The notes beneath the pieces were generated by a model. That model made no database searches, had not been told where the DNA came from, and saw nothing but the letters and a program-made list of their open reading frames with translations. A DNA stretch of 64,000 nucleotides, taken from the IMG/VR virus record IMGVR_UViG_3300021400_002728, positions 229,154 to 293,153 of that record. The stretch is one strand, 5' to 3'. The translations under genes and the position numbers were made by a program. Positions within the stretch are counted from its first letter, which is position 1, and the number at the start of each line of letters is the position of its first letter. This DNA comes from a virus (Duplodnaviria > Heunggongvirae > Uroviricota > Caudoviricetes). Positions 1 to 64,000 of this stretch are shown one piece after another.

Positions 1-1223
1 TGATGTGGTAACTTATCTAAATACTTGTATCTGTTTATGAATAGCTCACCTAATACCAATGGATTATCAAGCATTTCAATTTCTCTTTTAAAATACTCAT
101 TCCAGTTAGCAAGTTTAGCTATTTGAGTCACATTCTTAATTTTGTCTGGAAGTGTGTCATGTTCAGAAAAGTCTCTGTTAAATATAAACATAAACTCTTC
201 TTCTGACCAACATACTAGATAATTAAGATTGTTTTGCTGAGCAGTCTCTAACTTCTTTAAGTCTGATTCAGTCCATACATGAATAGCTATGTCAAAAAAT
301 TTAGTATGCTTTGCTTTCCATTCTTCTAAAACTTTAATATCTTCTGAATTATTAGAATCAAAGAAATGACCACCATGTGTCCAAAAGAAATTACATTCTA
401 CATATAAATCTAACTCAGGCACATACATATCACATTCAAATGGATAAACATCTGAAGTATAATGATGTACAGCATTAGGAAATATAGACTGTAATAAATC
501 ATAACATTTATCTTCTGACTGAGATTTTCCATAGGTTCCATGCTCATGTAGAGTTCTTCTACGTTTAACCTTAAATTCTTCAGAACCTAAATATTGTCTA
601 CTTTTGTTAGACTTCCCATAATTATCATAGCCATATCTGGACAGCATTGTAGATTTACCTTTTTCTCTAACTTCCTTAGATTTCATAGGGTTATCTACAC
701 CATAATGCTCCATATATGATTGTTTCTTCTTTTCAAGAACTTCTGAGGAAGCATAAACATTATCTACTCCATAACGTTCTTGAACTGTTTGCTTACACTT
801 TTCTCTATTAGTAAAAGTAGAGTTGCCATATCGCTTTTCTTTAGTAGCAGCAATTTTCTTAGCTGTTTCTGAACTAGCCATTCCAACTCCACCATGATTT
901 TCAATAATAGTTTGTTTAATTTTCTGTTTTACTTCATCTGCTTGAAATGGATTTTCTACTCCATACTTTTCTAAATTAGTCTGTCTAGCTTTCTTTAGTC
1001 TAGACTTAGCATTTGCAGAATTTTTTTCTGACATTATTTTAGCTCTACATTTTTTACAACGTCCTCTTTGTTGATAAAGTTTACTTGGTAATATTTCAAA
1101 ATCACCATGTTCTTTACAAGTAACAATAATAGGAGTTGTATAAGATTTCCAATCTATATTAGAAAAATCATACTCTGGAAATAACTTTTCACATTTTTCT
1201 AAAAATTGTTCCTTTGTAATCAT
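1..1223 (-). CDS. Homing-endonuclease-like protein, partial (runs off window start)
   Basis: Absent from the ORF track. Manual translation from ATG 1223 (SD GAAGGAG) gives MITKEQFLEKCEKLFPEYDFS...CKEHGDF...RCKKC, KYGVEN-type repeats and the nuclease-like motif YPFECDMYVPELDLYVECNFFWTHGG, which is shared with 36975..38009. Confidence 0.8.
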   Translation of the reverse strand, partial: MITKEQFLEKCEKLFPEYDFSNIDWKSYTTPIIVTCKEHGDFEILPSKLYQQRGRCKKCRAKIMSEKNSANAKSRLKKARQTNLEKYGVENPFQADEVKQKIKQTIIENHGGVGMASSETAKKIAATKEKRYGNSTFTNREKCKQTVQERYGVDNVYASSEVLEKKKQSYMEHYGVDNPMKSKEVREKGKSTMLSRYGYDNYGKSNKSRQYLGSEEFKVKRRRTLHEHGTYGKSQSEDKCYDLLQSIFPNAVHHYTSDVYPFECDMYVPELDLYVECNFFWTHGGHFFDSNNSEDIKVLEEWKAKHTKFFDIAIHVWTESDLKKLETAQQNNLNYLVCWSEEEFMFIFNRDFSEHDTLPDKIKNVTQIAKLANWNEYFKREIEMLDNPLVLGELFINRYKYLDKLPH

Positions 1224-1312
1224 TTTTATTTCTCCTTCATAGAAATATAATAAGCAGCTTAGTGATGAAGGCACTATTACTCAAAGGCTCATGACTTCCT
1301 TTGCTCCCTGCA
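1224..1312 (-). promoter_or_regulatory. Structured leader RNA, copy A (three-way junction plus kissing loop on SD hairpin)
   Basis: Stems AAAGG/CCUUU, UAGUG/CACUA and UAUUUCU/AGAAAUA. Loop CCUUCAU is complementary to SD loop AUGAAGG. Covaries with copy B. Confidence 0.75.
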
Positions 1313-1320
1313 TTATTAAC

Positions 1321-2164
1321 TTAATTGTAGAGATACTCGTATATCTCCAATGCAGTCATTTCTTTTTCTTCGCCGGCTACACGAACTTTAATTTTTTCGT
1401 CTTTATCAAACTCACGACCGGTAATCCAAATTTTACCAGTCCAGTCTGTGGGCTTATAGTCTGCGACGTCATTCAAACCAATTTTCTGCATCTTCTTATT
1501 ACGAGAATACATAACTGAACGTCCAATTCTTAAAATCTCTGCAGCCTCTTGAACAGAGTTAGCAACGGCAACTACACCATTCATTCCCTTAAAAGGATAA
1601 ACATTATTAGACTATATCATATTCTCTAATTAGAGAACCCTACCACTTCGATTTAATAGACTGATATTAGACTAATCTCATCTAAATGCTAACCATATTG
1701 GCTCTACTCTACTTACTTCGTGCAAATGCCTTATTTTCATACCGTATTTCAGGTCCTATAGCTTTCGATAGTCGTTGAACCCGTCTCTGTTACCAAGACT
1801 TGGCTGCTGATTTTCCATTCTTATAACCCTTAGGATTTAACCATAGGTCATCCAAATTATTTTTTCTGCTTTCGCTGCATATCACGTTTAGTATTTCTCT
1901 TACGTTGTAGCTAATTTGGCATTAGGTTCGTATTCATTATAAGAATACTGTTCCAGCAATTCAATAGGGAATTTTTCACGCATGTCACCATACGCGGGAG
2001 CTTCATCCTTTAAAAACGCACTCCGTTTGCTTTATGTCTACAAGCGCAACCGATATTTTATTATTATGTTCGATTCTTTAGGCTTTCGCCTAAATACAAT
2101 GGAATATGACATTCCTCAAAGTGACACTATTGTGCGAAATGAGTCCTCGTTTAGCTGTCTCCAT
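1321..2164 (-). CDS. Fragment of FtsK/HerA-like ATPase paralog A: mini IntC + bypass element + group I intron; coding segments 2164-2093, 2071-2020, 1601-1321 (~134 aa)
   Basis: SD AAGGAGGTG precedes METAKRGLISHN|SVTLRNVIFHCI[gap]EHNNKISVALVDIKQTEF/YPFKGMNGVVAVANSV. This aligns without gaps to SVCEQSIVGHVSRYSDRFQLVGVDCKRVEFNLLRGVKGVKGVALDV of gene B. Confidence 0.8.
1602..2019 (-). ncRNA. Group I intron in ATPase gene A (418 nt, no ORF)
   Basis: Core motifs GAAUUGCUGGAA, AAUCAGCAGCC, GUUCAACGACUA and UGAUAUAGUCU. P1 is GGAGU|...GCUCC with a U-G pair, P10 is AAAGGAU/AUCCUUU, and the intron ends in G. Removal restores ...QTEFYPFKG. Confidence 0.9.
2072..2095 (-). other. Putative programmed translational bypass element (take-off AUU, UAG, hairpin, landing AUC)
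   Basis: ATT TAG GCG AAA GCC TAA AGA ATC, with hairpin UUUAGGC-GAAA-GCCUAAA. Removing 21 nt restores collinearity with the paralog. Confidence 0.7.
2129..2164 (-). other. Mini split-intein C fragment (12 aa, METAKRGLISHN, +1 Ser)
   Basis: Has its own SD and ATG inside the 3' end of the upstream endonuclease gene. Ends His-Asn followed by the Ser equivalent to the Walker A GK-S serine. Confidence 0.8.
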
Positions 2165-3257
2165 TGTAATCATCACCTCCTTTTATAAACTGTTTAGTTT
2201 GAGCTATATTTTTACATTTTCTACAACAGTACATTTGATAACCTCTAGTGAAGTTAATATACTTAGTAGGTTTATTACAAACTAAACATTTCCCTTCATT
2301 ATTAGATTTTATATATGTATCATAATATTCTTTGCAAGTAATCTGTTCATTAAATCTAATATGTGCAGACAGATAATTACCATTTTGAAAAGTCTGATTA
2401 CATATTAGACATGTCATTGGATTATTTTTTATTTTAGGTACATATACAATAGTTCTTGGTTTATCATACTTAAATTTTTTATACCAATATTTATCTTTAT
2501 ACTTCTCTTCACAATACTCTAAATATTGCTTAATATCACTATATGACCATACTATAATGTTGTTTGTATCAATGCATTTTTGTTTATCAGAGTCTTTTAA
2601 TGTGCCATCTGAATTTAGATATTGATTACCTTTAACTTCTATAATATCAGCATTTATTTTAAAGTCAGGAAAATATTTATGTGTAATATTATTTGAGTCA
2701 GTATAAGTCAATATGATAGGTAAACGTTCTATAGGTATATTATGATCTTTATGCCAAATATATACGGCAACTTCCCAAGATGAATCAAATAATTGATTAT
2801 CATAACTATAATATTTTCTAGACTGTTGGATATTTTTGTCTTGCATTGGATGTTCAACACCATATTTAGCTAAACTGTTCTTCTTATGTTCAACCTTAAA
2901 ATAATCAGTTTTGAATATTTCATCTTGTCCATATTTAGCTTTTATAGTTTTCCTAATCTTAGATCTAACTTCTTTAGAACTTAATACACTTTCTACACCA
3001 TATCTTTCTAGATTAGTGTCTTTATGTTTCTGTTTACATTGTTCTGTATTATGAGAACATCGTAAGCAATATTCAAAATATCCATATATAACATTTTTGA
3101 ACTTAGTAGGTTTTCCGCAGGTTTTACAAAATCCATCATTGGTTTTATGTAAATAAGTATCATAGTATTGTTTAGTTTCTATTTTATGTGCTTGCTTAAT
3201 ATGTCCTCCAAATCCAATATTAGATTCAAATTCTTTTCCACAAATAAGACATTTCAT
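2151..3257 (-). CDS. Free-standing homing-endonuclease-like protein (Zn-finger modules, YGVE repeats, PD-(D/E)XK domain)
   Basis: CLICG...H...H and CxxCGKPT modules at both ends; nuclease motif DSSWE...YFPDFKI...IIEVKG. Confidence 0.8.
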   Translation of the reverse strand: MKCLICGKEFESNIGFGGHIKQAHKIETKQYYDTYLHKTNDGFCKTCGKPTKFKNVIYGYFEYCLRCSHNTEQCKQKHKDTNLERYGVESVLSSKEVRSKIRKTIKAKYGQDEIFKTDYFKVEHKKNSLAKYGVEHPMQDKNIQQSRKYYSYDNQLFDSSWEVAVYIWHKDHNIPIERLPIILTYTDSNNITHKYFPDFKINADIIEVKGNQYLNSDGTLKDSDKQKCIDTNNIIVWSYSDIKQYLEYCEEKYKDKYWYKKFKYDKPRTIVYVPKIKNNPMTCLICNQTFQNGNYLSAHIRFNEQITCKEYYDTYIKSNNEGKCLVCNKPTKYINFTRGYQMYCCRKCKNIAQTKQFIKGGDDYNGDS

Positions 3258-3344
3258 GCTATTTCTCCTTAATAGAAATATAATAAAGCAGCTTGATGAT
3301 TAAGGCATCATTATCTCTTTGGTTAGCTAGACCAAAGCTACCTG
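3258..3344 (-). promoter_or_regulatory. Structured leader RNA, copy B
   Basis: Stems AGGUAGC/GCUGCUU, UUUGGU/ACCAAA, UGAUG/CAUCA and UAUUUCU/AGAAAUA. Loop CCUUAAU is complementary to SD loop AUUAAGG. Confidence 0.75.
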
Positions 3345-3360
3345 TTATATTATTAAATAG
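3345..3360 (-). promoter_or_regulatory. Recurrent motif CTATTTAATAATATAA (putative phage promoter)
   Basis: Identical 16-mer at 40568..40583, also upstream of an endonuclease-IntC unit. Variants occur at about 6161, 16016, 18426, 27931 and 47203. Confidence 0.5.
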
Positions 3361-3368
3361 CCTATATG

Positions 3369-3400
3369 AAAAAGAGACATACCAAGCTTGATATGTCTCC
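3369..3400 (-). terminator. Intrinsic terminator
   Basis: GAGACAUA/UAUGUCUC stem followed by a U tract after 3409..3744. Confidence 0.7.
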
Positions 3401-3408
3401 TTTAAATG

Positions 3409-3744
3409 TTAATTTGTCCAAACTCCATCTTTGTAATATACCGTACCTAAGTTAAAACTAAACTTCCAACCAGTTTTCATATATTTGTCGTCATATAATC
3501 CAGCGTCTATAACAGCTTCATAGTCATTTTCTGTACCACCTTCAAGTGGATTTAAAGTAAGTCGTACAAAGTATGGTTTTCCATCTCGCTGTGTATCTGG
3601 TGCAATAGAATAATAACACTGATCAGTTTCATTATAGAATAAAGTTGGAAATTTGAGTTTAAACAAAGTAAAGAGTACAATTGTTGCATCAAAAAAATCA
3701 TCTGTGCGAATAAGGTCAGTGTAGAAATCAGCGTCTTTTGTCAT
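3409..3744 (-). CDS. Hypothetical protein
   Basis: ORF with SD GAAAGGA, followed by a terminator. Confidence 0.7.
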   Translation of the reverse strand: MTKDADFYTDLIRTDDFFDATIVLFTLFKLKFPTLFYNETDQCYYSIAPDTQRDGKPYFVRLTLNPLEGGTENDYEAVIDAGLYDDKYMKTGWKFSFNLGTVYYKDGVWTN

Positions 3745-3841
3745 AATAATTTCCTTTCTTTTTAATTAAATAGTTCCTGCCTATAAGCATAAAAAGTTTA
3801 GGCAATGGTAAAACACATCAACCTAAACTTTTTATTATATA

Positions 3842-3870
3842 ATAATATCATGCTCCTTAATATTTGTAAA
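3842..3870 (-). promoter_or_regulatory. Sigma-A-type promoter
   Basis: CTA-TTTACA, 17 nt spacer, TG-n-TATTAT. Confidence 0.7.
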
Positions 3871-3888
3871 TAGTTTTTTTGAAAAAAC

Positions 3889-5382
3889 TTACTCATTTGT
3901 GTAAGATAAGTATAAAGTTTCATCAAAAGCTCTATTAAACATAGCGGTAAACTCACCTAATCGTCTACCATCTACATCAGTATCTTCCAGTTTGTAGGTA
4001 ATAAAGTCAAAGATATAACTATTGTTTTCGCCTTCAGTAATATCGAGAATACGCGTATGTTCATTTTCATCATTGAATATAGCCATTATACCGCGCATCT
4101 TTTCAAGTAAGGCACTACCATATTGTACAGTAGAATCAGTTTTTTGCCATTTACCTTCCTGTTTAGTATTATAGACTGATTTTCTAATATAGACAGTTTT
4201 TCTGATTCTATAAGTAGAGTCAATAGGCATACGTTCTGCAAACTGTTTTCTTTGATCTGACGTAAATATTGGCCACATTGCTTGTACTGAGTCTGACCAA
4301 TCACATAGATCTGACATAAACTTACTCTTAGATATTTTATTATTTATTAAGAACTCTGATAAGTAAGTATGATTTTTCTCACTAGGATGATTAAACTCAT
4401 AGTATAGCTTAAGTAACTGTAATAATAACTTTTCCAGTCGTTCAGGAATAGTTTCTTCTATAAAAGCTCTATTAACTAAATCCTCATATGAATCTTTTCC
4501 AAGTTCAATGAGTTGGTTAACATATCTGAAACTTCCTAAGTTTAAAGAATCATCTACTTCAACATTTGATACAATTGTATCTATACCATCAGTTTCAAGT
4601 CTATGAATTAAACTTTTTCTTACATATCTAAGACTTTCACGTACATAAATATTATTTAATATAAGATACATAGAATATTTGAAACAGTTGATGTATTTTT
4701 CAGAACAATTCGCTATAGTAACAATTTGTTCTACCATAGGATCCAGTTTACCATCAATAAAATCTTTTATTCTATAAGAACTCACAGCATCAGTTAAATT
4801 ATACTTTATATTAGTACTAGCGTCTCTAAGATAAGCATTTTTTGACTTAAAGGTTTCAATATACTGTTTAAATGTTTTATAATTAGTGCATAAAGTTAAA
4901 TTGTACTTTATATCATCTAAAAAGTTATGACAATCTACAATGGCTTTAAAATAATTAGATTCTTTGCCATTAAGTTCTTTATCATGTGTAGCTTTATATT
5001 TTATTCTAGCTGATTCATAATCAGATTGATTTACACTCTTGTACTGAACATATCCATTTTCATTTACACCATCTGGAATCAAATAAAAATGTAAGCAGTG
5101 ATCAGTTAAACTTCGAGTAGCATTCTCAATAATAACAATTTCAAAATGATTTGGAGTAGCCTTATAATCATCTAGAGCAAGTACTCCCCAAATATGACAA
5201 TAAGATGCTAAGTTAAGAAATTCACTTTTATATAAAAAGTCACAAAGTCGCTGTACAACTATTCTTAAGCTAAAACGATTATAATGATTAACAATATTCT
5301 TCTCGAGATAACTCTTAGATTGCTTAAGCTTCGCAAACTCATGATCTCGCTGTGTATTATAATCAATTTCTATGCCACCCAT
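3889..5382 (-). CDS. Hypothetical protein (497 aa)
   Basis: Long ORF with SD; no recognised motif. Confidence 0.75.
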   Translation of the reverse strand: MGGIEIDYNTQRDHEFAKLKQSKSYLEKNIVNHYNRFSLRIVVQRLCDFLYKSEFLNLASYCHIWGVLALDDYKATPNHFEIVIIENATRSLTDHCLHFYLIPDGVNENGYVQYKSVNQSDYESARIKYKATHDKELNGKESNYFKAIVDCHNFLDDIKYNLTLCTNYKTFKQYIETFKSKNAYLRDASTNIKYNLTDAVSSYRIKDFIDGKLDPMVEQIVTIANCSEKYINCFKYSMYLILNNIYVRESLRYVRKSLIHRLETDGIDTIVSNVEVDDSLNLGSFRYVNQLIELGKDSYEDLVNRAFIEETIPERLEKLLLQLLKLYYEFNHPSEKNHTYLSEFLINNKISKSKFMSDLCDWSDSVQAMWPIFTSDQRKQFAERMPIDSTYRIRKTVYIRKSVYNTKQEGKWQKTDSTVQYGSALLEKMRGIMAIFNDENEHTRILDITEGENNSYIFDFITYKLEDTDVDGRRLGEFTAMFNRAFDETLYLSYTNE

Positions 5383-5400
5383 ATTTACCTCCTCCTTAGT

Positions 5401-5685
5401 TTAATACATAAGTCGTGTTTCTCCATGATTAGTAAGAACAAATAACGTTTCTTCTGAGTTCTTAATCTTATAATCTTTGAGTTCATACTCATAGATCTGA
5501 ATCTCAGTATCTGTAGGAATAGATTTAAGGTATAACATATCCCACTTAATATTCATAACTTTTTCTAAGTCGTCTTCAGATGCAAAATCTTTGAATCCTA
5601 AAGTTTTTCCTGAGCTATACATAAGGCCTATAAGATTTCCAGCTTTAGAAAGTTTATAGGCGTCTCTAATCAATTTTTCTAACAT
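5401..5685 (-). CDS. Hypothetical protein
   Basis: ORF with SD GGAGG. Confidence 0.7.
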   Translation of the reverse strand: MLEKLIRDAYKLSKAGNLIGLMYSSGKTLGFKDFASEDDLEKVMNIKWDMLYLKSIPTDTEIQIYEYELKDYKIKNSEETLFVLTNHGETRLMY

Positions 5686-5730
5686 GGCTATATCCTCCTA
5701 TTTAAGTCTTTTTGACTTTTATATCATTAA

Positions 5731-6114
5731 TTAACCTCTTTGATCAAATTCCCAACCTTTTCTATCATCATACCAGAAAGTGAGGAAAGTACAACCGTTA
5801 GATCCACCAGATGGATGAGTATATCTAAAACTTGCAGTTCCACAATAATGAGGTATAGATTCTTCTCCATCATCTGATTTACAGTATACTTCAGAGTTAA
5901 AATTAGCAATATAGATTTCTTTAAACATAAGCTTTAAGAATCCAACCTGATCAGCTAAATCTTGAGATTCAAAATCAATAATTATAATACCTCTAGATTC
6001 TTTTACTTTCTTAGTAAATTTAAGATCAGTTAGACCAGTAAGTCTTCTAAGTTCTGAATATAACTCCTCCATAGGAATATTTTCTGCCCATTCTAATAAT
6101 TTATCCTGATCCAT
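5731..6114 (-). CDS. Hypothetical protein
   Basis: ORF with SD AAGGAGG. Confidence 0.7.
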   Translation of the reverse strand: MDQDKLLEWAENIPMEELYSELRRLTGLTDLKFTKKVKESRGIIIIDFESQDLADQVGFLKLMFKEIYIANFNSEVYCKSDDGEESIPHYCGTASFRYTHPSGGSNGCTFLTFWYDDRKGWEFDQRG

Positions 6115-6179
6115 ATTTATGCCTCCTTATAAATAAATGGAAGTCCAACATTAGACCTCCATTATAAATAAATAGTTTA

Positions 6180-6512
6180 TTAGTCTTTAATATAACAATA
6201 TTCGACTTTCCATCCATCTTTACCACCATGCTCAAGTTCCATATATCCCTCAAGACGAACACAAGGATCTGTACCGTCGAGACAAGATGCATAGATAGAA
6301 TAACCACCCATACCATCGAGAAAAGCTTTATTGTCACTAGAAACAATATAGCTTCTTGATTCTTCTGAATACTCCTTGTTAAAGCTATCTTGAGTAAATA
6401 CGACAACTACATGAGCTGTTTCCTTACAGATGCTATTACCGCATTTGTAACCATGCTGTCTATTGAATTCTCTCAAGTATTCTTTTGCTTCATACCAATT
6501 GATTCTTTCCAT
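6180..6512 (-). CDS. Hypothetical protein
   Basis: ORF tightly packed behind the upstream gene, with SD. Confidence 0.7.
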   Translation of the reverse strand: MERINWYEAKEYLREFNRQHGYKCGNSICKETAHVVVVFTQDSFNKEYSEESRSYIVSSDNKAFLDGMGGYSIYASCLDGTDPCVRLEGYMELEHGGKDGWKVEYCYIKD

Positions 6513-6514
6513 GC

Positions 6515-7012
6515 TTAATTTCCTTTCTCAATAGTATCGTAAATATTATGATCGTATTTATCTTCATCTGGACAATCATCATCATTATCATTGCCAGTTT
6601 CAACAAAAGAATCATTTCCAAATAAGAATCTATCAAGAAGATTTTCATTAGCAAAAAGATCATCTAAAGGAATTTCTCCACAATGGTCAATATAACCATC
6701 ATTATTTTCAGCATACTCATATTCTTTACCATTCCATTCAGACTTTACCCAGTTAATTTCCGGTGCATGAATTTCTTCTACACCTTTTCTTTTAAGATAT
6801 TCAAAAAACTTATCAAGTTCTTCTCGTCCATTATCTAAGCATGCCTGATAAAAATAGTTTAACGTATCATATTCAGTATCTGCGCTCCATCCATACTCTC
6901 CACCTGAAAGAAATACTTTATGTGGTATACTGATAGAAGTATCTTTTGGAATTACTAATACATGTACACTAGAACTATTAGTTTCAAACATGCTCTGTCT
7001 AATTTCAATCAT
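6515..7012 (-). CDS. Hypothetical phage protein (FETNSSS-H N-terminal motif)
   Basis: IRQSMFETNSSSVH resembles a motif recurrent in phage hypothetical proteins (recalled, not searched). Confidence 0.7.
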   Translation of the reverse strand: MIEIRQSMFETNSSSVHVLVIPKDTSISIPHKVFLSGGEYGWSADTEYDTLNYFYQACLDNGREELDKFFEYLKRKGVEEIHAPEINWVKSEWNGKEYEYAENNDGYIDHCGEIPLDDLFANENLLDRFLFGNDSFVETGNDNDDDCPDEDKYDHNIYDTIEKGN

Positions 7013-7328
7013 TGCTATCTTCCTCCATAGTATCTACGTAGATATTGCTAATTTTGCAGTAATAATTTAAGTCTTTTATAAGATCATTGACATTATCTAC
7101 AACTTCTTCATATGTTAGATCATAATCTTCAAAATATTGTAAGTTATCTGCCTCTCTTTCAATATCATCAAGATTATTTGCTAAATCAATTTCGTCATAC
7201 TCCTCAGGAAACTGTTCTCGAATTTCTCTCCAACATTTCTCAAGTATAGAAAGTACTTTTTCTACTTCGAGTTCCTCAGCTGCATTCTTTAATGCTTTTC
7301 CATTTTTTAAGGAATATCTATATGTCAT
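7005..7328 (-). CDS. Hypothetical protein
   Basis: ORF with SD. Confidence 0.65.
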   Translation of the reverse strand: MTYRYSLKNGKALKNAAEELEVEKVLSILEKCWREIREQFPEEYDEIDLANNLDDIEREADNLQYFEDYDLTYEEVVDNVNDLIKDLNYYCKISNIYVDTMEEDSND

Positions 7329-7343
7329 TAGTATTCTCTCCTC

Positions 7344-7718
7344 TTAAAGTGAATTTCTAAAATTAACCATTTCTTTTTTTAAGTAATAATTATGAAAATC
7401 TTCATCTATGACTTGACCACCGAGAAATAGATGATTATTTTTTGTTTCAATATGTCTTACTATACAATTAGTCATAATGACGAATTTCTCAGATGAATTT
7501 GAATAATAAACCTCATCACAAAATACAATTTTCACTTCATCATTTAATTCAATTGATAATTGTGATATGTCTATGTCGGAATCTATTGTAATGCCTATCC
7601 CTAACTCTGAAATATCATGTACATAACCAGTAACCTCAAAATTTACACCATCTATATACAGTAATATAGGTACATCAACAATAGACAGACGAGTATAATT
7701 TCGTCTATCGTTAATCAT
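7344..7718 (-). CDS. PilZ-domain protein (putative c-di-GMP receptor)
   Basis: RRNYTR (RxxxR) and DISELG (DxSxxG) motifs in a beta-rich 124-aa protein. Confidence 0.8.
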   Translation of the reverse strand: MINDRRNYTRLSIVDVPILLYIDGVNFEVTGYVHDISELGIGITIDSDIDISQLSIELNDEVKIVFCDEVYYSNSSEKFVIMTNCIVRHIETKNNHLFLGGQVIDEDFHNYYLKKEMVNFRNSL

Positions 7719-7928
7719 AATTTACTCCCTCTTTTTAATATTATTAGCTTTCCTGATCCCAAGGCTCGAAGTCTTTTCTGCATAAATTATCCTGAATAAT
7801 ACCAGTTTCATCATTCTCTGCAATGAAATAATCACAATTTAACTGACTAGGTCCAAGATAAGTAAAGAACTTATAAGGCTTAGTCTTAGTCTGAACAGTT
7901 TCTCCGCGCTTGATGTTAGAATCAGTAA

Positions 7929-8504
7929 TCATTGTATTCTCCTTTGTATGCTATCAAACATTATATTGACAAAATCTAATGTAGGACTTGCTAATATAGA
8001 TTTATCATACTTATATATAATATTATTGTCTATACTTCTAATATTGCCTGCAATTATTATTCGATCATAACCTTCTTTAGAAAAATCATAACCTTGAAGT
8101 GTTAACCCAATTAGTTCTGCTGAAAATCTAGTATATTCTTCATCAGGAAAATTGTCAATCACTACTGGTAAATCAGTTATTTCATCTCTAAATGTTGCAG
8201 TCTCATTTACAATATCAATATATGTAGTAGTGATATTCAAATTGATCATATAAATTGAACTTATACAATCAGCGTAAATAGCAGAACTATCGTGTACAAA
8301 ATGACCACTTAAACATATGGCACTGGGAAAGAAACTATCATTTGTATATTGTTTCATAGTCTGTACACATATATTATATTGTGCTGGATCTAATAACACA
8401 GGTAAATTTGAACATATATCAGTAAATCTATGTAATATCTGTCCATTTGTTGGATTATAAATCATAGACATACGACAGATTGTAAATATGTCATTAACTG
8501 TCAT
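7929..8504 (-). CDS. Hypothetical protein
   Basis: ORF with SD AAAGGAG. Confidence 0.7.
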   Translation of the reverse strand: MTVNDIFTICRMSMIYNPTNGQILHRFTDICSNLPVLLDPAQYNICVQTMKQYTNDSFFPSAICLSGHFVHDSSAIYADCISSIYMINLNITTTYIDIVNETATFRDEITDLPVVIDNFPDEEYTRFSAELIGLTLQGYDFSKEGYDRIIIAGNIRSIDNNIIYKYDKSILASPTLDFVNIMFDSIQRRIQ

Positions 8505-8514
8505 TATATCTCCT

Positions 8515-9039
8515 TTAATTTACCCAAATATTATCAAACAACTGACTAGTATCAACTTCTGTGTCAATTGCAAAATCTACATATACGGGTACATGTTTAT
8601 TATTAATAGGACTGATTCTCATGTAAAGAGATCCATCCTTATAGATAAGCTCTTCATTAATTGGATATTTGATCTGCTTAAGAATGTCATTAAGCTCCTT
8701 AATGTATATAACTAGCTGTTCTTCTAAGAAGCGAATAAACTGAGCGTCTTCAGCTAATCCATCATACCAATCATCTTCATTAAAATTATCTCTAGAGTCA
8801 TTGATTTTTACACGAATTTCAAACTTACCATCCCTATCATCCAGCGGCTGATCTATATACAAAATAATTTTAAGATCACCAAACTTATTTGACTTATAGT
8901 TAAGTTTCTTTTCTAGATCATTAGTAAGCTTATATATGGTATCATTAAGGTATTCAATATATTCGTCCCAATTATCAATGTCACTTGTATCTGTTGATAA
9001 TATAGTAGCAAACTTAACCTCAGATCTAATTTCGTGCAT
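8515..9039 (-). CDS. Hypothetical protein
   Basis: ORF with SD GGAGG downstream of a promoter. Confidence 0.7.
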   Translation of the reverse strand: MHEIRSEVKFATILSTDTSDIDNWDEYIEYLNDTIYKLTNDLEKKLNYKSNKFGDLKIILYIDQPLDDRDGKFEIRVKINDSRDNFNEDDWYDGLAEDAQFIRFLEEQLVIYIKELNDILKQIKYPINEELIYKDGSLYMRISPINNKHVPVYVDFAIDTEVDTSQLFDNIWVN

Positions 9040-9066
9040 AAAATCATACCTCCGTCATTTTTATTT

Positions 9067-9095
9067 ATTATAACATGACTAAATTAATTTGTAAA
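9067..9095 (-). promoter_or_regulatory. Sigma-A-type promoter
   Basis: CTA-TTTACA, 17 nt spacer, TG-n-TATAAT. Confidence 0.75.
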
Positions 9096-9320
9096 TAGTT
9101 TATTATACAGTCTTTTAACTGCATCGATATCCAATCTACCAAAATCTAAGTCTCCGTATTCTTCATCTCCAATATTATTCGCAGCTACAATAAGTTTCAT
9201 GCACACCTCACGTCCACATGCTTTCATTGTTCCATCTTCATTAAATACATCATTGTAAGCTGCTTCAAATAGCGCTAAATTTAATTCTGTTTGATTCATT
9301 TTTCTAACTTCCTTTCTAAT

Positions 9321-9358
9321 AAAAAATTTGTGGCTACAGCTATAAAAACCGTAGCCAC
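9321..9358 (-). terminator. Intrinsic terminator after the free-standing Hint gene
   Basis: GUGGCUAC/GUAGCCAC stem and U tract. Confidence 0.7.
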
Positions 9359-9379
9359 GGTTTATAACACAAAAACCTC

Positions 9380-9736
9380 TTATTGCGTATATATAGCAAA
9401 TTGATGATCTGGTGCATCAGTGGTTATACACATTACAACTTCAGGATCTATCTTCTTAATAGATTTGATGATAGGTCCATCTTTAGTTCCAACGGGTCGT
9501 CCTTTATACCAGTCAAACTCTTGGTAAATGCCTTCAGCATCTATCGTATACATTTTATCATTTATGTATACGTTCCATTGATGTACATTAGAACATTTAA
9601 CTTTTCCATTGCTAAAAGTTATTTCATACATATTGTAGGATAACTTAGCTTTAGTCTTTTCAATGACTTTGTGAAATTCGCCATCAGTTCCTAAGACTAA
9701 ATCACCTACTTGAACATCTGCGATAGTCTTCTTCAT
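9380..9736 (-). CDS. Free-standing Hint (intein) core lacking both termini; class-3-like
   Basis: KTIADVQVGDLVLGTDG (post-block A), YEITFSNG..KCSNVHQW (block B with HxW) and VVMCITTDAPDHQF (block F with Cys). No block A strand and no terminal HN. Has its own SD and terminator. Confidence 0.85.
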   Translation of the reverse strand: MKKTIADVQVGDLVLGTDGEFHKVIEKTKAKLSYNMYEITFSNGKVKCSNVHQWNVYINDKMYTIDAEGIYQEFDWYKGRPVGTKDGPIIKSIKKIDPEVVMCITTDAPDHQFAIYTQ

Positions 9737-9763
9737 TGAATAATTTCCTTTCCTTAAAATACA

Positions 9764-10135
9764 TTATTTATCTGAGATCTGAGATACTACTTCAGCGGGT
9801 ACAATATGATTTAATAGAAGATTAAGATCAACCATTACATCAACTAAGTATTCAATCTCATTAGGATCATAAAATTTATTAAATCTAATAGTATCGGTTA
9901 AAATTCTGATTTTATTAAGAAATACCTCTACATCGAGTCTATTTAGATATTGTTCTATCTTATCTACTAATTTTTCATCATTATACTTTAATAATTCTTG
10001 TATCAATAATTGAGTAAGATAATCATTTTTATCTAATACTCTTTTTATATAAATAGTTATTTCTTCTTCTAAATTGTTATAATTGAATTTTAACGCTTCC
10101 ATTGGATATAATTTGAGGGGTATAACAATTTTCAT
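9764..10135 (-). CDS. Hypothetical protein
   Basis: ORF track. Confidence 0.65.
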   Translation of the reverse strand: MKIVIPLKLYPMEALKFNYNNLEEEITIYIKRVLDKNDYLTQLLIQELLKYNDEKLVDKIEQYLNRLDVEVFLNKIRILTDTIRFNKFYDPNEIEYLVDVMVDLNLLLNHIVPAEVVSQISDK

Positions 10136-10145
10136 AGTAAATTCC

Positions 10146-10454
10146 TTATTCAGCTATCTCACCTGTTATAAATACAAATTTGTCTTCTGAAATATAAGCA
10201 GTTCCAATTGATTCGACTTCATCATCTTCTACATCAAATATAGATGGTTTGTTGTTTTTAGCCATTACATCTGCAATATCGTCCCAGTCAAAGATTTCAT
10301 ATTTCTGTCCCGGATTCAAACTTTCATTTTCTTTAAGTCTTATATTGTATTCAGGACGTCCTATTGTCTCGAATGCTTTACTAACTGAATCGTAACTATT
10401 ATCTGCAACTTCAACTACACTAGTAATATATTTGGTTTCAATTACAAGCAACAT
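10146..10454 (-). CDS. Hypothetical protein
   Basis: ORF with SD GAGGA. Confidence 0.65.
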   Translation of the reverse strand: MLLVIETKYITSVVEVADNSYDSVSKAFETIGRPEYNIRLKENESLNPGQKYEIFDWDDIADVMAKNNKPSIFDVEDDEVESIGTAYISEDKFVFITGEIAE

Positions 10455-10599
10455 GATATTATCCTCCTCTATTCATTATAAATGTCATCTTCATCATAAG
10501 ACTCATCATCTTCGTCAAACCAATATGGTTTGATCTTCCATTTTGTTTTATCAACTAAAGTAAATGCTAGTTTCATATTTAACCTCATTATATTCTTTA

Positions 10600-12918
10600 T
10601 TATGCATCGAATAATTTAGATAATATATTATTAGGTTGTATATATGTTTTTACAAAATCTTTGCAATCATCTTCAGTCATAGACTCTCCAGAAAATACAA
10701 ATGTTCCAGCACCTATAGTTATTTTATCTATATTATACTTATTGACTAAATCAACTAAAATATCAGATGTAAATGGTTTCTCTTCATTAGCCCAACTTTT
10801 TTCATAACTAGCATTATATCCATATCTATAACATGCTCTAAAAATTTTTGTTGGTTTTGGTTCATTATCATTATTCTCATAAATTTCTACATCAAAACCA
10901 TCTGCACTAATTCCAGATTCTGTTCGTATGAAAAGTATATTATTAAATTTTATATTTTTAGCTTCAATTTGTTTACGAATATCAGCTGGACAATTAGGAT
11001 TTTTTGCAATATAATTATAATAAGATTCATCACAAATATTATATATATTCGTAAGTAACTCGCTATCAATTCTATCACTGCTAATAACCTCTTTAATTTT
11101 AGTAGCAATTTTTAATAGTGTTTGTACTGGACAATTAGGATTAGACGCTACTGCTGATTGTACTGTAGAATCTTCATCTTCGGCTAATTCATTAAGAATA
11201 GTAGCTGGACACAATTTATGACTAGCTGCAAAAGCTCTAAGGGACCAATGTTTACATTTAGATAGCTGACTAATATTATCTTCAGTTAATTCTTTATTTT
11301 TAAGTGATTCTATAATGTTATTAGCATAATTAACCCTCTCACAATCTATAGCATGGTCTATTAGAAATTCTAAAGAGCAATTGGGTAAACTAAATAAATA
11401 TTCTTGTATTTTATAATTGCTTAGATCATATAATTGCTTAATTTGCTCAGTAGTTAAATCTAAAGCTTTTAATTTATCAAGTATAACTTTACATGTAAAA
11501 TCTTGTATACCATAAGGTGTATTGTTTAATACTGTACATATTGTAGTAACTGTACAATTTTTATGATTTATTACTGCTTCAAGTATATCAAATGCAAACT
11601 TATCTCCAATTTTATATAAGATTGATTTGTTAGTTAATTGTGCAAAATTTTGTTCTGTTAAACTCATTTTAGCTAACTTTTTTAATGCTTCTTTTGACCT
11701 TGTATTTTGAATTAAAAGAATTAAGTTATCTACTGAATCAATATTTTTAACTATTTTTGTTATATCATCTTCATCTACATATTCAAAATTTGATAGCGCA
11801 TATATATCTATTGTATCTTTAAATCTATTTTCTAATAATTCATATACAGTTTTATTTAGATTTATTACTTTAGGTACTACTTCAACAGGAAAATTTTTAT
11901 GATTTATAATATATGATAATCTACGTTCATCATCTAAATTTTTTTGTATAAATATTTCAAATATTTCTGAAGTACAATTGTCTAAATCAAGTATAAAACT
12001 GCCATTATAAGTTTCACATATATCTGTCTCTTGTACTAAACGCATTAACTGTTGTGTAGTTAAATTACGCTTTTTTAAACCCTCTATTACCTCATTTTCA
12101 TGCATATATGAAACAAGACGTGACATAGAAACATTAATTATAGTATCAAGTGAACAATTTTTATGCGCTAATATTTGTTCTTTAATTCTAATATCATCAT
12201 TAAGTAATAAATTATCAATAAATTCAGATGTTATAACATCAGGAAAACGTTCATTAAGTTCATTCCAAGCATTTGTTGGATTTTTTACCCAAGATATATT
12301 ATTTATATAATTTACTAAAGTATTTACAGTTACTAACTTATGTTTTATTACTTTATCACAAATTTCGTCGTTATCACCAGTTTGTGCTGAAATATGCTCT
12401 AATACAGCTGAAGTACAATTTTTATGCTCTACTGCAAATAAACAGCTAGCCTTAGAATAATTAGTTATTTGTAGTATAGATAATAGTTGTTCTTCATTTA
12501 AGTCGTGTTTTAGTAAAACATCAAAAATTTGTTGACGAAGTCTATAGGATTTTTTCATAATATCAATAGCAATATTAGTTGAACAAAGTTTATTTTGAAC
12601 AATTGCTAATAAAATTGTTTCGTCTTTATCTGTATTATTTGATATTTTATTTAATATTTCCAGTGTACATGACTTGTGATTAACTACTAAAAGTTTATTT
12701 GAATCTAATTTTGATTCTGCTAATTCTTCTAATATATTTGATATATCATAAGTAGTAAAATCGGCATTATCAATAATATATTTTCTATTATCTTTAGTTA
12801 AATTAGGATTATCAAATAGGGTTAACAATAATTCATTATTAGAAAAATCTAATATCATTTGAATAGTACTAGTATTATTTGTAGTTTTAGCTAGTTGTAA
12901 AATTTCTTCTTTAGTCAT
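10600..12918 (-). CDS. Helical repeat protein (LRV/HEAT-like)
   Basis: Recurrent (H/N)(K/P)NC(T/S/P)xxxL units, e.g. AVASNPNCPVQTL and IAKNPNCPADI. Confidence 0.7.
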   Translation of the reverse strand: MTKEEILQLAKTTNNTSTIQMILDFSNNELLLTLFDNPNLTKDNRKYIIDNADFTTYDISNILEELAESKLDSNKLLVVNHKSCTLEILNKISNNTDKDETILLAIVQNKLCSTNIAIDIMKKSYRLRQQIFDVLLKHDLNEEQLLSILQITNYSKASCLFAVEHKNCTSAVLEHISAQTGDNDEICDKVIKHKLVTVNTLVNYINNISWVKNPTNAWNELNERFPDVITSEFIDNLLLNDDIRIKEQILAHKNCSLDTIINVSMSRLVSYMHENEVIEGLKKRNLTTQQLMRLVQETDICETYNGSFILDLDNCTSEIFEIFIQKNLDDERRLSYIINHKNFPVEVVPKVINLNKTVYELLENRFKDTIDIYALSNFEYVDEDDITKIVKNIDSVDNLILLIQNTRSKEALKKLAKMSLTEQNFAQLTNKSILYKIGDKFAFDILEAVINHKNCTVTTICTVLNNTPYGIQDFTCKVILDKLKALDLTTEQIKQLYDLSNYKIQEYLFSLPNCSLEFLIDHAIDCERVNYANNIIESLKNKELTEDNISQLSKCKHWSLRAFAASHKLCPATILNELAEDEDSTVQSAVASNPNCPVQTLLKIATKIKEVISSDRIDSELLTNIYNICDESYYNYIAKNPNCPADIRKQIEAKNIKFNNILFIRTESGISADGFDVEIYENNDNEPKPTKIFRACYRYGYNASYEKSWANEEKPFTSDILVDLVNKYNIDKITIGAGTFVFSGESMTEDDCKDFVKTYIQPNNILSKLFDA

Positions 12919-12949
12919 GATTAATTTCTCCCTTTATCATCATCTATAC

Positions 12950-13240
12950 TTATTTCTCCAAATACTGTAATAGTGTATCGCATTCAGTAAGATAATGACC
13001 TATATAATCTGGATCATCTTTATCAATTTTACTCATGAGTTCTGACTTAATATTATTTAGCCAATCTCTAATCCAAGAATCATTATGATTAACGAGATCA
13101 GCTTCAATACTTCTAGCATTCTGTTCTAATACTTCGTCATCATCTCCGCCGTTATCAAGAAAATCATAAGTATCAAAAGCTTCAGCTAATTTGATAAGTC
13201 TTTGAGCAAAATCACTATTATTTGCAAGAGTATCGCTCAT
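12950..13240 (-). CDS. Hypothetical protein
   Basis: ORF with SD. Confidence 0.65.
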   Translation of the reverse strand: MSDTLANNSDFAQRLIKLAEAFDTYDFLDNGGDDDEVLEQNARSIEADLVNHNDSWIRDWLNNIKSELMSKIDKDDPDYIGHYLTECDTLLQYLEK

Positions 13241-13263
13241 AATAATATCTCCTTCTTAACTAT

Positions 13264-13809
13264 CTACATTATATGTTTTATTCCTACCTTCTTATTAAGC
13301 TCATCTAATAAATCTTCTATACAAGGTATAATTTTATCTAATGGCTCATCATTTTTATATTTTTTATAATTATAATCGTGATAGCCATCTCCAAATGCAG
13401 CTTTCTTAAATGAATACTCAGCATAATTATCACTACAAGATGTCCCATCACCCTTTGAAACCCTTGGAAAATAAAAAGAATAATTTATATTAAGCTTATT
13501 AAAACCATATAAATCTTTTGGATCTTTTTCATCGTCAGGTTCAACATCAAATGAAAAAGTTAATCCTTCATAACTATCATAAGATATTTCATTTATAGTT
13601 ATTTTTAGATAAAACTGTCTATCACCATCAGTCTCATGTTTAGTAGGATAATATAAAAATTTATCTGATAAGTGTTTATCGCATAGTTTACATAGAAAAT
13701 CATCAAACTTATCATCATTATACCAAAATTTTTCAATATCTTCAGTGTAAACATATTCATTCTTATATTCAATGAAATAAAATTCATCTCCATCTTCTAG
13801 GTCATACAT
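13264..13809 (-). CDS. Hypothetical protein
   Basis: ORF with SD AAGGAGGT after a promoter. Confidence 0.7.
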   Translation of the reverse strand: MYDLEDGDEFYFIEYKNEYVYTEDIEKFWYNDDKFDDFLCKLCDKHLSDKFLYYPTKHETDGDRQFYLKITINEISYDSYEGLTFSFDVEPDDEKDPKDLYGFNKLNINYSFYFPRVSKGDGTSCSDNYAEYSFKKAAFGDGYHDYNYKKYKNDEPLDKIIPCIEDLLDELNKKVGIKHIM

Positions 13810-13831
13810 ATAATTACCTCCTTAACTACTA

Positions 13832-13860
13832 AGTATATCAATAAAATTGCCTATAGTAAA
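13832..13860 (-). promoter_or_regulatory. Sigma-A-type promoter
   Basis: TTTACT, 17 nt spacer, TG-n-TATACT. Confidence 0.6.
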
Positions 13861-13865
13861 TTGTC

Positions 13866-16363
13866 TTAATGATTAGGATTATTTACAATAGCAACTAATT
13901 TATTATTGATAATTCTAATATTCTTTACTTCAGTGTTATAATTAGCACGAAGAAAATTAGGTTTAGCTTCATCACTAATCTCACGATCCATATTCATATT
14001 GTAATCAAACCAACTAATAACAAGCTGATCTAAGTTAGCCATTTTATCTGCAAGTTCACCTATAACCATTTTAATGTCCTCCCTTTTAATATACAAAATT
14101 TTCATTAATTTGTACATTAAGAACTTGTAATATATCTGGATTATTAGAACTAATACAAGTTCTTATTGCTTGTTTAATTTTATCAGTAGTAATTGCTGGT
14201 GGTAACATTTCAGTAGGAATACATTCATGAAACTTATCTTCAAACTGTTGTTCAAGATTATCGTATTCAGGATCAGTAGACTGAATTGGTATATCAGCAA
14301 TTTTATTCATATATTCTTCTACACTCATTTTCAATTCCCATTTATCAATCTTCTAATAAATTCTGTTTTCTTAAATATTCTTCAAACTCTTGTTTATTAT
14401 CAAATGTATCTTTATTATTACTAAAGTACAACTCATTAAAAGATTTGATAATAGAATCTAAAGTTTTGCTATTTATAGTAATTTCATTGCCATTTACTAC
14501 TAAAGTGGAAACACTTAAGATAAAATCTACTAAATCATTAACTGAAGTGAGACCATACTCTTCATCAGGATAGATCTTAAATTCATCTGATGATGCACCA
14601 TCTTCATCACTTTCATCTAATACACCTTCAAAATTTGGAAATTCTATATCAAATGGAGTATTAAGAATAGTAACATAAAAAGTAGTAACACCACCCATAG
14701 AATTATAATATTTTATATCACTTATTTTAAAGTTAACTCTGTCTTGTAGTTTATTTTTAAGCTCTTCTAAGACATTCATAATTATTCTCCTTATCTATTT
14801 CTACTTGCAGTGTATCTACCACATTCAAATTCTGTTCTAATATAATCACTAGAATCCAAGACTATATCTTCACTATCATATTGTTTCTGTACAATATCAA
14901 TTGCTTGATATTCATTTTCTGCCTCAGCTTCATCAATAAGAACTTCTCTTTCAAGAATTTCTCTAACAATTACTTTGTATTTCATATGTTACCTCCTTTG
15001 AATTTACCATCTAAAAAATCCTGTTCAATTTGATCTAACTTTTTAAGTAAGTCTTCGTCTACTGTAGGTGTGTAGTTAACTAGCTGCACTATTATGGCCA
15101 GAATATCGTCTTCGACTTCCTCAGCAGTCCATACATGACCTGAACATTGATATTTTTCATTTGTAATAAGCGAATCTAATTCATGTTGACCGAAATAACG
15201 TCTATAACTGTTTGTATCAACTGCGTCCATAGGATAGTAACCACAATCAAATCCAATGATCCATTCATCATCAGCACGTTTTCCTGCAAGTTCATGACTA
15301 GCAAAATTTATTCCACCATGACAATTGATAAACTCAAATGACTCTACAGGTGCTTCAAATAAAGGATGATCTTTAGGTATAGCAATATAACCACATCTAT
15401 GACCGGCTTCAGTAAAGAAAATAAACCAATCAAAGCCTTTATGTGTACTATGTCTCTCTAACATAACAATCACTCCTTATAAATCTAATGAATGTACATA
15501 TACACTATAATATGGAGTATTCTCAAGTTTAGTATCTACAAGTTTACATACTTTACCATCTACTCTAATAGTACCATTACAGTTACCATAAGCCACTAAA
15601 GTCTCATTAGAGAATGGACAATAATCTTCAAACTTAGTAGGTTTAGTAATAATAGGTCTTCCATTATTATGTCTACAAAGTTCATCAATTCTATTACCTA
15701 AAAGAATACATACATCATCGCAAAGAGCCTTAAAGTCTCTTCGATTACAATCAAACTCTGCAGCATTCTCAGACAGCCATCCAAAATCATATTGTTTTTC
15801 TGTTAAAAACTTTATACTGGCTATACAAGTATCAAACTCTTCTTTTTCATCAACATATGACTTAGACGTAGCATTTAAGTAATGTTGAAATAATTCAAAC
15901 GAAGTATCATCATAACTACTAAGTTTTGTAAGTAGAACTGCTTTATCCATATAATCCTCCTTATATAAACAATATGTCTAGCCTATTTCTAGACTAGACA
16001 TTTTTCTCTTCCACTATTATAATTAAATAGTCATTGGTTGTATTTTCCTAAAGGTCGACTAACTACATTATCAATCTCAGGTAATCTAGTTATATTAGGT
16101 AAATATTTCTCACTAGTGACATAAAATTTAAGATCAGGAAATGCTCGTTCACATTTCTCGCAATAATCAGCATATTCATCATATGTATCTAACTCAATTC
16201 CTTTTTCAAGTAATGGACTCACATTAAGTTCACCATTCTCTAACCACCTAACAATTTCACAATCATTAGTATTAGGATCTGTACAGATAATATACATCTT
16301 ATGATCTAATCGTCTCTGTTCAAATGGTTTATCTGATTCACTATTATGTCTCCAGCTAAACAT
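13866..16363 (-). other. Run of small hypothetical genes (13866..14117, 14086..14334, 14345..14779, 14791..14985, 14982..15473, 15477..15950, 16031..16363)
   Basis: Abutting or overlapping ORFs with SD sequences; no assignable function. Confidence 0.65.
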
Positions 16364-16364
16364 A

Positions 16365-17132
16365 TTATTCTACCTCGTATCTACCATAACCTGCAACATG
16401 TGCATATTTATAATCATCACTAATTACAATTCCATATGCCTTACCTTTAGCGTGTACAATTTTACCATCTCCAAGATAAATTGCTACATGCCCAATATCA
16501 TTTACATTAGGACCATAAAAGATTAAATCACCTTTTTGTAATTCATCTTCTGAAATATGTGTAGCAGCGAAATATTGGCAATCAGCTGTTCTAGGAATTT
16601 CAATTCCATATTCTCCATAAAGTGTTTGAATAAACCCTGAACAATCTGCACCTTTAGTAAGAGATGTACCACCCCATACATAAGGATTTCCAACAAATTC
16701 ACAAGCATAATCAGCAATTTGTTCTTGGACTGTAAGTTTGTTAGGTATCAAATCAACAGAAGGTTGTAAATAGATATTAGAGGATCCATTATGCATTTCT
16801 TTGGTATAGCCAAATTCTTTAGATTCTAATGCTATTACTTCACCTTCTTCTACATGTTGGTTATTGATTACCTTAACTTCATCCAGTTTTGAGTATGTTG
16901 AAACAATTGGTGCATTGTCATAAGTAATTGTAACTACTCCTTGATTACTTACAGACACCGTACCATTTGCATCAGCTAATACCTCAGTACCTTCTTCGCT
17001 ACATTCAATCGTTATTAAGTTGTCCGTCTCTGCCGCATAGACAGTCATTGGCATCATCATAGTAGTAGTAGCGAGTCCAATGGTGGCCAATGTCGTAACT
17101 ATCTTCTTCAATAGTTCATAATTTCCTTTCAA
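16365..17132 (-). CDS. Secreted NlpC/P60 cell-wall peptidase
   Basis: Signal peptide; GNPYVWGG...GADCSGF, GDLIFY and HVAIYLGDGKIVHA. Confidence 0.92.
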   Translation of the reverse strand: MKGNYELLKKIVTTLATIGLATTTMMMPMTVYAAETDNLITIECSEEGTEVLADANGTVSVSNQGVVTITYDNAPIVSTYSKLDEVKVINNQHVEEGEVIALESKEFGYTKEMHNGSSNIYLQPSVDLIPNKLTVQEQIADYACEFVGNPYVWGGTSLTKGADCSGFIQTLYGEYGIEIPRTADCQYFAATHISEDELQKGDLIFYGPNVNDIGHVAIYLGDGKIVHAKGKAYGIVISDDYKYAHVAGYGRYEVE

Positions 17133-17201
17133 ATTTATTTCTTAACTTACAATAAAACAGTCCCCAGAAATAACTCTAGGGACTGTATGTAAGATTAAGT
17201 T

Positions 17202-20200
17202 TTATCGAAAATTCTTAAGGTACTCAGTAGCATTTGAAGAAGTAATGTAGTTGATAAGTCCTTTATAGAATCCTTCGAGTTCAGATTCATCAACTTCAAT
17301 TTCACTACACTTTTTATTATCAATCTTATAGATCATTTTTTCTACTTTGCCAACTTCAGGTGCCTTAGGAATACCGAGCTCAGAATATATCTTAGCTTTA
17401 ACTCCTTTATGAACAGCAGCAAATTTTTCTCTAGAATATAATGGCTCTTCCATAGGAAGCTGGTTGTAGTAAATACCAGTAGACTTATACTTAGCATATA
17501 ACTGTCTAGCAGCATTATAAACCTGAATAGTACTAATAAGATTAGGTGTAATGAATGGTGTATAACTAGCAAAGAATCTAGCTTCACCAGGTCCGCCTAA
17601 TCTAACTCTTTTACCTTTGCTCATAAATTCATCAGGATGTTCTTCTTTGTACTCTTTCCATCTCTTACTAAATTCTAACAACTCGTCTGCATACTTAGCA
17701 TCAAGCTTTTTGTAAGTCTCATTCTCTGTCCAAATATCTTTAACTTCCTGAACAGATTCAGAGTGATACATCTTATCTTCGTCAAGCAAGAAGATTCTCT
17801 GTTTGAAATAATCTTCTGCATCTCTTGCGATATTACGAATCATAAGAGGTGTAAGTGAGTAGGTACCGTCTCCATTATCCTTAAAATAGTTAGGACTAAT
17901 GAATTTTCCGGTGAGTGTCATAGGCTGATAAAGTTGTTCAATAATTTTGCCCATAGTTTTGTTCTCCTTTGAGATAAATAATTTATTTATAAGGCAGTCA
18001 GAGCCTTATATGCAATTTAAAGATCTAATATTTTTGGTACAGTCATATTACAAAATTCAAAAGTCATATAACTAATTTCCCAATTTCTTTCATCACTAGG
18101 AAGAGAATCATTTTTACTTAAATCTGAATACTTATTTCCAGATACACCATATAAATAATATTTTTGATCTGGGTCTAAACTTGGTGTGAATGTAAAAGCT
18201 TCTCTATTAATAACACCTATTACAAGGTCTTTAGAATCTACAATTAAAAGTGTTTCACATCCATATTTATCTGCAAACCAAGCTAAAGCTTTTGCTAGTT
18301 CAGGTGCTTCTCTAAACTCAAAGATTCTATTTCCTTGAATTATACCAATCATCTGATTTACCTCCTTAACTAAACAAAATGATTAGCCTACAAGCTGTAC
18401 ACTAATCATTTTGCTCATCCTCTCTTATATAAATAAATAGCTCTTTATTTATTCTCTACTTCATATTCTGTCTGAAGAATTGAAATAGATATTTCACTAC
18501 CTTTTAAGATTTCATCACTAGTACGCATAAACTTCTGTTCTGCTCTAGCTTTAATTACATCTACTCCGACTGGATCCTGTTTATTTACATTAATAGGATT
18601 AACTTCTAGTACATCTACACCATTTACTGCAAATGACCTATTATTTAGCTGCTCTACAGATGCATTTCCAGTCTGCATAGCCTTAATAAACGAGTCAGTA
18701 CTAAATGACAATATTCCATGAATTACTGCTATAATTTCGTAAGTACCAAGATAAGTTTCCTCAATATGAGCAATTTTACCTTTTGATACATAATGAATAT
18801 CTAGATCAATAGATGTAATTGCACCATTCATGTCAAGCTTAGTAGGTATTACATTTATTCCATATGTACCATTAGTATCTGCGCCTTTAATATCAGAAAA
18901 TTCGATACTAGCAGTAGTCTTTTCTTTCACATTAGCTTTCTTTTCATTCTTAGCCATAACTTTACTCCTTCATAATCTGATCAATTAACTTATCTACATC
19001 TGGTTCTTCAAACTGAATTACCATTTCTTTTACTTCTGGAACATCTAAAAACTTATCAGTACTAAAATCATATATAGCAATATATAATTTACTGTTATGT
19101 ACATCAGAAGTATTTGTACTTTCTTCAAAATACTTAACTTTACTCTGTAAAGCATTAACAGCACTAATATATTTATCTACACACTGTTTGATAAAGTTTC
19201 TAAATTGACTATCAGATTCAAATAACTTAGCTAAGTCACTAACAGGAATATTATTATAATCAGAATCATATGCTTCTGCATTTAATGTAAAAGTTCTAGA
19301 ATGCTCTGATAGCCTACCTATATATATAAATAGTTCATATCCAGAGTCACCTACAGTAAATTGATGATCTACTGAGTCATTTCGAATATTTTTGATAATA
19401 GTATCAATGTCCATAAATACATAACCACTAACTGAATTTAAGTTAGATCGTATAGGTATTCGTTTTCTATATTCATGCATAATAATATCTCCTTAATCCA
19501 TTTTAGGCCATGCATCAATAACACATTCGTCTCTTAATTTCTTACAAATGTCTTCAGTTGTTTGTAAACAATTGGTAGATTCATCTTGAACATTTTTAAT
19601 TATGTTTATTGCATGACGTATTTGTTCTTGAATATACTTATCATTAGGATCATACATAGTATCACCACCTTAAATTCTATCAGCGTCTTTAGCTGATTTA
19701 TAAGCTGCAGATACTGACCTTTCAGACACTCTAAAATAAAAAGTTCCATCAGGCATATCACATTCTGCAATAAGGCATGTTTTATCTTGACTAGCACCTA
19801 AAAAATGTGGTCTAAATTCAGGATATACTTTTAAAAATGATTTCTTACATTCTTCTACTATACTTTCATCTACATATTGTTCTAAGTCCCACATAGTAAT
19901 ACCTCCTTAATCTAATGATCCATAACAGCCATCTTTAATAGATCCATCACTATATAAAGTTCTATCATATGCACCAGTTCCACTTCCATATGCTGCATTA
20001 TATTCATATGAATCTACAGCTACTACTTCACCTGCTCTGAACTTAGCAATAGTTTTATCTCTATGTTCTTTAGCTTGATCTGTCCAGAAGTTATTAGGTC
20101 CCCACTGTTCTTCAGTAAGCTGTACATGTCTATCTAAAAACATTCTAACTTCTGATTCAGTTAACTGACGACCTTCATATATTTCATATTTGTATTTAGC

Positions 20201-20491
20201 CTGTTCAGCTTCAAATTCATCTCTAGCAATCTGTTGTAATTCTTTTAATCTATTAAACTCTTTTAAAGTTAATGAACAGTAAGGTTCACTTAAAGCATAA
20301 TCGCTTAAATAATAATTGATGAACTTATGTTTATGACCAGCATCTGACCAACCATAAGTCTTTTTCTCAGCAAATTTAAGAAGTTCAGAATCAGATGTAA
20401 TTTCTTCGAATCCTCTTGCTTTGAAAATATATTCATCTCTTGAATATACAGCCTTGCCATTTACATAGCCATATACATTTGTTTCATCCAT
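17202..20491 (-). other. Hypothetical genes (17202..17954, 18017..18352, 18445..18957, 18962..19480, 19670..19894, 19907..20491)
   Basis: ORFs with SD sequences, several separated by hairpin terminators. Confidence 0.65.
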
Positions 20492-20501
20492 AGTGACCTC
20501 C

Positions 20502-21050
20502 TTAATATAACTGTTCTAAGTTATAATGTAATCTGCATAATGGTACATAACTTTCATTTCCACCTAATTGTAATTGCTCACCAGTCTTAACTATATGACC
20601 GTCAACAACTCTAGCATTAAATCTTGCCTTCTTACCACACCAACAAATAGTAGTAATTTCTTGAAGTTCATCTGCAACTTCAATAAATCGTTTCGAACCT
20701 TCAAATAAGTGCCCAGTAAAATCTGTCTTAAGACCAAAAGCAATAATAGGAATATCCATATTATCAGCAATTCTTACAAATTCATCTACTTGTTCAGTTG
20801 TTAAGAACTGAGCTTCATCAATAAGAATACAATCACAAGGTTTTATGTTATCTAAGTAGTCTTCAACATACTGACATTTGGCCTCTAAACCTATACGTGA
20901 TTTGATCTTTTTATCTCCATCTCTATTCTCAAGCCTAGGTTTAAGTAAAATTGCTTTCTTGCCTTTTTCTTCAAAGTTATACTTAATCATAAGTATATTT
21001 GCTGTTTTTGAGCTACCCATTGCTCCATATCTAAAACTAATCTTTGCCAT
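20502..21050 (-). CDS. tdk: Thymidine kinase
   Basis: YGAMGSSKT P-loop, ILIDEAQF, FGLKTDF, CWCG and YVPLCRLH. The likely start is MAKISF at 21050. Confidence 0.95.
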   Translation of the reverse strand: MAKISFRYGAMGSSKTANILMIKYNFEEKGKKAILLKPRLENRDGDKKIKSRIGLEAKCQYVEDYLDNIKPCDCILIDEAQFLTTEQVDEFVRIADNMDIPIIAFGLKTDFTGHLFEGSKRFIEVADELQEITTICWCGKKARFNARVVDGHIVKTGEQLQLGGNESYVPLCRLHYNLEQLY

Positions 21051-21076
21051 ACTTTCTAATTTCCCTTCTAAACTAT

Positions 21077-21751
21077 TTATAAGCATTGCTCTAAATCTTC
21101 TGCGATTTGTCTAAATGTAGGATAACGATATAAAGCTGATACTGTAGACATAAGAGCTTTGTCAAAATCATCTTTAGTTTCAATATCACTTTTATATCTA
21201 AATTCTTCTCTACCAAAAGTTAAATCCACTAAAAATACAAATATCTTTTTAGAATCTACATATTCTCTATGTAACGTAAATATGTCTAAGTGTGAGTCAG
21301 TATCAAATATTGTTAACTTATTTATAGAATCTATATCATCTAAATTTCCATCAGCTAGTAATTTTACAGTATGACTATTAGTATCTATCTTATAAATGAA
21401 ATCTTTCACAATTTCATCGGCCTCAGTGTCAATAAATCCTGTAGAATCTACAAACTCTTCAGGAAGTTCTTCTGGTAAATATTCTTTAGCATCATATACA
21501 CTACAATAGTAATCTCTATCTGGACAATGAAATCTATAAAATTGCCCTGTTTGTTTATCTTTTCTTCCACCATCATGAGGAATATATGCATGTGGAGTAT
21601 ATACACCTCTACGTTTAACGATCAGTTCTTTAGCTTTTTTATCATAATAGAATGCTTCTGCTCCGCCATTAAAACGATTCACATACATAAGTGGACCAAT
21701 ATCATCCGTAGAATAAACAGTCCAATTGTCTCTATGTATCATTGATGACAT
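21077..21751 (-). CDS. Hypothetical protein
   Basis: ORF with SD. Confidence 0.7.
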   Translation of the reverse strand: MSSMIHRDNWTVYSTDDIGPLMYVNRFNGGAEAFYYDKKAKELIVKRRGVYTPHAYIPHDGGRKDKQTGQFYRFHCPDRDYYCSVYDAKEYLPEELPEEFVDSTGFIDTEADEIVKDFIYKIDTNSHTVKLLADGNLDDIDSINKLTIFDTDSHLDIFTLHREYVDSKKIFVFLVDLTFGREEFRYKSDIETKDDFDKALMSTVSALYRYPTFRQIAEDLEQCL

Positions 21752-21829
21752 CTTAGATTCCTCCCTTTAGTATTATATAAAGTTAATTATAAAGGTCCCC
21801 AGATTGTCTCCAGGGACCTCAGAATGATA

Positions 21830-23035
21830 TTATAATGTCTTATCAAGTAATTCTTGAACTTCATCGAAAGTAATAAAACCACTACAATCTCTATGAGATA
21901 CTTGAGCAACTTTGCTCTTACCTTTAAATAAATACAATCTACCACTTCTAATAGCCTTTTCACCATAATGTTCTTCAAACTTGTTTAAAGGCATCGGATC
22001 ATAAACTCGGCTAATATTACTAAGTTTAACCTTGTCTACACACATATCATCTTTAAGTTTCTTTTCTTTTGCTTCATCGTCAAGATCATCCATATTGACG
22101 TTCTCTTCATCATTAACATGACGAAGCTTAGCATTATATGTGTAAAGTAAACTCATAGAATTAAATCCTTCATACTTAATCAAATGCATAAGATCATAAT
22201 TACCCATAATTCTGTAAATATGATTTACTTCATCATGATAAACTACACCATTCTTAAGCATAATTTCTGTATAGTTAGGAATTTTTGAAATAGGAACTTG
22301 TCTATGAAGATCTACCGCGCCATTTCCACCTGCATTGTTGTTAGTATGGAATTTAGAATTAAATATACCATCTGGATCTTGCATAGCATCACATAAATAC
22401 TCATCTATAATAGCATCTCTAAGTTCTACTGGATCTGAATCTTTATTTGATACATAAAGCTTTCGCTCATACACAATAAACTTTTTAACAACATGCAGTG
22501 TAAAGGTATTTTCGTTATTTCTACGATCTTCTAAAGGTGTATTATCCACAAACTCTTTAAGTTCCTTAAGACATCTATGATTATCTCTAACATTAATAAT
22601 CGCATTAAATGTAGGTAAGAAAATGTCATTTCCACCATATTTAACTAAACCTGCATCTAATATCTTAATATGTTTAGCATGAAGATAATCATAAACTTCC
22701 TTATTATATCTGTATAAATGTCTTTCTACTGCAGTATCAAATCCATCATAACAATCGTCTTGGATCTCAATGTTTTCACAGTACTTATCAAGTTCTTCTC
22801 CAGTGAATTCATTAAGTTCCTTATAAAGACGTCTATCACCAACAATCTTAGCACAGATCATATATTGAACAGCAGTTTCAATATGTTTGATGTTCTGTAC
22901 ATTTGTCCTTTTATGTTCTGTAAAACGTCTAGCAATCAACTGTATATTTGATACTTTAGCATAATCAGCATTAAATGACTGATCTGGATGATCTAGTCTG
23001 AGCTCTCTGGCTCTTGCTATAATATCACTTGGCAT
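21830..23035 (-). CDS. Hypothetical protein, paralog of 25131..25997
   Basis: Shared TNVxxIK..VQYxIxAKxxG and GxxYLFKGxSxVA...LLxKT motifs. Confidence 0.75.
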   Translation of the reverse strand: MPSDIIARARELRLDHPDQSFNADYAKVSNIQLIARRFTEHKRTNVQNIKHIETAVQYMICAKIVGDRRLYKELNEFTGEELDKYCENIEIQDDCYDGFDTAVERHLYRYNKEVYDYLHAKHIKILDAGLVKYGGNDIFLPTFNAIINVRDNHRCLKELKEFVDNTPLEDRRNNENTFTLHVVKKFIVYERKLYVSNKDSDPVELRDAIIDEYLCDAMQDPDGIFNSKFHTNNNAGGNGAVDLHRQVPISKIPNYTEIMLKNGVVYHDEVNHIYRIMGNYDLMHLIKYEGFNSMSLLYTYNAKLRHVNDEENVNMDDLDDEAKEKKLKDDMCVDKVKLSNISRVYDPMPLNKFEEHYGEKAIRSGRLYLFKGKSKVAQVSHRDCSGFITFDEVQELLDKTL

Positions 23036-23060
23036 GACTAATCCTCCTTCTCAATATTCA

Positions 23061-25112
23061 TTAATTCATTTGATTAAACCAACTATCTTTCTTATACCAA
23101 AGATCTTCCCAATAATTGGCTTCTTTTCTAGAAAGTTCTAATTCATTAGCAACCTCATCGAAGTCACTACTATATGTATCTAAACCTGTACCTAAATAGA
23201 ATGCTTTCACTGTAGCACCAAGTCCAGCTTTTTTACAATTGGAATAACCAAGATCTTCAATAAACTGTTTTAAGTCTTTCTCAAACTGTTTATCCATGTG
23301 GTACCTCCTACTGCATTTTAACTGATAATAAAATTGTATTGTCTACAATAATATCATCAATATACTCAAAGATTTCTTCTGCTTGATCTTCAGTAAGCAT
23401 TGGGCCAGATACAACATCAGTACTAATCATTTCCTGATTAAATTGTATACAGTTTTCAACTTTAGCTTTAGTTAACTCTCCTGTCTTGAGAGCTGTATCA
23501 AAGTCTCTTTTATCAATGACAATAGTATGACTTGTAACATATTTCTGAAGCATCATGGTAACTTCACCATTATCATGCTCATACTCATTTGGAGTTTTAT
23601 CAGCATACTTACGTACAATGTTCATTCTAATCTTAGAATCAGTTATGTCTACGCTTGTAACATCATAATCAATGTTATTGTCATTAGAATACTTAGGATG
23701 TCCGTCGCAGTCATAATCTTCATAAACTTCAACTTCAACCTTTGATTTTATGTCATAATCAATAACCATACTCAACCTCCTATTTCTGATTTAATATCCA
23801 TAAGCTGATCAAGTATTTTTCTTTGCTGTCTTTCATCAAACTCAATTTCATCAACTGCTTCTTCATAAAGTTTAGCTGTATAATAAAGTACTACTTTATC
23901 TTTGAAAGCTTTACCAGCAAATTTAGTATCTTTCATATATTCTTGCGCAGCCTTACCCCAAGCATGATGTCCAGGTTCAAATATATCAGTTCCAGATTCT
24001 TCATAGATAGTATCATATACATCTCTAGCATTTTCAAAGAAATTCCATGAAGATTCTTGATCGCCATCATAATATGAATTAACCCAACACCATTGACTAT
24101 CTGCACAATTTTTAACATTTTCTACAAGTTTTTTCTGATGCTGATCATATTTTTGATCATCAGCCATACCAAGGTAAGTTTTAAGTTTGGTACCAAGACC
24201 AAGCTCTTTTCTATAGTCCATAACTATACCTCCTTAATAAAATCAAAGTAGATTTATCTATAGCTACCACATGAATATTTTTCTTATTATCTTATTTCTG
24301 AATATGTTTTCATAATAGTGCTTTTGGCAATTTCAAGATCTCTAATAGTATTATTAAGTTTAACTTCCATAAACTCTAAACTATTATAACCATCAAATTT
24401 GTCCATTTCTTTCTTTATTTCTTTGATTTTATACTCTGCCTCATCACAATATGATTTAATACATTCAAGTTTAGTTTCTATCGCCATAATTGAACTCCTT
24501 ATAAATCTTCATCTACATCAAGTAATTTATCTACAATATATATTATTATAATCTATACCATTTATATAATTTTTCTGGTAATTCATTATCAAATGAATCA
24601 TCAGACCAATAAATTTGTTCTGACCAATGATCTGCAATATAAAAATTATCTTCACAATAATCTTTAAGAAGTTCTACACCTACCATTTCTACTACATCTG
24701 TATCATTAACATTTGTATCAATACAAGCAAACTTATCAGACATAAAATCTTTTAATTTTCCAGTTGCATGATTATTACCAAATGCACCAGCATTCTTTTT
24801 AAAATCTGATGCTTTATAAATATCTATATGAATATTCTTTAATATCATACACATATACTCATTTTTATTAGGTTGTTTACGAATAATATTATATAATGTA
24901 GTCCAAATATCGTTAAAAGTATATTCAAACTCGTAAGGCGATTTGCCATCATATAAAGCATATGTTTGATCATTATACATAAAATATCTAATGTCATCAA
25001 ATTCGTTCAATTCATATTTAAGCATGTCGCCAGATTCTATTAAATTAGTATAGTATTCTTCTAAATCTTCTTTAGTTATAATAAGTTTATGCCATTTATG
25101 AATATTTCTCAT
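23061..25112 (-). other. Hypothetical genes (23061..23297, 23308..23775, 23772..24221, 24287..24487, 24546..25112)
   Basis: ORFs with SD. 24287..24487 is a paralog of 27110..27316. Confidence 0.65.
24495..24532. repeat. 38-bp direct repeat, copy 1 (copy 2 at 27834..27871)
   Basis: ctccttataaatcttcatcta(c/t)atcaagtaat(t/c)tatct, 2 mismatches; includes an SD. Confidence 0.85.
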
Positions 25113-25130
25113 AGTTAAATCCTTTCTTTT

Positions 25131-25997
25131 TTATACAGTTTTTTCTAAGAGTTCAATTAATTTTTCAAAGGATAAATTATTATAATAACCATCCCAATCG
25201 CCTCTAATATGTGCTACTTCAGAACTACCTTTAAAAAGATAAATATTTCCTTTAGTTACTGGATCATGACTTCTATTCCAAACACAATTTTCGATACGTT
25301 CGCCTCTACCATATTTAGAAAAAGGTTCTGTACATACCCAAGCTGAGTTACGTAAACCAGAATATCTAGCAACTAAATCATATCCATCAATCTTATAATC
25401 AGCAAATAATTCAACATTTTTAATTTTATATTGGTTATTTACTTTATCTAAATATACATGGCCAGTATAAACTATCCAAGGAACAGATATATTTACACCA
25501 ATCATACCTAATGGCGCTTTACGAAAATACTCAAAAGTGTTCCAACAGTTATGATCAACACTAATATCATATTGTGTTGCCATATATAAAACAGTATCAT
25601 CTTCACAAATTAATTCTATTCTATTAGAATTTTCATCAATCATATAAATAACACCCTGATCATAAACTAATTTAGGATTTCCAATATTTTTTATTTCAGG
25701 CGTTTCATATGTGACTTCATCAAATATATTCTTAAAATCAAACGCAAGAATCATGTCTTTTACATAATCGTCTATTTGTCTAATAAGCGTATAACAGCCT
25801 AACATTTTAGCTGCAATATAGTATTGTACTAATTTATGAACAGATTTAATTGATTTAACATTAGTACCTTTATTATTATTCTTTCTATCTAATATTTTAT
25901 CATAATATTTTTGCTCAACGTCTTCATTATGTAATTTGTTATTCTTATTTGCTTGATACCATTGATATAATTCTTCAATGAAATTAGTTTCAGCCAT
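25131..25997 (-). CDS. Hypothetical protein, paralog of 21830..23035
   Basis: Shares the N- and C-terminal motifs of 21830..23035. Confidence 0.75.
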   Translation of the reverse strand: MAETNFIEELYQWYQANKNNKLHNEDVEQKYYDKILDRKNNNKGTNVKSIKSVHKLVQYYIAAKMLGCYTLIRQIDDYVKDMILAFDFKNIFDEVTYETPEIKNIGNPKLVYDQGVIYMIDENSNRIELICEDDTVLYMATQYDISVDHNCWNTFEYFRKAPLGMIGVNISVPWIVYTGHVYLDKVNNQYKIKNVELFADYKIDGYDLVARYSGLRNSAWVCTEPFSKYGRGERIENCVWNRSHDPVTKGNIYLFKGSSEVAHIRGDWDGYYNNLSFEKLIELLEKTV

Positions 25998-27833
25998 TTA
26001 TATCACCTCTTTATACAAATGTATTGTCTACAACAGCAGTTATATCATAATGTTCAAGACGAGTAAGTAAGTCTTTCATAAAAGAAAGTTCTTTCTCTTT
26101 AGTATTAAGACCTCTTGCCCACCAGTCATCATAATCATCATTTAGACTTCTAAATTCTTCAATAACATCTTCTGTAGTAATTTTAGTTAAAGTACCTTTT
26201 TCGAGTCTGTTTTTAAGATAATAAGCAACTTTATTAGCAATCCATTCCATATCTTCTGGCTCAGGTCCACGGGGTGGTTTATATGATATATAATCTAATT
26301 CACTCATATCGATACCTCCTATTTATCAAAGTACAGTATCTTACTCCAATCTGATGAACATGTTTTATTAATCAGTTTATGTAATTCATATTTTTCACTT
26401 AGATGCAATCGATCATTAACATCTATATTCAGCTTAAATAAATACGCCGGAACATCAGTACATTCATCTGCACCTAAAAACCAATCATCTTCAGTAGTTA
26501 CATAGATTTCTTCAATTTTGTCAGCAATTTCAGGCAGTTCATCTTTAATTAGATCTTTATTAAAATGATATAGATCTCTATCAGCAGATTCTTTATAGTC
26601 ACTATATTTTGACTGTTCTACTTTTAATTGAACGTAATATTTCATTTTTATTACTCCTCTATAATTTAGATCTATCCGGAGTTTCAAACTCTTCACCTTT
26701 TCTAAGTACTAAGAATCCTATAATATCATAATCAGTACTTCCAAAGGATTCACCGTCATAGAAATCAGCTTCAGTATATCCAGCATGAATAGAACGAACG
26801 TCTAATTCTCTTTTTCTAAGAATATCCATAATTTCTGAATTGAATACAGATTTCTTAATAATTTTACCGATTAGCAAATCTGCTAAAGATATTTCTTCAC
26901 CATTGTGATAGATATAATCTCGGTTAAATTCAAATCTATCAATATTCACATTCCAATCATATGAATATCCATATCCAGCTAAACTACCTTTTTCTAATAC
27001 TGAACCAGTATAAAGTTTTTCACATCGACCATCATAGTCGAATACACCATATTTAATTAAAATTTTTAAGTCAGTTGTATCATCTGATCTAGGAAAGAAT
27101 AACATAAGTTTAATCCTCCTCAATCTCGTCATACGCAAGCATAACATTATTTTTTACATTTTCAAGATCTTCAATTGCTCTGGAAACTTTCATTTCCATA
27201 AATTCAAGACTGTTATATCCGTCAAATTCATCCATTTCTTTCTGAATTTCTTTGATCTTATATGCAGCTTCACCACAATAAGTTTTAATACATTCCTTTC
27301 TTGTTTTAAGTGCCATAGCTAATCTCCTTTACTTATTTGAAAATATATACTGTACATACTCATATGCAGAGTTAAAGAACATTGGTGGAACAGTATTACT
27401 TACATTATATTTTTGTAAAATAGCAGCAACTCTTTGAGGTGTCATCTGGTTTTTGATCTCTTTATATGCCTTCTTATAGTTATCTTTATTATCACTATTA
27501 GAGGCATCTTCTTTTAGTTGTTTGAGAATAGCCTTTTTATAATCCTCAAATGAATCTATATATACAATATGACAAGAAGTTATACCATATACTGGTTTAG
27601 GAATTATAGATTCAACTTTTATTTCATTTTCTAATAACTTACTAATAAATCTAGAGTAAGTTTCTTTTTGTGCCATTTCTAATATTTCAGGTTCTACATC
27701 TTTATGAGAGTAAGATGATTCATCTAAATCGCATTCACCAAGTTTAATCATTAAGCATTCAATAAGATAACCAACATGTACTAACGGATCACAATTAGGA
27801 CTAAAGTATGCAATATATAACATGTTAATCGGC

Positions 27834-27871
27834 CTCCTTATAAATCTTCATCTATATCAAGTAATCTATCT
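27834..27871. repeat. 38-bp direct repeat, copy 2
   Basis: Matches 24495..24532 with 2 mismatches. Confidence 0.85.
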
Positions 27872-27881
27872 GACACATAAT

Positions 27882-27914
27882 AAAAATACCTAACCTCTTT
27901 TGAGATTAGGTATT
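27882..27914 (-). terminator. Intrinsic terminator
   Basis: AAUACCUAA/UUAGGUAUU stem plus U tract. Confidence 0.7.
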
Positions 27915-28466
27915 GTTCACATTCATACATTATTATAATTAAATAGCTCTTATTAGAGATTACTGAACAAAATCTGAAAGATCAGTAAAGACTGAAACTT
28001 TGATCTTATCTTTACTCTTAGATTTCTGTTCAAACTTCTTGATGAAAGATTCACACTTCTGAAGAATAACTTCCTTATTCTTATCCTTAGGAACTTTTAC
28101 ATAAGATTCAAAATAACCATCCGTCATGATAACCACAGAAGCATAACCTTCTTTTACTGCTTTTTTATAAGTGGTTTCATAATCACGAAGAGTTAAGAGT
28201 TCACCAAGTAAACATTCAAGTCCATAAATACTATCAGGACCATAATAATCCTTTGCCACTTTATCAAGTTCAGAAGTGTCGAAATCATACTGATCAGGTC
28301 CGCCCCAACCATCTTGAGACCAGAAACCTTGGTTCTTACCATTAAAGTATACCTTTCCCTGATAATTAGTGGGATATTCTGTACTTCTGAAAGTCTTAAC
28401 ACTTTTAAGTTCAATTCCTTTAATACTTGCCATAATAGATACCTCCAAAATATTTATTATGGTTAT

Positions 28467-28495
28467 ATTATAACAAGGATTTTGATTAATGTAAA
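28467..28495 (-). promoter_or_regulatory. Sigma-A-type promoter
   Basis: CTA-TTTACA, 17 nt spacer, TG-n-TATAAT. Confidence 0.75.
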
Positions 28496-28511
28496 TAGTT
28501 TTTTGATAAAT

Positions 28512-30128
28512 TTAACTAACTTTCATTTCAGCTAATACTGCATTAATGGCGACATTTTTAAGTTTACAGAATGGTCCAAGTGGAACATATTGAGGAGCTT
28601 TTTGTCCAAGAATATATTCACGAGTCATATCTCCAGGATCTCCACCTTTTTCTACCCATCTTGCCCAAGCCTGTCTACATCTCATAGCAATTGCTTCAGC
28701 TACTACTTTTGCTACAAGTTCTTTTAACTCACAACTATATCCAGTAACAACAAGATCTTCTGGACGAATATCATTAGGTGGAATATAATCAATAATTTTA
28801 CTACCTCCACCAGCTATTCCAGCTTCATTAGGATTACTAGCAAGTTTCTTTTTATTTAACTGTGCAAATCTTGTTTTTTCTTCTTTAGTTAATCCAATAA
28901 ACTTACCAGTATTAGGATCAGTTGTTTGCATCTTAATAGCCAATTTTTCAAATTCTTCTTGTTCGGCTTGAGTCATATATTGAGCTGACTGTTCGTTTAA
29001 TAACTCATATACTGACTTTCTATGAAGATTGTCCACTATATCAAATACTACTTTTGCTTCAGAATCGCCAGTACTGATAGCTCTACCAAGCTGTTGTGAA
29101 TATATAATACCAGAATAAGTACCTCTGTACATAATAATTCCAGTAAGATCATTTGCGTGATGTCCCATGTTCATCATATTAATTGTATAGATAAAATCAA
29201 TATGATTTTCTTTTCTAGTTAATTCTGGTAATTTGTCTACATTACTTTCATATTCTGAATTTTCAGAAGAAACAATAAGTTCATTAATTGTATGGTTTGG
29301 AAATACTGTTTTGAACCATTTTTTAACATTCTTCTTAGCACGACGCATGTGAGCAAAATCTTTAAAAAATACAATATATTTTTGGTATGATGTATCTACA
29401 TTAGATTCTATTAAGGTTTGCTGAATTGCAGTTTCCATTTTAGATAATCTAGCAATTTCAAGAAGTCTAGCGTTAATCAACTCAGAAAAATGTGTACGTT
29501 CAGCAATATTTAAGTCTTGTACTTTTATCATTAGATCTTTTTTAAGTCGAGCTAATGTTTTTGGATCAGACTCTCCATAAGCACAAAATGTATAAATTGG
29601 TTTCTGTACTATACCATCTACAATAGCATCATGTAATGTATATGGACTAGTGCAGTGATCATCAAAATAGTAAGAAATTTCATCTACTAGATCCATTCTT
29701 TCAGGAGTAGCTGTCGCGCCTACAATATGTGGTTTTGGATTCATTTCTAATAAGTCATTTAATCCTATCATAGTCATAGGTGCGCCAATTCTATGACATT
29801 CATCACAAATAATCAAATCAGTACCTTGAAGTTCTTTCATATCAGATTCACTTAACTGTGTAAGTTTCATATAAGTCATAAAAGTTACATTATTAATAGA
29901 ATCATGATTTTTAGGATTGCTGTAATAGAAATTCAACACTGCTTGTTTAATTACTTCAGTTGGATATAAGTATAAAATTTTCTTATATCTATGGCTTTTA
30001 ATAAGTCTAGTAAGTAGACCAGTTTTACCAAATCCAGTAGGTCTAACTACCGCACATTGACCATACGTTTTAAGAAGATATATCATTTCTTGATATGTTT
30101 GTTCACGTAACTGTTCTATTTTAGTCAT
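28512..30128 (-). CDS. Superfamily 2 (DEAD/ResIII-like) helicase
   Basis: RPTGFGKT, IICDECH, GATATPER and QQLGRA. Confidence 0.9.
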   Translation of the reverse strand: MTKIEQLREQTYQEMIYLLKTYGQCAVVRPTGFGKTGLLTRLIKSHRYKKILYLYPTEVIKQAVLNFYYSNPKNHDSINNVTFMTYMKLTQLSESDMKELQGTDLIICDECHRIGAPMTMIGLNDLLEMNPKPHIVGATATPERMDLVDEISYYFDDHCTSPYTLHDAIVDGIVQKPIYTFCAYGESDPKTLARLKKDLMIKVQDLNIAERTHFSELINARLLEIARLSKMETAIQQTLIESNVDTSYQKYIVFFKDFAHMRRAKKNVKKWFKTVFPNHTINELIVSSENSEYESNVDKLPELTRKENHIDFIYTINMMNMGHHANDLTGIIMYRGTYSGIIYSQQLGRAISTGDSEAKVVFDIVDNLHRKSVYELLNEQSAQYMTQAEQEEFEKLAIKMQTTDPNTGKFIGLTKEEKTRFAQLNKKKLASNPNEAGIAGGGSKIIDYIPPNDIRPEDLVVTGYSCELKELVAKVVAEAIAMRCRQAWARWVEKGGDPGDMTREYILGQKAPQYVPLGPFCKLKNVAINAVLAEMKVS

Positions 30129-31388
30129 TTACATGCCCTCCTTATTTGCACAGATATGACTATTTATTTCCTCTATAGTTCCAATATCATGGTGGTGACA
30201 GCATTTACATACATAGAAAAAATTTCTTTCTGAACCATAATTATATGCACGCTGTTCAATTTGACACTTACCTAACATATATGGATATGGATGTTTAAGT
30301 GTGAGTTCAGTAAAACGCTTATAGTCTGTATTTACTTTATATCCATCTTCAAATGTAACTTCTATATCAGTAGCACTATTATATTTAGTAATAGTCATAT
30401 TAAGACCGTTTAAGTTAGTTAAACTTTCGCCAAGTCGTTCTTTGGGATATTTAATAGTGCCATCTAAAAATCCTTTATAATAAGTAGAAATTATAGTACC
30501 ATCATCAAATTGTACATCTATGTCAGAATTATTTTGAAATCTGACTATAGTCATTTTTAAACCTTCATTATTAATATTAGTTTCTCCAACTCTAATTTCT
30601 TTTATATAGTCAGATATATCAATTCTGCCATCTTTAAATTTTTCATATTTTCGATGTGCGAGAATAGTCCCATTTGGAAGTTGTATGTCTATATCTTTTC
30701 TATTTCTATATACAACTATTTTTATTTCTACTCCGTCAATTATAACAGTTTCACCAACTCTAGATGATTTTTGAGTATTAGCAAATATAGTTCCAGTTAA
30801 ATTTGGATTATTGATCTCACCATTCTTAAAATGCTGATAACGTTTATTTCTAACTATAGTACCATCTTCAAATTGTACATCTAAATCTTTAGAAGACCTG
30901 TAGTCTATAATAGTCATTTTCATACCATTTTTAGATATTATAGATTCACCTTTATGTGTAAATTTAGGTTTACTTATTTTTACGGGTTTAGACTTAGCAT
31001 AATTGGGATTTTTATATTTGCCTCTTTTAAAAGCATAATAATCTTTATGAGTGAGAATTGTGCCGTCTTCAAATTGTATATCTATGTCTGTAGATAGTCT
31101 ATATTCAATACAAGTCATTTTGAGACCATCTGAATTATATACAGTTTCGCCTTTACGTAAAAATTGAGAATCTGATCTAGTCTTACATATATTACCTTTT
31201 ACAAAATTACTATAAGACTTATGACAAACTATAGTTCCATCTATGTCTACATCAATATCCTCGGCATTTCTATATACAACAATGGTCATAGGTAAACCAT
31301 ATTTAGATTTACCATGCTGACCTAATCGTTCCACTTTATTTAGTTGTAAAATCTCTTCATTTGTTTTTCGATTTTCCCAATTATTCAC
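30129..31388 (-). CDS. Tandem-repeat protein (6 x GxxMTIxxYRxxxDIDVQFEDG) with C-terminal CxxC
   Basis: Six repeats visible; no nuclease motif seen. Confidence 0.75.
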   Translation of the reverse strand: MNNWENRKTNEEILQLNKVERLGQHGKSKYGLPMTIVVYRNAEDIDVDIDGTIVCHKSYSNFVKGNICKTRSDSQFLRKGETVYNSDGLKMTCIEYRLSTDIDIQFEDGTILTHKDYYAFKRGKYKNPNYAKSKPVKISKPKFTHKGESIISKNGMKMTIIDYRSSKDLDVQFEDGTIVRNKRYQHFKNGEINNPNLTGTIFANTQKSSRVGETVIIDGVEIKIVVYRNRKDIDIQLPNGTILAHRKYEKFKDGRIDISDYIKEIRVGETNINNEGLKMTIVRFQNNSDIDVQFDDGTIISTYYKGFLDGTIKYPKERLGESLTNLNGLNMTITKYNSATDIEVTFEDGYKVNTDYKRFTELTLKHPYPYMLGKCQIEQRAYNYGSERNFFYVCKCCHHHDIGTIEEINSHICANKEGM

Positions 31389-32109
31389 AAATATGTTTCT
31401 TAGCCTCTTCTATGGTCCAAATATCCTTATGACCACACTTAGTACAAGTGCAATAAAAATTTCCTATATCTTTTATATATGCAAGTTTTTCAAGTTTAAC
31501 ATCATTTATAAGTATTGGAAAATTTTGTAAATGACTTGAATGATGACCTATAAAAATATAGTCATAATTTTGATTTGTTAAAATTAATCCAGTATCAAGT
31601 TTAATAGTAATGTTACTGTGTTTATAATACTCAATTATCTCTGCAGAAAAACCTTGTTTAGTTATAATTTTTTGACCTAATCTAGATCTATCTGTAAGAG
31701 CATGTAAAGTAGGATGTTTTATAATTCCTTCTAAAAAATTACGATACGATTTATGTTCTACAATAACACCGTCTTCAAACTGAATATCTATGTCGACATT
31801 AGATCTATATGCAATAATAGTCATCCATAAACCGGTTTTAGATAACTGCTTTTCTCCTAATCTAACTTTAGGTAAATCTGAATGTTTTATTTTACTTTTA
31901 TGGCGTATTCGTCCAGATCTAAATTGATCATATCTAGTATGCTTTACTATATATCCATCTTCAAACATAACATCTATATCATTATTTCGTCTATAATCTA
32001 TAATAGTAAGTATCATTCCATTACTAGCTTTATTAGTTTCACCTATTCTATTTTTCTTACGATTAAGACTACTTATATTTCTAAGATGTTCTAGTCTATT
32101 AAATGACAT
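31381..32109 (-). CDS. Tandem-repeat protein (3 copies of the same unit) with C-terminal CxCxxC
   Basis: Paralog of 30129..31388, including the C-terminal NFxxxCxxCxHxDIxTIEE segment. Confidence 0.75.
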   Translation of the reverse strand: MSFNRLEHLRNISSLNRKKNRIGETNKASNGMILTIIDYRRNNDIDVMFEDGYIVKHTRYDQFRSGRIRHKSKIKHSDLPKVRLGEKQLSKTGLWMTIIAYRSNVDIDIQFEDGVIVEHKSYRNFLEGIIKHPTLHALTDRSRLGQKIITKQGFSAEIIEYYKHSNITIKLDTGLILTNQNYDYIFIGHHSSHLQNFPILINDVKLEKLAYIKDIGNFYCTCTKCGHKDIWTIEEAKKHICE

Positions 32110-32112
32110 TAC

Positions 32113-33967
32113 TTAATCATTTGACTCCTTTAATCTAGTAATTTCTGCTTCAAGTTCAGCAATTTTTTCTAACTTTCTAAGTTCAGCACAACTTATATTA
32201 CGCTGTTTGACACCTTCAAAAACATCATTGAGATAATCTTCATTATCAAGAATATCAATCAGTTCAAAGTATTTAATAGGAATACTAATAGTACCTGATG
32301 CATAATCTCCATCACGTAAATCCTGATCAACTGAAAAATCAATATAACTACTTGAAATAGACTCTATACAGTTAATTTTGCTTCTAAGACCCGGTGAATA
32401 TTCACTGTCATCATCTTTGTTAATAATCACACCAAATTCTTCTTCAGCAATAGTCCAATCTTTATAATAGCCTATACGATCTATAAGAATCTTTTCAATC
32501 TTATGCAAAATATCATAGGCCTTATCTATAATCTGTTGGCATAACTGTTCTTTTTCATCTACAAGGTCTTTAACAGATAATTCATATGCAGCTTTTCGTC
32601 TATCTAATTCAGCTTTAAGATCATATACAGATTCTTCGTACTCATCTCGTTTTTGTTCAAGTGTTACTTTTAGTTCAGTATACTTATTGATTTCGTCTCT
32701 AGTCATATTTATTTACCTCTAAATGATGTCTTTGTATCAAAACCATGAGAAGTAATCTTATCATTGTTAGTCATTCCAATAGGATCAGTTCTCTCAGATT
32801 CTGTCTTAAGTAGTGAGAAGTGCTCTTCAATAGCTAAAAACATTTGCATAGGATCTATAACTTTACCAATTCCAGTATCTATAAGGATAGGTGGCTGAAA
32901 AGTAGTATCAGTTTCTTTAGTCTTATAGTTATAGTGATGGTGTACACTATCACAAAGAGCACACTCAGAAATGTAGTCATTTGTATCGATCATATTTTTG
33001 ATCTTATCTACATTCTCTAGAATCTTATTATGATCAGTTTTGTTGCTTTTACCATGTAAGAAATAATTAGTAAAAGAAATAAGTTCAAGCTTAAGAAGTT
33101 CTCTCTTTTTATTGAAATTCTTCCAAGTAGTAAGTAACTCTACATCATAATTTCCATTAAAGTAATCTCTATTAGTAATAGTTACAAGCAGTAACCAGTA
33201 AGTAGCTCCGCACTGAAGAACTACAAATCTATAGTTAGAGTTTTTATCATATCTAACCCAATCAAGTTTATTACAAATATCAGCTTTAGGTACAATATAA
33301 GAATCCCTACGATCAAATACAAGTGGATCTTCGGGATTACTTAAGTAGTCATAAAAATCATGTTTCTTATCAATAATTCTCATAATATTCTCCTAATCTA
33401 TAGGTTTCCATGCAGCCACATCTTCTCTTTTGTGGTCCATATAATAAATATCTTCAAAACAATATCCACATTCATAGAATGACGAATCTACCTTAAATGC
33501 CTTATATACACGACCATCTCTAGTCATAATGTAAACCAGTTTTCCAAATTCAGGCTCTTCTTTTTCAATAGAAATATACTCACTCATTTTTTAGTCTCCT
33601 CTACGTCGTCTAAGTACATTGGAACAATCATTCTATATGTGGTTTGCCAGTGATTGACGAGTTCCTTTTTACCGTCAAAAGTTTTATAATAAAGATCTCG
33701 ATCACCATTCTGTTCAATTTCTTTTCGAATTCGTTCAAGAATAGTATTAAGTTTAAGTCGTTTTTCAGGAAATTCATCTATTCGATGTATATCCGTTAGA
33801 CTTTCACATTTTTCTGGAATAAGAATGATCTGTGTTTTAAGTCCTTTTACATCAATGAAACCATACTGGTCATGATATGGATAACACATATGATTAATTA
33901 AATCATATTCCTTTGCATATTTATCTATATATTCTTGTATAGTATTTACAAATATAGATGCCTTCAT
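32113..33967 (-). other. Hypothetical genes (32113..32706, 32709..33383, 33393..33587, 33584..33967)
   Basis: Tightly packed ORFs downstream of promoter 33995..34023. Confidence 0.7.
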
Positions 33968-33994
33968 ATAATACCTCCAATTATTGATAATTGT

Positions 33995-34023
33995 ATTATA
34001 ACTTATCTTAGACTATTTGTAAA
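33995..34023 (-). promoter_or_regulatory. Sigma-A-type promoter
   Basis: CTA-TTTACA, 17 nt spacer, TATAAT; lies immediately after terminator 34037..34067. Confidence 0.75.
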
Positions 34024-34071
34024 TAGTTTTCAAAACAAAATACCTACCTCTTTCGAGATAGGTATTTAATT

Positions 34072-34224
34072 TTAATCACGCATCTTTGCTTTAGCTATAA
34101 GAATTATTAAAAGTACACTTCCAGCAATAGCTGCTCCAATTATACCAAATATAAATAAGAATGGTAATGATGTAAGTGCCCATCCACTATTACATATTAT
34201 TATAAAATATGAATTATTTTCCAT
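34072..34224 (-). CDS. Small membrane protein (50 aa)
   Basis: Manual translation MENNSYFIIICNSGWALTSLPFLFIFGIIGAAIAGSVLLIILIAKAKMRD; SD AGGAG. Confidence 0.55.
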   Translation of the reverse strand: MENNSYFIIICNSGWALTSLPFLFIFGIIGAAIAGSVLLIILIAKAKMRD

Positions 34225-34225
34225 A

Positions 34226-34948
34226 TTATTCTCCTATATTATATATCTCTGATTCAATAAATGCTCTAGTTTCGTCATCAAGACACCAAGGTTTTAGAAT
34301 AAAGATTTCCCAACATTGAGCATATCCTTCTTCAGGTGTATTATAATTGTTTATGTGCATACCGTAATTGTTATGCCATTCTTGCCAATGTGCATTATAT
34401 AAGTTTAAAAATTCTGTACTATTAACACCTTTTACTCTTGGACTATATTCAAATGCATGTCCAATTTCATGTAAAATAGAGCTATTAGCAGAATCCTTAT
34501 AGTCAATGAGAATTTGTTTATTTCCCCAAACAGTTAATCCAAGTATACTGTCAAATCCATAAACTGGACCCAAATTATAGTCTACTTTTTCCCAAGTCCA
34601 TCCATCTGCATAAAATGCATTTCTAACTGCTTCTGGAAACATGTTAAAATAATTCTCAGTAGTCATTACATAAACAGGAGCTACTGGAACTACTTCAGGA
34701 ATTATCTCTAATACATGTGCTACGTTATATCCTAATTTTGATTTACTATATAACATAGTAGAAGTATTTGTAGATAAATTTATTTTAGGATCTATAACAA
34801 GTTCACTTGTATTTATTCTTGCTTTAGTAGGTACAGATGTAAATCCTAAGCAGATTATAGATAAACATAAAATAATACATACAATAAATTTAACGTTATT
34901 TTTCATTTTTACATGACTCCGTATGAAATTTTTTTGAAAAAAGTTCAA
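34226..34948 (-). CDS. Secreted zincin-like metallopeptidase
   Basis: Signal peptide; ILHEIGHAF (HExxH) and downstream EEGYAQ. Confidence 0.75.
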   Translation of the reverse strand: MNFFQKNFIRSHVKMKNNVKFIVCIILCLSIICLGFTSVPTKARINTSELVIDPKINLSTNTSTMLYSKSKLGYNVAHVLEIIPEVVPVAPVYVMTTENYFNMFPEAVRNAFYADGWTWEKVDYNLGPVYGFDSILGLTVWGNKQILIDYKDSANSSILHEIGHAFEYSPRVKGVNSTEFLNLYNAHWQEWHNNYGMHINNYNTPEEGYAQCWEIFILKPWCLDDETRAFIESEIYNIGE

Positions 34949-35190
34949 ATTAAATATTTTATATTGTATGTATATAGCATATTAGTGTAACCTTTTTTGC
35001 TATTAATTACTTAATAAAAACTAGATTATATTTCAAAGAAATGTAATCTTCTAGTAGGCTTACATTCTGAAGCTCCTATGTATTTATCACATGCATTGCA
35101 ATAACCTAATCTATAAGCTGTAATAATAGCTAAAATAACCGTAACTAGTTCTGCTATATAGATAAATATCTTTTTCATAACATTTTCCTC

Positions 35191-35224
35191 AAAAAGAAGG
35201 CTAGCCATATTTCAGACTAGCCTT
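35191..35224 (-). terminator. Intrinsic terminator after ATPase gene B
   Basis: AAGGCUAG/CUAGCCUU stem plus U tract. Confidence 0.75.
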
Positions 35225-35230
35225 AATTGT

Positions 35231-38200
35231 TTACTGTGGATTCTTAGGTTTTAACTTAATAGTTGTCTTAGGCGCAGGTGCCATAGGCTGATCTGCAGTC
35301 GTTTTATCAATATTAAGCTTAATAACCGGTTTCTGACCTGGAATCTGATTTAATGCTGCTCCAATTCTCTCTCTATTTGAAGGTTGACCAAAATTAGGTT
35401 GAGTAGGTCCAGTAGGAGCACCAAAATTAGGTTGAGCTGGTACAGTAGGTGGTGCAGGTGGAGTTTCAGTCTTAGGTGCAGATCCTCCAAATAAACTAGT
35501 TAAATCATCCATTGATACCGCAGGTGAATCTGCTTCAACCTTAGGTTTATCGTCTTTAGGCTCATCTTTAGACTTCTTACCACCAAACTTAAATGTTACT
35601 GGTTCTTCATCTTCGTCTTCATCATCTTCAAACGTATCTTCTTTCTTAGGCGGAGCTTCTTTCTTAGGTGCGTCATCTTTAAAGAGTTCATCTTCATCAA
35701 GATCTTCATCCTCTTCAAACTCATCCTCTTCTTCTTCGATTTCATCCTCTTCCTCTTCAGGTTCCTCACCAATCTTATGCTGAGGTACCCAACCAGTATT
35801 TAACTCGTCGAAGTTTTTACCACGTCTCTTACATAACTCTACAAACACAGGATTATTGTAAGAAAGCTTCTGATCTTCATCAAACTCCCAGTCCGTTATA
35901 TTGGACATTCTTTTACTTTCATAAAAGTCTAGACTATATCATCATTATATATACTATTACCATATATATAACACCTACCACTTCAATTTAATAGACTTAC
36001 TTTAGACTAATCTCATCTAAATGCTAACCATGTTGGCTTTACTCTACTCATTTACTCTTTATAGTATTTAACTATAAATACACTTTCGATAGTCGTTGAA
36101 CCCACCTCTATTCGAGGCTTGGATGCTGATTTCCCATTCTTATTACCCTTAGGTCTCGCCATTAACGACCTTAGGTCATCTCTTCAATTTTTTCTACTTT
36201 CGTCGCGTTCGCACTTAGTCGTATTTCATACTTATGCTGTAGCTTGAAGAGCTCTTAGGTACGTATCGTTATTTGATACTGTTCCAGCAATTCGATAGGT
36301 TTAAGGAGAACCACTGGGATATTTAATTCTCCGGCTGTGTATAATAGGTCTGAGTTTCAATAATCTCATTACCAGATCCAATGAAACCACGACCTTTAAT
36401 CTGAGGTTTAGCTAACTGAGAAATATCCTTCTCAAACATAAGCTGAGAAGCACCATCATCAAATCCACCAAGAAGAACTGACATCTGAATATTGTTCTTC
36501 AAGTCAGTAGAAATAGTAGAACCTGAAGCTCTCTGACATGCAAGTGCTAAGTGTACTGCAGCAGCACGACCAAGACGGGCAATAGATCCAAGAGCCTGTT
36601 TAACAATATCAACTGACTTATAATCATCAGAGGTCATCAACTCATTCAACTCGTCCGCAAGGAATAAAAGTACCTTAGGCACATAAATACCTTTCGACAT
36701 TCTTATTGAATTCTTATCAATATATGAGTTGTAACCTTTTACTTCAGGTAACTGAGGATTTCTTCCTTCCCATTTACCTTCCATCATGCCATCGTAAATT
36801 TTTTGAATAGTAGTAATAATAGGCTGACGTCCATCAGGATAAATAGCCTTCATTTTACTATAGTTTCTATCAGATTCATCAAGGTCTACCATAAGCTCGA
36901 AGATTTCATCAAACTGAACCTTCTTACCAAATACTTCAAAGTAGTTAACTTCTTTGTCTTTGATTTTATAAACATTATTGCATAGATAACCAAGTATCAA
37001 ACTCAGATTTAGTATAAAATACAAATAATTGTACTTTATTACGTTTAGCTACTTTTAACTTGTGTGTATCTCTAACTGTCCAAGTATGAATAGCATTTTC
37101 AAAATACTTAGATGTTTTAGATTTTTCTATCCACTCTGTTAACTTTTTACTATCATTTTTCTTATTGTATGGATGTAATCCATGTGTCCAATGAAAGTTA
37201 AGTTCAATATAAATATCTTTAGATGGAATGTATAAATCACATACAAAAGGATATTTAGTTGACTTATATCCGTGTTTAGCATCTGGATAAATACTTAAAA
37301 GTTGTTCATAACATAAATCTTCTGTCTTTGATACCTTAAATGAATGATTCTTCTTTTTAGTCAGATAACTTTTATGTTTAATCTCAGCTTTTTCTTTATC
37401 TGACTTCAACATATATGCATCTCTATGTTTCTGACCAATAATCTTCATTTCTTCTTCAGTTTTACTATCAAATGTAGCTTGTCTCTTTGCATAAATTGCT
37501 TTCTTTTCTTCATCAGATTTAGCATAGTATTTGTCTGAAATTTTTTGCTTTACTGATTCTACCGCAAATGGACTAGTTGTTCCATATACCTTAAGACAAG
37601 TTTCTTTATACTTTTTACTATTATTGTATGTTTCATCTCCATACTTTGCTTGGCAAGTAGATTTTCTTTTAAGAATAGATTTCTGTTTTTCATCATCTGT
37701 TCTATTTAATAAAGACTCACTCGTCTTATTTGGATTATTGTATGTAGGAGTTCCATACCTAATAATTTTAGTAGTTTTAACTGAATTAGAATGTATAGTA
37801 GATTTATTTAAGCATGATCTAGAACAATACTTATTATAACCTTTGAAAATATCCTTAAAGTTTGTAGGTTTACCGCATACTTCACATACACCTTTTCCAA
37901 AGTACATATCATAATATGTTTGTTGACTAATGTTATGCTGTTCTAAATGTTTCTTAAACAACCTATTTGAAATTGGTTGATTACATATTCTGCATATTGT
38001 TTCATTCATTCTAATTTCTCCTTAGACTATATCTTCACCCTATTACTAGGGGACTACCTTTTCGATTTAAGGGAATCTCACCCACCATATAGGCCCTACG
38101 AGTATTGCTACAAATATTCGAGATTTCCACTCTTATTTTACGATGTAGCCTCTGTAAGCTCTAGTCGTTGAACTTTTACCCTCGACTTAACTAACTTATG

Positions 38201-39448
38201 GTCTAAGTATAACGTTAGGGTACTTAGCTGCTAAGGTTCCTCATTCTACTAGCCCTTAGGATTTAACCATAGGCCAAACAATCAATTTTTTCTACTTTCG
38301 TTGCATTCACATCTATTCTTTCGAATTATGTTGTAGCTTGATTGTTGTTAGAGTCGTATTCATTATAAGAATACTGTTCCAGCAATTAAATAGTTTATTT
38401 CTCACGCAGATTACTCTACGCGCAGGCCATACATGTTTATAAAACCTGCATCTGTTCCATGAACTTAAATCTGTCCATCATAATCTGTTGGAAGTTGGCC
38501 ACTGCATCTGCTGCTGTAGGTACATCCAACGCGACACCTTTCACGCCTTTTCGGTTAACTCTATAATTTTCATTATAAACCTGACTATATCTCGTATATA
38601 AATTTATATACTCCTATCACTTTCAACTGTAACTCATCTTCAGTCGTACTCTCCTTATGGAGATAGTCGATACACCTTCAATTAAGCTTGGCACGGTATT
38701 ACCTGCTATCTTACGAAAGACCGTAGGATCTCTTAGTCAGCTGCTTCGTCTATGGTCTAAGGCTATATATCTTGTTGTAACACTTCATATAGCAGTCTTA
38801 TTCAACTGATACCGTTAGCAATATAGAATAAGATCTATATCACACCCTTGAGTAATGAGGTTCAATAGGAATGCGCAAAGTTACTTACGCCGCGTAAAAG
38901 GTTAAATTCTACTCTTTTACAGTCAACACCTACTAATTGGAATCGATCTGAGTAACGCGATACGTGACCCACTATGCTTTGTTCACACCGAATTGTTATC
39001 AATAAGCTTTTTATCTTATTTTCTATGTCATTACAACATAAGTCCAGCGTACCTTTTCATTACAGATTCTGCATCTGTGTCATCCAATGGTGAGGCCTCT
39101 TGGAAGTATTATATTCTCTAATATCTCAATTAAAGGTTCAACTTCTACGCGTTGCCGTTGACTATACTTTTACATATAGCCTTAACATTCTGATTATGGT
39201 TGCAAACCATTTTCCAGCTTAATTCCTCACTAATAATCCATAATTTACTTGATGACTTCATTATGGACGGCGAACTAATAGCTATGCATTTATTGCACTA
39301 TTAGTCAGTTTACCGATTTACCTGAGTTGTGAAATACAGATCCATCAGGCATTAGATACATAGGGTCATCTTCAAGCGAAAAACCAAAATATTGGTCGGT
39401 TTTGTTCAATGGTTTAACACTGAACTCAACCTGTTTCACTACACTCAT
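35231..39448 (-). CDS. FtsK/HerA-like ATPase B, C-terminal precursor: IntC + 5 exons (39448-39312, 38988-38887, 38551-38444, 36980-36326, 35893-35231; 554 aa)
   Basis: The spliced frame is open end to end (1665 nt): ...HN|SGKSV (3' half of Walker A), LLFLADE (Walker B), ARLGRAAAVHLALACQR (FtsK/HerA Arg-finger/Gln motif), KGRG, then an acidic and Pro-rich tail. Confidence 0.88.
35894..36325 (-). ncRNA. Group I intron D (432 nt)
   Basis: P1 GGAGAAU|...GUUCUCC; P10 UCCCAGU/ACUGGGA; motifs GAAUUGCUGGAA, AAUCAGCAUCC, GUUCAACGACUA and GAUAUAGUCU. Joins PEN/DWEF. Confidence 0.92.
36975..38009 (-). CDS. Intron-encoded homing endonuclease-like protein
   Basis: Zn-finger CRIC..H..H and CEVCGKPT; nuclease-like YPFVCDLYIP..IELNFHWTHG. 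Starts right after the intron S motif. Confidence 0.85.
   Translation of the reverse strand: MNETICRICNQPISNRLFKKHLEQHNISQQTYYDMYFGKGVCEVCGKPTNFKDIFKGYNKYCSRSCLNKSTIHSNSVKTTKIIRYGTPTYNNPNKTSESLLNRTDDEKQKSILKRKSTCQAKYGDETYNNSKKYKETCLKVYGTTSPFAVESVKQKISDKYYAKSDEEKKAIYAKRQATFDSKTEEEMKIIGQKHRDAYMLKSDKEKAEIKHKSYLTKKKNHSFKVSKTEDLCYEQLLSIYPDAKHGYKSTKYPFVCDLYIPSKDIYIELNFHWTHGLHPYNKKNDSKKLTEWIEKSKTSKYFENAIHTWTVRDTHKLKVAKRNKVQLFVFYTKSEFDTWLSMQ
36981..38443 (-). mobile_element. Group I intron C (1463 nt) carrying a homing endonuclease gene
   Basis: P1 GCAGGU|...GCCUGC; P10 UUAUAAACAU/AUGUUUAUAA; motifs AAUUGCUGGAA, GUUCAACGACUA and AAGAUAUAGUCU. Joins MQV/NNVY. Confidence 0.9.
38552..38886 (-). ncRNA. 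Group I intron B (335 nt)
   Basis: P1 GCGU|AAG..UUUGCGC; motifs GCUAACGG, GUAAUACCGUGCCAAG, GUAUCGACUA and AGAUAUAGUCAG. Joins LLRGV/KGVKGV, collinear with gene A. Confidence 0.85.
38989..39311 (-). ncRNA. Group I intron A (323 nt), immediately after Walker A
   Basis: P1 CGGU|...GCCG; motifs AAUUAAGCUGGAA, AAUCAGAA, CAACGCGUAG and AAGGUACGCUG. Joins SGKSV/CEQ. Confidence 0.85.
39326..39448 (-). other. Split-intein C fragment (41 aa)
   Basis: MSVVKQVEFSVKPLNKTDQYFGFSLEDDPMYLMPDGSVFHN followed by Ser. Block F (YFGFSL) and block G (VFHN). SD GGAGG and ATGA overlap with the upstream gene. Confidence 0.92.
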
Positions 39449-40518
39449 ATGTAATTTTCCTCCTTTACTAATTTTCCTGCACCATATATAGTTAATCTTC
39501 CATCTGAATATATAATAGTTGGTTTAGGAATTTTCGTAATTAAATTATTCTTGTTAAAATCTACTGTAGAATATTTATCAACTCCATGTAATAAACTTTT
39601 CAATAGTTTTAACTGCACATCAAAATCTTCAAACTCATAGATATGAATCAACCTAATTCCACTATCTCTGCAGTTAATAGATTTCTTAAGATGATAATCA
39701 ACTTCAGTTCCATTTTCTACTGCATGATAGTAAGATCCATTAAATTCAATTGCAAGTTTTAGATCAGGTAAGTAAATATCAATTTCATTTGGTGGAATTA
39801 CTTTTCTAGAATTAGTTGTAATTTTACCTTTATAATTCTTTTGAATCATTTCAACCAATTGTCTTTCTTTAGATGATCTATTACTACTTTTGAAGTTTTT
39901 GATGTAGTCTATATCAGATTTCTTTATAAGTCTTCTATTTTTATAAACCAATATATCTATATCATATATCCATCCACAACATTTATTTAGCTTAAATACA
40001 GACTCAAGATATACTAAATTATGTTCTTTTGCATATTTGTCTACAGCTGCCTCTTGTGACGATAATCGTTTAGCTTTAGCTTCATCTGTATGGCTATTTA
40101 TTTTAGCTTTTTCTGCAATAGATGGTATTTGGTATGAATTAACTACTCCATATCGATCTAATCTAGTTTTAACGGCTTTTTCTTGTATTTGTTGTGACTT
40201 AAATCCAACTCCACCATACTTTTTATTACATGTACGAATAGTTTTAGCTCTAATATTTGTATCTTTTTGTGGATTATCTACACGAAAATGATTCTGTGTA
40301 TTAGGATCAATTTGTGCACATTTAGCACAACAATGTTTCTGATAACCTTTTCTTAAATTTAGAAATGGAGTGGGTTTTCCACATATACATATTCCAGTAT
40401 TAGGCTGTTTTAGATATTGGTCATAATAATCTTTAGGTTTAACATTATGCACTGTATTGATGTGCTTAGATAATCCTTGGTATGATTTTGTGATATGACC
40501 ACATATTTCACACTTCAT
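39445..40518 (-). CDS. Free-standing homing-endonuclease-like protein (Zn finger + Vsr/DUF559-like nuclease)
   Basis: CEICG..H..H, CICGKPT and EIDIYLPDLKLAIEFNGSYYH...GIRLIHIYE. Confidence 0.85.
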   Translation of the reverse strand: MKCEICGHITKSYQGLSKHINTVHNVKPKDYYDQYLKQPNTGICICGKPTPFLNLRKGYQKHCCAKCAQIDPNTQNHFRVDNPQKDTNIRAKTIRTCNKKYGGVGFKSQQIQEKAVKTRLDRYGVVNSYQIPSIAEKAKINSHTDEAKAKRLSSQEAAVDKYAKEHNLVYLESVFKLNKCCGWIYDIDILVYKNRRLIKKSDIDYIKNFKSSNRSSKERQLVEMIQKNYKGKITTNSRKVIPPNEIDIYLPDLKLAIEFNGSYYHAVENGTEVDYHLKKSINCRDSGIRLIHIYEFEDFDVQLKLLKSLLHGVDKYSTVDFNKNNLITKIPKPTIIYSDGRLTIYGAGKLVKEENYI

Positions 40519-40567
40519 ACAGTGCTCCTTTCTTAACTGATTTTCTACAATAATTTGACAAAATTAC

Positions 40568-40583
40568 TTATATTATTAAATAG
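40568..40583 (-). promoter_or_regulatory. CTATTTAATAATATAA motif (putative phage promoter)
   Basis: Identical to 3345..3360. Confidence 0.5.
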
Positions 40584-40586
40584 CCT

Positions 40587-41237
40587 CTAGCAGCAATCCC
40601 AGTTATATAGAATATCTGAGAAGTCGTGTTGTTTAAGTTTAGCTCCGTTAATAAAGAAGTTTGCTACACCACAATCTCCCCATAACATAACTCCATTTTC
40701 AGAATCTAACTGGAAGAGCAATGTATCATACTGATTATCTTCTCTTGGATCAAACTGAGTAAAGAACGGATAACCTAAAACTTTACTACCGCATCCACCA
40801 AGTTCCTTATACATTTCATCAGTAATATCACCTTCATAACTAAATCTATAGTCAGCTATAGACAAATAATCTTCAGACAATTCAAATTTCATACCAAGAT
40901 CAGTTTGTTCTAAAGGTGAATCTTCCCAGTCTTTTCGTAATTCGTATCCTTTAGATATATCTTCATGATAAACTACCAAATGACTATTTTCTGCAAATAA
41001 TCCCCAACTATCATCATCTGCAACAAAGAACTGTAGTAATCCAGTTTTAGGGAATATATCATTTTCTGGTAGTTCTTCAAAATTGATCTGAGCTAAAAAC
41101 TGCATCTCAGGTCCAGTCTCAGTGGGCCAATAAAATGACCCACCGAGCTTACTTTTCTTATAATCAACCTTATCACCAAAAGATATATTAAATACCTTTG
41201 TAGTAGGTAAAAGTTGTTTTAATTCATCAACTGTCAT
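40587..41237 (-). CDS. YwqG/DUF1963-family protein
   Basis: SKLGG, FLAQINF, GLLQFF, GYPFFTQ.DPR, LLFQLDS, WGDCGVANFFI and YNWDC. Confidence 0.85.
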   Translation of the reverse strand: MTVDELKQLLPTTKVFNISFGDKVDYKKSKLGGSFYWPTETGPEMQFLAQINFEELPENDIFPKTGLLQFFVADDDSWGLFAENSHLVVYHEDISKGYELRKDWEDSPLEQTDLGMKFELSEDYLSIADYRFSYEGDITDEMYKELGGCGSKVLGYPFFTQFDPREDNQYDTLLFQLDSENGVMLWGDCGVANFFINGAKLKQHDFSDILYNWDCC

Positions 41238-41246
41238 ATAAACTCC

Positions 41247-41399
41247 TTATTTTATTTTGAATAGACTTCCAAATTTTCTTTGACGTCCACCTTTAGTAGT
41301 AGGAATACCAGTTGCCTTAGCTACCTTCTGTTTCATAGAAGATATTCCAGTAGCGCGTTTCCAACTAAATGAAAAACCGAATTTCTTTTTCTTTGCCAT
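41247..41399 (-). CDS. Small basic protein (50 aa)
   Basis: Manual translation MAKKKKFGFSFSWKRATGISSMKQKVAKATGIPTTKGGRQRKFGSLFKIK; SD AGGAG. Confidence 0.7.
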   Translation of the reverse strand: MAKKKKFGFSFSWKRATGISSMKQKVAKATGIPTTKGGRQRKFGSLFKIK

Positions 41400-41410
41400 G
41401 TCAATTCTCC

Positions 41411-42087
41411 TTATACATTTATATTAGAATATTGATAACTTGTTATAATAGTACCGTCTAATTTAATATATACTACACCATAATTTACTACCGGTAGAGA
41501 CTTATTTTTTGAATATCTTTGATCTCTTGAACCATCCTTATTTGTATGTTGCCAATGTTTGCCAATTACTTCAGCATCTTTTGGAACTCTTTTATGTTCA
41601 ATAAATGGTTCATTTGCAGTATAAATATCAAAATCATTATAAGTATACTGATATAATTTAGATCCTTTACATACTATAACTCGATCAGGTAAAAACCAAA
41701 ATTTGCATTTTTTACTCTTAACTAATATTCCTGTATTAAGAAATGGAAATACTGATTTTAACTTAAATTTAGCATTTCGTCTTTTTAGAATAGTTCCTAC
41801 ATAACCATTTGTCTTTGAACATGTTTGTTTAGACGAATTAGTTATTTCATATATTTGTCTACTCTTCATTATATTTTGTATTAAAACGAAATTTTCATCA
41901 GTATCTTTAATATCTAATTGTATAGCTTGTTTTTTTAACTTATTCATGTATATAATACTTAATACTAATAATGGAATTGGAATTATATAACATGATAATA
42001 TACTACTAATTACTATTAGCGTTACTGCTAATTTTTTTTTGCGTACAAGTTAATTATTTGATTTTCCATTAAGTTGTTATTACTCAT
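41411..42087 (-). pseudogene. Membrane-anchored protein gene frameshifted at an A9 tract (C-terminal part is ORF 41411..41947)
   Basis: SD and ATG at 42087 give MSNNNLMENQIINLYAKKN*. One extra A at 42032..42040 would join a TM segment and the 178-aa ORF. Confidence 0.55.
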
Positions 42088-42105
42088 ATTAACGTCCCCT
42101 TTAAA

Positions 42106-44835
42106 TTATTTTTGATTCTTCTCACTAATAGGTACAATAACTGATCTTCCACTAGTAGCATCATATACAATTACTCTCTTGATATGTAAATCACTTCTCT
42201 TAGTAGATAGATAATGATATGCAAGAACTTGTCTTATATATCCTTCACCTATACAACCAGTAACCTTAATATCAAGAATTGTATCTTCAGTTATATAGTC
42301 AGCAAGACCTGCTATATGTGAAATAGATAAGTTTGGATCACAACAATTTGTTATATTTCCATCTGGATATAAAGTTTGCTTAACAAACTCTGCAACTTGC
42401 TTACCTTTAGATACTACTAACTTAACAAAGTATCTATAGTTGTCTTGAATAAGTGTACTTACTGATACTGACTTAATCAAAGCTCCTAATGATGTACTAC
42501 TATATGATTTAGCCATGTTTTCCTTATATTTCTGTACACATGCCTTGATGATAATACCATCATTTACAGTGTCAGACTTAGATTCTTGCATAGCTTTGTC
42601 TATATAATAACCTAAGAACTCATCACCATAAACTAAATACTTGGAATAGTACTCAACACAATATCCAAGCATAGAATTTACGCGTTTATCAATCTTGTAG
42701 TTATTCGAACCACTAAATAATTGATCTTTAGCAATTTCAAGCTCTTTTTCATATGTCATACTAAGATATTTGTTAAACTTATTATAATTACCTACTTTTG
42801 AACTAACTGCTTTTGTTTCAAACCATTGTGTTTTACCATCTACATTTGCAGCATGGAAAGATTCTACACCTAACATTGCGCTTTCATAATCATTTGTTTG
42901 TTTAGTGTATTCTTTATATAAATGAACTGCATTAAGCGGTGCTTTCTTATCATATACTGGTTGTAGATTATGTTCAATAAGGTTTATATCAAAATCTGTA
43001 CAGCGTTTCTTATACTTATTCAAATTATATGGATCAATCTGACATCTTAGAATAACTACAACATCTTGATTAGATAAATCTTGTTCAATTGCATCAAGAT
43101 TATCATTAACCTCTTCAATAATCATTTCAATATCTGTATCATCTATATTACTGATTTTGATATTTTTCATTGAACGTTCTACTAATGCGAAGAAATGATC
43201 TATATCTGCATAACCAATTTTAACTGTACTTAAATCTAAATTTTCAATGGCTTCTTTATTTTGTAGCTGTCTACGTAACTTAAAATTGACGAATGTATAA
43301 TTCTTAATCTCACGTCCATCATAATTTAGATTTACATACTTTTTGATATTATGTTTAGTGATATTTGGTCGTTTAGACTTGAAATAATCTAATACATCTT
43401 GGTCGAAAGGAATAGTAATTTTACATGCCTTTACACCATTCATAGAATAATATAGATTAGTCTTTCTATATTCAATACGACCTGTACCTTCATCAAAATA
43501 TCCTTCAGTATCAGTTACTAAGAAATGCTCAAAATCTTTACATAATACTTTTCGATATTCACCATCACTATCTATTGTATAGATACATGGTTGAACAGTT
43601 TTATGTTGATCTGAATAAAATTCTGTAAGAGGTTTAACTACATTAAAACCATATTTAGGATCTTTTACAATTTTGTACTTACCAGTTTTACCTTGAAGTT
43701 CAATAATATAAAGACCATTAGCCATTCTACCATTTTCAACTTCAACTGTTCTATTTGCTTTGATAGCTTGACAAGATATAATATTGCAGAATGCATACTG
43801 AAGTTCACCAGCTTCATCTTCACTAATTTGAAACTTTTCATTGTAATATACATAACATTCTACTGTATCATGTAACAGTTTCTTATTCTTAGGATTACAT
43901 ATATCAATTCCAGTTCCAGGATAGTTATTATTAGGATTAGGGAACTCATTGTATAAAAGAGCATTTCTTCTACAACGACCAATAACCTGAATAGTAGTCT
44001 TTACATTACCGGGTTGGTTATCCATATAAAGAACATGTGCTCTTTTAATGTTGATTCCTTCTACAATCTTAAATTTATTGATAATAACATCATATTCATT
44101 ATCATCTCTACAAATATCTGCCATATCATAAGCTTCATCTGTAATATTGATTACTTTTAGCTTATACTTTTTACAAATAATATCAAGTCTTGACATAATT
44201 TCTGGATCATCTTTAACACATCTGAAAATAGCACATGGATTGTAGTTAGGCACATTTTTATGCTGTTTCTTTACTTCCATCAATTTTTCAATAGCTTGCT
44301 CAGGTGTACCAACTTGTTGATTAACTGTACGAAGCATAAGTGTATCAGTAAAGTTACAATCAATAGCCGGATCTAAAATAGGCGTAGCTGAAAAATTGAT
44401 TACTTTGTAGCAAACTTTTTCAAGTAATTCATCATAACGGTTAGTTTTTATATGACCTTCATCACGAATCCATATACACTTAGTATCTTTAGGAATCTTA
44501 GCAATTATTTCATCTGCCTGAAGTTTACTGTTTAGTCTAAAGTCCGCAGTACCATATACAAACCAATTATCTTGCTTACAATCATCTTTTAGATCAGATC
44601 TAGTTTGATGTTGTAAACCACCTTTAGAAAGAGTAGTTACAATGAAATAGTAATTAGGAAACTTATTGATAAGTTTACTCATCATTTTAGTCTTACCTGT
44701 ACCAGTATTTGACTTAAAATCTACTCTTTTCATTTTAGTCCATAAAGGACTATCAATAATTTCAGATAACTCATTGATATATTCATCTTGTATCTGATTG
44801 ATTTTAGCAAATTCTTCCTTCTTTGATAAACTCAT
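42106..44835 (-). CDS. SF2 helicase fused to a C-terminal PD-(D/E)XK nuclease (Res-like)
   Basis: SNTGTGKT, IRDEGH, FSATP and QVIGRCRRN; C-terminal GLADYI...ILDIK...QVLAY. Confidence 0.8.
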   Translation of the reverse strand: MSLSKKEEFAKINQIQDEYINELSEIIDSPLWTKMKRVDFKSNTGTGKTKMMSKLINKFPNYYFIVTTLSKGGLQHQTRSDLKDDCKQDNWFVYGTADFRLNSKLQADEIIAKIPKDTKCIWIRDEGHIKTNRYDELLEKVCYKVINFSATPILDPAIDCNFTDTLMLRTVNQQVGTPEQAIEKLMEVKKQHKNVPNYNPCAIFRCVKDDPEIMSRLDIICKKYKLKVINITDEAYDMADICRDDNEYDVIINKFKIVEGINIKRAHVLYMDNQPGNVKTTIQVIGRCRRNALLYNEFPNPNNNYPGTGIDICNPKNKKLLHDTVECYVYYNEKFQISEDEAGELQYAFCNIISCQAIKANRTVEVENGRMANGLYIIELQGKTGKYKIVKDPKYGFNVVKPLTEFYSDQHKTVQPCIYTIDSDGEYRKVLCKDFEHFLVTDTEGYFDEGTGRIEYRKTNLYYSMNGVKACKITIPFDQDVLDYFKSKRPNITKHNIKKYVNLNYDGREIKNYTFVNFKLRRQLQNKEAIENLDLSTVKIGYADIDHFFALVERSMKNIKISNIDDTDIEMIIEEVNDNLDAIEQDLSNQDVVVILRCQIDPYNLNKYKKRCTDFDINLIEHNLQPVYDKKAPLNAVHLYKEYTKQTNDYESAMLGVESFHAANVDGKTQWFETKAVSSKVGNYNKFNKYLSMTYEKELEIAKDQLFSGSNNYKIDKRVNSMLGYCVEYYSKYLVYGDEFLGYYIDKAMQESKSDTVNDGIIIKACVQKYKENMAKSYSSTSLGALIKSVSVSTLIQDNYRYFVKLVVSKGKQVAEFVKQTLYPDGNITNCCDPNLSISHIAGLADYITEDTILDIKVTGCIGEGYIRQVLAYHYLSTKRSDLHIKRVIVYDATSGRSVIVPISEKNQK

Positions 44836-44847
44836 AATTCCTTTCCT

Positions 44848-45630
44848 CTATTCATCTGCATCTTCTAACTCATTATTAAGTATCTGATTACTTAATTTTG
44901 TAGATTTAGATTTAGCTTGTACTTCTTCTGCCTGTGTTATATAGTCTGTTCCATATTTCTTTTTAACACCTTGCTTATACTCTTCTTTTCCTTTTTCAGA
45001 TTTCATATTATGGCCAGTTCCGTAGTGTTTTATATAAGTTTGTTTACATTTTTCTTTAACTATATCAGATTGAAAAGGATTTTCAACACCATAATGATCT
45101 AATGTAGTTTGTTTACGTTTCTCTTTTGCAGATTCAATCTGTCCAGTATAATCTACACCATAAGTTTGTTGTATAGTAGAAATTCGTATAGACTCATATT
45201 CAGCAGTCTTCTGATATTCATATTGGCAAGCTCTACTACATGTTTTATTATATCCAGTCATAATAGTTCCAAATTTAGTAGGTTTTCCGCAGATTCTACA
45301 CACACCTTCTTTAAGAAACTTATCATAATAATCTTTTGTAGTAAGTCCATGTTTTTTACAATGACTTGGCATACCTAAAGCATTAGTTTCTTGACCACAT
45401 ATTCTACAAATTATCTTTTGTGATTGATTCTTACATGACTTACATAGTTTATGATAACCATTAGATAGGCTAATAAAGTCCGCTTCTTTTCCGCATTTTT
45501 CACAAATACCTTCAGATTCAGCTTTAATATACCTATCATAATATCTTTTATCACTTAAATGATGAGAAAAATGAATATGGTATGCAAAGCCTGCATCAGT
45601 AAATTCTTGATTACATATTTGACATATCAT
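44848..45630 (-). CDS. Zn-finger/YGV-repeat protein without nuclease domain
   Basis: Two CxIC..H..H + CxxCGK modules and YGV repeats; ends without a catalytic motif. Confidence 0.75.
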   Translation of the reverse strand: MICQICNQEFTDAGFAYHIHFSHHLSDKRYYDRYIKAESEGICEKCGKEADFISLSNGYHKLCKSCKNQSQKIICRICGQETNALGMPSHCKKHGLTTKDYYDKFLKEGVCRICGKPTKFGTIMTGYNKTCSRACQYEYQKTAEYESIRISTIQQTYGVDYTGQIESAKEKRKQTTLDHYGVENPFQSDIVKEKCKQTYIKHYGTGHNMKSEKGKEEYKQGVKKKYGTDYITQAEEVQAKSKSTKLSNQILNNELEDADE

Positions 45631-45642
45631 AATTATTTCTCC

Positions 45643-46491
45643 TTATTCATCTGGATCATCAATTTCAGAATCTAATTTTTTATTTTCATAGTGCTGTATT
45701 TGTTTAGATTTAGTTTTAACTTCACGTAGCATCAATATATTTTCTACACCATATTTTTCTTTATTAGTTTTACATATTTTATCTTTTATCTTTTTATTTT
45801 GCCCAACATATTCTACACCATATTTTTTCTTATTAGTATTTTTTATTTTTTCTCTAATTTCTGGCGCAGATAAACTATATTCAACTCCATATTTTTCTAA
45901 ATTATGTTGTTTTATTTTTTCTTTGACTTCTGGTATTGATAAATTACAGTTAACTCCATACTTGTCTAAAATAGTCTGTTTTGATTTTTTCTTAATCACT
46001 TCAGCTTGGCCTGCATATTCTACACCATACTTTTTAATATTAGTGTGTTTAATTTTTTCTTTAATACTATCTAATTGAAATGGATTTTCAGTTCCATACT
46101 TTTTAAGATTAGTTTTCTTACGTTTTTCTTTTGCATTTTTAGATTGACCTGCGTTTTTAACACCATACTTTTCTAAATTACACTTTTCCATTTTTATTTG
46201 TATTTCATTTGACTGCAATGCATGTTTGACTCCATAATTATTTAACATGCTCTGTTCTCTTTTTTCTCGATCAATTGGATTCAAATTTGAACATCTATTA
46301 CTACAATTACGTTTATATCCATAAAATAATCCATCAAAAGCTGTTTCTTTTCCACATACTTGACAAATACCTTCATTTGGTTGTTTTAGATATTTGTCAT
46401 AATAATCTTTTGTCGAAATACTATGTGTTCTTAAATGATTTATAGCACCTTTTTTAGTATTAAATTCTTTTCCGCAAATCTCACACTTCAT
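45643..46491 (-). CDS. Zn-finger/KYGV-repeat protein without nuclease domain
   Basis: One Zn module and about 8 KYG(V/T) repeats; no catalytic motif. Confidence 0.75.
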   Translation of the reverse strand: MKCEICGKEFNTKKGAINHLRTHSISTKDYYDKYLKQPNEGICQVCGKETAFDGLFYGYKRNCSNRCSNLNPIDREKREQSMLNNYGVKHALQSNEIQIKMEKCNLEKYGVKNAGQSKNAKEKRKKTNLKKYGTENPFQLDSIKEKIKHTNIKKYGVEYAGQAEVIKKKSKQTILDKYGVNCNLSIPEVKEKIKQHNLEKYGVEYSLSAPEIREKIKNTNKKKYGVEYVGQNKKIKDKICKTNKEKYGVENILMLREVKTKSKQIQHYENKKLDSEIDDPDE

Positions 46492-46499
46492 ATAATTAC

Positions 46500-47150
46500 C
46501 TACTTCTTAATTGATTTCTTTAAGATCTTATTATAATCATCTAAAGTTTTAATACAATAAGAAATACTATATTCTAAATCACTAAAGCTTAGTGCAAACC
46601 ATTTTTGATACAATGTATTTCCATTATTTTTAGTAGGATAAACTTTTAAGTAGATATACGATTTATTTTTAGATGGTTTATTATTACAGCCTTTTATAGA
46701 TAAATATATTATATCATTTGGTTGTCTTATAAATTTAGACCAAGTAGAATAAATATCTGTTAATATATAAGTTCCATCTAATCCAAACTTAGGATGTCGA
46801 TTAGTTTCAAGTGGATGAGCTACAATAAACGAACGTATTGCTATTACAAATTTATGTATCTCATTATACTTACTAGACGTAATTAAATTTATACTAAATG
46901 TGTCATTTAATTCTTTATAAATACAATCAACTGCTTCAATTGCCCACCATGTATACGTAACTGCTGCTAATATATCTGATCTGCTTAAATCCTCTATAGA
47001 TTTTTTAATTATTTCATCAAAATCATTACATATATGACTAAGTTGTTCCAAATAATTTTGAGAATTATAATTAGACTCACCTAATGTCTTACTAAGTCGA
47101 TCATTTATTTTTTCTTTATTATGAAATACCATCCATTCATCTTTTAACAT
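46500..47150 (-). CDS. Hypothetical protein
   Basis: ORF with SD. An RSFIVAH segment could be a HEPN-like RxxxxH (weak). Confidence 0.65.
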   Translation of the reverse strand: MLKDEWMVFHNKEKINDRLSKTLGESNYNSQNYLEQLSHICNDFDEIIKKSIEDLSRSDILAAVTYTWWAIEAVDCIYKELNDTFSINLITSSKYNEIHKFVIAIRSFIVAHPLETNRHPKFGLDGTYILTDIYSTWSKFIRQPNDIIYLSIKGCNNKPSKNKSYIYLKVYPTKNNGNTLYQKWFALSFSDLEYSISYCIKTLDDYNKILKKSIKK

Positions 47151-47220
47151 ATATTACCTCTCTTAGAATTAAAAATAAAAGAGGCAACTAGAAGTTACCT
47201 CCTTATTATAATTAAATAGT

Positions 47221-47688
47221 TCAAATTACCATTGATGTTTTAGTCCATTCAACCAGTTCGATATTATGTTCCTTAAACCATCTAATTAGTCCAGTTCTTT
47301 CTGAACATGGATTATCTGGTTTTTCATACACTATAAAACAAACATCTTGAGTATTGTATTGAGTGTTGAGTTCTTTAAGCTTATCAACAATTTGTGTAAA
47401 ATCAAGTGTATCTAAATGGTTGTTATATTTCTTTAAGAAATTACATGAATCTGGAGTATGTTTGCAAGGTGTACCTTTTTGAGGACAGTCATTTTCTGGA
47501 TCATATAAAGATATTGGTGCAAACTCATCCATTCTAACACCATTTACTACATTTCGTTTATCTCTGAATACGACATTAGATTTACCAAAATTATGAAACC
47601 ATTTTGGATCCCATGCTGCAGTAGATACTGGAAGCAAGTTTTCAGGAAAAAATCTAATGTTATAAAAGTATGATATATAAATGTTCAT
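47221..47688 (-). CDS. DUF488-like protein
   Basis: IYISYF...CFIVYEKP..CSER..LIRW pattern. Confidence 0.55.
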   Translation of the reverse strand: MNIYISYFYNIRFFPENLLPVSTAAWDPKWFHNFGKSNVVFRDKRNVVNGVRMDEFAPISLYDPENDCPQKGTPCKHTPDSCNFLKKYNNHLDTLDFTQIVDKLKELNTQYNTQDVCFIVYEKPDNPCSERTGLIRWFKEHNIELVEWTKTSMVI

Positions 47689-47704
47689 AATTAGATTTCC
47701 TTCC

Positions 47705-48775
47705 TTACAAATTTGCTAAATTCACATTTTTATAAGACTCATCGTCTGTTACTTCTTTGATTACCTCTATCTCCTTAGGAATAGAGATTTCATCATCTTC
47801 TTTAGAAAGTTCAATTTCAAGAATTGCTTCGTCTTTCCAGAAAGGATATACATCAAGCTCTAAGTAACAGTTATTGTAAGTCATACAATATCTAGTCTTA
47901 CGAATCTGATGTTTTGAGGTATCAGCATTCATAAGTTCTGCAAGATATTCATCTTTAGATAGTCTTCTTTCAAGCTCAAGTCTCTTAATATCAGATACTT
48001 TACGCTTAGTAGTCTTAGTATAGATATAATTACCATCTTTACCTCTCTGACGAACTCTAACTTCTTCATTAGGTTCACTATTAAGATATGTCTGAATAAT
48101 TTCTACCTTTTCTACATTAGGTAAAGATTCTAACCATTTAATATTAGGATATTTGATTAAGAACTTTCTTTCAATTTCAAATGGTTCAGGTTCACCTAAG
48201 AAAGCTGTAATCTCTTTCAAAAGTCTCTTAATCTTTTCATCAAAATAAGTACTATTATCAATTACTCTAAAATGAGGATGACCTGTCCAAGATTCAAGAA
48301 GAGCATCATCTGCCTTAGCTGCTTCTTCAGGAGTTTCTCTTCTTGCTGCATTATTAGCAGTAGTATAGAATTCTGCTGCACCTTTAGCTGCAGTTACTAA
48401 GTGGAATACTGCATCATAATGATCTCTTAATTCAATCTCAGTAGTATTAAATTCTTTTAAGAGATTCTCCCATTCATCTTTAGACATATAACCTTTGCTA
48501 TCAAGAGCACCTCTGTCAAGAACTATAATAACCTTGCCACCAATATCATTAGCATAATCATCATAGATACGTTCTTTTTGTAACTGATAATCTAACAAGT
48601 GCTTCTGGAAGTTTGGATCCATAGGACTAACTCCACTGGTCATAATTTCTGTGGCAGATTCAGCTATAAATAATACTCTATAGCCTAGCTGTCCCAGTTC
48701 AGACTGAATTCTACTCATAGCAGTAGACTTACCTGCACATGGACCACCTGTAATAACAATTTTAGTTACACTCAT
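47705..48775 (-). CDS. P-loop NTPase (AAA_28-like) fused to a CYTH domain
   Basis: ITGGPCAGKST and LDRG; EIERKFL, IIQTYL, VRVRQR, IRKTRY and ELDVY. Confidence 0.88.
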   Translation of the reverse strand: MSVTKIVITGGPCAGKSTAMSRIQSELGQLGYRVLFIAESATEIMTSGVSPMDPNFQKHLLDYQLQKERIYDDYANDIGGKVIIVLDRGALDSKGYMSKDEWENLLKEFNTTEIELRDHYDAVFHLVTAAKGAAEFYTTANNAARRETPEEAAKADDALLESWTGHPHFRVIDNSTYFDEKIKRLLKEITAFLGEPEPFEIERKFLIKYPNIKWLESLPNVEKVEIIQTYLNSEPNEEVRVRQRGKDGNYIYTKTTKRKVSDIKRLELERRLSKDEYLAELMNADTSKHQIRKTRYCMTYNNCYLELDVYPFWKDEAILEIELSKEDDEISIPKEIEVIKEVTDDESYKNVNLANL

Positions 48776-48821
48776 TTTTTAACTTCCTTTCTTAATCAAG
48801 ATTCTTTTATTTCTTCTATTT

Positions 48822-49508
48822 TTAATTCATTTCAGGATCCCATTCATTTGGATGAAGTGACCATGCGCCTTCTGAACCATATGCATAGACAAAGTAAAAA
48901 CATTTATCTTCTGAATTATATCTAACATTAGTAATACGTTTTTGAAGTTCTAATTCAGTAAGTTTTGCAGTTAATAATGCGTAGCGAGTTTTATCATCAG
49001 CTTTCTGGAACTTTTCACTGTCAGATACTTCCTGTAATTCTTCATTTACATCTCCCATATCTTCAAGGAGTTCTTCATCAGTTCCATCAATCATTTTAAC
49101 TTCAAAACCATCAATTGGTTTAGCAACAGGATCATCAAGTTCAATTATATGATTGATACTTAATTCAGTCCAACCATTATCTTTACCTATCTGAATAACT
49201 TCTTGTAAGTCTTTATCAGTAGTAAAAGTAGCTACACCATTTGCAAATTCAACTAATGTAATATCATATAATTCTGCAATATCTTCGGCTTCTGCCTGTG
49301 AGTCAGCTAAACACATTAGTTCAGCTCCTTCTACAACCGGTTGTTGGAATACATCACCTATAGGTGTAAATGTTCCATCACCTTTAGAAGGTTTCCAGGT
49401 GACCTCTGGTGATCCATTCTCATCTAGCTTTAATGATATATTACCACCACATCCAACTAATCCAGTTAGACACATGGTAACTACTAGAAATAATACTAAA
49501 CGTTTCAT
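48822..49508 (-). CDS. Lipoprotein
   Basis: Lipobox LVGC after a hydrophobic signal. Confidence 0.7.
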   Translation of the reverse strand: MKRLVLFLVVTMCLTGLVGCGGNISLKLDENGSPEVTWKPSKGDGTFTPIGDVFQQPVVEGAELMCLADSQAEAEDIAELYDITLVEFANGVATFTTDKDLQEVIQIGKDNGWTELSINHIIELDDPVAKPIDGFEVKMIDGTDEELLEDMGDVNEELQEVSDSEKFQKADDKTRYALLTAKLTELELQKRITNVRYNSEDKCFYFVYAYGSEGAWSLHPNEWDPEMN

Positions 49509-49513
49509 TGCAT

Positions 49514-51289
49514 TTACTCCTTTTCAAAATACTTTTTAACAAAATCATAAGTAGCCACAATAAGTTTTTCAGGATTGGTTCCATTAAAACTCATTCGTCT
49601 TTCAGATTCTGTTACTGATTCAACTTTATGTGCCAATGTATGGCTAATGAATCGAGTATTGATAACACAGAAATCTGAGTATTTTGCAACATCCACACCA
49701 GTACTAATATTATTTTTATCTACCTGATCTACATTAACCCAACCATACTCGTTGAGTTTACCAAGTAGTTCAGTTCTACCACCAACCATGAGAATCTTAA
49801 AGTCATTAAGCATAGCTACCATTTCTTCTAATGTAGTTGCGCTTATTTCTTCATCTTCTTCAAGGCTATCTTCATCAGTATAGAAGTCATCAATTCTCTT
49901 ATTGAGTTCAGAGTTCTTTTCTACTAGATCACTAATAGTTTTTGTCTTGTTCTCAATAATAGACTGAGCTTCAGCTAGCTGTTTCTTAAGTGATTCTATC
50001 TCTTCACTTTCAATATTTTTGCATTGACGTTCAGCATCTTTATATAGATTATGCTGACGCTCCACTTCTGCCATAAGTTTGTCATTAGAATCCTTAAGAG
50101 TAAGAATAGCATTAACATATTCTTGTTCACGATTTACCATTAATTTTGTTGAAGATAAGTAGAATAATTCACCAATAGCGGCAAACAAATTATAGATATT
50201 TGAATAATGCATATTGATGTTCTTATTATACTGAATCTGATCTATGTTATGACGATTCATAAATAAAACAACTTCCTCATAATAATGCTTCACAAACTTT
50301 TGACTATTGATTGTAAAGACAACATTATTAGGTTGATCATAAACAAACATATTTAATGTATTGAACTCAGCTTTTTGATTAAGTCCTTTGCCCTTTAATG
50401 CTTTAGACTGATTATCATCTCCTATACATGACTTAATCACTTTATCAATCTCTTTTATGATTCTGTCATCATGATAGGAAATTGCGGGAGTTCTTTCACA
50501 GTCAAATCCATAATTGTACAGTAATCTATAATACAAAGACCATACTAAGTAAATAGATATTCCTCTACAATCAGTGATTTTTCTTATTTTATCTGTACCG
50601 GGAATAGTGTATTCTATTGCCCCAAATTTAAGATCAGAATCTTTACTTAACCAAGGCTGTTTTACATCAAAATCAATATTTGGATTAAGATAATCACTAA
50701 ACATAGTAAGTAGACTTAAGTTAGTAAAACTTAATATGTCAAAAAATACTTCCCAATACGTCTGAGGATCAACTAACCATATTAGCATTAGCCAATCTGC
50801 ATACCTTAATAATGTCTGATGTCCAGACCGATCATAATGTGTCCTCATCATAAAATATAAGTTGAATGCCTCATTATAATCATTGCCTTCTTCAGCTAAA
50901 CTACTCATAACATCATAGATATTTTCTACATCTTCACAAGATGAAAATACATTATTGACACTACTTGTAAACATTGAACAAAACTGAGCAACACTACTAT
51001 GACAGTCATCTTCTTTAGCTGAACAAAGACCTAAATACAAAAGTTCCAAAATACCAATAGAATAAAGTCCGATATAATCAAGCTCAATAGCTTCATCATC
51101 TTTTGAGAAGATCTTCGGAACTATAGACATCTTGTCAGTATTTACTTTGACTTTGCTTAGATCTGCATACTCAAACTTACTACCAGTAACACAAAATTGA
51201 TTTCTAAATTTCATGTTACAACCAGGAATTTTTGTGCTGAGAAATTTCTCTTGGTCTGATAATTCTTCATTAAATTTGAGAATATTCAC
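49514..51289 (-). CDS. Hypothetical protein with coiled coil and DUF2325-like C-terminus
   Basis: Coiled coil followed by ILMVGG...DFCVINTRFISH. Confidence 0.6.
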   Translation of the reverse strand: MNILKFNEELSDQEKFLSTKIPGCNMKFRNQFCVTGSKFEYADLSKVKVNTDKMSIVPKIFSKDDEAIELDYIGLYSIGILELLYLGLCSAKEDDCHSSVAQFCSMFTSSVNNVFSSCEDVENIYDVMSSLAEEGNDYNEAFNLYFMMRTHYDRSGHQTLLRYADWLMLIWLVDPQTYWEVFFDILSFTNLSLLTMFSDYLNPNIDFDVKQPWLSKDSDLKFGAIEYTIPGTDKIRKITDCRGISIYLVWSLYYRLLYNYGFDCERTPAISYHDDRIIKEIDKVIKSCIGDDNQSKALKGKGLNQKAEFNTLNMFVYDQPNNVVFTINSQKFVKHYYEEVVLFMNRHNIDQIQYNKNINMHYSNIYNLFAAIGELFYLSSTKLMVNREQEYVNAILTLKDSNDKLMAEVERQHNLYKDAERQCKNIESEEIESLKKQLAEAQSIIENKTKTISDLVEKNSELNKRIDDFYTDEDSLEEDEEISATTLEEMVAMLNDFKILMVGGRTELLGKLNEYGWVNVDQVDKNNISTGVDVAKYSDFCVINTRFISHTLAHKVESVTESERRMSFNGTNPEKLIVATYDFVKKYFEKE

Positions 51290-51789
51290 TGTTTCCTCCT
51301 TTTAATATAAGTAACTAAATTCATAATAACTGTGATAATTCTACCAGCAGCTACTATGTATAAACCAGTTGCAGTATTATATATAAACCAGGCACTATTG
51401 CCGATTATATTACCGATTCTAAGTTTTTGTGTGGTATCGTAAAACCACATATAATAACATACATAGCACGGCATTAACATTGGAATTAATTGCCAAGCAT
51501 TCTCTATAGTCATTATTCCAACTACTATATGAACCATTATAAAGAAAATTGGAATAATTGGATGCCATTTCCTTGTTTTTATTTTATCTTTATATATATA
51601 TATGAATGATCTAACACAGATGATTATATAAAAATAGACTGTTGGCCAATCTTTATTTAATATATAACACAACATATTAGCAGTATTAAAAAGAAAAGTA
51701 ACTAAGAAAATATTTTTCTTTTTCTCAGTTGTCGCTATATAATACTGTATAATACATACTAGTATTTGTGCTAAGATTAATTTTATCAT
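51286..51789 (-). CDS. YgjV-like multi-pass membrane protein
   Basis: Several TM segments; LRIGNII...WFIYN. Confidence 0.65.
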   Translation of the reverse strand: MIKLILAQILVCIIQYYIATTEKKKNIFLVTFLFNTANMLCYILNKDWPTVYFYIIICVRSFIYIYKDKIKTRKWHPIIPIFFIMVHIVVGIMTIENAWQLIPMLMPCYVCYYMWFYDTTQKLRIGNIIGNSAWFIYNTATGLYIVAAGRIITVIMNLVTYIKRRKQ

Positions 51790-51807
51790 ATTAACCTCTA
51801 TATTTAT

Positions 51808-51836
51808 ATAATAACATGTTTTATTGCATTTGTAAA
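51808..51836 (-). promoter_or_regulatory. Sigma-A-type promoter
   Basis: TTTACA, 17 nt spacer, TG-n-TATTAT. Confidence 0.65.
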
Positions 51837-51858
51837 TAATTTCCCTACCAAAAAATTG

Positions 51859-52485
51859 TTATCGGTTATCACAACTTACCAATAACAAGAATAAGTCTTT
51901 ATCTAAGTTATCTGTGCATAATATTTGATATGCGCTATACTTAGATTTAGCTTCTCTATATGGACGATCTTCTGTCATAGCATCATATCGATCACATAGA
52001 GATACAAGTCTAGTGGCAGTGCTAATCTCACAGATATTATCTGGATAGCCAGTACCATCAATACTCTCATGATGATGTAGTACGATGTCCTTAACCATAT
52101 CAGAAAATTGAACTTTGCATTCTGGAGTAGATGTGTTTTCTAATTCAATTAGTTTATTATACCCTAGTTTTGGATGTTCCATAAGGATGCGGACCTCTTC
52201 AATTGTTAATTCCTCCTTCTTATGCAACACCTCTTTTGGTATGTCTAATTTTCCAATATCATGTAACAGCGCTCCACGAATACAATCCATTCTGTTATCA
52301 ATCATATCCGCTCTCATGTTTTTACCAACTTGAGAATAGCAAATTTCCGCAGTCAAGTATGCTACGTTAAGCGAATGTCTAAACACCTCTGGTAATTCTT
52401 TTGACATTTTATGCATTATTCTCGCTATTCCTGGTTCAACTAAGATTCTAGCCACTAATAAGTTTGGTTGATCTTGGTTATTCAT
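51859..52485 (-). CDS. HD-GYP phosphodiesterase
   Basis: HSLNVA, LLHDIGK, HP..G, HHESIDGTGYP and DRYDAMTEDRPYR. The likely start is MNNQ at 52485. Confidence 0.92.
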   Translation of the reverse strand: MNNQDQPNLLVARILVEPGIARIMHKMSKELPEVFRHSLNVAYLTAEICYSQVGKNMRADMIDNRMDCIRGALLHDIGKLDIPKEVLHKKEELTIEEVRILMEHPKLGYNKLIELENTSTPECKVQFSDMVKDIVLHHHESIDGTGYPDNICEISTATRLVSLCDRYDAMTEDRPYREAKSKYSAYQILCTDNLDKDLFLLLVSCDNR

Positions 52486-52506
52486 GGTAATTCTCTCTCC
52501 TAAAAT

Positions 52507-52544
52507 AAAAAATGGATGCAAGCCATGCAGACTTGCATCCATTT
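52507..52544 (-). terminator. Intrinsic terminator
   Basis: AAUGGAUGCAAG/CUUGCAUCCAUU stem plus U tract. Confidence 0.8.
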
Positions 52545-52565
52545 GATTATTGAGTTACTTACTTA

Positions 52566-53030
52566 TTACTCAGCCTTAGGAGCCTCTGCCTTAGGAACTA
52601 CCTTTGTCTCAGGAGCTGGCTTAACCTCTACCTTCTTCTCTGCCTTAGGAGCAGCTGCCTTCTTAGGTGCAGCAGGCTTCTTTACAGCAGCCTTCTTAGC
52701 AGCTTCCTTAGCCTTAGCAGCGTCTGCCTTTGCCTTCTCAGCAGCCTTCTTAGCCTCAGCCTTTGCCTTCTCGGCAGCGGCCTTCTCAGCTTCCTTAACC
52801 TTTGCAGTAGCAGCCTTTACAGCGGCCTTAGCAGCAACAGACTTTGCCTTTGCCTTAGCAGCAGCATCTGCAGCCTTTGTAGCTTCCTTGTCAGCAACCT
52901 TAGCGTTAGCCTCTGCCTTCTTAAGAGCTTCCTGAGCCTTAAGAACAGCCTTATCTACCACCTTAGCTGTAGCCTTCTTTGCAACGGGCTTCTTAGCCTC
53001 AACATTCTTTGCATCATTTGTCTTTGTCAT
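52566..53030 (-). CDS. Lys/Ala-rich histone H1-like protein
   Basis: KKAA/AKAK/PAAPKK low-complexity sequence. The likely start is MTKTND at 53030, after SD GAAAGGA. Confidence 0.7.
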   Translation of the reverse strand: MTKTNDAKNVEAKKPVAKKATAKVVDKAVLKAQEALKKAEANAKVADKEATKAADAAAKAKAKSVAAKAAVKAATAKVKEAEKAAAEKAKAEAKKAAEKAKADAAKAKEAAKKAAVKKPAAPKKAAAPKAEKKVEVKPAPETKVVPKAEAPKAE

Positions 53031-53090
53031 AATTTTCTTTCCTTTCAATATTAAAAGTTTTTGTGTTATATATGCTAACCGCATAGCGGA

Positions 53091-54308
53091 TTAACAACAT
53101 TCTTTATTGACTTCATATACATATCTCTCTAGCGACCAACTGCCACTATGATAAGCTAAAAGTCCAATAGGAATTTTTAATGTTCCATCCATACTTTCAA
53201 TAACTAGAAGTACATTAGTTACGATAGTTGATTCTTTTTTATTTTTCATTTTAAGTTTATCAGATCGAACATATACATTTGTAATATTAAATAGCTTTTC
53301 GTTCCAACTTGTGATATCAGGAATATTTTCAATTTTGAAATATCCTTTACGTATATTGTACGTTACAATTGCGTTGCTAAAATCAATATCAAATGTTTGA
53401 CAAACTAATTTACATGCTTCTTCTAATTCATCTTGAATATTTTTAGGTACTTTCATCAATAAGTCCTATTCTTTCTTTTAGAGTAAAAGTCCAATAATCA
53501 TTATAAGTAATACAACTGCCCATACAATAATTGTCTCTGTCATTATAACTCCTAATTATTCATTAAGTAGTTAAGCAATTCTTCATATGTATGATCTTCT
53601 TTATTAAATTTCCAGCTTGTTACAATAGAAAGATCTTCAGCTTTAAGCTTCTCTATAGATTCAACTGACGGTTCGAATTCCATAACTACTTTTATTCTAT
53701 TTCCACCACAAGTAGGAAAGTCAACTAGTCTAGTTCCAGAACTAATTGCTTTCCTACATTGAATCTTTATAAAACGTTCATATTCTTCTTTGGATAATTT
53801 CATATTACCATAACTCCCACTGAAGATCAACAAGTCTTTTATATGAACTGTTATCAAAAACCTCTTCTACAGGTTTTCTTCTTACTTTTCTTGCGGTTAA
53901 TTTCTTACAGTATTTCTGTATATTAGTGCTGTTTGCTCTTCTGAGTCTCTTAGGAATCTCAACATATTCGCCACCATAATGTCTTTTTCTATCATGAGCA
54001 GGAATAACTTTTCTTTCAGTAATAACAGGTACACGATATATCTTTTCGGTAATTTCACCATTAACATCCAAAGATTTAATAGTAATATACTTGTACTCTG
54101 TCTTTTCCTCTACCTGCTCAGGAATATGATCGATTACGATATGTCCTACATACTTACTATCCTTAACCCAGTAGCCTCTAGCATAGGAATACTCACCATT
54201 TGCTGCCTTCTTAAATCTATCCTTTTTCTTTAATGCAGTTTCTTTTCTTCTAAGACTTGCAATAAGTTTTGATTTTCTTACACCAGGAATAGTTTTTACT
54301 TTTGACAT
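53091..54308 (-). other. Hypothetical genes (53091..53459, 53552..~53784, 53805..54308)
   Basis: ORFs downstream of promoter 54337..54365. Confidence 0.6.
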
Positions 54309-54336
54309 AAACTGTACTCCTTATTTAATTAAATTC

Positions 54337-54365
54337 ATTTTAACATAACAATATTCAGTTGTAAA
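54337..54365 (-). promoter_or_regulatory. Sigma-A-type promoter
   Basis: CTA-TTTACA, 17 nt spacer, TG-n-TAAAAT. Confidence 0.7.
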
Positions 54366-54410
54366 TAGTTTTTTGAAAATTTTTTAAGATCTTTTTATCT
54401 TATATCAAAC

Positions 54411-55298
54411 TTATTCTGTAACTAATATTGTCTGATCAAATTTAGCACCATCTGTAGAAGTCCAACGAATTATATACTCTCCTGGTACAGTAATTTCTGT
54501 TACAAGTACACCAGAAATCTCGCCATTTCCATAATAATGAACATACTGCTTAGCATAATCAATGATCTCTGCGGAATGATTAGACATAGACCAAGTACAA
54601 TACTCAGCATCAATAAGAGCTGCTCCAGTATATTCTTCTACGATAGTAACTGTAAATACTGCATAGTTAAGCGGAAGATATGTTCCATCATCCATAAGTC
54701 TTACCCAAGCACATTCATAAACACCTGGAGTATTAAAATCTACATTATCAATTACTGGAAATGTATTAGGATACGCAGAAGTTCCTTTAATGATCTCTTC
54801 AATAGCAGTATTATAATCACAACCTTTAGGAAGTGTTACACTATGACAGTTAGAAACTGCTAAGCCTGAATACGGATCTGGTTCTGCAATAGATATTTCA
54901 ACTGAATCTGATACTTCATCTATAGAAGCAGTAATTGTAGCAGTTCCATAGTTTACAATTTCAATCATACCATTCTTATCTACAGTAATAACTGATTCAT
55001 CACTAGTAGTCCAGATAACTTCCTTATTAGTAGTATCTTCTGGTAAAATAGTTACATCTAACTGTAAGGTATCACCTTTACGTAATTTATCTATTTCACC
55101 AATTTTAATCGATTCTGCAGTAATAACTATCTCTTCAGGTTCTTCTTCAATTATATCTTCAATTACTTCTTCAATAGGTTCTTCCTCAACAATAACTTTG
55201 TCAGGAATTGGATCAGTAATCTTATGTTCAGTATTAGAACATCCAGCTAAACATAAAATACAAGATAATACTGCAATAGTTGCAAAAGATTTTCTCAT
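54411..55298 (-). CDS. Lipoprotein with Ig-like (Big_2) domain
   Basis: Lipobox LAGC; GDTLQLDVTILPEDTTNKEVIWTTSDESVITVDKNG...GTATITA. Confidence 0.8.
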   Translation of the reverse strand: MRKSFATIAVLSCILCLAGCSNTEHKITDPIPDKVIVEEEPIEEVIEDIIEEEPEEIVITAESIKIGEIDKLRKGDTLQLDVTILPEDTTNKEVIWTTSDESVITVDKNGMIEIVNYGTATITASIDEVSDSVEISIAEPDPYSGLAVSNCHSVTLPKGCDYNTAIEEIIKGTSAYPNTFPVIDNVDFNTPGVYECAWVRLMDDGTYLPLNYAVFTVTIVEEYTGAALIDAEYCTWSMSNHSAEIIDYAKQYVHYYGNGEISGVLVTEITVPGEYIIRWTSTDGAKFDQTILVTE

Positions 55299-55337
55299 AA
55301 TTTTTTAAATTCCTTTCTGTTTATACTCCCTAAATTT

Positions 55338-56438
55338 TTATGGCTTAAAATATTTGGTGCTATTAGAATCAGTTCCAACCGGAATTTTAATCAAATAATT
55401 TTTATTATTTTGAGGTATTTCGTAGAATCCTATTCCTTCACTCCAAATACTTCCAGCTTTTACGTTTTTCATTTCTGGTGAAATATCTAATAATGTACTT
55501 GGCAAATCAGTATATCCACCAATTCCTCTACCATCATCATTAAGATTACAAATAGTAATAGGTGATTCAATACCTGTTATTTTTCTTTCAGCAGTAAAAC
55601 TGCTAGGGAAGAAAATTGAATAATAATATACTACCCATTCACAAGCGCTATCATGTAAGTCTACTACATCATCTTTAGTTGCTTGATTACTTTCTAGTAT
55701 ATTATTGTAATCCTCAACTATTGATTCTGCGTTTTTTCCAGTTTCTATTCTAGTAATACTAATACAAACTGGTTCATATGAATCAATTTCTGGATTATAA
55801 ATATACGTACTAATCCATTCACCAATTCTAGCAGGTGAATCTAAACTACCTTCTACTATAACACTTTGCTGACTTAAGGGTACTGGCGTATAACATTCTT
55901 CTTTCGTCATAAATGCTAGATTCTGTAATGCATCTTCAATAGATAAAGGATCTTTAGTATTATTTACAATACTCATTCCAACTATGTAATTATTGATTTC
56001 AGTATAAAACACTCTTGTATAAGAAGTTTCATCTTCTATATAATTATTAGCTATAGTCCAAGAATCACTTACTCTACTACAATTAGCTGATATTCTAAAA
56101 TCAGGATCATTTAACTCAAAAATAGACACTGTTTTGTTTACATTACCTTCAGCGTCTTTTCTCTTAAATTCTCCTATATATTGAATATTATCTTGTGTTA
56201 GTAATAATGAACGATCTGTTTCTTCAAAATCACTTGTGAGTGTTATAGATAATAGAATATTATCAGTGAAATGTTGATTATCTAGATCATACTCATGACA
56301 GTCAAATCTAGCAGTTTGAATCTGAGGTTGATCTTCAGTAGGCTGAGCAGGTTCTTTTGAACATGCGCAAAGGCCAATTGTAAGAACCATACAGCTCAAT
56401 AAAGCTAGTAGTCTTTTCATAATACTGTTTCCTTTCAA
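55338..56438 (-). CDS. Lipoprotein
   Basis: Signal peptide with lipobox LCAC. Confidence 0.7.
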   Translation of the reverse strand: MKGNSIMKRLLALLSCMVLTIGLCACSKEPAQPTEDQPQIQTARFDCHEYDLDNQHFTDNILLSITLTSDFEETDRSLLLTQDNIQYIGEFKRKDAEGNVNKTVSIFELNDPDFRISANCSRVSDSWTIANNYIEDETSYTRVFYTEINNYIVGMSIVNNTKDPLSIEDALQNLAFMTKEECYTPVPLSQQSVIVEGSLDSPARIGEWISTYIYNPEIDSYEPVCISITRIETGKNAESIVEDYNNILESNQATKDDVVDLHDSACEWVVYYYSIFFPSSFTAERKITGIESPITICNLNDDGRGIGGYTDLPSTLLDISPEMKNVKAGSIWSEGIGFYEIPQNNKNYLIKIPVGTDSNSTKYFKP

Positions 56439-56458
56439 AATTAAAAACAGGAAAAGTA

Positions 56459-56713
56459 TTATTGATCTTCTCCTGTTAAGAAATAATTTGGATAATTCTG
56501 TTTCGTATCGTTAATGTATTCCTTGATTCGATCTACACAAAGTTGAATATCTTTATCAACTCCACCTTCGTATAAAATTAGTTCAGCACCATTATATACG
56601 ATATCGTAAAATGTGTCAGGATCTTCAGCAACTGGTACACCCTGTCGTTTTAGTTCACATGCCAACATATTTGCAACAGTTGTACATTGCAACTCTTTAG
56701 AAATCTGTGCCAT
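56459..56713 (-). CDS. Hypothetical protein
   Basis: ORF track. Confidence 0.6.
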   Translation of the reverse strand: MAQISKELQCTTVANMLACELKRQGVPVAEDPDTFYDIVYNGAELILYEGGVDKDIQLCVDRIKEYINDTKQNYPNYFLTGEDQ

Positions 56714-56717
56714 CTTT

Positions 56718-57212
56718 TTATTCCTCCATAATTTTTTCCATTACATAATGAGATCTAAACTCATCATTCATGTGCATGTATATATTTACAGGAATTTCAA
56801 GATGTTCACCAGTATCTCGGTCAACTAATGCAAGAATATGTCCACCATTTACAGTGTACGAAGTTCCATCAATAGAAATTTCAAACATTTCATCTTCACC
56901 AGTATGTAGTTCTTTTACCTTACGTGGTTGTCCATCCTTACCCATAACTACGTCACCTAATTTAACGTCTTTTGCAAGTTTAATTCGTGAACCGACTGGA
57001 TAATTATCGTCATTTGAAAATTCTTCAATAGTAAAACTTCTCTTTATTCGTTTTCCGTCAACAAGGTCAACAAGATGATGTTTCCTGTACATATTTTTAA
57101 TTAAATAGTCTTTTACTGACACAACTTTTTTACAACCAAATCTAAAAAGAGTTAGTTTGTAGTTTTCGTCAGCTATAATAAAACTACCATCATCTAAAGT
57201 GATTTTATACAT
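56718..57212 (-). CDS. Free-standing Hint/intein-derived protein (IntN-like, no N-terminal nucleophile, no HN)
   Basis: KDVKLGDVVMGKDGQPRKVKELHTGEDEMFEI..SYTVNGGHIL, preceded by a second degenerate block-B copy MYKITLDDGSFIIADENYKL..SVKDYL. Confidence 0.8.
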   Translation of the reverse strand: MYKITLDDGSFIIADENYKLTLFRFGCKKVVSVKDYLIKNMYRKHHLVDLVDGKRIKRSFTIEEFSNDDNYPVGSRIKLAKDVKLGDVVMGKDGQPRKVKELHTGEDEMFEISIDGTSYTVNGGHILALVDRDTGEHLEIPVNIYMHMNDEFRSHYVMEKIMEE

Positions 57213-57214
57213 TG

Positions 57215-58621
57215 TTAACGTCCTTTCACTGCATAATTTTTAAATGTATCTATATCATAGAATCCATTTAGTTTTTCTTTTGCATATCTACTATGTCTTA
57301 GTTTTCTAATTGCTTTTGACTCAATCTGTCGTATTCTTTCCTTAGTTACGTTATATATAACTGCAACCTGCTCCAAAGTACGTGGAATCTCATCATCAAT
57401 ACCAAATCTGAGTCTTAATACTTTACGTGCTCTGTCATCAGTTATTACTTCATTAATAACATCATTCATAATCTCTTTTAGCTGAAGCTTTTCTACTTCT
57501 TCTTCAGGTGAAGGCATTTTAGACGGAATAAAGTCACCTAAAACTGAATCTTCATCCTCTTCATTTCTAACTGGAGCAGATAATGATACTATATTTCCTT
57601 CAAAAGTCGCCTCATATAATCTTAATGTAGGAATATCGATTGATGTAATTGACGAGCTAGCAAAAAGCTTATTTTCATTAATATAATCAACTAGTTCTTC
57701 TTCAGTGCACGCTCGATCTAACTTCTTTTCAAGTTCTACTTTTGAATGCCTATTTTTAATGGCTTGCTCACATGCATGTATAGGAAGTCTTATAGTTCTA
57801 CTATCATTTCCTAAACCTCTAAGAATACTCTGTTTGATCCACCATGTCGCATAAGTGGAAAACTTAAATCCAAGTGAAGGATCAAATTTATCAACAGCTG
57901 TCATAAGCCCAATATTACCATACTGAATTAAATCCATAAATGATAATGCTGGATTGGCAAAATGTTTAGCTATTGATACTACAAGTCTTAAATTATGATT
58001 AATTAGTTTGTTTTTAACTTCAGGATCATGTGTATCTGCATATTGTAACGCTAATGCAATTTCATCTTCAGGACTAAGTAGCTCATATTGTCCTATATCT
58101 AATAAATATTGTTTTACACTATCTATAGTATAGTATGTAGTTGGAATTTTATCTGGATCTATATCGTCATCATCTTCAGCTACTTCATATGCGTCTTCAA
58201 ATTCAGATAGTTCTATATCATTAATATCAGTAATATCAGTAATAGGTACATCTACATCATTTATTTCTTTTACTATATATCCAAGTTGTTCAATATATTT
58301 CACAAATAATTTTAACTTATTATCATTAACTGCGACTGTAATGTCGTTAAGATCAACATATTTATGATCCTTTGCACCTTTACATAATTTTTTAATTACT
58401 TGCATTTCATCTTTATTAAAGTTAATAGATGAAATCTTACCTTTTTCAGTAATAATGATTCCTTTCTCTATGAAATAACAGACAGCATTTGCATGCTGTC
58501 CGTCAGTTCTAAAGTGAGAATTTTTGTCTACTTCAGTTATAAGTGTTGAGTAATCTAATGAATTGTTTTTAATGAATGTTTTTTCAATTGATTGACATTT
58601 TTTAATCAAATCCTTATTCAT
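57215..58621 (-). CDS. RpoD-like sigma-70 factor
   Basis: DSVKQYL, NLRLVVSIAK, DLIQYGNIGLMTAVDKFD, FSTYATWWIKQ and TLEQV...TKERIRQIE. Confidence 0.95.
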   Translation of the reverse strand: MNKDLIKKCQSIEKTFIKNNSLDYSTLITEVDKNSHFRTDGQHANAVCYFIEKGIIITEKGKISSINFNKDEMQVIKKLCKGAKDHKYVDLNDITVAVNDNKLKLFVKYIEQLGYIVKEINDVDVPITDITDINDIELSEFEDAYEVAEDDDDIDPDKIPTTYYTIDSVKQYLLDIGQYELLSPEDEIALALQYADTHDPEVKNKLINHNLRLVVSIAKHFANPALSFMDLIQYGNIGLMTAVDKFDPSLGFKFSTYATWWIKQSILRGLGNDSRTIRLPIHACEQAIKNRHSKVELEKKLDRACTEEELVDYINENKLFASSSITSIDIPTLRLYEATFEGNIVSLSAPVRNEEDEDSVLGDFIPSKMPSPEEEVEKLQLKEIMNDVINEVITDDRARKVLRLRFGIDDEIPRTLEQVAVIYNVTKERIRQIESKAIRKLRHSRYAKEKLNGFYDIDTFKNYAVKGR

Positions 58622-58634
58622 TCAAAAAACTCCT

Positions 58635-60002
58635 TTATACACTAATCAGATCTCTAAGTTCTTTTCTAAATCTTAGTTTTCTCTTAGCTTTATCTTCAAT
58701 CTGTCTTATACGCTCACGCGTTACACCATAAATCCGTCCAACCTGTTCAAGCGTCATTGGTTCTCTATTATCAAAACCAAATCTATACTTTAATATTGCT
58801 ACTTCTTTTGGTGTTAAGTACTTTTCAAATACTTCATCAAACTTTTCTTTTAAGTCATTACTTTCAGCATGACTTTCTACATTAGACGATTGATCAGGAA
58901 TAAAGTCACCTAAGTATGACTGTTCACCGTGCTCATCTTCACCAATAGGAGTAAACAATGAAACTGCGTTAGTCATATCATAATAATGTAAGTATTCTTT
59001 TATCTTAGCCGCAGTAATGGTCTTATTATTAGCAGTAGTTTTTACAACCCAACCCTTTTCATTACAAAGTTTTGCAATTTCTTCTGGTTCAGGCTGCGAT
59101 TCATTGCCTTTAGTTAGCTGAATTTCCTTAATTGCTTTATGAATATATCTAAGTTGTTCGGTTGCATGGACTGGAAGTCTAATAGTTCTACCTTCATCAG
59201 CAAGTGCTCTAGTAATAGATTGACGAATCCACCAAGTAGCATAAGTAGAAAACTTAAACCCAAGTTCAGGATCAAATCTTTCTACTGCCTTCATAACTCC
59301 CATATTACCTACTTGGATAATATCTTCAAAATCTAATGAACTAGATCCACTAAATACATATCTTTTGGCTATGCTAACAACTAATTTAAGATTATATTCT
59401 ACTAAAAGCTGTCCAGCTAAAGTATCACCCTTTTGGTAACGTCTAGCTAAATCTGCTTCTTCTTTAGATGAAAGTAGTTTATTATCATGTAATGATGAAA
59501 TATCTTTAAGATATTGTTTTACACCATCTATTTCATAATAAGTGTTAGCTTTATCATCTTCAATATCTTTAAGTTCAGCTTCAGTAGGCTCATTATCAGA
59601 TTCGTCTATATAAGATTCAAATGCTTCGTCTTCAATGGCTTCCATTAGATTTTCATCTAATTCTTCTGGTAATTCAGTTGAGTCTTCGTCTTTTATAGTA
59701 GACTTTATAGGCTTAGTATAAAAATTAGTTTTATTTTTATTAGACTTGCTAGACTTACTTCTTTTAGTATTGGTTTTCTTTGGTTTAGCCTCTTTTACTG
59801 TAGGCATTTCAACTACTATTCCATTAGCTTCTAAATAGTCTAAAGCATTAGGAATAGTGGTGTTATATCTTAACAAATCTTTATTTTTAGCAATTTCATT
59901 TATAAGATCACTATAAAGAAGAGTTTTATTTGTAGCAAGATTTATAAGTTTATCACATTTTGTTTTAAGCTTACTATTCATATACTTACTCTCCTTTCCC
60001 AT
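58635..60002 (-). CDS. RpoD-like sigma-70 factor
   Basis: NLKLVVSIAKRY, FSTYATWWIRQSITRA and TLEQVG...TRERIRQIE. Confidence 0.95.
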   Translation of the reverse strand: MGKESKYMNSKLKTKCDKLINLATNKTLLYSDLINEIAKNKDLLRYNTTIPNALDYLEANGIVVEMPTVKEAKPKKTNTKRSKSSKSNKNKTNFYTKPIKSTIKDEDSTELPEELDENLMEAIEDEAFESYIDESDNEPTEAELKDIEDDKANTYYEIDGVKQYLKDISSLHDNKLLSSKEEADLARRYQKGDTLAGQLLVEYNLKLVVSIAKRYVFSGSSSLDFEDIIQVGNMGVMKAVERFDPELGFKFSTYATWWIRQSITRALADEGRTIRLPVHATEQLRYIHKAIKEIQLTKGNESQPEPEEIAKLCNEKGWVVKTTANNKTITAAKIKEYLHYYDMTNAVSLFTPIGEDEHGEQSYLGDFIPDQSSNVESHAESNDLKEKFDEVFEKYLTPKEVAILKYRFGFDNREPMTLEQVGRIYGVTRERIRQIEDKAKRKLRFRKELRDLISV

Positions 60003-60063
60003 TTAATGAATTTAGATCAATCTATATATCATGATCTATTATATTATTTTAATAATAACATCA

Positions 60064-60951
60064 TTAGTTATCATTGTAAATAGTTTTTTCTGTATCATCA
60101 AAATTTTCTACGCTGTCTGCCTCATTGTTAATAAGATCAATATCGTCTGAATCAATAAGTTTACCAATTACAATAAGACGTCCATTAGTAACATGATATG
60201 CACATGTAGATAATGTAACTAATCTATCACCATATTCTACATCACCAATTCCAGTAGTTTTATACAATGATTTCTTAGCTATCCAGTCAATATATTCATT
60301 AAACTCATCTTCTGTACAATCTACTACTTCCCAATAAGGAAATGCACCTTCATTTACGTGAGTTAAAACTACACCAATGATTTCATATGTACCTGTTCTA
60401 TAGATTGTATCAAAAGTGAAAGTCTTGTGTTCTTTGTAAAATGCTTCTTTTTGGAATAAAGTTAAATGATTGAACATTGTTCCAGCTCGCATGTGATGGC
60501 CATAAATGACTATATTGTCTGAAGGTCTCTCAATATCTGATGCTGAATTACAGAATGGAACACCTGCATAGTCATAATTTTTATAGAAATTTCTGTGAAG
60601 ATAGTATTCTTCATTTCCAGGTGTCTGCATTACAGGATAATCGATACTTGTACCATCAACTGTAAGCCATCCAACAAAATCACTATTTGCTTCTATAAGT
60701 GCACTGAAGTCAGGTTTAGTACGAACATCTAATGCATGTCCATTATTTCCAGAACCTAACCCAGTTTTATCTCTTAGTTGTTCATCATCAATAGGTACTT
60801 CGACTATAAGATCTTTTAAGTCATCAAATGTACTTTCAGCTTCATGTGAGTCTTTAAAATACAAAAACAAATATGTACCTACTGTTGTGATTAAAAAGAG
60901 TCCAATAAGTAAAAACATATAAGGGACTGCTGATCTAATCTTAGTTTTCAT
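60064..60951 (-). CDS. srtB: Class B sortase
   Basis: N-terminal TM; NSDFVGWL, IDYPVMQ, YYLHRNF, IYGHHM and VTLSTC...GRLIV. Confidence 0.92.
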   Translation of the reverse strand: MKTKIRSAVPYMFLLIGLFLITTVGTYLFLYFKDSHEAESTFDDLKDLIVEVPIDDEQLRDKTGLGSGNNGHALDVRTKPDFSALIEANSDFVGWLTVDGTSIDYPVMQTPGNEEYYLHRNFYKNYDYAGVPFCNSASDIERPSDNIVIYGHHMRAGTMFNHLTLFQKEAFYKEHKTFTFDTIYRTGTYEIIGVVLTHVNEGAFPYWEVVDCTEDEFNEYIDWIAKKSLYKTTGIGDVEYGDRLVTLSTCAYHVTNGRLIVIGKLIDSDDIDLINNEADSVENFDDTEKTIYNDN

Positions 60952-60967
60952 AATCTTCCCATCCTCT

Positions 60968-61747
60968 TTAATGTATTATACTTAGAATGTGCTCATCTAA
61001 GTAATGCTTACAGCCTTCTTTAAGTTCATCAGGAACTCCATAATAGGCTTCAGCAATAGAACCAGTAATGGCTCCAATAGTGTCACTGTCACCACCCATA
61101 GAAATTGCAGTTCTGATAGCATCTTCAAAACTTCTGCTTTCTAAGAATGATTCAACTGCAACTGGAATAGTACCTTGACAAGAAACATCAAACTTATATT
61201 TAGGTCTAACAAAACCACATCTATGAAGCTTATACTTCATTGTAAGTTCAATATATCGTTTAACTTCTCTTTTACTATGTGTTGTTCGAGCTATAAATAC
61301 TGCACCTGCTGCAGCTTTAGCTCCTCTTATTCCCTCAATATGGTTATGCGAAGGCTTAGCAGAAAGTTCTGCCATTCTTTCGACTTCTTCAAGAGAATCG
61401 AAAAGCCAACCAATTGATGATACTCTCATAGCAGATCCGTTTCCCCAACTATTATAAGGCTGAGGATTATCACTGAATATCCATTCACAGAATCTACCAC
61501 CATATCCAGCACCAGGATATTCACGACCCCATTTAACCATAGAGTCTCTAAAGCATTCTTCAATTTCTAATGAATCAGTATATCCATTTTCTTTGATTTC
61601 TTTACAAGCCTCATATATAGCCATAGTCATTACTGTATCATCTGTAAAACGATCCTCATAATTAAAAAACTCAAAGTCTTTTCCTTTGTAGTCATAACAT
61701 TCGAATCTGCTTCCAGCAATATCACCAATGGTTGCTCCAAATAACAT
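60968..61747 (-). CDS. ADP-ribosylglycohydrolase
   Basis: GDIAG, FTDDT, GNGSAMR and GGDSDTIGAITG. Confidence 0.93.
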   Translation of the reverse strand: MLFGATIGDIAGSRFECYDYKGKDFEFFNYEDRFTDDTVMTMAIYEACKEIKENGYTDSLEIEECFRDSMVKWGREYPGAGYGGRFCEWIFSDNPQPYNSWGNGSAMRVSSIGWLFDSLEEVERMAELSAKPSHNHIEGIRGAKAAAGAVFIARTTHSKREVKRYIELTMKYKLHRCGFVRPKYKFDVSCQGTIPVAVESFLESRSFEDAIRTAISMGGDSDTIGAITGSIAEAYYGVPDELKEGCKHYLDEHILSIIH

Positions 61748-61751
61748 AATC

Positions 61752-63608
61752 TTATCTCCTTATAAAGTACTGACTTTCTAAACCTTTAAGATAATGAACT
61801 ATATCATTAAATAAAGGTAATCCATTTGCTATTGTATATTGAGGTATAGAAATGATTAAGTTGTCTTCAGCTCTAGTCATTGCTACATACCAACATCTAA
61901 GTTCTTCTTCTTCATCATCTATATCATACTCAACACAGTCAAGTAAAATAGTAGTAGGCCATTCAAGACCTTTAGCACTATGGATAGTTGTAATTATAAC
62001 TCCACTCTCATCATCTTTATCTTTAACAGAATCAAGTGCAATATCATCAAGAAAATCAATTACGTTCTTATAACTTGCTGACATACTCTTAAGGATTTCA
62101 TAGATTTCTTGATCTCTCTTAATCTTTTCTAATGCATCAAACTTAGCACTGCTAGACATCTTTGTAGAGTTCTCAATCTTTGCTGTTCTTAATGCGAAAT
62201 AATATTCAGAAATCTTATCAAGTAACTTAGGTACATCATCAGTCATAGTCTTATAATCTTCAACCTTAGATACAAGCTCATTAAGATCATTACTGAACTT
62301 TCTAGTCTTAAACTTATCCCAGAATCTTTCTTCACTACTTACATCTGAAATATCTGTAGCAGCTTTAGCACCAATTCCAGGAATCAACTTAAGTACATTA
62401 AACCAACTAAACTTATCAGCCTTCTTAGTAGTGAGTGATAAGAATGATAACATATCATCAACTACTGCATACTCAGTAAACTTAAGACCACCACGCTTGA
62501 TAAATGGAATACCGGCCTTTGCAAGTTCATTCTCAAGTTTGAATGATGACATTGACTTACGCTCAATAATTGCTATATCACTTAAGTCATGCTTATGATT
62601 TGTATTAAGATCTTTAATCTTATTTATGATCCATTCTGCCTGATCTCTATCATCTCTATGGACCTTAATAACTGGCTTTTCACCATGTTTATTATTTGAT
62701 ACCATATTCGTATATGTCCAAGATCTGACATAATTGTTCATCATTGCATTAGTAGCATCAAGTATTTCCTGAGTAGATCTAAAGTTTGTACTTAATGAAA
62801 ATACTTCACAGTGTTCAAATGAATCTATAAAGTGCTGAATGTTCTGAACTCTAGCACCTCTAAACTTATAGATTGACTGTGAAATATCTCCTACAACAAC
62901 TATATTGTCGTTATATTTACTCATTCTAAGAAGCATTCTCAACTGAAGTTCATTAGTGTCCTGAAACTCATCTACCATAATAAATTCATAGGTTTTTGCG
63001 ATCTTTTCACAGATATCGTCCTTAGCAAGTAGATCGTTCATGTAAACTAACATATCATCAAAGTTGAACTTCTGCTGTTCCATTCCGGCTTTCTTAACTT
63101 CTGAGTATAATTGTCTAATTTCATTAGCATATTCAGAATACTTAGTATTATAAATGCACTGTTCTACTGTAGCATCTGTGTTAGTTATTCTAGAGAATAT
63201 TGTACCTAACTTGGTTGCGCTAGGAAAATTTTTCAGTTCTTCATAATATTCATTAGTACTCTTAACATACTCAATAAAAGTATTGTATTTAGAACCTGTA
63301 AGTATTTCAAATCCAGGCATAATGCCAATAGCTCGACCATAACGTCTAAGCATTAAGCCACAGAACTTATGATATGTAGATGCATATACATCTTTACATT
63401 TATCATTTACTTTAGAAGCTCTATACTTCATTTCTTCTGCAGCTGCATTAGTAAACGTAAGCATAGCAATTCTATTAGGTTCAACAAGATTAGCCAATAC
63501 TTGTATTCTACCAATTAGAGTAGACGTCTTACCACTACCAGCACCAGATAATACTGCTGCAGGTCCATAGGTATGATTTACTACTGCCATTTGCTCGTCA
63601 TTTAACAA
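61752..63608 (-). CDS. UvrD/PcrA-family SF1 helicase
   Basis: GAGSGKT, TFTNAAA, VDEFQDTN, VGDISQSIYKFRGA, TIHSAKGLEW and YVAMTRA. Confidence 0.95.
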   Translation of the reverse strand: MLNDEQMAVVNHTYGPAAVLSGAGSGKTSTLIGRIQVLANLVEPNRIAMLTFTNAAAEEMKYRASKVNDKCKDVYASTYHKFCGLMLRRYGRAIGIMPGFEILTGSKYNTFIEYVKSTNEYYEELKNFPSATKLGTIFSRITNTDATVEQCIYNTKYSEYANEIRQLYSEVKKAGMEQQKFNFDDMLVYMNDLLAKDDICEKIAKTYEFIMVDEFQDTNELQLRMLLRMSKYNDNIVVVGDISQSIYKFRGARVQNIQHFIDSFEHCEVFSLSTNFRSTQEILDATNAMMNNYVRSWTYTNMVSNNKHGEKPVIKVHRDDRDQAEWIINKIKDLNTNHKHDLSDIAIIERKSMSSFKLENELAKAGIPFIKRGGLKFTEYAVVDDMLSFLSLTTKKADKFSWFNVLKLIPGIGAKAATDISDVSSEERFWDKFKTRKFSNDLNELVSKVEDYKTMTDDVPKLLDKISEYYFALRTAKIENSTKMSSSAKFDALEKIKRDQEIYEILKSMSASYKNVIDFLDDIALDSVKDKDDESGVIITTIHSAKGLEWPTTILLDCVEYDIDDEEEELRCWYVAMTRAEDNLIISIPQYTIANGLPLFNDIVHYLKGLESQYFIRR

Positions 63609-63620
63609 AATACTTTCCTC

Positions 63621-64000
63621 CTAAAATAAATCCTCAAAACTTATTCCGCAGTTTTCAAAGGATTTTCTGATTTTGTTTTCAGCGTACTTGATCGTCCAAC
63701 GAATATGCTCTTCAGAAGCATTAAATTCTTTTGCGATCTCTTTTAATGTTTTACTATTAGTGAAAACACCATAGTAATCAGTAAGTATCTTAAATTCCTT
63801 ATTGTTAAGGCATTCTTTAACTTTTTCTATAACCTTCTCAGGATCAATTGTTTTAATAGTAACAAACTGAATTGAATCGAAGCTTACCTTATCCTCTTCA
63901 TGTTTCTCAGAGATTTTTCTGAGTTTATTTTCAAGAGAAGCGTACAAGTTCTTCTTAAGATTTTTGTTATCATCTTTATGACTACGAAGATACTCTAACA
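63621..64000 (-). CDS. Protein with a C-terminal sigma region 4-like HTH, partial
   Basis: The frame stays open to the window edge; CLNNKEFKILTDYYG...KTLKEIAKEFNASEEHIR. Confidence 0.7.
   Translation of the reverse strand, partial: LEYLRSHKDDNKNLKKNLYASLENKLRKISEKHEEDKVSFDSIQFVTIKTIDPEKVIEKVKECLNNKEFKILTDYYGVFTNSKTLKEIAKEFNASEEHIRWTIKYAENKIRKSFENCGISFEDLF

Follow-up and report, generated by a model that had tools for sequence, protein, structure and literature searches.

Homing endonucleases have to be expressed at a level high enough to spread and low enough to spare the phage, and we know of little beyond the hairpins of T-even phages on how this level is controlled. Contacts between RNA loops occur in several other systems. 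In the cobalamin riboswitch, the kissing interaction L5-L13 joins a loop of the sensing domain to the loop of a downstream hairpin which bears the ribosome-binding site. HIV-1 DIS is a palindromic dimerisation loop, and ColE1 RNA I and RNA II interact by fully paired 7-nt kissing loops. The closest described systems are leader hairpins which hide the ribosome-binding site and repress the T-even endonuclease genes I-TevI, I-TevII, I-TevIII and segB, and mobE of Aeh1; in the T-even leaders the long early read-through mRNA is blocked, while a late promoter inside the hairpin gives a shorter, translatable mRNA (PMC2988022). Further, in "fractured genes" free-standing endonucleases of the GIY-YIG and the Vsr-like type bring 5'-UTR hairpins along with them (Dassa et al. 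2009, PMC2677866).

We analysed a 64-kb stretch (the window) of the genome of a 394-kb uncultured gut phage, in which two endonuclease genes are each preceded by a leader of approximately 90 nt (leaders A and B). As judged by sequence comparison, this leader is a member of a real RNA family that is absent from Rfam. It resembles the T-even leaders in that a cis-acting RNA structure in the 5' leader would hide the Shine-Dalgarno sequence of a homing-endonuclease gene in a phage and keep the output of a toxic selfish nuclease low. Each T-even leader consists of one stable hairpin with a late promoter inside, while the leader described here combines a three-way junction, a predicted loop-loop contact and a palindromic loop, and the promoter is located upstream of the whole structure. 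Like the fractured-gene hairpins it moves together with its endonuclease, is found with both nuclease types named above and persists after endonuclease loss (seen in the relic L098); those hairpins are simple and contain two complementary motifs besides a T4-late-promoter box, and no junction, kissing or palindromic loop was described for them (PMC2677866).

Leaders, promoters and genes in the window

The positions of both leaders and their genes are listed in Table 1. The four helices which the initial annotation had described as common to the two leaders, together with all named loops, were located on the minus strand where it had placed them, and the minimum-free-energy fold of each leader singly recovers the same four helices. 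The stability of these folds does not exceed that of shuffled sequences (z +0.79 and -0.67), so thermodynamics alone is no proof and the support for the fold is comparative. An alternative register of P1, in which the first junction strand pairs with the bases after P3, was dropped since its central pair shows no covariation. The 3' halves of leaders A and B are near-identical despite the differing genes.

Table 1. Features of leaders A and B and of the adjoining genes in the 64-kb window.
Feature	Position	Strand	Remarks
Endonuclease gene 1	1..1223	-	start codon 1223..1221; runs off the window; Pfam DUF7487, E 2e-21; PHROG 3339 and 12131 "homing endonuclease"
Leader A, whole	1224..1311	-	P1 5' strand to base before start codon of gene 1; 96.6 bits against model R1
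Leader A, P1 5' strand GCAG	1308..1311	-	partner CUGC at 1254..1257
Leader A, P2 hairpin	1282..1303	-	palindrome UCAUGA in loop, 1289..1294
Leader A, P3 hairpin	1260..1276	-	loop L3 CCUUCAU (anti-Shine-Dalgarno), 1265..1271, complements L4
Leader A, P4 hairpin	1227..1247	-	loop L4 AUGAAGG, 1234..1240
Leader A, Shine-Dalgarno AAGGAG	1232..1237	-	within P4
Endonuclease gene 2 (368 aa)	2151..3257	-	start codon 3257..3255; Pfam DUF7487, E 1e-16; PHROG 12131 and 3339
Leader B, whole	3258..3345	-	match to model R1, 104.8 bits
Leader B, P2 hairpin	3317..3337	-	palindrome UAGCUA in loop, 3324..3329
Leader B, P3 hairpin	3294..3310	-	loop L3 CCUUAAU, 3299..3305
Leader B, P4 hairpin	3260..3280	-	loop L4 AUUAAGG, 3267..3273
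Leader B, Shine-Dalgarno	3265..3270	-	within P4
Phage promoter-like motif	3348..3362	-	directly upstream of leader B

The promoter-like motif was found 39 times in the 394-kb genome (at most 2 mismatches), always on the gene strand, and it abuts P1 of leader B and of a copy of the leader on contig L003. A scan of the window for sigma-70 promoters revealed no site upstream of leader A or B; the phage's own motif serves upstream of the leaders in its place. Another copy, L185, has a perfect TTGACA-17-TATAAT promoter extended by TG, the end of which lies 8 nt 5' of P1. The promoter at the 5' edge of P1 had been overlooked in the initial annotation, as had the palindrome in the P2 loop. From the contigs of four bovine-gut metatranscriptome runs, leader B is covered by a single piece of 151 nt, which is uninformative on 5' ends, on coverage of the remainder and on translation.

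Cassette B adjoins an intein-like gene piece. Two other interpretations of the locus, namely a decayed endonuclease in the 87-codon frame at 1321..1584 and a leader representing the 5' portion of a group I intron, were dropped in view of an insertion of 418 nt and of the upstream intein-like piece.

A family of leaders with covarying helices

The initial annotation had proposed to look for homologs in metagenomes, and this brought further copies. In total 24 copies of the leader were collected, from four complete phages of 170-467 kb, from viral contigs of smaller size and from 12 contigs of metagenomes; two of them are on identical contigs, three are relics without a gene, and the independent lineages number about nine. 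All 21 parsed copies have the same architecture, with a 4-bp P1, a three-way junction from which P2 and P3 extend, and then P4, which carries the Shine-Dalgarno sequence in each of them. The bases joining the helices at the junction (G-K-A-G, (G)AG-R-UAA and AG, approximately 12 in number) are near-invariant across lineages whose helices are altered at most positions. The linker between P1 and P4 is not conserved and varies from 0 to 14 nt, with only 0-2 nt in the copies L036, L080 and L084. In 18 of the 21 parsed copies an endonuclease start codon follows 3-9 nt after the leader, counted from P4. Three copies are located directly after tRNA genes.

The genes downstream encode homing endonucleases, and these fall into three or more types unrelated to each other: DUF7487/Vsr-like proteins with zinc finger, GIY-YIG enzymes (in L081 together with NUMOD1), and a third, endonuclease-like type without Pfam match (L085/L112). 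Among the relics, L098 has kept the hairpin after the endonuclease was lost.

Covariation was first analysed with 15 distinct copies aligned by MAFFT, and pairing partners slid by 1-3 columns served as control. Standard pairs occupy 96.6% of the pair cells compared to 30-51% in the slid controls, both sides have changed in 19 of the 33 pairs, and none of 500 shuffles reached the observed covariation. When 21 distinct sequences were placed on the model, the covariation persisted, with 95.2% standard pairs (31-57% in slid controls) and changes on both sides in 23 of 33 pairs. It is seen in all six pairing elements. P1 shows the types GC/AU/UA, CG/UA/AU and AU/GC, changes on both sides affect six of the seven P2 pairs (15-copy alignment) and all seven P4 pairs (21 sequences), and P3 is paired in 100% of the cells, with double changes. 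The covariation of P2 and P3, originally noticed between the two leaders only, is upheld by both alignments. G-U pairs occur in the sense of this strand only, which shows that the constraint acts on RNA.

The motif had not been recognised in the initial annotation, and the comparison with Rfam agrees with this. At the gathering threshold, Rfam 15 gave no hit in the 64-kb window. The best matches in permissive scans of 131 nt were freshwater-2 with 16-18 bits (threshold 49.9) and preQ1-II with 16.5 bits (threshold 47), and both scores rest on the Shine-Dalgarno stretch. The leader is like int-alpA in being an orphan structured RNA of small size close to mobile-element genes; it was not matched by the int-alpA model RF02996 (no hit at E <= 10 in any of the complete leader-bearing phage genomes G000, G001, G003 and G004), and int-alpA was absent from the permissive scans of both leaders. 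Literature searches yielded no description of the motif; an existing catalogue of more than 10,000 candidate phage RNAs (PMC10690425) was not compared entry by entry.

The distribution was further analysed by sequence searches. BLAST of the region and of two leaders against 50,697 GenBank phage records gave no match, and thus no cultured model phage was found. In bacterial and archaeal genomes the junction pattern gave at least 120 hits, with no model match among the first 100 loci. A looser 16-base pattern gave 39 loci, which were chance matches except for the known L003 copy. A locus search guided by single endonuclease proteins revealed one relative only, and this one has no leader.

Complementary and palindromic loops

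Among the copies with a gene, six sequence versions of complementary P3 and P4 loops occur: those with a central C-G, A-U or U-A pair, CCUUUUU with AAAAGG, CUCUCAA with UUGAGAG, and UCACU with AGUGA. The loops are complementary over their full length or all but one base in 17 of 18 cognate pairs, compared to 3 of 90 non-cognate pairs, and the compensatory change first seen between leaders A and B is borne out in the family; one copy (L087:362-465) has a central U-U mismatch. Fifteen copies came from search patterns which fixed most loop positions, and loop invariance among these is partly by construction; the versions CCUUUUU, CUCUCAA and UCACU came from searches which left the loop sequence free. 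The complementarity ends exactly at the loop edges, which fits a kissing contact of two intact hairpins and not an alternative long hairpin. According to the computed energies P4 by itself has little stability (-2 to -7 kcal/mol), to which the duplex of the two loops contributes a further -5 to -9 kcal/mol. In the predicted structure the Shine-Dalgarno sequence is sequestered by its location in the loop and the stem of P4. Like ColE1 RNA I and RNA II, two 7-nt loops are complementary along their whole length. The loop logic would be the same as in the cobalamin riboswitch, but the leader has no cobalamin core or Rfam hit and is far smaller.

The P2 loop contains a 6-nt palindrome in all 18 copies with a gene. 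It exists in five versions (UCAUGA, UAGCUA, UAAUUA, UGAUCA and UCGCGA), and covariation is seen at both of its inner pairs (AU/CG/GC/UA and AU/GC). The same P2 loop sequence was found on six different P2 stems. Since adjacent bases are unable to pair inside one loop, the symmetry of the palindrome points to intermolecular pairing. The predicted energy of the self-duplex is -5 to -8 kcal/mol for four of the palindromes and -0.4 kcal/mol for UAAUUA, which consists of A-U pairs only and is the commonest (7 copies). Most copies have the self-complementary hexamer in a loop of approximately 9 nt with flanking purines, like HIV-1 DIS. HIV-1 DIS and the ColE1 RNAs function in the dimerisation of genomes or in antisense control, whereas here we deal with an mRNA leader whose dimerisation is only putative. 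The genomes G000 and L087 harbour two leader copies each, with different palindromes and different loop pairs. In the gene-less relic L003:3588-3687, both the loop match and the P2 palindrome are gone.

A probable translational brake and its alternatives

Based on the observed helices, loop-loop complementarity, endonuclease association and promoter position, we propose that the leader is probably (at about 0.6) a cis-acting translational brake within free-standing homing-endonuclease cassettes. Transcription would start a few bases 5' of P1, and the first ~60 nt would fold into the three-way junction of P1, P2 and P3, presenting the anti-Shine-Dalgarno loop of P3. The Shine-Dalgarno sequence would be split, with one half in the P4 loop and the other in the 3' arm of the weak, A-U-rich P4 just 5' of the start codon. 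The 5-7 bp formed between the loops of P3 and P4 and the stem of P4 would jointly hide the whole ribosome-binding site, and little nuclease would be made from an otherwise strong promoter. Low output of a toxic nuclease would benefit both the selfish gene and the phage, whatever genomic site receives the cassette. This agrees with the initial annotation as far as a compact structured cis element ahead of a nuclease gene is concerned; the suggested autoregulation by the encoded protein is unlikely, because near-invariant junction bases in front of proteins of unrelated families make a shared protein-specific operator implausible.

For a plain brake P3 and P4 suffice, and the conserved junction, P1, P2 and the palindrome hint at an extra input. 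Such an input could be a small molecule or a shared phage or host factor, which binds to the junction and thereby sets the lock of the P3 loop on the ribosome-binding site, comparable to the control of the kissing loop in cobalamin riboswitches. The near-invariance of the junction next to strongly altered helices, the size and the three-way-junction layout, which recall small aptamers, and the superfluity of P1 and P2 for the brake alone speak for a gated switch of this kind. We nevertheless consider it unlikely, since no Rfam aptamer matched even in the permissive 131-nt searches, no conserved alternative pairing was found, and the genes downstream are selfish nucleases and not metabolic genes. 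Of the term "riboswitch-like" used initially, what stands is a near-invariant junction with covarying helices; an alternative fold or a known aptamer core was not found. Self-dimerisation of the leader has similarly low odds. Here the palindromic P2 loops of two mRNAs would kiss, the P3 loop of one may lock the P4 loop of the other, and repression would rise with transcript concentration. This would account for the covarying palindrome in every gene-bearing copy, its retention on different P2 stems, its absence from the L003 relic and the differing palindromes and loop pairs within one genome. Further, rough geometry suggests that in the copies with a linker of 0-2 nt the loops could not meet intramolecularly with P1 closed. 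Against it weigh the weak self-duplex of the commonest palindrome, an intracellular mRNA level which may be too low, and the small number of lineages. It is tempting to speculate that the family is a new regulatory RNA class for selfish nucleases, which senses either its own concentration as a symmetric homodimer or a ligand bound to the junction; we offer this tentatively, as possible but not probable. If the homodimer exists, the P2 loops would kiss on a dyad and each P3 loop would lock the ribosome site of the other molecule. In either case, a private loop code for each copy would prevent cross-talk between paralogous cassettes in one phage.

Temporal control of the T-even type, with a blocked early read-through mRNA and a late promoter inside the leader giving a short translatable mRNA, is an established mechanism (I-TevI, I-TevII, I-TevIII, segB and mobE; PMC2988022), and the A-U-rich linker of leaders A and B is readable as a -10 box. 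However, the unconserved linker, with 0-2 nt in three copies, leaves no room for a conserved internal promoter, and the recognisable promoters 5' of P1 place the full leader on the primary transcript, which makes this explanation highly improbable. We give equally little credit to an element acting at the DNA level (an operator, or a boundary of a recombination or homing cassette) and to a small self-processing ribozyme which trims the 5' end. The P2 inverted repeat at about +10 to +30 of the promoter and the near-identical 3' halves of leaders A and B, which suggest recombination, would fit a DNA element, but G-U and U-G pairing in P2 and P4 is specific to the strand, and the helix arms vary freely without keeping a protein half-site. 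A ribozyme could be useful for 5' processing right after tRNA genes, where three copies are located, but no Rfam ribozyme family matches.

The translational brake thus remains our preferred reading. The matched pair of loop and ribosome site could be a natural programmable part for synthetic translational control, and the leader could be used as a marker for endonuclease cassettes and their relics in metagenomes. For the large uncultured phages, the family would represent a portable control module of approximately 90 nt, backed by covariation and common to unrelated nuclease families.

A leader family with a common plan

All helices and loops that the initial annotation had described for the two leaders are present on the minus strand in both of them, and folding of each copy alone gave the same four helices. 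The fold energies were no better than those of shuffled sequences (z = +0.79 and -0.67), and therefore support was taken from sequence comparison. Copies A and B are the only ones in the window and its genome, a virus record of 394,266 bp with direct terminal repeats in which the window occupies bases 229154-293153 (G+C about 30%, genes on the minus strand). Pattern scans of viral contigs revealed relatives in complete phages with terminal repeats (L003, 332 kb; L036, 467 kb; L075, 170 kb), and all 12 contigs matched in one metagenome pattern scan were true members. The covariance model R1, built from 15 distinct copies, detected more divergent copies, one in contig L087 and relics (leader copies without a gene) in L003, L098 and L100. 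Scans with the P3 loop left free, followed by the R1 filter, added L112, L123, L185 and L145/L175. No cultured phage with the leader was found by BLAST of the region and of two leaders against 50,697 GenBank phage records.

One plan fits 21 of 21 parsed copies. P1 (4 bp) encloses hairpins P2 and P3 (P3 of 5 bp): the four bases G-K-A-G join P1 to P2, (G)AG-R-UAA joins P2 to P3, and AG joins P3 to the 3' strand of P1. After a linker of 0-14 nt come P4, the hairpin holding the Shine-Dalgarno sequence, and the start codon. Three copies are located 8-13 nt 3' of a tRNA gene in phage tRNA arrays; that of L100, which lacks a gene, is a miniature relic whose loop pair has 4 bases.

Coordinates of the leaders and of features in their neighbourhood (window positions unless a contig is named)
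Feature	Position	Strand
Leader A, before endonuclease 1	1311..1224	minus
Leader B, before endonuclease 2	3345..3258	minus
Endonuclease 1	start 1223, through 1 and off the window	minus
Extended frame of endonuclease 1	L086:3-1811	
Endonuclease 2	3257..2151	minus
Intein-like gene piece	1321-2164	minus
418-nt insertion	1602-2019	minus
87-codon frame	1584..1321	
Intein-like piece after relic, 467-kb phage	L098:1600-2125	
Terminator-like hairpin	3366-3403	minus
Examples of the 15-base motif	near 53296, 40585, 27948, 16032	minus
Endonuclease paralogue without leader	about 37515-38150 (whole genome, G000: 266668-267300)	minus
Copies next to tRNA genes	L075:1149-1328; L090:1-170; L100:1425-1586	
Divergent copy	L087:2611-2712	
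Relic	L003:3588-3687	
Frames with in-frame TAG	L090:169-800; L123 from about 5007 downwards	

Helices, loop-loop contact and palindrome

In a MAFFT alignment of 15 sequences, standard pairs filled 96.6% of the pair cells (slid controls, 30-51%), 19 of 33 pairs had changes on both sides, and none of 500 shuffles reached the observed covariation. The corresponding values for 21 distinct sequences, in an alignment which was fitted to R1 and hence leans towards its structure, were 95.2% (31-57%), 23 of 33 and 0 of 500; since the sequences represent about nine lineages, both sets of counts overstate the independent events. Several compensatory pairs fall in each of P1, P2, P3 and P4, and G-U pairs occur in the sense of the leader strand only. 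The comparison supports each helix in several lineages.

Complementarity between the P3 and P4 loops spans 5-7 bases and stops at the loop edges. In gene-bearing copies the loops come in six versions, and every version is matched by a partner of its own. Several copies came from patterns fixing most loop bases; three versions are distinguished by their central pair (C-G, A-U or U-A), and the other three are quite different sequences from searches without a fixed loop (L112, L123, L087:2611). The relic of L100 has a 4-base version, and the copy at L087:362 has a central U-U. Complementarity of the full loop, or of all but one base, was found for 17 of 18 cognate and 3 of 90 non-cognate combinations. 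By itself the P4 hairpin has little stability (-2 to -7 kcal/mol), to which the loop duplex is estimated to contribute -5 to -9 kcal/mol. A competing long hairpin was considered and ruled out: because covariation is seen in P3 as well as P4 and only their loops are complementary, the pairing is, as judged from the alignments, a kissing contact between intact hairpins.

Not noted in the initial annotation is a 6-nt palindrome, U-N-N-N'-N'-A, in the P2 loop; all 18 gene-bearing copies have it, in five versions. Both inner pairs covary, a switch from central AU to central GC is seen in the A-like (A vs L083) and the D-like lineage (L036 vs L098), and one P2-loop sequence is retained on six different P2 stems. 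Since neighbouring bases cannot pair within one loop, the simplest reading is that the palindrome would pair between two RNA molecules. The commonest palindrome version consists of A-U pairs alone, and its predicted pairing by itself is very weak. In the gene-less relic of L003 palindrome and loop match are both lost.

Transcript start, downstream genes and neighbouring elements

Judged by the promoters upstream of P1, the leader probably begins its transcript. In L185 a perfect sigma-70 promoter with TG extension lies upstream, its end 8 nt from P1, and a TTGACA-17-TATAAT promoter was recognised by eye upstream of the leader in L145. The 15-base promoter-like motif GGCTATTTAATAATA, present in 39 copies in the window's genome (at most 2 mismatches, all on the gene strand), adjoins P1 of copy B and of L003, and copy A has just a degenerate version. 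About 15 motif copies have, no more than some 15 nt downstream, a conserved hairpin flanked by an A-run on its 5' side and a T-run on its 3' side; these could represent a family of very short transcripts, or promoter-stem-loop cassettes resembling PeSLs in T4-type phages. Among contigs of four bovine-gut metatranscriptome runs, a single 151-nt piece covers leader B. Between the upstream 111-codon gene and the leader B promoter, a hairpin followed by a U-run looks terminator-like by eye; the terminator scan did not call it because its loop has 10 nt.

Each of the two genes in the window that have matches to Pfam DUF7487 and to PHROG homing-endonuclease families is directly preceded by one leader. 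Among the copies found, at least three unrelated kinds of genes follow the leader: the DUF7487/Vsr-like zinc-finger type, GIY-YIG (L081, L123, L145) and a third type without Pfam match (L085, L112, L185). Because only 2 of about 10 endonuclease paralogues in the window's genome carry it and the genes are of several kinds, the leader is a module separable from any one gene family.

In related contig L086 the frame of endonuclease 1 runs on for more than 600 codons and enters a region whose Pfam match, to UPF0020, is methyltransferase-like but weak (E = 0.008). In the frames behind the leaders of L090 and L123, TAG codons occur in frame at conserved sites of the zinc-finger and GIY-YIG motifs, and these phages probably decode TAG as an amino acid. 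A paralogue without kissing-loop leader starts within sequence resembling a group I intron core, in which GNRA-type hairpins occur and a GAUAUAGUC-like stretch immediately precedes the Shine-Dalgarno sequence of the paralogue.

The gene piece 3' of endonuclease 2 starts with the intein-like C-terminal tag ...GLISHN|S and is interrupted by stops that lie in frame around a hairpin with a GAAA tetraloop. Removal of a 418-nt insertion lets it run in frame into an 87-codon frame. The insertion (5' flank ending in U, insert ending in G) is present in L087 and missing at exactly the same point in L086 and L003. In RNA libraries of two studies there are contigs in which 2012 is joined back to 1599 and 2003 to 1598, the pattern expected when a group I intron is excised and circularises; the Rfam group I model did not detect the insertion. 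The layout resembles the "fractured gene" of Dassa et al. 2009 (PMC2677866), and a 467-kb phage carries the same piece after a leader relic without endonuclease.

Possible function of the leader

In its probable mechanism the leader comes close to cobalamin riboswitches, in which a kissing loop is regulatory. The initial annotation did not recognise the motif; the leader has no match in Rfam 15, the int-alpA model (RF02996) had none in four leader-bearing phage genomes, and a published description was not found in the literature. Other described systems near to it are the hairpins that accompany endonucleases in the 5'-UTR in fractured genes (PMC2677866) and the T-even RBS hairpins, whose mechanism is defined by an internal late promoter (PMC2988022). 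The P1-P4 linker is not conserved and is as short as 0-2 nt in some copies, and therefore there is no room for such a promoter.

On sequence grounds, the P4 stem and the P3/P4 loop contact would hide the ribosome-binding site. The conserved junction, P1, P2 and the palindrome exceed the needs of a plain brake, which leaves room for a switch gated by a ligand or factor and for a concentration-dependent dimer; the former appears improbable to us, and the latter equally so. Autoregulation, an option of the initial annotation, is unlikely because the junction stays invariant across genes for differing proteins. By a rough geometric estimate, not a computation, intramolecular loop contact is impossible in the copies with 0-2 nt linkers when P1 is formed, which would favour pairing in trans or a switch in which P1 and the loop contact alternate. 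Based on our observations, we consider hiding of the ribosome-binding site by P4 and the loop contact the probable function (roughly 0.6), and in this way the leader would limit synthesis of the nuclease.

Follow-up and report, generated by a model that had tools for sequence, protein, structure and literature searches.

Gene content and coding capacity of the locus

The window analyzed in this study, a whole stretch of 64,000 nucleotides, belongs to the genome (G000) of a 394-kb phage. On its minus strand lies a gene piece in which a short intein C-tag is followed by two segments of a first exon, a stop-containing gap between them, a group I intron, and a second exon (Table 1). A mini IntC, a 21-nt stop-bearing gap, and a 418-nt group I intron had been claimed for this gene in the original prediction, and all three were recovered on that strand at the positions listed. 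Besides the gene piece, the window contains two ORFs that resemble DUF7487 homing endonucleases and a free-standing intein body, while further pieces of the same ATPase were located elsewhere in the genome.

Table 1. Features of the gene piece, its flanks, and the related pieces in the genome (window positions, unless G000 is named)
Feature	Position	Strand	Remarks
Whole gene piece	1321-2164	-	844 nt; own Shine-Dalgarno sequence (SD) and ATG
ATG start codon	2162-2164	-	SD AAGGAGGTGA 7 nt upstream
Start codon and 12-residue intein C-tag	2129..2164	-	METAKRGLISHN; ends GLISHN, next residue Ser
Exon 1a, 12 codons	2093..2128	-	SVTLRNVIFHCI; last codon is the putative take-off ATT, 2093-2095
Stop-containing gap, 21 nt	2072..2092	-	TAG GCG AAA GCC TAA AGA ATC
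Exon 1b, 17 codons	2020..2071	-	EHNNKISVALVDIKQTE and first base of a Phe codon; 5' splice site at U 2020
Group I intron, 418 nt, without ORF	1602..2019	-	RF00028 match; site empty in relatives
Exon 2	1321..1601	-	…YPFKGMNGVV…EIYEYLYN; stop 1321-1323
DUF7487 homing-endonuclease-like ORF, upstream	2151..3257	-	PF24308, 61.8 bits; overlaps the start of the gene piece by 14 nt
Second DUF7487 endonuclease-like ORF, downstream	3..1274	-	PF24308, 77.4 bits; runs off the window
Free-standing 118-aa intein body without exteins	9380..9736	-	Kept in all four genomes
N piece	G000:C1:318671-319960		Ends …TGGGK and a 15-aa intein N-stub; ~25 kb past the window end
Walker B piece	G000:C1:180040-180441		Outside the window, ~50 kb from the middle piece
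Free intein body, 196 aa	Outside the window		Homologue of the intein part of P0007
Candidate last extein piece	G000 ~195.3-195.65 kb		…NMIFTHN|CAARI…; motif likeness only

The product of the gene piece covers positions 70-135 of the 221 positions in the FtsK_SpoIIIE profile, a region between Walker A and Walker B, with exon 2 corresponding to the part from the DxK strand to the region preceding Walker B. The contiguous copy in the allele L001 matched PF01580 over the same positions with 18.7 bits (cut-off 24), and exon 1b was aligned to the FtsK profile within this contiguous ORF. The domain is also present in the precomputed annotation of the unsplit homologues P0001-P0006, and it was found at 56.3 bits in paralogue B of the genome G002. 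An ATPase B-like product that begins at the Walker A Ser and ends with YEYLYN* before Walker B had been predicted, and both the profile coverage and an alignment with the in-window paralogue B agree with it.

Two other readings of the encoded sequence were rejected. Matches of exon 2 to the helix-turn-helix families HTH_17 and HTH_8 were weak, and the FtsK register and the unsplit homologues gave a better fit. GLISHNS was considered as a degenerate P-loop (GTGSGKS) and was dropped, since the loop of the unsplit homologues is GSTGGGK-S, of which TGGGK is provided by the N piece.

A total of 158 database relatives were identified for the middle piece, whereas a search for close relatives among GenBank phages found none. 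The unsplit homologues read …GSTGGGK-SVTLRNVIFHCI-EHNNK…KQTEF-YPFKG, where exon 1b is joined directly to exon 1a and exon 2, and the uninterrupted sequence in P0001-P0006 is …GSTGGGKSVTLRNVIFHCIEHNNKISVGLIDIKQTEFYPFKG…. Because these homologues read without them, the tag, the gap, and the intron are considered insertions. Tag-bearing alleles of 131-138 aa include neither the gap nor the intron.

Selection was examined on either side of the gap. The tag, exon 1a, and exon 1b together had a pN/pS of 0.03-0.19 at a pS of 0.46-0.93, and exon 2, which is 82-96% identical to its counterparts in three related huge phages, had a pN/pS of 0.06-0.26. For example, exon 1b differed from L001 with a pS of 0.89 and a pN of 0.024, all nine nucleotide differences between exon 1a and L002 were synonymous, and only synonymous changes were seen in the GLISHN codons among the window, L002, and L003. 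Additionally, the protein encoded by exon 1a is the same as in P0001-P0006.

These selection data make a pseudogene unlikely. The stops, the missing Walker A and B, the two flanking endonuclease genes, and the lack of an annotation would all suit an unexpressed, degraded partial duplicate of ATPase B left by endonuclease activity. However, such decay is at odds with the low pN/pS in every exon, with the number of relatives and the conservation of the tag among them, and with the SD and ATG that every allele has of its own. The original prediction had reserved a decaying pseudogene for the case that no other pieces exist; all remaining pieces were found to be present and conserved in four genomes, and we regard this explanation as extremely improbable. 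It appears fairly probable instead, judging from sequence comparison, that positions 1321-2164 form a functional gene whose product is the middle segment of paralogue A, an FtsK/SpoIIIE-like ATPase; RNA splicing, bypass, and protein trans-splicing are proposed for its expression.

The group I intron and the stop-containing gaps

The intron matched RF00028 over the full length of the model (1-253) with an E-value of 4.8e-4, but its 25.3 bits fall short of the gathering score of 50. The structural features of a group I intron were all found: a P1 read from the sequence, where exon GGAGU pairs with intron GCUCC and the 5' exon ends in U; a terminal G at 1602; and a P10 of seven pairs, one of them G-U, between intron GGAUGAA and exon 2 UUUAUCC. 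The absence of the intron from relatives is precise. Its site is empty in L001-L003 and L085-L088, window positions 2022 and 1601 are only 3 nt apart when mapped on L001, and …KQTEFYPFKG… is unbroken in L001, L002, L003, L085-L088, P0001-P0006, and P0011. Homologous introns occur in paralogue B. Removal of the 418 nt would join the exons as …KQTE-F-YPFKG….

The 21-nt gap includes two in-frame stops, with TAG directly after the take-off codon, and its last triplet ATC (Ile) matches the take-off ATT. It is part of a hairpin, UUUAGGC-GAAA-GCCUAAA, with a fold of -9.3 kcal/mol (z -3.4); the motif has a single occurrence in the window, where 0.02 would be expected by chance. The gap is missing in L002, the unsplit homologues, and the uninterrupted alleles, and the same site contains gaps of 24 nt in L001, 29 nt in L003, and 5 nt in L085.

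The comparison was extended to 13 gaps, not all of them independent events, which comprised 11 at three sites in eight alleles of this middle piece (A-mid) and those in two alleles of the probable last piece of the gene (A-last). Their lengths are 5, 6, 6, 6, 7, 10, 11, 18, 21, 24, 25, 26, and 29 nt, and hence many are out of frame. A stop was present at the start of every gap (12 TAG and one TGA). The landing triplet was fully cognate to the take-off codon in six of the 13, where the null mean was 0.6 and none of 20,000 draws reached six; it was compatible at two or more positions in all 13 (null mean 3.8, maximum 10 in 20,000 draws), seven of them having a mismatch at one position. All seven gaps of at least 11 nt, which differ in sequence, had a hairpin with the take-off codon in its 5' arm, at energies between -7.4 and -17.8 kcal/mol (z between -2.4 and -8.2). 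In L003, exon 1b is flanked by gaps of 29 nt and 10 nt, and its protein sequence is conserved although the frame is shifted. A pattern scan of viral contigs for more alleles of the first gap returned only G001, G003, and eight chance matches in an unrelated element. A comparison of stop-containing inserts across the four genomes was noisy, and after filtering it retained only gaps in the pieces of this ATPase.

Under the proposed bypass, the ribosome would begin at the ATG at 2164 and reach the Ile codon AUU with UAG in the A site, both the take-off codon and the stop being contained in the 5' arm of the hairpin. The peptidyl-tRNA-Ile would then detach and re-pair at AUC 21 nt downstream, and translation would continue at GAA, yielding …FHCI-EHNN… as in the uninterrupted homologues.

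A true break, with translation ending at TAG and restarting at or after the gap to give two polypeptides that assemble non-covalently, is the first alternative to bypass. Restart would be possible in L087 and L088, where the gaps end in ATG and TTG and gene callers begin ORFs; ATC, ATT, and ATA, which occur as landing triplets, are weak starts; and one plain fission, at YEYLYN*/MGW…, is already tolerated by the ATPase. In contrast, no SD precedes the ATC in the window, the gaps of 5-7 nt (TGACC, TAGCTC, and TAGGCTC) leave no start codon, and the break would sever a helix just after the P-loop or the DxK strand. Restart also does not predict that the landing triplet follows the take-off codon (CTT/CTC, TTG/TTG, and ATT/ATY), and this alternative is considered unlikely.

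Excision of the gap from the RNA, either as a core-less micro-intron with help from a group I ribozyme or by another cut-and-join reaction, seems quite unlikely in spite of the full group I intron 52 nt downstream and the several homologous introns in the genome. The alleles L001, L003, and L085-L088 are gapped but have no intron in this gene. When every register permitted by the repeated codon was considered, the group I rules (U at the end of the 5' exon and G at the end of the intron) were violated by the window, L001, the 5-7-nt gaps, L087, and L088. Moreover, excising the hairpins would delete codons, since they pair the gap with upstream coding sequence.

The in-frame length of the window's gap, at a helix-to-strand loop, would also allow readthrough by a tRNA of G000 itself (anticodon UUA, G000:114279-114350), with seven residues added to the loop; the relative P0073 has an open insert of three residues (QTI) at the same site. 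We consider this very unlikely, as G001, G002, and G003 are gapped yet have no such tRNA, and gaps of 5, 7, 10, 11, 25, 26, and 29 nt are unreadable in this way. The stem is preserved from the window to L001, in contrast to the loop and tail, and the number of stops increases; this pattern indicates conservation at the level of the RNA rather than the protein.

The occurrence of gaps was also associated with that of endonuclease genes. An endonuclease-like ORF or a leader remnant was found upstream of every gap-bearing allele and of none of the three uninterrupted alleles. In L001, for example, the upstream DUF7487 ORF has an internal deletion, and the downstream one is absent except for a leader of ~90 nt. 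The gaps, which we propose to be bypassed, probably originated together with the homing-endonuclease genes that inserted immediately upstream, or else as a means of protection from them.

Split inteins and the dispersed pieces of the ATPase

Extein pieces of paralogue A, located outside the window solely through metagenomic homologues, are dispersed over ~140 kb. The original prediction had expected an N piece and a C piece beyond the window, and both an N piece and a Walker B piece were found there; its count of at least three pieces proved too low, although the existence of multiple pieces was confirmed, and by homology the gene is split into at least four extein pieces. The N piece ends with TGGGK followed by AIYIDQSVEVQSDEV*. 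A search of the genome with the intein families TIGR01445 and PF14890 yielded no matches, and a regular expression for an N piece with GK followed by Cys found nothing because the N-tag starts with Ala. The last extein piece was not found with a two-sequence HMM of B-type tails, a regular expression, or BLASTP against B.

The link between these pieces was provided by the metagenomic protein P0007, in which the middle and Walker B parts are fused. It includes an intein part of 186 aa that ends …LTNHN|S, right before the same Ser and at the same insertion site, and its homologue in G000 is a free ORF that ends just short of the final HN-bearing strand. Among the residues of the C-tag, only G-L-I-S-H-N is conserved, and the Ser that follows is both the Walker A Ser and the +1 nucleophile. 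More than 10 diverse relatives share the pattern M(x1-8)GLI[S/N]HN|S, so that the His-Asn and Ser expected at the C-terminal end of a split intein are invariant at a conserved site of the host protein.

The free body of 196 aa had no match in a Pfam search, and Foldseek alone gave weak E-values. Its predicted structure (pLDDT 86.6) is that of an intein without the first ~14 and last ~9 residues, and the top 46 matches in a structure comparison with this model were all inteins or Hint domains (Z 9.5-7). The best among them was gp41-1, with a Z of 9.5 and an rmsd of 2.1 Å over 94 residues, corresponding to residues 15-118 of a chain of 127. A model of the tag in complex with the free body, computed for the G002 orthologues rather than the window's own chains, received a confidence score of 0.82 (median of three runs), compared with 0.02 for the best control. 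Of 80 solved complexes, 58 attained this mark, as did two of 110 mismatched pairs. The runs were concordant, with a partner pLDDT of 40-66, and the modelled contacts of the tag residues L-I-S-H are with the block B His region, the end of the body, and the GGK|A junction. The score supports binding of the tag to the body as modelled, although it may stem from likeness to solved split inteins. Together, the fold of the body and the complex model point to a Hint fold completed by partner fragments.

Sequence comparison thus indicates an intein at the Walker A site that is split over three genes: an N-tag, a free body, and a C-tag. The middle product would start with the 12-residue tag, the last six residues of which (GLISHN) would form the final intein strand. 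The remainder of the intein would be supplied by the 15-residue N-tag, which follows …TGGGK on a membrane-anchored N piece, and by the free 196-residue body; assembly and splicing of the three fragments would form the Walker A loop GSTGGGK-S across the junction.

Residue 1 of the N-tag is Ala in G000, G001, and G002, and Ser in G003. The three genomes with Ala hence differ from class 1 inteins, which have Cys or Ser at this position, and putative splicing from Ala1 would require a non-canonical chemistry of class 2 or a class-3-like type. Together with the very short length of the fragments, the lack of a canonical Cys1 raises the alternative that the tag, body, and N-stub form a non-covalent clamp whose splicing chemistry has been lost. 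However, the His-Asn and +1 Ser are invariant in the diverse alleles while the rest of the tag varies, and Ala1 inteins of classes 2 and 3 are known to be competent in splicing. Furthermore, Lys and Ser on the two sides of the junction are both P-loop residues, and nucleotide binding would be difficult to explain if the loop stayed unligated there with three bulky fragments attached. We therefore doubt that such a clamp accounts for the fragments, and trans-splicing remains the preferred reading.

The break between the middle and Walker B pieces is a plain gene fission without an intein. The piece after the break starts with MGW…, a C-terminus of YEYLYE* is also found in unsplit relatives, and the same end is kept in unsplit proteins of the N and middle parts. 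Walker B would hence be supplied by a separate polypeptide encoded ~50 kb away, which would in turn be joined to the last piece by a second split intein. The ORF at 9380-9736 is homologous to the C-terminal intein part of P0007 and matched the Pfam family Hom_end_hint with 21.6 bits (E-value 2.4e-4). It is the body of this second intein, whose junction on the Walker B piece is …IIQNN|PLSIDTLV…, and the tag at 2129-2164 belongs with a different body. No longer, fused form of the 118-aa body was found in a database search. Taken together, the empty alleles, the comparison of 13 gaps, and the intein pieces lend support to the three steps that had been put forward for this gene, namely RNA splicing, ribosome bypassing, and protein trans-splicing.

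Relation to known systems and implications

The gaps of 5-7 nt resemble the classical stop-hops of E. coli, in which tRNAs reportedly make short +5 or +6 hops over stop codons (attributed to Weiss et al. in 1987). Those hops are of low efficiency and occur in synthetic or incidental contexts, whereas the gaps here are in a gene under selection. A parallel in mechanism is the bypass in gene 60 of phage T4, which involves a 50-nt gap and a MobA endonuclease cassette and has homologues in topoisomerase genes (Manning & Atkins, bioRxiv 10.1101/2022.08.31.505936). The key features of gene 60 are a stop after the take-off codon, a matched landing codon, and a take-off codon within a hairpin (bioRxiv 10.1101/2022.08.31.505936), and all were found here, the take-off codon being in the 5' arm of the stem-loop. 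In both cases, the gap also adjoins a free-standing homing-endonuclease gene in a split gene. In contrast to gene 60, the gaps described here are 5-29 nt long, are distributed over three sites in a span of 35 codons, and differ in length from allele to allele; the take-off codon is for Ile, Leu, or Arg instead of Gly; no SD was identified in the gap; and bypass is inferred from sequence comparison. Homology to the gene 60/MobA cassette was not found, and since the host gene is different (an FtsK-like ATPase) and no sequence similarity was seen, the gap would work like gene 60 but outside that cassette family. The byp elements in the mitochondria of Magnusiomyces capitatus (bioRxiv 10.1101/2022.08.31.505936) likewise include several short untranslatable inserts in one gene with a pairing of take-off and landing codons. 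However, those elements are mitochondrial, 27-55 nt long, and similar to GC clusters.

Natural inteins of the AceL-TerL type are split atypically with a very short N fragment, and P0007 is likewise in two pieces, of which the N fragment is short and the C fragment long. Compared with known split inteins, residue 1 here is Ala or Ser and not Cys. Engineered S1/S11 and three-piece inteins have been derived from Ssp and Rma DnaB, Npu DnaE, and gp41-1, while the natural inteins known so far are encoded by one gene or by two (Weis et al., bioRxiv 10.1101/2023.01.30.526203). The splits in the phage intein are likewise at S1 (after ~11-15 residues) and S11 (before the last strand), and the layout of N-tag, body, and C-tag is that of the synthetic three-piece design. 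Unlike the engineered versions, the fragments are known from sequence and models and come from natural genes, separated by as much as 88 kb, whose conservation extends to four huge phages and many metagenomic contigs.

Fractured genes were described as adjacent halves with a two-piece split intein and a free-standing endonuclease (Dassa et al. 2009, PMC2677866). The ATPase similarly has free-standing endonuclease genes at intein split points, whereas its pieces extend over ~140 kb, its intein is in three pieces, and stop-containing gaps occur besides. Fragmented genes have also been reported in huge gut phages, where essential phage genes are broken by group I introns, inteins, and endonucleases as in this case; the text of that paper does not mention the word bypass (PMC12880540).

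The complete model, in which one ATPase is made from at least four extein genes via natural three-piece inteins and endonuclease-linked micro-gaps of 5-29 nt are hopped by ribosomes, is put forward tentatively, at slightly less than even chances. If true, it would represent the first natural three-fragment intein, as well as a second and mechanistically informative class of programmed bypass in phages. The series of gaps amounts to a natural mutational scan of bypassing, with many lengths at one site, take-off and landing codons that change together, and hairpins that are rebuilt. With it, the rules that govern take-off and landing could become open to direct tests in a system other than T4 gene 60. 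If splicing is confirmed, the S1/S11 design that engineers built by hand would already be in use in nature, and the phages would be a source of ready-made, very short tags (~6-15 residues) with which proteins could be ligated without trace or their assembly controlled by three inputs. Genes of this kind are missed or truncated by gene callers, as illustrated by the 87-aa fragments that databases hold for this locus.

Anatomy and conservation of the middle gene piece

The window lies at positions 229154-293153 of a single virus contig of 394,266 bp (G000) with direct terminal repeats, a G+C content of ~30%, and nearly all genes on the - strand. For comparison, three related huge phage contigs from IMG/VR were taken whole: G001 (332 kb), G002 (290 kb), and G003 (467 kb). 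All elements listed in the original prediction for the middle piece (1321-2164) of paralogue A, an FtsK/SpoIIIE-like ATPase, were present on the - strand: a mini intein C-terminal piece (the tag), a 21-nt stop-containing gap, a 418-nt intron, and an end at YEYLYN. It is flanked by two DUF7487 endonuclease-like ORFs, one on each side. The contiguous copy in the allele L001 aligned with positions 70-135 of the 221-position profile PF01580, between Walker A and B (18.7 bits, under threshold). The longer database relatives P0001-P0006 (383-385 aa, 83-86% identical) carry a membrane N-domain, followed by …CVGSTGGGKSVTLRNVIFHCIEHNNKISVGLIDIKQTEFYPFKG…YEYLYE and a stop, so that the unsplit protein likewise terminates before Walker B. 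Because these proteins read without interruption, the Walker A Ser can be identified as the first Ser past the tag, and the tag, gap, and intron as insertions.

Features of paralogues A and B (window positions unless G000 is named; a slash marks a junction)
Feature	Location	Strand	Description
Start codon	2164	-	ATG, preceded by AAGGAGGTGA
Coding order after ATG		-	METAKRGLISHN, then SVTLRNVIFHCI
Gap	2072-2092	-	21 nt: TAG GCG AAA GCC TAA AGA ATC
Exon 1b	directly after gap	-	EHNNKISVALVDIKQTE plus one base of Phe codon
Intron	1602-2019	-	418 nt
Final exon	downstream of intron	-	up to YEYLYN, stop
A-N piece	G000:C1:318671-319960 (L071:672-1961)	-	…ALCVGS, contiguous ~155-aa intein, TGGGK, AIYIDQSVEVQSDEV, stop
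Walker B piece	G000 180040-180441		…LLIVVDEIAEL…LGRSAGIH…LPG, intron, IIQNNPLSIDTLVEVKD, stop
A-last piece (likely)	~G000:C1:195300-195650 (L072)	-	…NMIFTHN/CAARI…KGAG…
Free intein body	G000 302709-303296		196 aa
Second body	9380-9736		118 aa
Paralogue B	35231-39448	-	several group I introns; one with endonuclease ORF (36975-38009)
B intein C-fragment	39326-39448		41 aa, …VFHN/SGKSV
B membrane N piece	G000:C1:296940-297743		3.8 kb past window end
Hint-domain ORF	56718-57212	-	164 aa
Gap site 1 (FHCI-EHNN)			window 21 nt, L001 24, L003 29, L085 5 (TGACC)
Gap site 2 (after SVTL or SVTLR)			L003 18 nt, L086 11, L087 26, L088 25
Gap site 3 (after VDI)			L002 6 nt, L003 10, L086 7
A-last gap			6 nt in G000 and G001, none in G002

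The intron matched the Rfam group I model end to end, under the gathering score (25.3 bits, E 4.8e-4). The 5' exon end GGAGU pairs with GCUCC 18 nt inside the intron (P1, including a U-G pair), the GGAUGAA directly 5' of this guide forms P10 with the initial seven bases of exon 2, and the last intron base is G. The positions matching 2022 and 1601 of the window lie 3 nt apart in L001, in the frame …KQTEFYPFKG…, and the intron is also absent, with an open frame, from L002, L003, L085-L088, and many database proteins. Together with these precise empty alleles, the sub-threshold model match, pairings, and terminal G bear out the predicted group I intron, whose identity is established as far as can be short of an RNA experiment and whose splicing is very likely. 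Homologous introns occur within paralogue B at ~38222-38422 and 35974-36299.

Nei-Gojobori counts gave pN/pS of 0.03-0.19 (pS 0.46-0.93) for the tag and both halves of exon 1, and 0.06-0.26 for exon 2; all nine nucleotide differences in SVTLRNVIFHCI between the window and L002 are synonymous. The low pN/pS before and after the gap, together with 158 exon 2 relatives from a database search, makes a decaying pseudogene very unlikely.

Partner pieces and a putative three-piece intein

The N and Walker B pieces predicted to lie outside the window were located as separate genes conserved in all four genomes. The 533-aa relative P0007 (54% identical) ties the middle and Walker B pieces together at the sequence level: an intein part ending …LTNHN precedes SVTINN…, and the middle segment is fused to a Walker B segment reaching …IRSNP, after which a second intein begins. 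By motif likeness, a further gene carrying the intein C-tag …NMIFTHN/C is likely the last piece; its 6-nt stop-containing gap follows ATT and reads TAG GTC in G000 and TAG ATC in G001. The contiguous intein of the A-N piece sits between CVGS and TGGGK. Its first residue is Pro (PLGLNTIV…), its last is Gln in G000 and G001 but Asn in G002 and G003, and the +1 residue is Thr. Just downstream of the Walker B piece, an endonuclease ORF (L073, G000:C1:178325-179392) ends in …VQNNPLSADTLVKTKD, a diverged repeat of the final 16 residues of that piece, as if insertion had duplicated the gene end.

The free body is homologous to the first 179 residues of P0007 and ends at …STDTGRYET, just short of the strand with which P0007 continues. 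As predicted, the GLISHN of the window is a mini intein end, the counterpart of LTNHN in P0007, directly before the Walker A Ser. The tag would supply the body's missing last strand, and the 11-15-residue stub after TGGGK would supply its missing first strands. A Pfam search of the body gave no match and Foldseek by itself gave weak ones. The AlphaFold model of the body (pLDDT 86.6) adopts a Hint fold, with inteins or Hint domains making up all of the 46 best structural matches (gp41-1: Z 9.5, rmsd 2.1 Å over 94 residues; class 3 DnaB intein: Z 9.1). The reference structures are covered from about residue 15 to about nine residues before their end.

A complex of the G002 body, N-tail, and tag-bearing start was modeled with scores of 0.85, 0.82, and 0.59 (median 0.82) against 0.02 for the best control; 58 of 80 solved complexes reached the score mark, as did two of 110 mismatched pairs. 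The runs agreed (partner pLDDT 40-66), placing L-I-S-H of the tag next to the last body strand and the His region of block B, with the GGK/A junction contacting the partner. The model favors binding of the tag by the body, although its score may stem from a likeness to solved split inteins. Many uninterrupted alleles (131-138 aa) also carry the tag, in the form M(x1-8)GLI[S/N]HN/S. A 2023 preprint describes natural inteins as encoded in no more than one or two genes so far and three-piece forms as synthetic (bioRxiv 10.1101/2023.01.30.526203). Here, three-piece protein trans-splicing appears reasonably probable. The 118-aa body is homologous to the second intein of P0007 and hence belongs to the junction of the Walker B and last pieces, not to the tag.

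Paralogue B, whose G002 copy is without the first three introns, starts with its intein C-fragment, and its N piece ends …GGTG/CMEENTPVMMYDTLVH and a stop in all four genomes. The Hint-domain ORF, free-standing without exteins, scores above the cut-off (Pfam Hom_end_hint, 39.8 bits); it is kept in all four genomes and may be the body of this intein. G003 encodes an extra uninterrupted 369-aa B-like paralogue (L008:3620-4726) with a degenerate Walker A (GGKGSGKN) and Walker B (…MINDIN).

Stop-containing gaps and neighboring endonucleases

Gap site 1 reads FHCI-EHNN in unsplit and uninterrupted homologues. A stop directly follows the last coding codon in all 13 gaps, and the length is not a multiple of three in seven. 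Between its 29-nt and 10-nt gaps, exon 1b of L003 keeps the protein in a shifted frame, including a TCG-to-AGC Ser change. Gaps that are out of frame exclude read-through as a general answer. A tRNA with the anticodon UUA, which reads stop codons, is encoded in G000 (114279-114350) but not in G001-G003. The phage encodes 38 tRNAs and one tmRNA (G000:C1:114279-114350, 110707-111065, 105702-105775), including a tRNA called by ARAGORN with a two-base anticodon. Translation could restart at gaps with a terminal ATG or TTG, an option that the 5-7-nt gaps do not offer. Removal as an RNA-level micro-intron conflicts with the U…G boundary rule in most alleles, and most gapped alleles have no intron in this gene.

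Pairing between the take-off tRNA and the landing triplet, the one directly ahead of the resumed coding sequence, is possible at all three positions in six of the 13 gaps and at no fewer than two positions in any of the 13. Random genome triplets gave means of 0.6 and 3.8, respectively, and reached the observed values in none of 20,000 draws, a figure weakened by the shared ancestry of some gaps. All gaps of at least 11 nt form a hairpin (-7.4 to -17.8 kcal/mol, z -2.4 to -8.2) from sequences that differ among alleles, with upstream coding sequence, the take-off codon, and the stop in its 5' arm. The Ile take-off codon is ATT in seven of seven gapped alleles versus two of nine ungapped alleles at the same sites. 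A stop after take-off, take-off within the 5' stem arm, and a matched landing are described as key features of T4 gene 60 (bioRxiv 10.1101/2022.08.31.505936); the ATPase gaps show the stop, a cognate or near-cognate landing and, at lengths of at least 11 nt, the stem. Ribosome hopping is the explanation we consider fairly likely. The relative P0073 has an open in-frame insert, QTI, at gap site 1, again ending in Ile, and possibly represents a gap that lost its stop.

An endonuclease-like ORF lies directly upstream of the ATG in all eight gap-bearing alleles (in L003, only a leader remnant) and in none of three uninterrupted alleles. The window and L001 are near-identical through the endonuclease, tag, and exon 1a but divergent from the gap onward (pS 0-0.14 versus 0.89). 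The same leader of ~55 nt (at 1226-1279 and ~3259-3313) precedes both DUF7487 ORFs and is kept in L001 and L003, where the endonuclease gene is gone. In the MobA/gene 60 arrangement, which this pairing of endonuclease and gap resembles, the target site is shielded by the gap (bioRxiv 10.1101/2022.08.31.505936), and the ATPase gap may likewise protect an endonuclease target.

The original observation is thus confirmed and its interpretation supported and extended: with partner pieces found and selection seen (pN/pS 0.03-0.19 for the tag and exon 1, 0.06-0.26 for exon 2), decay of the gene is very unlikely, and the empty alleles, gap comparison, and partner intein pieces suggest that expression of paralogue A would require RNA splicing, ribosome bypassing, and protein trans-splicing.

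Follow-up and report, generated by a model that had tools for sequence, protein, structure and literature searches.

A 21-nt element that interrupts a conserved ATPase gene in the 394-kb genome of a gut phage is probably a programmed translational bypass (hopping) cassette, not homologous to that of T4 gene 60. It lies on the minus strand of the window, the whole stretch of 64,000 nt of phage DNA analysed here. A new short bypass element resembling gene 60 had been proposed in the initial annotation of this DNA, and the proposal was supported by the comparison of 37 related phage loci, in which insertion, conserved hairpin, allele series and intact frame were all observed.

Interrupted gene and its neighbourhood

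By homology, the interrupted gene encodes the middle part of an FtsK/SpoIIIE-type ATPase that is fractured, its N-piece being 88 kb distant. The intein-less ortholog L009 scored 37.9 bits with the PF01580 profile (gathering cut-off 24), and the 131-aa piece alone scored 20.8 bits. The edited product has 134 aa and spans positions ~53–135 of the FtsK_SpoIIIE profile. Ser13 of exon 1a is the counterpart of the Walker A Ser, and the motif GLISHN of this exon resembles intein block G, or is an N-terminal tail of the split gene; the intein-less form in L008–L011 reads ...CVGSTGGGKSVTLRN... The features of the locus are as follows.

2151–3257, minus strand: free-standing homing-endonuclease-like gene with C2H2 zinc finger and DUF7487, directly upstream, its stop overlapping the region in which the interrupted gene starts
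2174–2180, minus strand: Shine–Dalgarno sequence GGAGGTG, read from the sequence, 9 nt 5' of the ATG start at 2164–2162
2093–2164, minus strand: exon 1a, codons 1–24, METAKRGLISHN followed by SVTLRNVIFHCI, the last codon being the take-off ATT
2095–2093, minus strand: take-off codon ATT, end of exon 1a
2077–2094, minus strand: take-off hairpin UUUAGGC-GAAA-GCCUAAA, perfect 7-bp stem with GAAA tetraloop
2092–2090, minus strand: first in-frame stop TAG, directly after ATT
2075–2092, minus strand: coding gap of 18 nt, UAG GCG AAA GCC UAA AGA, with in-frame stops at codons 1 and 5
2072–2074, minus strand: proposed landing codon ATC (Ile), 21 nt after ATT; decoding would restart at GAA (2071–2069)
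2020–2071, minus strand: exon 1b, EHNNKISVALVDIKQTE plus the first base of a Phe codon
1602–2019, minus strand: group I intron of 418 nt without ORF, P1 formed by GGAGU with GCUCC, terminal G at 1602
1321–1601, minus strand: exon 2, (F)YPFKGMNGVV...EIYEYLYN, stop TAA at 1323–1321
3–1274, minus strand: second homing-endonuclease-like gene, directly downstream, running off the window; in the genome it encodes 624 aa with a methyltransferase-like tail

Intron-less orthologs are contiguous at exactly the place of the 418-nt intron, which is similar to introns in Staphylococcus Twort-like phages. In addition to its P1 and terminal G, it shows a match to RF00028 (E = 4.4e-4, under the gathering score), and two metatranscriptomes contained permuted (circular) intron RNA contigs from relatives. 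Rfam searched with gathering thresholds gave no match in the window, and the intron was found by the permissive search alone. The sole RNA joint across the intron came from a relative at depth 2.2, at which DNA carry-over is possible. At the window locus, RNA contigs covered the 2044–2074 bin only (1.85 in X17), with 2075–2105 left without cover. In the phage GenBank collection there was no close relative, DNA matches being confined to the intron core, and tblastn of exon 2 against the same collection gave no match. A paralog stretch at 39330–39190 was considered as a site of similar inserts and rejected, being a group I intron by comparison with the uninterrupted relative L032, from which the missing paralog exon was placed at ~38985–38880.

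Stop codon, hairpin and paired codons

From 2104 to 2066 on the minus strand, the window reads UUC CAU UGU AUU UAG GCG AAA GCC UAA AGA AUC GAA CAU. The arrangement described in the initial annotation, an Ile codon and then UAG in the 5' arm of a perfect 7-bp GAAA hairpin with a second Ile codon 21 nt on, was confirmed on this strand, the arm taking in the UAG and the final two bases of AUU. Skipping of the 21 nt and splicing of the intron yield SVTLRNVIFHCIEHNNKISVALVDIKQTEF, and the collinearity claimed with the paralog (SV followed by CEQSIVGHVSRYSDRFQLVGVDCKRVEF, also 30 aa) was recovered. The phage itself encodes tRNA-Ile(GAU), the reader of both ATT and ATC, as the proposal of a single tRNA for the two codons had assumed.

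The hairpin has a minimum free energy of −9.3 kcal/mol (z = −3.7), a stability that none of 200 shuffles reached. Perfect 7-bp hairpins with 4-nt loops numbered 14 in the window against 8.7 expected, so that such a hairpin alone is not rare, and those with GNRA loops numbered four against 0.5 expected; the weight of the hairpin described here is due to its position. The 21-nt element occurs as a single copy in the 394-kb genome and thus is not a repeat family. A Shine–Dalgarno-like element ~6 nt 5' of the landing codon was absent, the gap ending in ...GCCUAAAGA before AUC, without GAG or GGAG. No nascent-peptide signal of the gene 60 type was evident, and no similarity to the KKYK signal was seen; the 24 residues upstream of take-off are nearly invariant, but belong to the protein as well.

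Insert alleles in related phages

The 21 nt are an insertion, since uninterrupted homologs read ...FHCIEHNNK... across this place: FHC(I/V)EHNNK is unbroken in P0002, P0004, P0008 and L005/L006, and many uninterrupted orthologs carry ...NVIFHCIEHNNKISVALVDIKQTEFYPFKG... across the site. The comparison with related phages for empty alleles, suggested in the initial annotation, thus found them present, the 18-nt gap missing from uninterrupted orthologs. Around 19 insert allele families of 5–38 nt were recognized at three sites within 25 codons of the same gene, with gaps, not counting the landing codon, of 2–35 nt in relatives. They are given below as take-off codon, gap and landing codon.

Site A (HC[I/V]^EH): ATT, TAGGCGAAAGCCTAAAGA (+AAA/AAG), ATY; ATT, TAGGCCTAGTGCCTAAAATAA, ATY; ATT, TAGGCCTGGCCTAAGTACACAAGTxx, ATT (29 nt); GTA, CCG... 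(35 nt), GTT; ATT, TAGACG, ATT; ATT, TAGCTG, GTC; and two 5-nt inserts, ATT, TA, GTC and ATT, TG, ACC
Site B (TL^RN): CTT, TAG, CTY; CTT, TAGCAAGTGTAA, CTT; CTC, ATACGAGTGTAA, CTT; CTT, TAGCGGCGTGACAC, CTT; CGC, TAGAAA, CGT; CGT, TAG... (two lengths), AGT; CGT, TAGCTAAA, CAC
Site C (DI^KQ): ATT, TAG, CTC; ATT, TAGCTGA, ATT or ATA; ATT, TAGCTAG, ACC

At site B the nascent chain at take-off would be just ~13–16 residues long.

A stop codon stands directly after the last sense codon in 17 of the 19 families (16 TAG, 1 TGA). The two families without a stop right after take-off have CCG and ATA, and CCG, the first codon in one of them, is used 1.0 times per 1000 codons in the phage genome. Matched codons, which had been expected in homologous inserts, held in part: one tRNA (Ile, Leu, Arg or Val) serves both the landing and the take-off codon in 11 of the 19 families, and in the other eight the landing codon agrees with the take-off codon at two of three positions only. 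These flanking repeats could partly stem from the insertion mechanism and not from selection for re-pairing. A naive genome-wide scan for the order codon, stop, gap and same codon, with long frames on both sides, returned 989 matches, mostly noise, and is of no use unless homology is added.

All long inserts fold as hairpins with the take-off codon contained in or abutting the 5' arm (z from −1.6 to −5.3), and the inserts of 5–10 nt have no structure. Stems at site B show compensatory change (GTTACACTT/AAGTGTAAC, GTTACACTC/GAGTGTAAC and GTTACGC/GCGTGAC). No variation is seen in the core TAGGCGAAAGCCTAA among WIN, L007, L021, L024 and L025, so that the same hairpin core is kept in five lineages with flanks heavily diverged at silent (third-codon) positions.

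Coding frame and purifying selection

Insert lengths are not multiples of three in eight of the ~19 alleles, and an uncompensated net frameshift is present in at least ten lineages (L012, L013, L016/17, L018/19, L020, L026, L027/30, L028, L029, L036, L037). The whole-gene alignment comprised 20 alleles, 19 of them insert-bearing, with the inserts removed before translation. A conserved 131-aa protein without further stop or frameshift was obtained, except that the natural stop comes slightly earlier in L025/L026 and that L013 is locally misaligned. Omega ranged from 0.03 to 0.27 in the upstream and downstream parts, with one short 13-codon segment at 0.40; dS was mostly saturated, and these values are from pairs in which it was estimable. 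Inserts are 86–100% identical between lineages in which identity at third codon positions overall is just 38–66%; for L007 and L025, identity is 22/24 in the insert and 48/128 at third codon positions. Recombination has made the loci mosaics, with no one clear breakpoint, and therefore part of the signal of purifying selection may predate the acquisition of the inserts.

TAG ends 28 of 334 long ORFs in the phage genome and is thus a genuine stop; TAA is also a normal stop genome-wide. Simple +1, −1 or −2 frameshifting at the 10-nt site C insert was rejected on reading the frames, in which a stop follows at once.

Proposed mechanism and alternative explanations

In the mechanism proposed, ribosomes would translate METAKRGLISHNSVTLRNVIFHCI and arrive with AUU in the P site and UAG in the A site, where peptidyl-tRNA-Ile(GAU) would unpair in place of termination. 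The UAG, the two final bases of AUU and the bases that follow would form the 7-bp GAAA hairpin, which would help to hinder access of the release factor and to push the mRNA forward. The tRNA would re-pair at AUC, 21 nt downstream, and decoding would then restart at GAA, with NVIFHCIEHNNK as the predicted junction peptide. The hop and the splicing of the group I intron would jointly give a single polypeptide, the 134-aa middle piece of the ATPase. Ribosome hopping on the inserts, and the efficiency with which it would occur, we infer from the comparative sequence data.

With readthrough, the 21 nt would instead be translated and add seven residues (I-X-A-K-A-X-R-I) to the helix that follows the P-loop, a phage suppressor tRNA with anticodon UUA reading both UAG and UAA. 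The initial annotation had held that the second stop, UAA, excludes this. For the window allele the exclusion is not strict, and double readthrough is conceivable, because this allele is in frame and a putative tRNA with the UUA anticodon is predicted at C1:114279–114350 of the genome; the hairpin-bearing 21- and 24-nt alleles are moreover all multiples of three. As a general mechanism it is excluded by the alleles of other lengths, readthrough being unable to repair the inserts of 5, 10, 11, 17, 29 and 38 nt that relatives carry at these sites. Against it stand also the three stops within seven codons of allele A2, the poor acceptor stem of the predicted tRNA and the normal use of TAG and TAA as stops, and it leaves the stop-first order, the matched flanking codons and the conserved RNA hairpin unexplained. 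An ochre-type suppressor tRNA of the phage is a minor rival, for the in-frame window allele, and readthrough as a whole appears improbable. We also consider it unlikely that the insert is a scar or an endonuclease-immunity patch in a decaying or dispensable remnant, the protein being truncated after 24 residues and nothing made downstream. The gene codes for the ATPase middle only, far from its N-piece and between two homing endonuclease genes, and the mosaic loci would suit such a remnant; however, no other stop or frameshift is seen over 131 codons in the 20 alleles with full alignment, dN/dS is low on both sides of the insert, the intron is retained and excised in nature, and the inserts are strongly constrained, with ordered features unlike junk.

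Termination at UAG with re-initiation at the nearby AUC or AUU, two polypeptides then acting non-covalently, is very unlikely. It would fit a gene family already in pieces, and the landing codons of sites A and C (AUU, AUC or AUA) are weak start codons, but those of site B (CUU, CUC, CGU) and one at site A (GUU) are non-start codons, each covarying with its take-off codon. No Shine–Dalgarno sequence precedes the landing codon, and the N-terminal peptide of 13–24 residues would alone bear the Walker A Ser as well as the start of the helix. Least credible, and extremely unlikely, is removal of the insert at the RNA level, through cleavage and ligation by an unknown activity. RNA repair enzymes can be encoded by large phages, and the long inserts are hairpins; yet the 5–10-nt inserts are unstructured, such removal gives no reason for a leading stop or matched codons, and the 10-nt site C insert is kept in an RNA-library contig of one relative (weak, depth 2.2).

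On the bypass reading, the inserts may exist to disrupt the sites that the neighbouring homing endonucleases recognize, with the protein left unaltered; endonuclease genes of several subfamilies flank interrupted and uninterrupted alleles alike. On balance, we lean slightly towards a family of natural bypass and 'stop-hop' cassettes, previously undescribed, non-homologous and maintained by selection, in large phages of gut and rumen. So read, the cassettes are probably patches that confer immunity to the homing endonucleases and to the intron, which compete for the gene, and would include the first natural minimal stop hops, e.g. CUU UAG CUU.

Comparison with known systems

In T4 gene 60, as in the window, a stable tetraloop hairpin has the take-off codon and the UAG directly after it in its 5' arm, and the landing codon is decoded by the take-off tRNA (PMC5009743). 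In both, a free-standing homing endonuclease gene, in T4 that of MobA, splits an enzyme gene and immediately precedes its downstream piece, which has the insert near its 5' end (10.1101/2022.08.31.505936); the inserts described here lie 13–37 codons into this piece. The T4 insert shields the DNA from MobA (10.1101/2022.08.31.505936; PMC5009743). There is, however, no sequence homology between the two systems, and the host genes differ, a topoisomerase in T4 and an FtsK-like ATPase here; all published gene 60 homologs are within topoisomerase genes. The gap is 47 nt in gene 60, in contrast to 18 nt in the window and 2–35 nt in relatives, take-off is from Gly or Asp instead of Ile, Leu, Arg or Val, and the loop is UUCG instead of GAAA. 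Gene 60 has a Shine–Dalgarno element in its gap and a KKYK-type nascent peptide, neither recognizable here. Its hosts are T4-like phages of Proteobacteria, whereas the phages with the present inserts are low-GC gut and rumen phages, with three hot spots and many independent alleles.

The mitochondrial byps of Magnusiomyces capitatus are also short, with hairpin potential and some with lengths not divisible by three, and interrupt conserved genes in which they are skipped. They measure 27–55 nt and occur in 12 genes of one mitochondrial genome, with an unused codon in the A site; the inserts studied here have been found in a single gene so far, and are stop-first elements of phages read by bacterial ribosomes.

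The minimal alleles of relatives (CUU UAG CUU/CUC, AUU UAG ACG AUU and CGC UAG AAA CGU) have the form of the synthetic 'stop hops' of Escherichia coli (9 nt decoded as one amino acid), with matched codons around a stop. Stop hops have been observed in engineered constructs only, with low efficiency, whereas these alleles are natural; according to a 2016 review, no natural in-frame stop hop was known (PMC5009743). Short gaps have been proposed from sequence in the terminase of Streptomyces phage Hau3 and in plaA of Prevotella loescheii (29 nt) (PMC5009743; PMC10732093). The Hau3 candidate uses the UUA codon, rare in Streptomyces, and plaA is poorly characterised; both are without a multi-allele comparative series comparable to that described here.

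Implications

To our knowledge, efficient programmed bypassing is in effect represented by one well-studied case, T4 gene 60 and its homologs, in a single gene family, and, apart from it, the only established set that we know of is that of the byps in yeast mitochondria. If the cassettes are an independent, bacterial-type system, their ~19 natural variants (gaps of 2–35 nt, with or without hairpin, with exact or two-of-three landing codons) are a ready mutational series that would reveal the minimal needs for take-off, sliding and landing, and short stop hops, hitherto only engineered, would prove to be used in nature. Gene callers now split such genes or mis-assign the genetic code, and two database proteins have been called with TAG as Gln. 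If the link with homing endonucleases holds, it would generalise bypass cassettes as a way of changing DNA without changing the protein.

Insert and Host Gene

On the minus strand, window positions 2104..2066 read UUC CAU UGU AUU UAG GCG AAA GCC UAA AGA AUC GAA CAU, which confirmed the stop-bearing 21-nt hairpin element of the initial annotation. The hairpin had an MFE of -9.3 kcal/mol (z = -3.7), and equally good folds were obtained in 0 of 200 shuffles. Perfect hairpins with a 7-bp stem and a 4-nt loop numbered 14 in the window against about 9 expected, so the type alone is not rare; the weight of this hairpin lies in its position and not in its mere presence.

Features of the window and of the genome (C1)
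2180-2174, minus strand: strong Shine-Dalgarno sequence GGAGGTG, preceding the ATG at 2164
2094..2077, minus strand: hairpin UUUAGGC-GAAA-GCCUAAA, perfect 7-bp stem, GAAA loop
2019-1602, minus strand: group I intron, 418 nt (Rfam RF00028, E = 4.4e-4, below the gathering score)
1601-1321, minus strand: exon 2, completing the 134-aa product
1602-2019, 38020-38440, 35930-36320, all minus strand: three group I introns of the window, related to one another and ORF-less
36323-39448, minus strand: paralogous FtsK-like gene, with an uninterrupted counterpart in the relative L032
3-1274, 2151-3257, 36975-38009, 39445-40518, all minus strand: four paralogous endonuclease-like genes
C1:318670-319960, minus strand, outside the window: N-piece of the interrupted ATPase
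C1:104893-125227, outside the window: tRNA block, 38 predicted tRNA genes and a tmRNA (tag ANNVQMAA)

The reading frame from the ATG at 2164 encoded METAKRGLISHNSVTLRNVIFHCI, followed by TAG; past the 18-nt gap and ATC, the unchanged frame resumed as EHNNKISVALVDIKQTE, to position 2020. The skipped product was collinear with the paralog (30 versus 30 residues), as originally stated. The 418-nt intron showed the canonical core strings, a P1 of GGAGU/GCUCC and a terminal G at 1602, its core was similar to introns of Twort-like Staphylococcus phages, and intron-less orthologs were contiguous precisely at the predicted exon junction. Judged from its sequence, the 134-aa product represents the middle portion of an FtsK/SpoIIIE ATPase; L009, an ortholog without the intein, reads ...CVGSTGGGKSVTLRNVIFHCIEHNNK... 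and scored 37.9 bits on PF01580. The ATPase gene is fractured in this genome (virus record of 394,266 bp, 32% G+C), with the N-piece 88 kb from the C-piece.

The N-piece contained a Hint/intein-like domain of ~150 residues (PLGLNTIVPT...AAYIYQ) within the P-loop, between CVGS and TGGGK, with a 15-residue tail after it, and the head of the C-piece had only 12 residues, ending in GLISHN. These ends may belong to a split intein of unusual build whose C-part is very short; alternatively, they may be extensions at head and tail like those of T4 genes split by MobA. The paralog begins with a 41-residue split-intein C-half (MSVVKQVEF...DGSVFHN/SGKSV) and has at least two introns around an exon at about 38985-38880, and a further intron with an endonuclease gene at 38009-36975. 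In two related loci, L028 and L030, a second interruption (about 330 nt and about 290 nt, respectively), presumably another intron, was located further downstream, between RIGR and SVMYSRNKK.

Allele Series in Related Phages

A protein search with exon 2 yielded 157 relatives from metagenomes, many of them on contigs of 300-425 kb. The comparison with related phages for empty alleles, proposed in the initial annotation, retrieved full-length proteins, among them P0002, P0004 and P0008, which read ...NVIFHCIEHNNKISVALVDIKQTEFYPFKG... unbroken; because these orthologs lack any break there, the 21 nt are an insertion. When 37 related loci (labelled with L numbers) were fetched and exon 1 was aligned at the nucleotide level, the majority carried short inserts, one to three per locus, distributed over three sites within 25 codons.

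Insert alleles, given as take-off codon / gap / landing codon
Site A (HC[I/V]^EH)
ATT / TAGGCGAAAGCCTAAAGA / ATC: window allele
Window hairpin plus AAA or AAG: L007, L021, L024, L025
ATT / TAGGCCTAGTGCCTAAAATAA / ATY: same stem, other loop; L001, L004, L023
ATT / TAGGCCTGGCCTAAGTACACAAGTxx / ATT: 29-nt form; L003, L012
GTA / CCGCGTCTCCCGTAATGGGAGATGTGGAATAAAAA / GTT: L029
ATT / TAGACG / ATT: L034
ATT / TAGCTG / GTC: L028
Two 5-nt forms: L013; L036 (with TGA)
Site B (TL^RN)
CTT / TAG / CTT or CTC
CTT / TAGCAAGTGTAA / CTT
CTC / ATACGAGTGTAA / CTT
CTT / TAGCGGCGTGACAC / CTT
CGC / TAGAAA / CGT
CGT / TAG... / AGT: two lengths
CGT / TAGCTAAA / CAC
Site C (DI^KQ)
ATT / TAG / CTC
ATT / TAGCTGA / ATT or ATA
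ATT / TAGCTAG / ACC

An in-frame stop stood right after the last sense codon in 17 of 19 allele families (16 TAG, 1 TGA). The matched codons expected of homologous inserts were found in part: the landing codon was read by the tRNA of the take-off codon in 11 of the 19 families and agreed with it only at two of three positions in the other eight. Since the same-tRNA pairs belong to four different codon families, take-off and landing codons covary. Eight insert lengths were not multiples of three, and at least 10 lineages carried an uncompensated net frameshift from inserts, with a sole insert in L012 (29-nt), L027 (11-nt) and L037 (10-nt), among others. Single-base frameshifting at the 10-nt insert was rejected, as the frame meets a stop at once. 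In the database proteins P0045 (from L034) and P0048 (from L035), the public gene calls used TAG = Gln and produced apparent 3-residue insertions (IQTI and RQKR, respectively); short bypass inserts can mislead automatic genetic-code assignment.

On comparison of these sequences, ribosomes probably bypass or hop over the inserts, and the allele series is the decisive result for this reading. The interpretation of the window insert as a new short bypass element was supported by strong comparative evidence.

RNA Structure and RNA Data

All long inserts folded as hairpins, with the take-off codon inside the 5' arm or directly before it. At site B, the insert provided the 3' arm, which paired with the upstream coding sequence and changed in step with it (GTTACACTT/AAGTGTAAC, GTTACACTC/GAGTGTAAC and GTTACGC/GCGTGAC). 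Inserts of the smallest sizes (5-10 nt) were without structure and resembled the classical stop hops constructed in E. coli (PMC5009743).

RNA data consisted of assembled contigs from four metatranscriptomes, with contigs absent over window positions 2075-2105. Circularly permuted intron RNA of relatives was present in two of them (joints 2003>1598 and 2012>1599); these contigs span the ends of the first intron, evidence that it is excised in nature, as circular RNA. One 151-nt contig (depth 2.2, DNA carry-over possible) joined exon 2 to the exon 1 of a relative, still with ATT TAGCTGA ATT.

Selection and Alternative Interpretations

With inserts and introns removed, 20 aligned whole-gene alleles encoded a conserved protein of 131 residues, free of further stops and frameshifts except for a slightly earlier natural stop in L025 and L026 and a local misalignment in L013. 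dN/dS was 0.03-0.27 up- and downstream of the sites for pairs with estimable dS, and up to 0.40 in one short middle segment of 13 codons, synonymous sites being mostly saturated. Inserts were 86-100% identical between lineages whose whole-gene identity at third codon positions was only 38-66%; between L007 and L025, the insert agreed at 22/24 positions, third positions overall at 48/128 and the adjacent upstream codons at 3/17. A useless scar would be expected to drift as silent sites do, which was not the case here. The loci are mosaics; part of the divergence may be older than the inserts, and short-patch transfer is conceivable. The intact frames, low dN/dS and constrained inserts do not fit a pseudogene.

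Of the tRNAs predicted in the phage, two were unusual: one had a 6-nt anticodon loop, and the other, with anticodon UUA, is a putative suppressor. Since a suppressor of the ochre type could decode UAG as well as UAA, double readthrough is conceivable for the in-frame window allele; the original argument that UAA excludes readthrough is weakened for this allele, but alleles with lengths that are not multiples of three are beyond repair by readthrough. Readthrough also leaves the stop-first rule, the matched codons and the conserved hairpin unexplained, and TAG has the usual role of a stop in this genome, where 28 of 334 long ORFs terminate with it. Re-initiation at the landing codon does not fit the presence of CUU, CGU and GUU among landing codons, and removal of the insert at the RNA level, which would leave the codon features without reason, found no support.

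Relation to Known Bypass Systems and Homing Endonucleases

In anatomy, the insert of the putative bypass is close to T4 gene 60: the 5' arm of a tetraloop hairpin includes the take-off codon and UAG, a single tRNA serves both the take-off and the landing codon, and the insert stands a few dozen codons into the downstream part of a gene for an enzyme that has been split by a free-standing homing endonuclease gene. It is not a member of the gene 60 family, as there is no homology, the host gene is another, the gap is 18 nt instead of about 50, the gap of the phage insert has no Shine-Dalgarno element, and no nascent-peptide signal is recognisable. In the relatives' inserts, landing codons that match at two of three positions recall yeast mitochondrial byps (PMC5009743). 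A literature search found no paper on this insert system.

Homing-endonuclease-like genes (C2H2 zinc finger and DUF7487) flanked the C-piece on both sides. All four such genes in the window adjoin pieces of the two FtsK-like genes, and each combined a C2H2 zinc finger at the N-terminus with DUF7487 repeats and a nuclease-like module at the C-terminus. Sites A and B are 12-60 nt downstream of the split point of the gene, beside an endonuclease gene. No link was found between insert types and endonuclease subfamilies among the loci. Site C precedes the point of intron insertion by 13 nt, and its inserts were present in 0 of 9 intron-bearing loci (window, L012, L013, L021, L023-L025, L028 and L030) versus seven distinct intron-less lineages (L002, L003, L016-L020, L026 and L037), which suggests that the site C insert and the intron are two alternative blocks of the same endonuclease target. 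In T4, the insert shields the DNA from MobA (10.1101/2022.08.31.505936). We hypothesize that the inserts of these phages may likewise disrupt the recognition sites of endonucleases without any change to the protein.

Follow-up and report, generated by a model that had tools for sequence, protein, structure and literature searches.

A free-standing class 3 Hint core as the probable middle piece of a naturally three-piece intein in a huge phage

Introduction

What can an intein body do when its gene carries neither end of the intein and no extein? The question is raised by a 118-aa open reading frame in a 394,266-bp virus record (coordinates prefixed C1), of which a 64-kb stretch, C1:229154-293153, was analysed as the window; positions without a prefix are those of the window. 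The initial annotation took this ORF for a free-standing class 3-like intein core, belonging to a natural three-piece intein or acting as a protein ligase in trans, and paired it with an ATPase fragment about 7 kb away that begins at a P-loop. The gene, the fold of its product, its conservation and the partners indicated by homology are described here. A slash in a sequence marks a splice junction unless stated otherwise.

Results

The core ORF lies on the minus strand at 9380..9736, with the translation quoted in the initial annotation, and contains block B (S49..H52-Q53-W54) and block F (the nucleophile C103, then D110-H111-Q112-F113). A Shine-Dalgarno-like run, AAGGAAAGGAA, was read from the sequence 7 nt 5' of the ATG (9744..9754, minus strand). 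An intrinsic terminator with a 12-bp stem, a 5-nt loop and a AAATTTTTTA tail occupies 9320..9358 (minus strand); its stem and T-tract, at 9358-9330, directly follow the core stop, with 1 observed against 0.3 expected from shuffles. The ORF, ribosome-binding site and terminator first described for this gene were therefore all found. In Pfam the core protein gave only a sub-threshold match, to Hom_end_hint (21.6 bits against a cut-off of 32.1), and its PHROGs matches were intein-bearing families. Megablast of positions 7000-13000 against the INPHARED phages gave 0 matches.

The structure of the core was modelled with AlphaFold2 using 30 family members as input, giving a pLDDT of 89.7. The top PDB matches of the model in Foldseek were the class 3 DnaB inteins 6bs8 from M. 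smegmatis and 6rix from M. chimaera (the latter also 6riy), with an E value of 2e-6 and a TM score of 0.71, and gp41-1 ranked after them. Alignment of the model with 6bs8 using VIA-align gave a Z of 14.7 and an rmsd of 1.5 Å over 108 residues, model residues 1-118 lying on residues 13-133 of the chain. The model has the Hint fold, of which the first and last strands are missing from the ORF. In the profile comparison with MchDnaB-1, residues 4-54 of the core family aligned with residues 16-67, HQW on HQW, and at the class 3 Cys the profile VQCITTD aligned with VRCVEVD, a second-domain match that is weak alone. The profile alignment and the 6bs8 superposition agree that the core begins after block A and stops before block G without any extein, as had been proposed.

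Two features define class 3 inteins (PMC7891396): the WCT triplet (Trp N3:12, Cys C2:4, Thr C1:5) and the lack of a position-1 nucleophile. The Trp, two residues past the block B His, is W54 in H52-Q53-W54 of the core. The core segment VMCITTD, which contains C103, is matched by CVCITTN in the contiguous relative P0067, and a Cys at the block F position (C2:4, the branch-point nucleophile) was found in 61 of the 61 representative clusters inspected. The other class 3 features lie outside the core ORF, on the partner pieces described below: the IntN opens with Pro (QNN/PLSIDTLVEVKD) and so has no Cys, Ser or Thr at position 1, and the IntC supplies Thr G:5, the terminal Asn and Cys+1 in trans (T-H-N/C). 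The initial annotation had read a Ser in place of the Thr, but the true C-tag has the Thr, so the substitution need not be assumed. On the fold matches and the alignment of HQW and Cys with class 3 DnaB inteins, the core is, at the level of sequence and model, a class 3 Hint domain that runs from about intein residue 13 to before block G.

Among 5.8 billion proteins searched, 55 free-standing core homologues of 69-137 aa were recovered. Fifty of these are 117-137 aa long with 62-92% identity, the remaining five being fragments of 69-102 aa. Many of the homologues are carried by contigs of 100-467 kb (huge phages). In an alignment of 30 sequences (29 core homologues and this ORF) C48, H52, W54, C103, D110, Q112 and F113 were invariant, including the key residues of the HQW and MCI motifs that the initial annotation had singled out. 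Pairwise dN/dS of the core against four relatives was 0.04-0.23, with dS saturated. By these alignments the free core is conserved and under purifying selection, and the earlier description of a free-standing class 3 core without blocks A and G agrees with fold, motifs, conservation and selection alike. The surrounding region is crowded with introns, DUF7487 endonuclease-like ORFs, stop-containing inserts and other signs of mobile DNA, as would be expected if the core ORF were a functionless remnant of an intein, decaying after homing endonucleases and introns had passed through. Such a relic is extremely unlikely, because the core is conserved, its catalytic residues are invariant and its dN/dS is low; in addition, the gene has its own Shine-Dalgarno run and terminator, its length has been kept in 50 of the 55 homologues, and an intact core ORF is present in three of three complete related genomes.

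The complete set of 1.84 billion representatives was scanned with HMMER, and in the 61 representative clusters inspected this one domain occurs in four architectures: contiguous, split only after block A, split only before block G, and doubly split. In the contiguous form the intein lies within its host protein, as in P0067, a 746-aa member of the FtsK/SpoIIIE family (Pfam FtsK_SpoIIIE, PF01580, 65 bits) with the junctions ...ILRSN/PLALDTLVET...IYTHN/CGFRAF.... P0061, P0074 and P0092 consist of the N-extein and the intein up to block F, without block G. P0058, P0065, P0081, P0084 and others start past block A and continue through THN/C into the C-extein. Free cores without either end are P0057, P0060, P0068, P0071, P0073, P0076, P0077, P0082, P0088 and others.

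To locate the partners of the core, P0067 and P0070 were used as tblastn queries on the record, and this revealed an FtsK/SpoIIIE-like ATPase encoded in at least six minus-strand pieces over about 140 kb. The N piece, which is piece 4 of the ATPase (C1:180426-179404, minus strand), ends ...IIQNN/PLSIDTLVEVKD followed by a stop and so carries a 12-aa IntN. The C piece (C1:195648-195184, minus strand) has a strong AGGAGG site and a 32-aa IntC leader ending NMIFTHN, after which the extein begins CAARI.... Both are outside the window, 43 to 60 kb from the core. In local alignment to P0067 the IntN piece covered residues 475-491, the core 493-614 and the IntC piece 618-628, so that the three tile the P0067 intein at the orthologous site with 0 overlap and gaps of 1 and 3 residues; the exteins IIQNN and CAARIV... 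correspond to ILRSN and CGFRAF... of the contiguous protein. As in a split intein, the fragments lie on separate genes, in four genomes, and their exteins together correspond to one host protein. The division is into three, as the middle piece has no extein, the N piece contains only the first 12 aa of the intein and the C piece has block G alone. This intein at the QNN/C site is referred to as intein 2.

The same arrangement was found in related sequences. Forty-three N-piece homologues are ORFs of about 132 aa with the C-terminal end QNN/PLSxDTLVEVKx and a stop, and in others introns interrupt the frame, at three sites in all; 54 C-piece homologues open with a 13-32-aa tag ending (I/V)(F/Y)(T/S)HN before the Cys, the slashes within brackets here separating alternative residues. 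N118, N119 and P120 were invariant in an alignment of 34 N pieces, and in an alignment of 41 C pieces H31, N32 and C33 were invariant and T30 was kept in at least 90%. In each of three related IMG/VR genomes, G001-G003 (331,944 bp, 290,311 bp and 467,383 bp; CheckV 100% complete, two with terminal repeats), all three parts of intein 2 are present, each as an ORF of its own; the co-occurrence of the three parts suggested as a check in the initial annotation is thus seen in three of three complete relatives. The order of the five pieces located in G001 is that of the present genome. On one ENA contig about 4 kb separates the N piece from the C piece.

The fragment originally paired with the core was also found. 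The IntC peptide METAKRGLISHN (2129..2164, minus strand, with its own SD AAGGAGGT) precedes ATPase piece 3 (1321..2128, minus strand; 2164-1321 with the IntC), giving METAKRGLISHN/SVTLRN... at an FtsK-like ATPase 7.2 kb from the core. An ORF ending GxxGxGK plus a short block A peptide and a stop, which had been named as the missing counterpart, exists as ATPase piece 1 (430 aa; C1:319960-318668, L001:269-1561, minus strand). Piece 1 has a membrane N-terminus and continues through ...ALCVGS, an intein and TGGGK to the 15-aa block A peptide AIYIDQSVEVQSDEV and a stop, this peptide being the N-tag of the P-loop intein (intein 1). The 118-aa core might then complete intein 1 with METAKRGLISHN/S (2164) as C-tag and rebuild GK/S, given that core and C-tag are both in the window, on the same strand, and that the TGGGK ORF with its block A peptide does exist. 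This pairing is nevertheless highly improbable. All contiguous or two-piece relatives of the core have a PLxLDT... block A, a block G of the form (I/V)(F/Y)THN/C and the QNN/C site. The GGGK/S site moreover owns a free Hint core of 196 aa (C1:303296-302706, minus strand, beyond the window), a type that is free-standing in three of three related genomes. The 196-aa core matches the N-terminal part of P0070, in which the same core type is fused to ...GLIHHN/SVAVQN....

By homology, the 118-aa core fits the QNN/C site, and METAKRGLISHN/S serves as C-tag to another three-piece intein, at the P-loop GGGK/S. The initial proposal of a natural three-piece intein has good support, but the partner named for it was wrong. 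Since the P-loop site has a separate core, one ATPase of this genome contains at least two three-piece inteins.

Other features of the ATPase pieces were observed. The contiguous class 3-like intein of piece 1 (PLGLNTIVPT...VRCFMINSDNHLF...) sits four residues into Walker A, and the five extein residues TGGGK stand alone between it and the N-tag of intein 1. Its terminus is Gln here and in G001 (AAYIYQ/T) and Asn in G002 and G003 (YTYN/T). Between Walker A and Walker B the ATPase has a plain split without intein motifs, one ORF ending ...EIYEYLYN (piece 3 stop at 1321-1323) and the next opening MGWFDHQDSG... (piece 4 start at L003:2427). The plain split is kept in relatives, and P0061 and about 120 N-piece homologues begin there.

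From the anatomy, homology, fold, conservation and co-occurrence observed for intein 2, we infer its assembly and splicing chemistry, for which established class 3 splicing serves as the template (PMC2807308, PMC7891396). The core is probably the extein-less middle of a class 3 intein that is split into three pieces by nature and would ligate the ATPase pieces. The N piece, with IntN as the first β-strand, the 118-aa core, and the C piece, with IntC as the last strand, would assemble post-translationally as one Hint fold. Cys103 of the core would attack the Asn-Pro1 bond and become linked to the N-extein by a thioester. Transfer of the acyl group from Cys103 to Cys+1 of the C piece would follow, and the terminal Asn32 of the C-tag would cyclise. 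An S-to-N shift would then give ...IIQNN-CAARI..., restoring the ATPase motif downstream of Walker B, with release of the 12-aa and 32-aa tags.

The assembled Hint fold could instead be a non-covalent clamp or a cleavage module, by which the ATPase halves are held or processed without ligation. The intein-less split of the same ATPase (...EIYEYLYN, stop, then MGWFDHQD...) means that non-covalent assembly of its pieces does occur. A clamp would, however, have no need of the conserved class 3 residues, and in the alignments W54, C103, H52, the terminal His-Asn, Cys+1 and Pro1 are invariant and 90% or more of the sequences retain Thr G:5, which makes this reading unlikely.

In the ligation reaction the core would end chemically unchanged, so turnover is conceivable: its sole covalent role would be the transient Cys103 thioester, and the tags would leave the exteins, so that the core would be regenerated. 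The free core may tentatively be regarded as a putative multi-turnover trans-acting ligase for 12-aa C-terminal and ~8-aa N-terminal tags which, with the 196-aa core, might be a switch timing the assembly of a DNA-translocating ATPase, although this extension is doubtful. Assembly of three bodies through strands of 12 and ~8 aa may be slow or weak.

Several of the ATPase pieces are interrupted. Five codons past the splice junction, an in-frame TAG interrupts the C piece of this genome and of G001 (CAARI-stop-VVAGR; CGT ATT TAG GTC GTA), here at C1:195535-195540 (L004:636-641, minus strand); the G002 allele is TAG-free. The downstream frame is highly conserved and the TAG is common to relatives. 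P0208, P0209, P0226 and P0280 have TAG plus 1-5 extra codons at this spot, other relatives being insert-free (CAARIVAGR); two of these four, which show Q at the TAG position in the database, were checked, and they translate only with TAG=Q. Similar inserts of ATT TAG plus a few nt occur in piece 3 of G002 and G003. Genome-wide recoding of TAG was rejected, as TAG ends 28 of 334 long open frames with no enrichment between in-frame open stretches, and a CGT-to-CGT hop was rejected because the landing is out of frame. An array of 39 tRNA genes and a tmRNA (C1:104893-125227) includes a tRNA with anticodon UUA (C1:114279-114350) that could read UAA and UAG. The N piece is interrupted by an intron of about 620 nt with approximate boundaries, whereas G001 and G002 have intron-less alleles of it. 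Owing to the TAG of the C piece and this intron, the mature substrates of the core depend on further, unproven steps.

Piece 3 consists of an exon (2128-2093), an 18-nt stop-containing insert (2092-2075), a second exon (2074-2020), a 418-nt intron (2019-1602) and a third exon (1601-1321), all on the minus strand. The METAKRGLISHN/S fragment is thus broken 12 codons past its Ser by the insert, and further on by the intron. Removal of the gap at the insert restores a gap-free alignment of piece 3 to its homologues. The insert (2075-2092, minus strand) is a candidate programmed translational bypass with take-off codon 2093-2095 and landing codon 2072-2074, reading ...TGT ATT / TAG GCG AAA GCC TAA AGA / ATC GAA..., where slashes mark the ends of the gap. 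The gap at the same codon is 21 nt in G001 and 26 nt in G003, with none in G002. All three gaps share the take-off codon ATT, a UAG directly after it, a TAGGC-loop-GCCTA stem with differing loops and a landing codon ATC or ATT, an arrangement that we take to resemble T4 gene 60. Readthrough cannot account for the gaps, because each contains 1-3 stops and one of the lengths is not divisible by 3. The hairpin was also considered as a repeated element, which was rejected on its single occurrence in the genome.

The 418-nt intervening sequence (1602-2019, minus strand) contains no ORF; its 5' exon ends in U and the insert in G, which fits a group I intron. The joined exons give ...KQTE-FYPFKGMNG..., a layout identical to the intron-less alleles of G001 and G002. 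Rfam gave no family in the window at gathering thresholds and no group I intron at E <= 1 within 1-3500, and the introns are therefore predicted only from exon junctions compared with intron-less relatives. As the interruptions are common to relatives and the flanking frames are conserved, they can be read as processed features rather than decay.

Three DUF7487 zinc-finger ORFs, which are probably homing endonucleases, adjoin the intein or intron break points (2151-3257, 3-1274 and L003:323-1393, all minus strand). The one after the N piece ends ...LVQNNPLSADTLVKTKD and a stop, a second copy of the extein/IntN-2 junction. Elsewhere in the window a 41-aa IntC with blocks F and G (...GSVFHN/SGKS; 39326-39448, minus strand) opens an ORF that ends two codons after SGKS, and a second orphan Hint protein of 164 aa (56718-57212, minus strand) matches Hom_end_hint with 39.8 bits, above the cut-off. 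The two represent a second split-intein system, which may be a third three-piece intein.

Discussion

No natural three-piece intein was found in the literature searched, in which inteins are encoded by one or two genes and three-piece forms are engineered constructs only. Splitting into more than two fragments has been stated as unproved in nature (bioRxiv 10.1101/2023.01.30.526203). A paper on 360-402-kb gut "Jug" phages describes stand-alone Intein_splicing genes and fragmented genes without a three-piece reading. The present case is natural and conserved across many metagenomic contigs and four huge-phage genomes, with at least two such inteins in one ATPase and the nucleophile on the extein-less piece. 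If the proposed chemistry holds, protein splicing can evolve into a system of an enzyme plus two tags, and the naturally optimised tags of 12 and ~8 aa may be of use in protein ligation or labelling. It would also explain "orphan" Hint genes and prematurely ending ORFs of huge phages, which are now annotated as hypothetical or fragmented.

The closest designs are the engineered three-piece inteins derived from Ssp DnaB, Rma DnaB, Npu DnaE and gp41-1 (bioRxiv 10.1101/2023.01.30.526203), which likewise have an N-extein with a short IntN, a free middle and a short IntC with the C-extein. The natural cuts, after a 12-aa IntN and before the last ~7-8 residues (block G), fall at the engineered split sites S1 (11-12-aa IntN) and S11 (6-7-aa IntC; PMC3620165). 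Unlike the engineered constructs, the phage intein is natural, conserved, under selection and of class 3, so that the middle piece, which has no extein, would provide the first nucleophile instead of the N-tag.

Like the class 3 inteins (mycobacteriophage Bethlehem DnaB, PMC2807308; 6bs8 and 6rix, PMC7664689), the phage domain, at ~25% identity, has the Hint fold, the WCT triplet and a THN end with a nucleophile at +1, and lacks one at position 1. The class 3 DnaB inteins are contiguous proteins that splice in cis and turn over once, whereas it takes three genes, 15-60 kb apart, to encode the phage domain. No split variants were present among 1701 class 3 inteins, and AceL NrdHF was the first naturally split class 3 intein reported (PMC7891396; 6zgq). 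Both AceL NrdHF and the phage intein are natural class 3 inteins from metagenomic data, with trans-splicing in the former and predicted in the latter; AceL NrdHF has two pieces, both fused to exteins, and the phage intein has three, with a free core. The locus further resembles the "fractured genes" of Dassa et al. (2009, PMC2677866), in which the host gene is broken at an intein and endonuclease-like ORFs adjoin the break; their counterparts here are the DUF7487 ORFs next to the IntN-2 and IntC-1 ends. Fractured genes consist of neighbouring halves with a two-piece intein, whereas the pieces of the phage ATPase are spread over about 140 kb and joined, as proposed here, by a three-piece intein.
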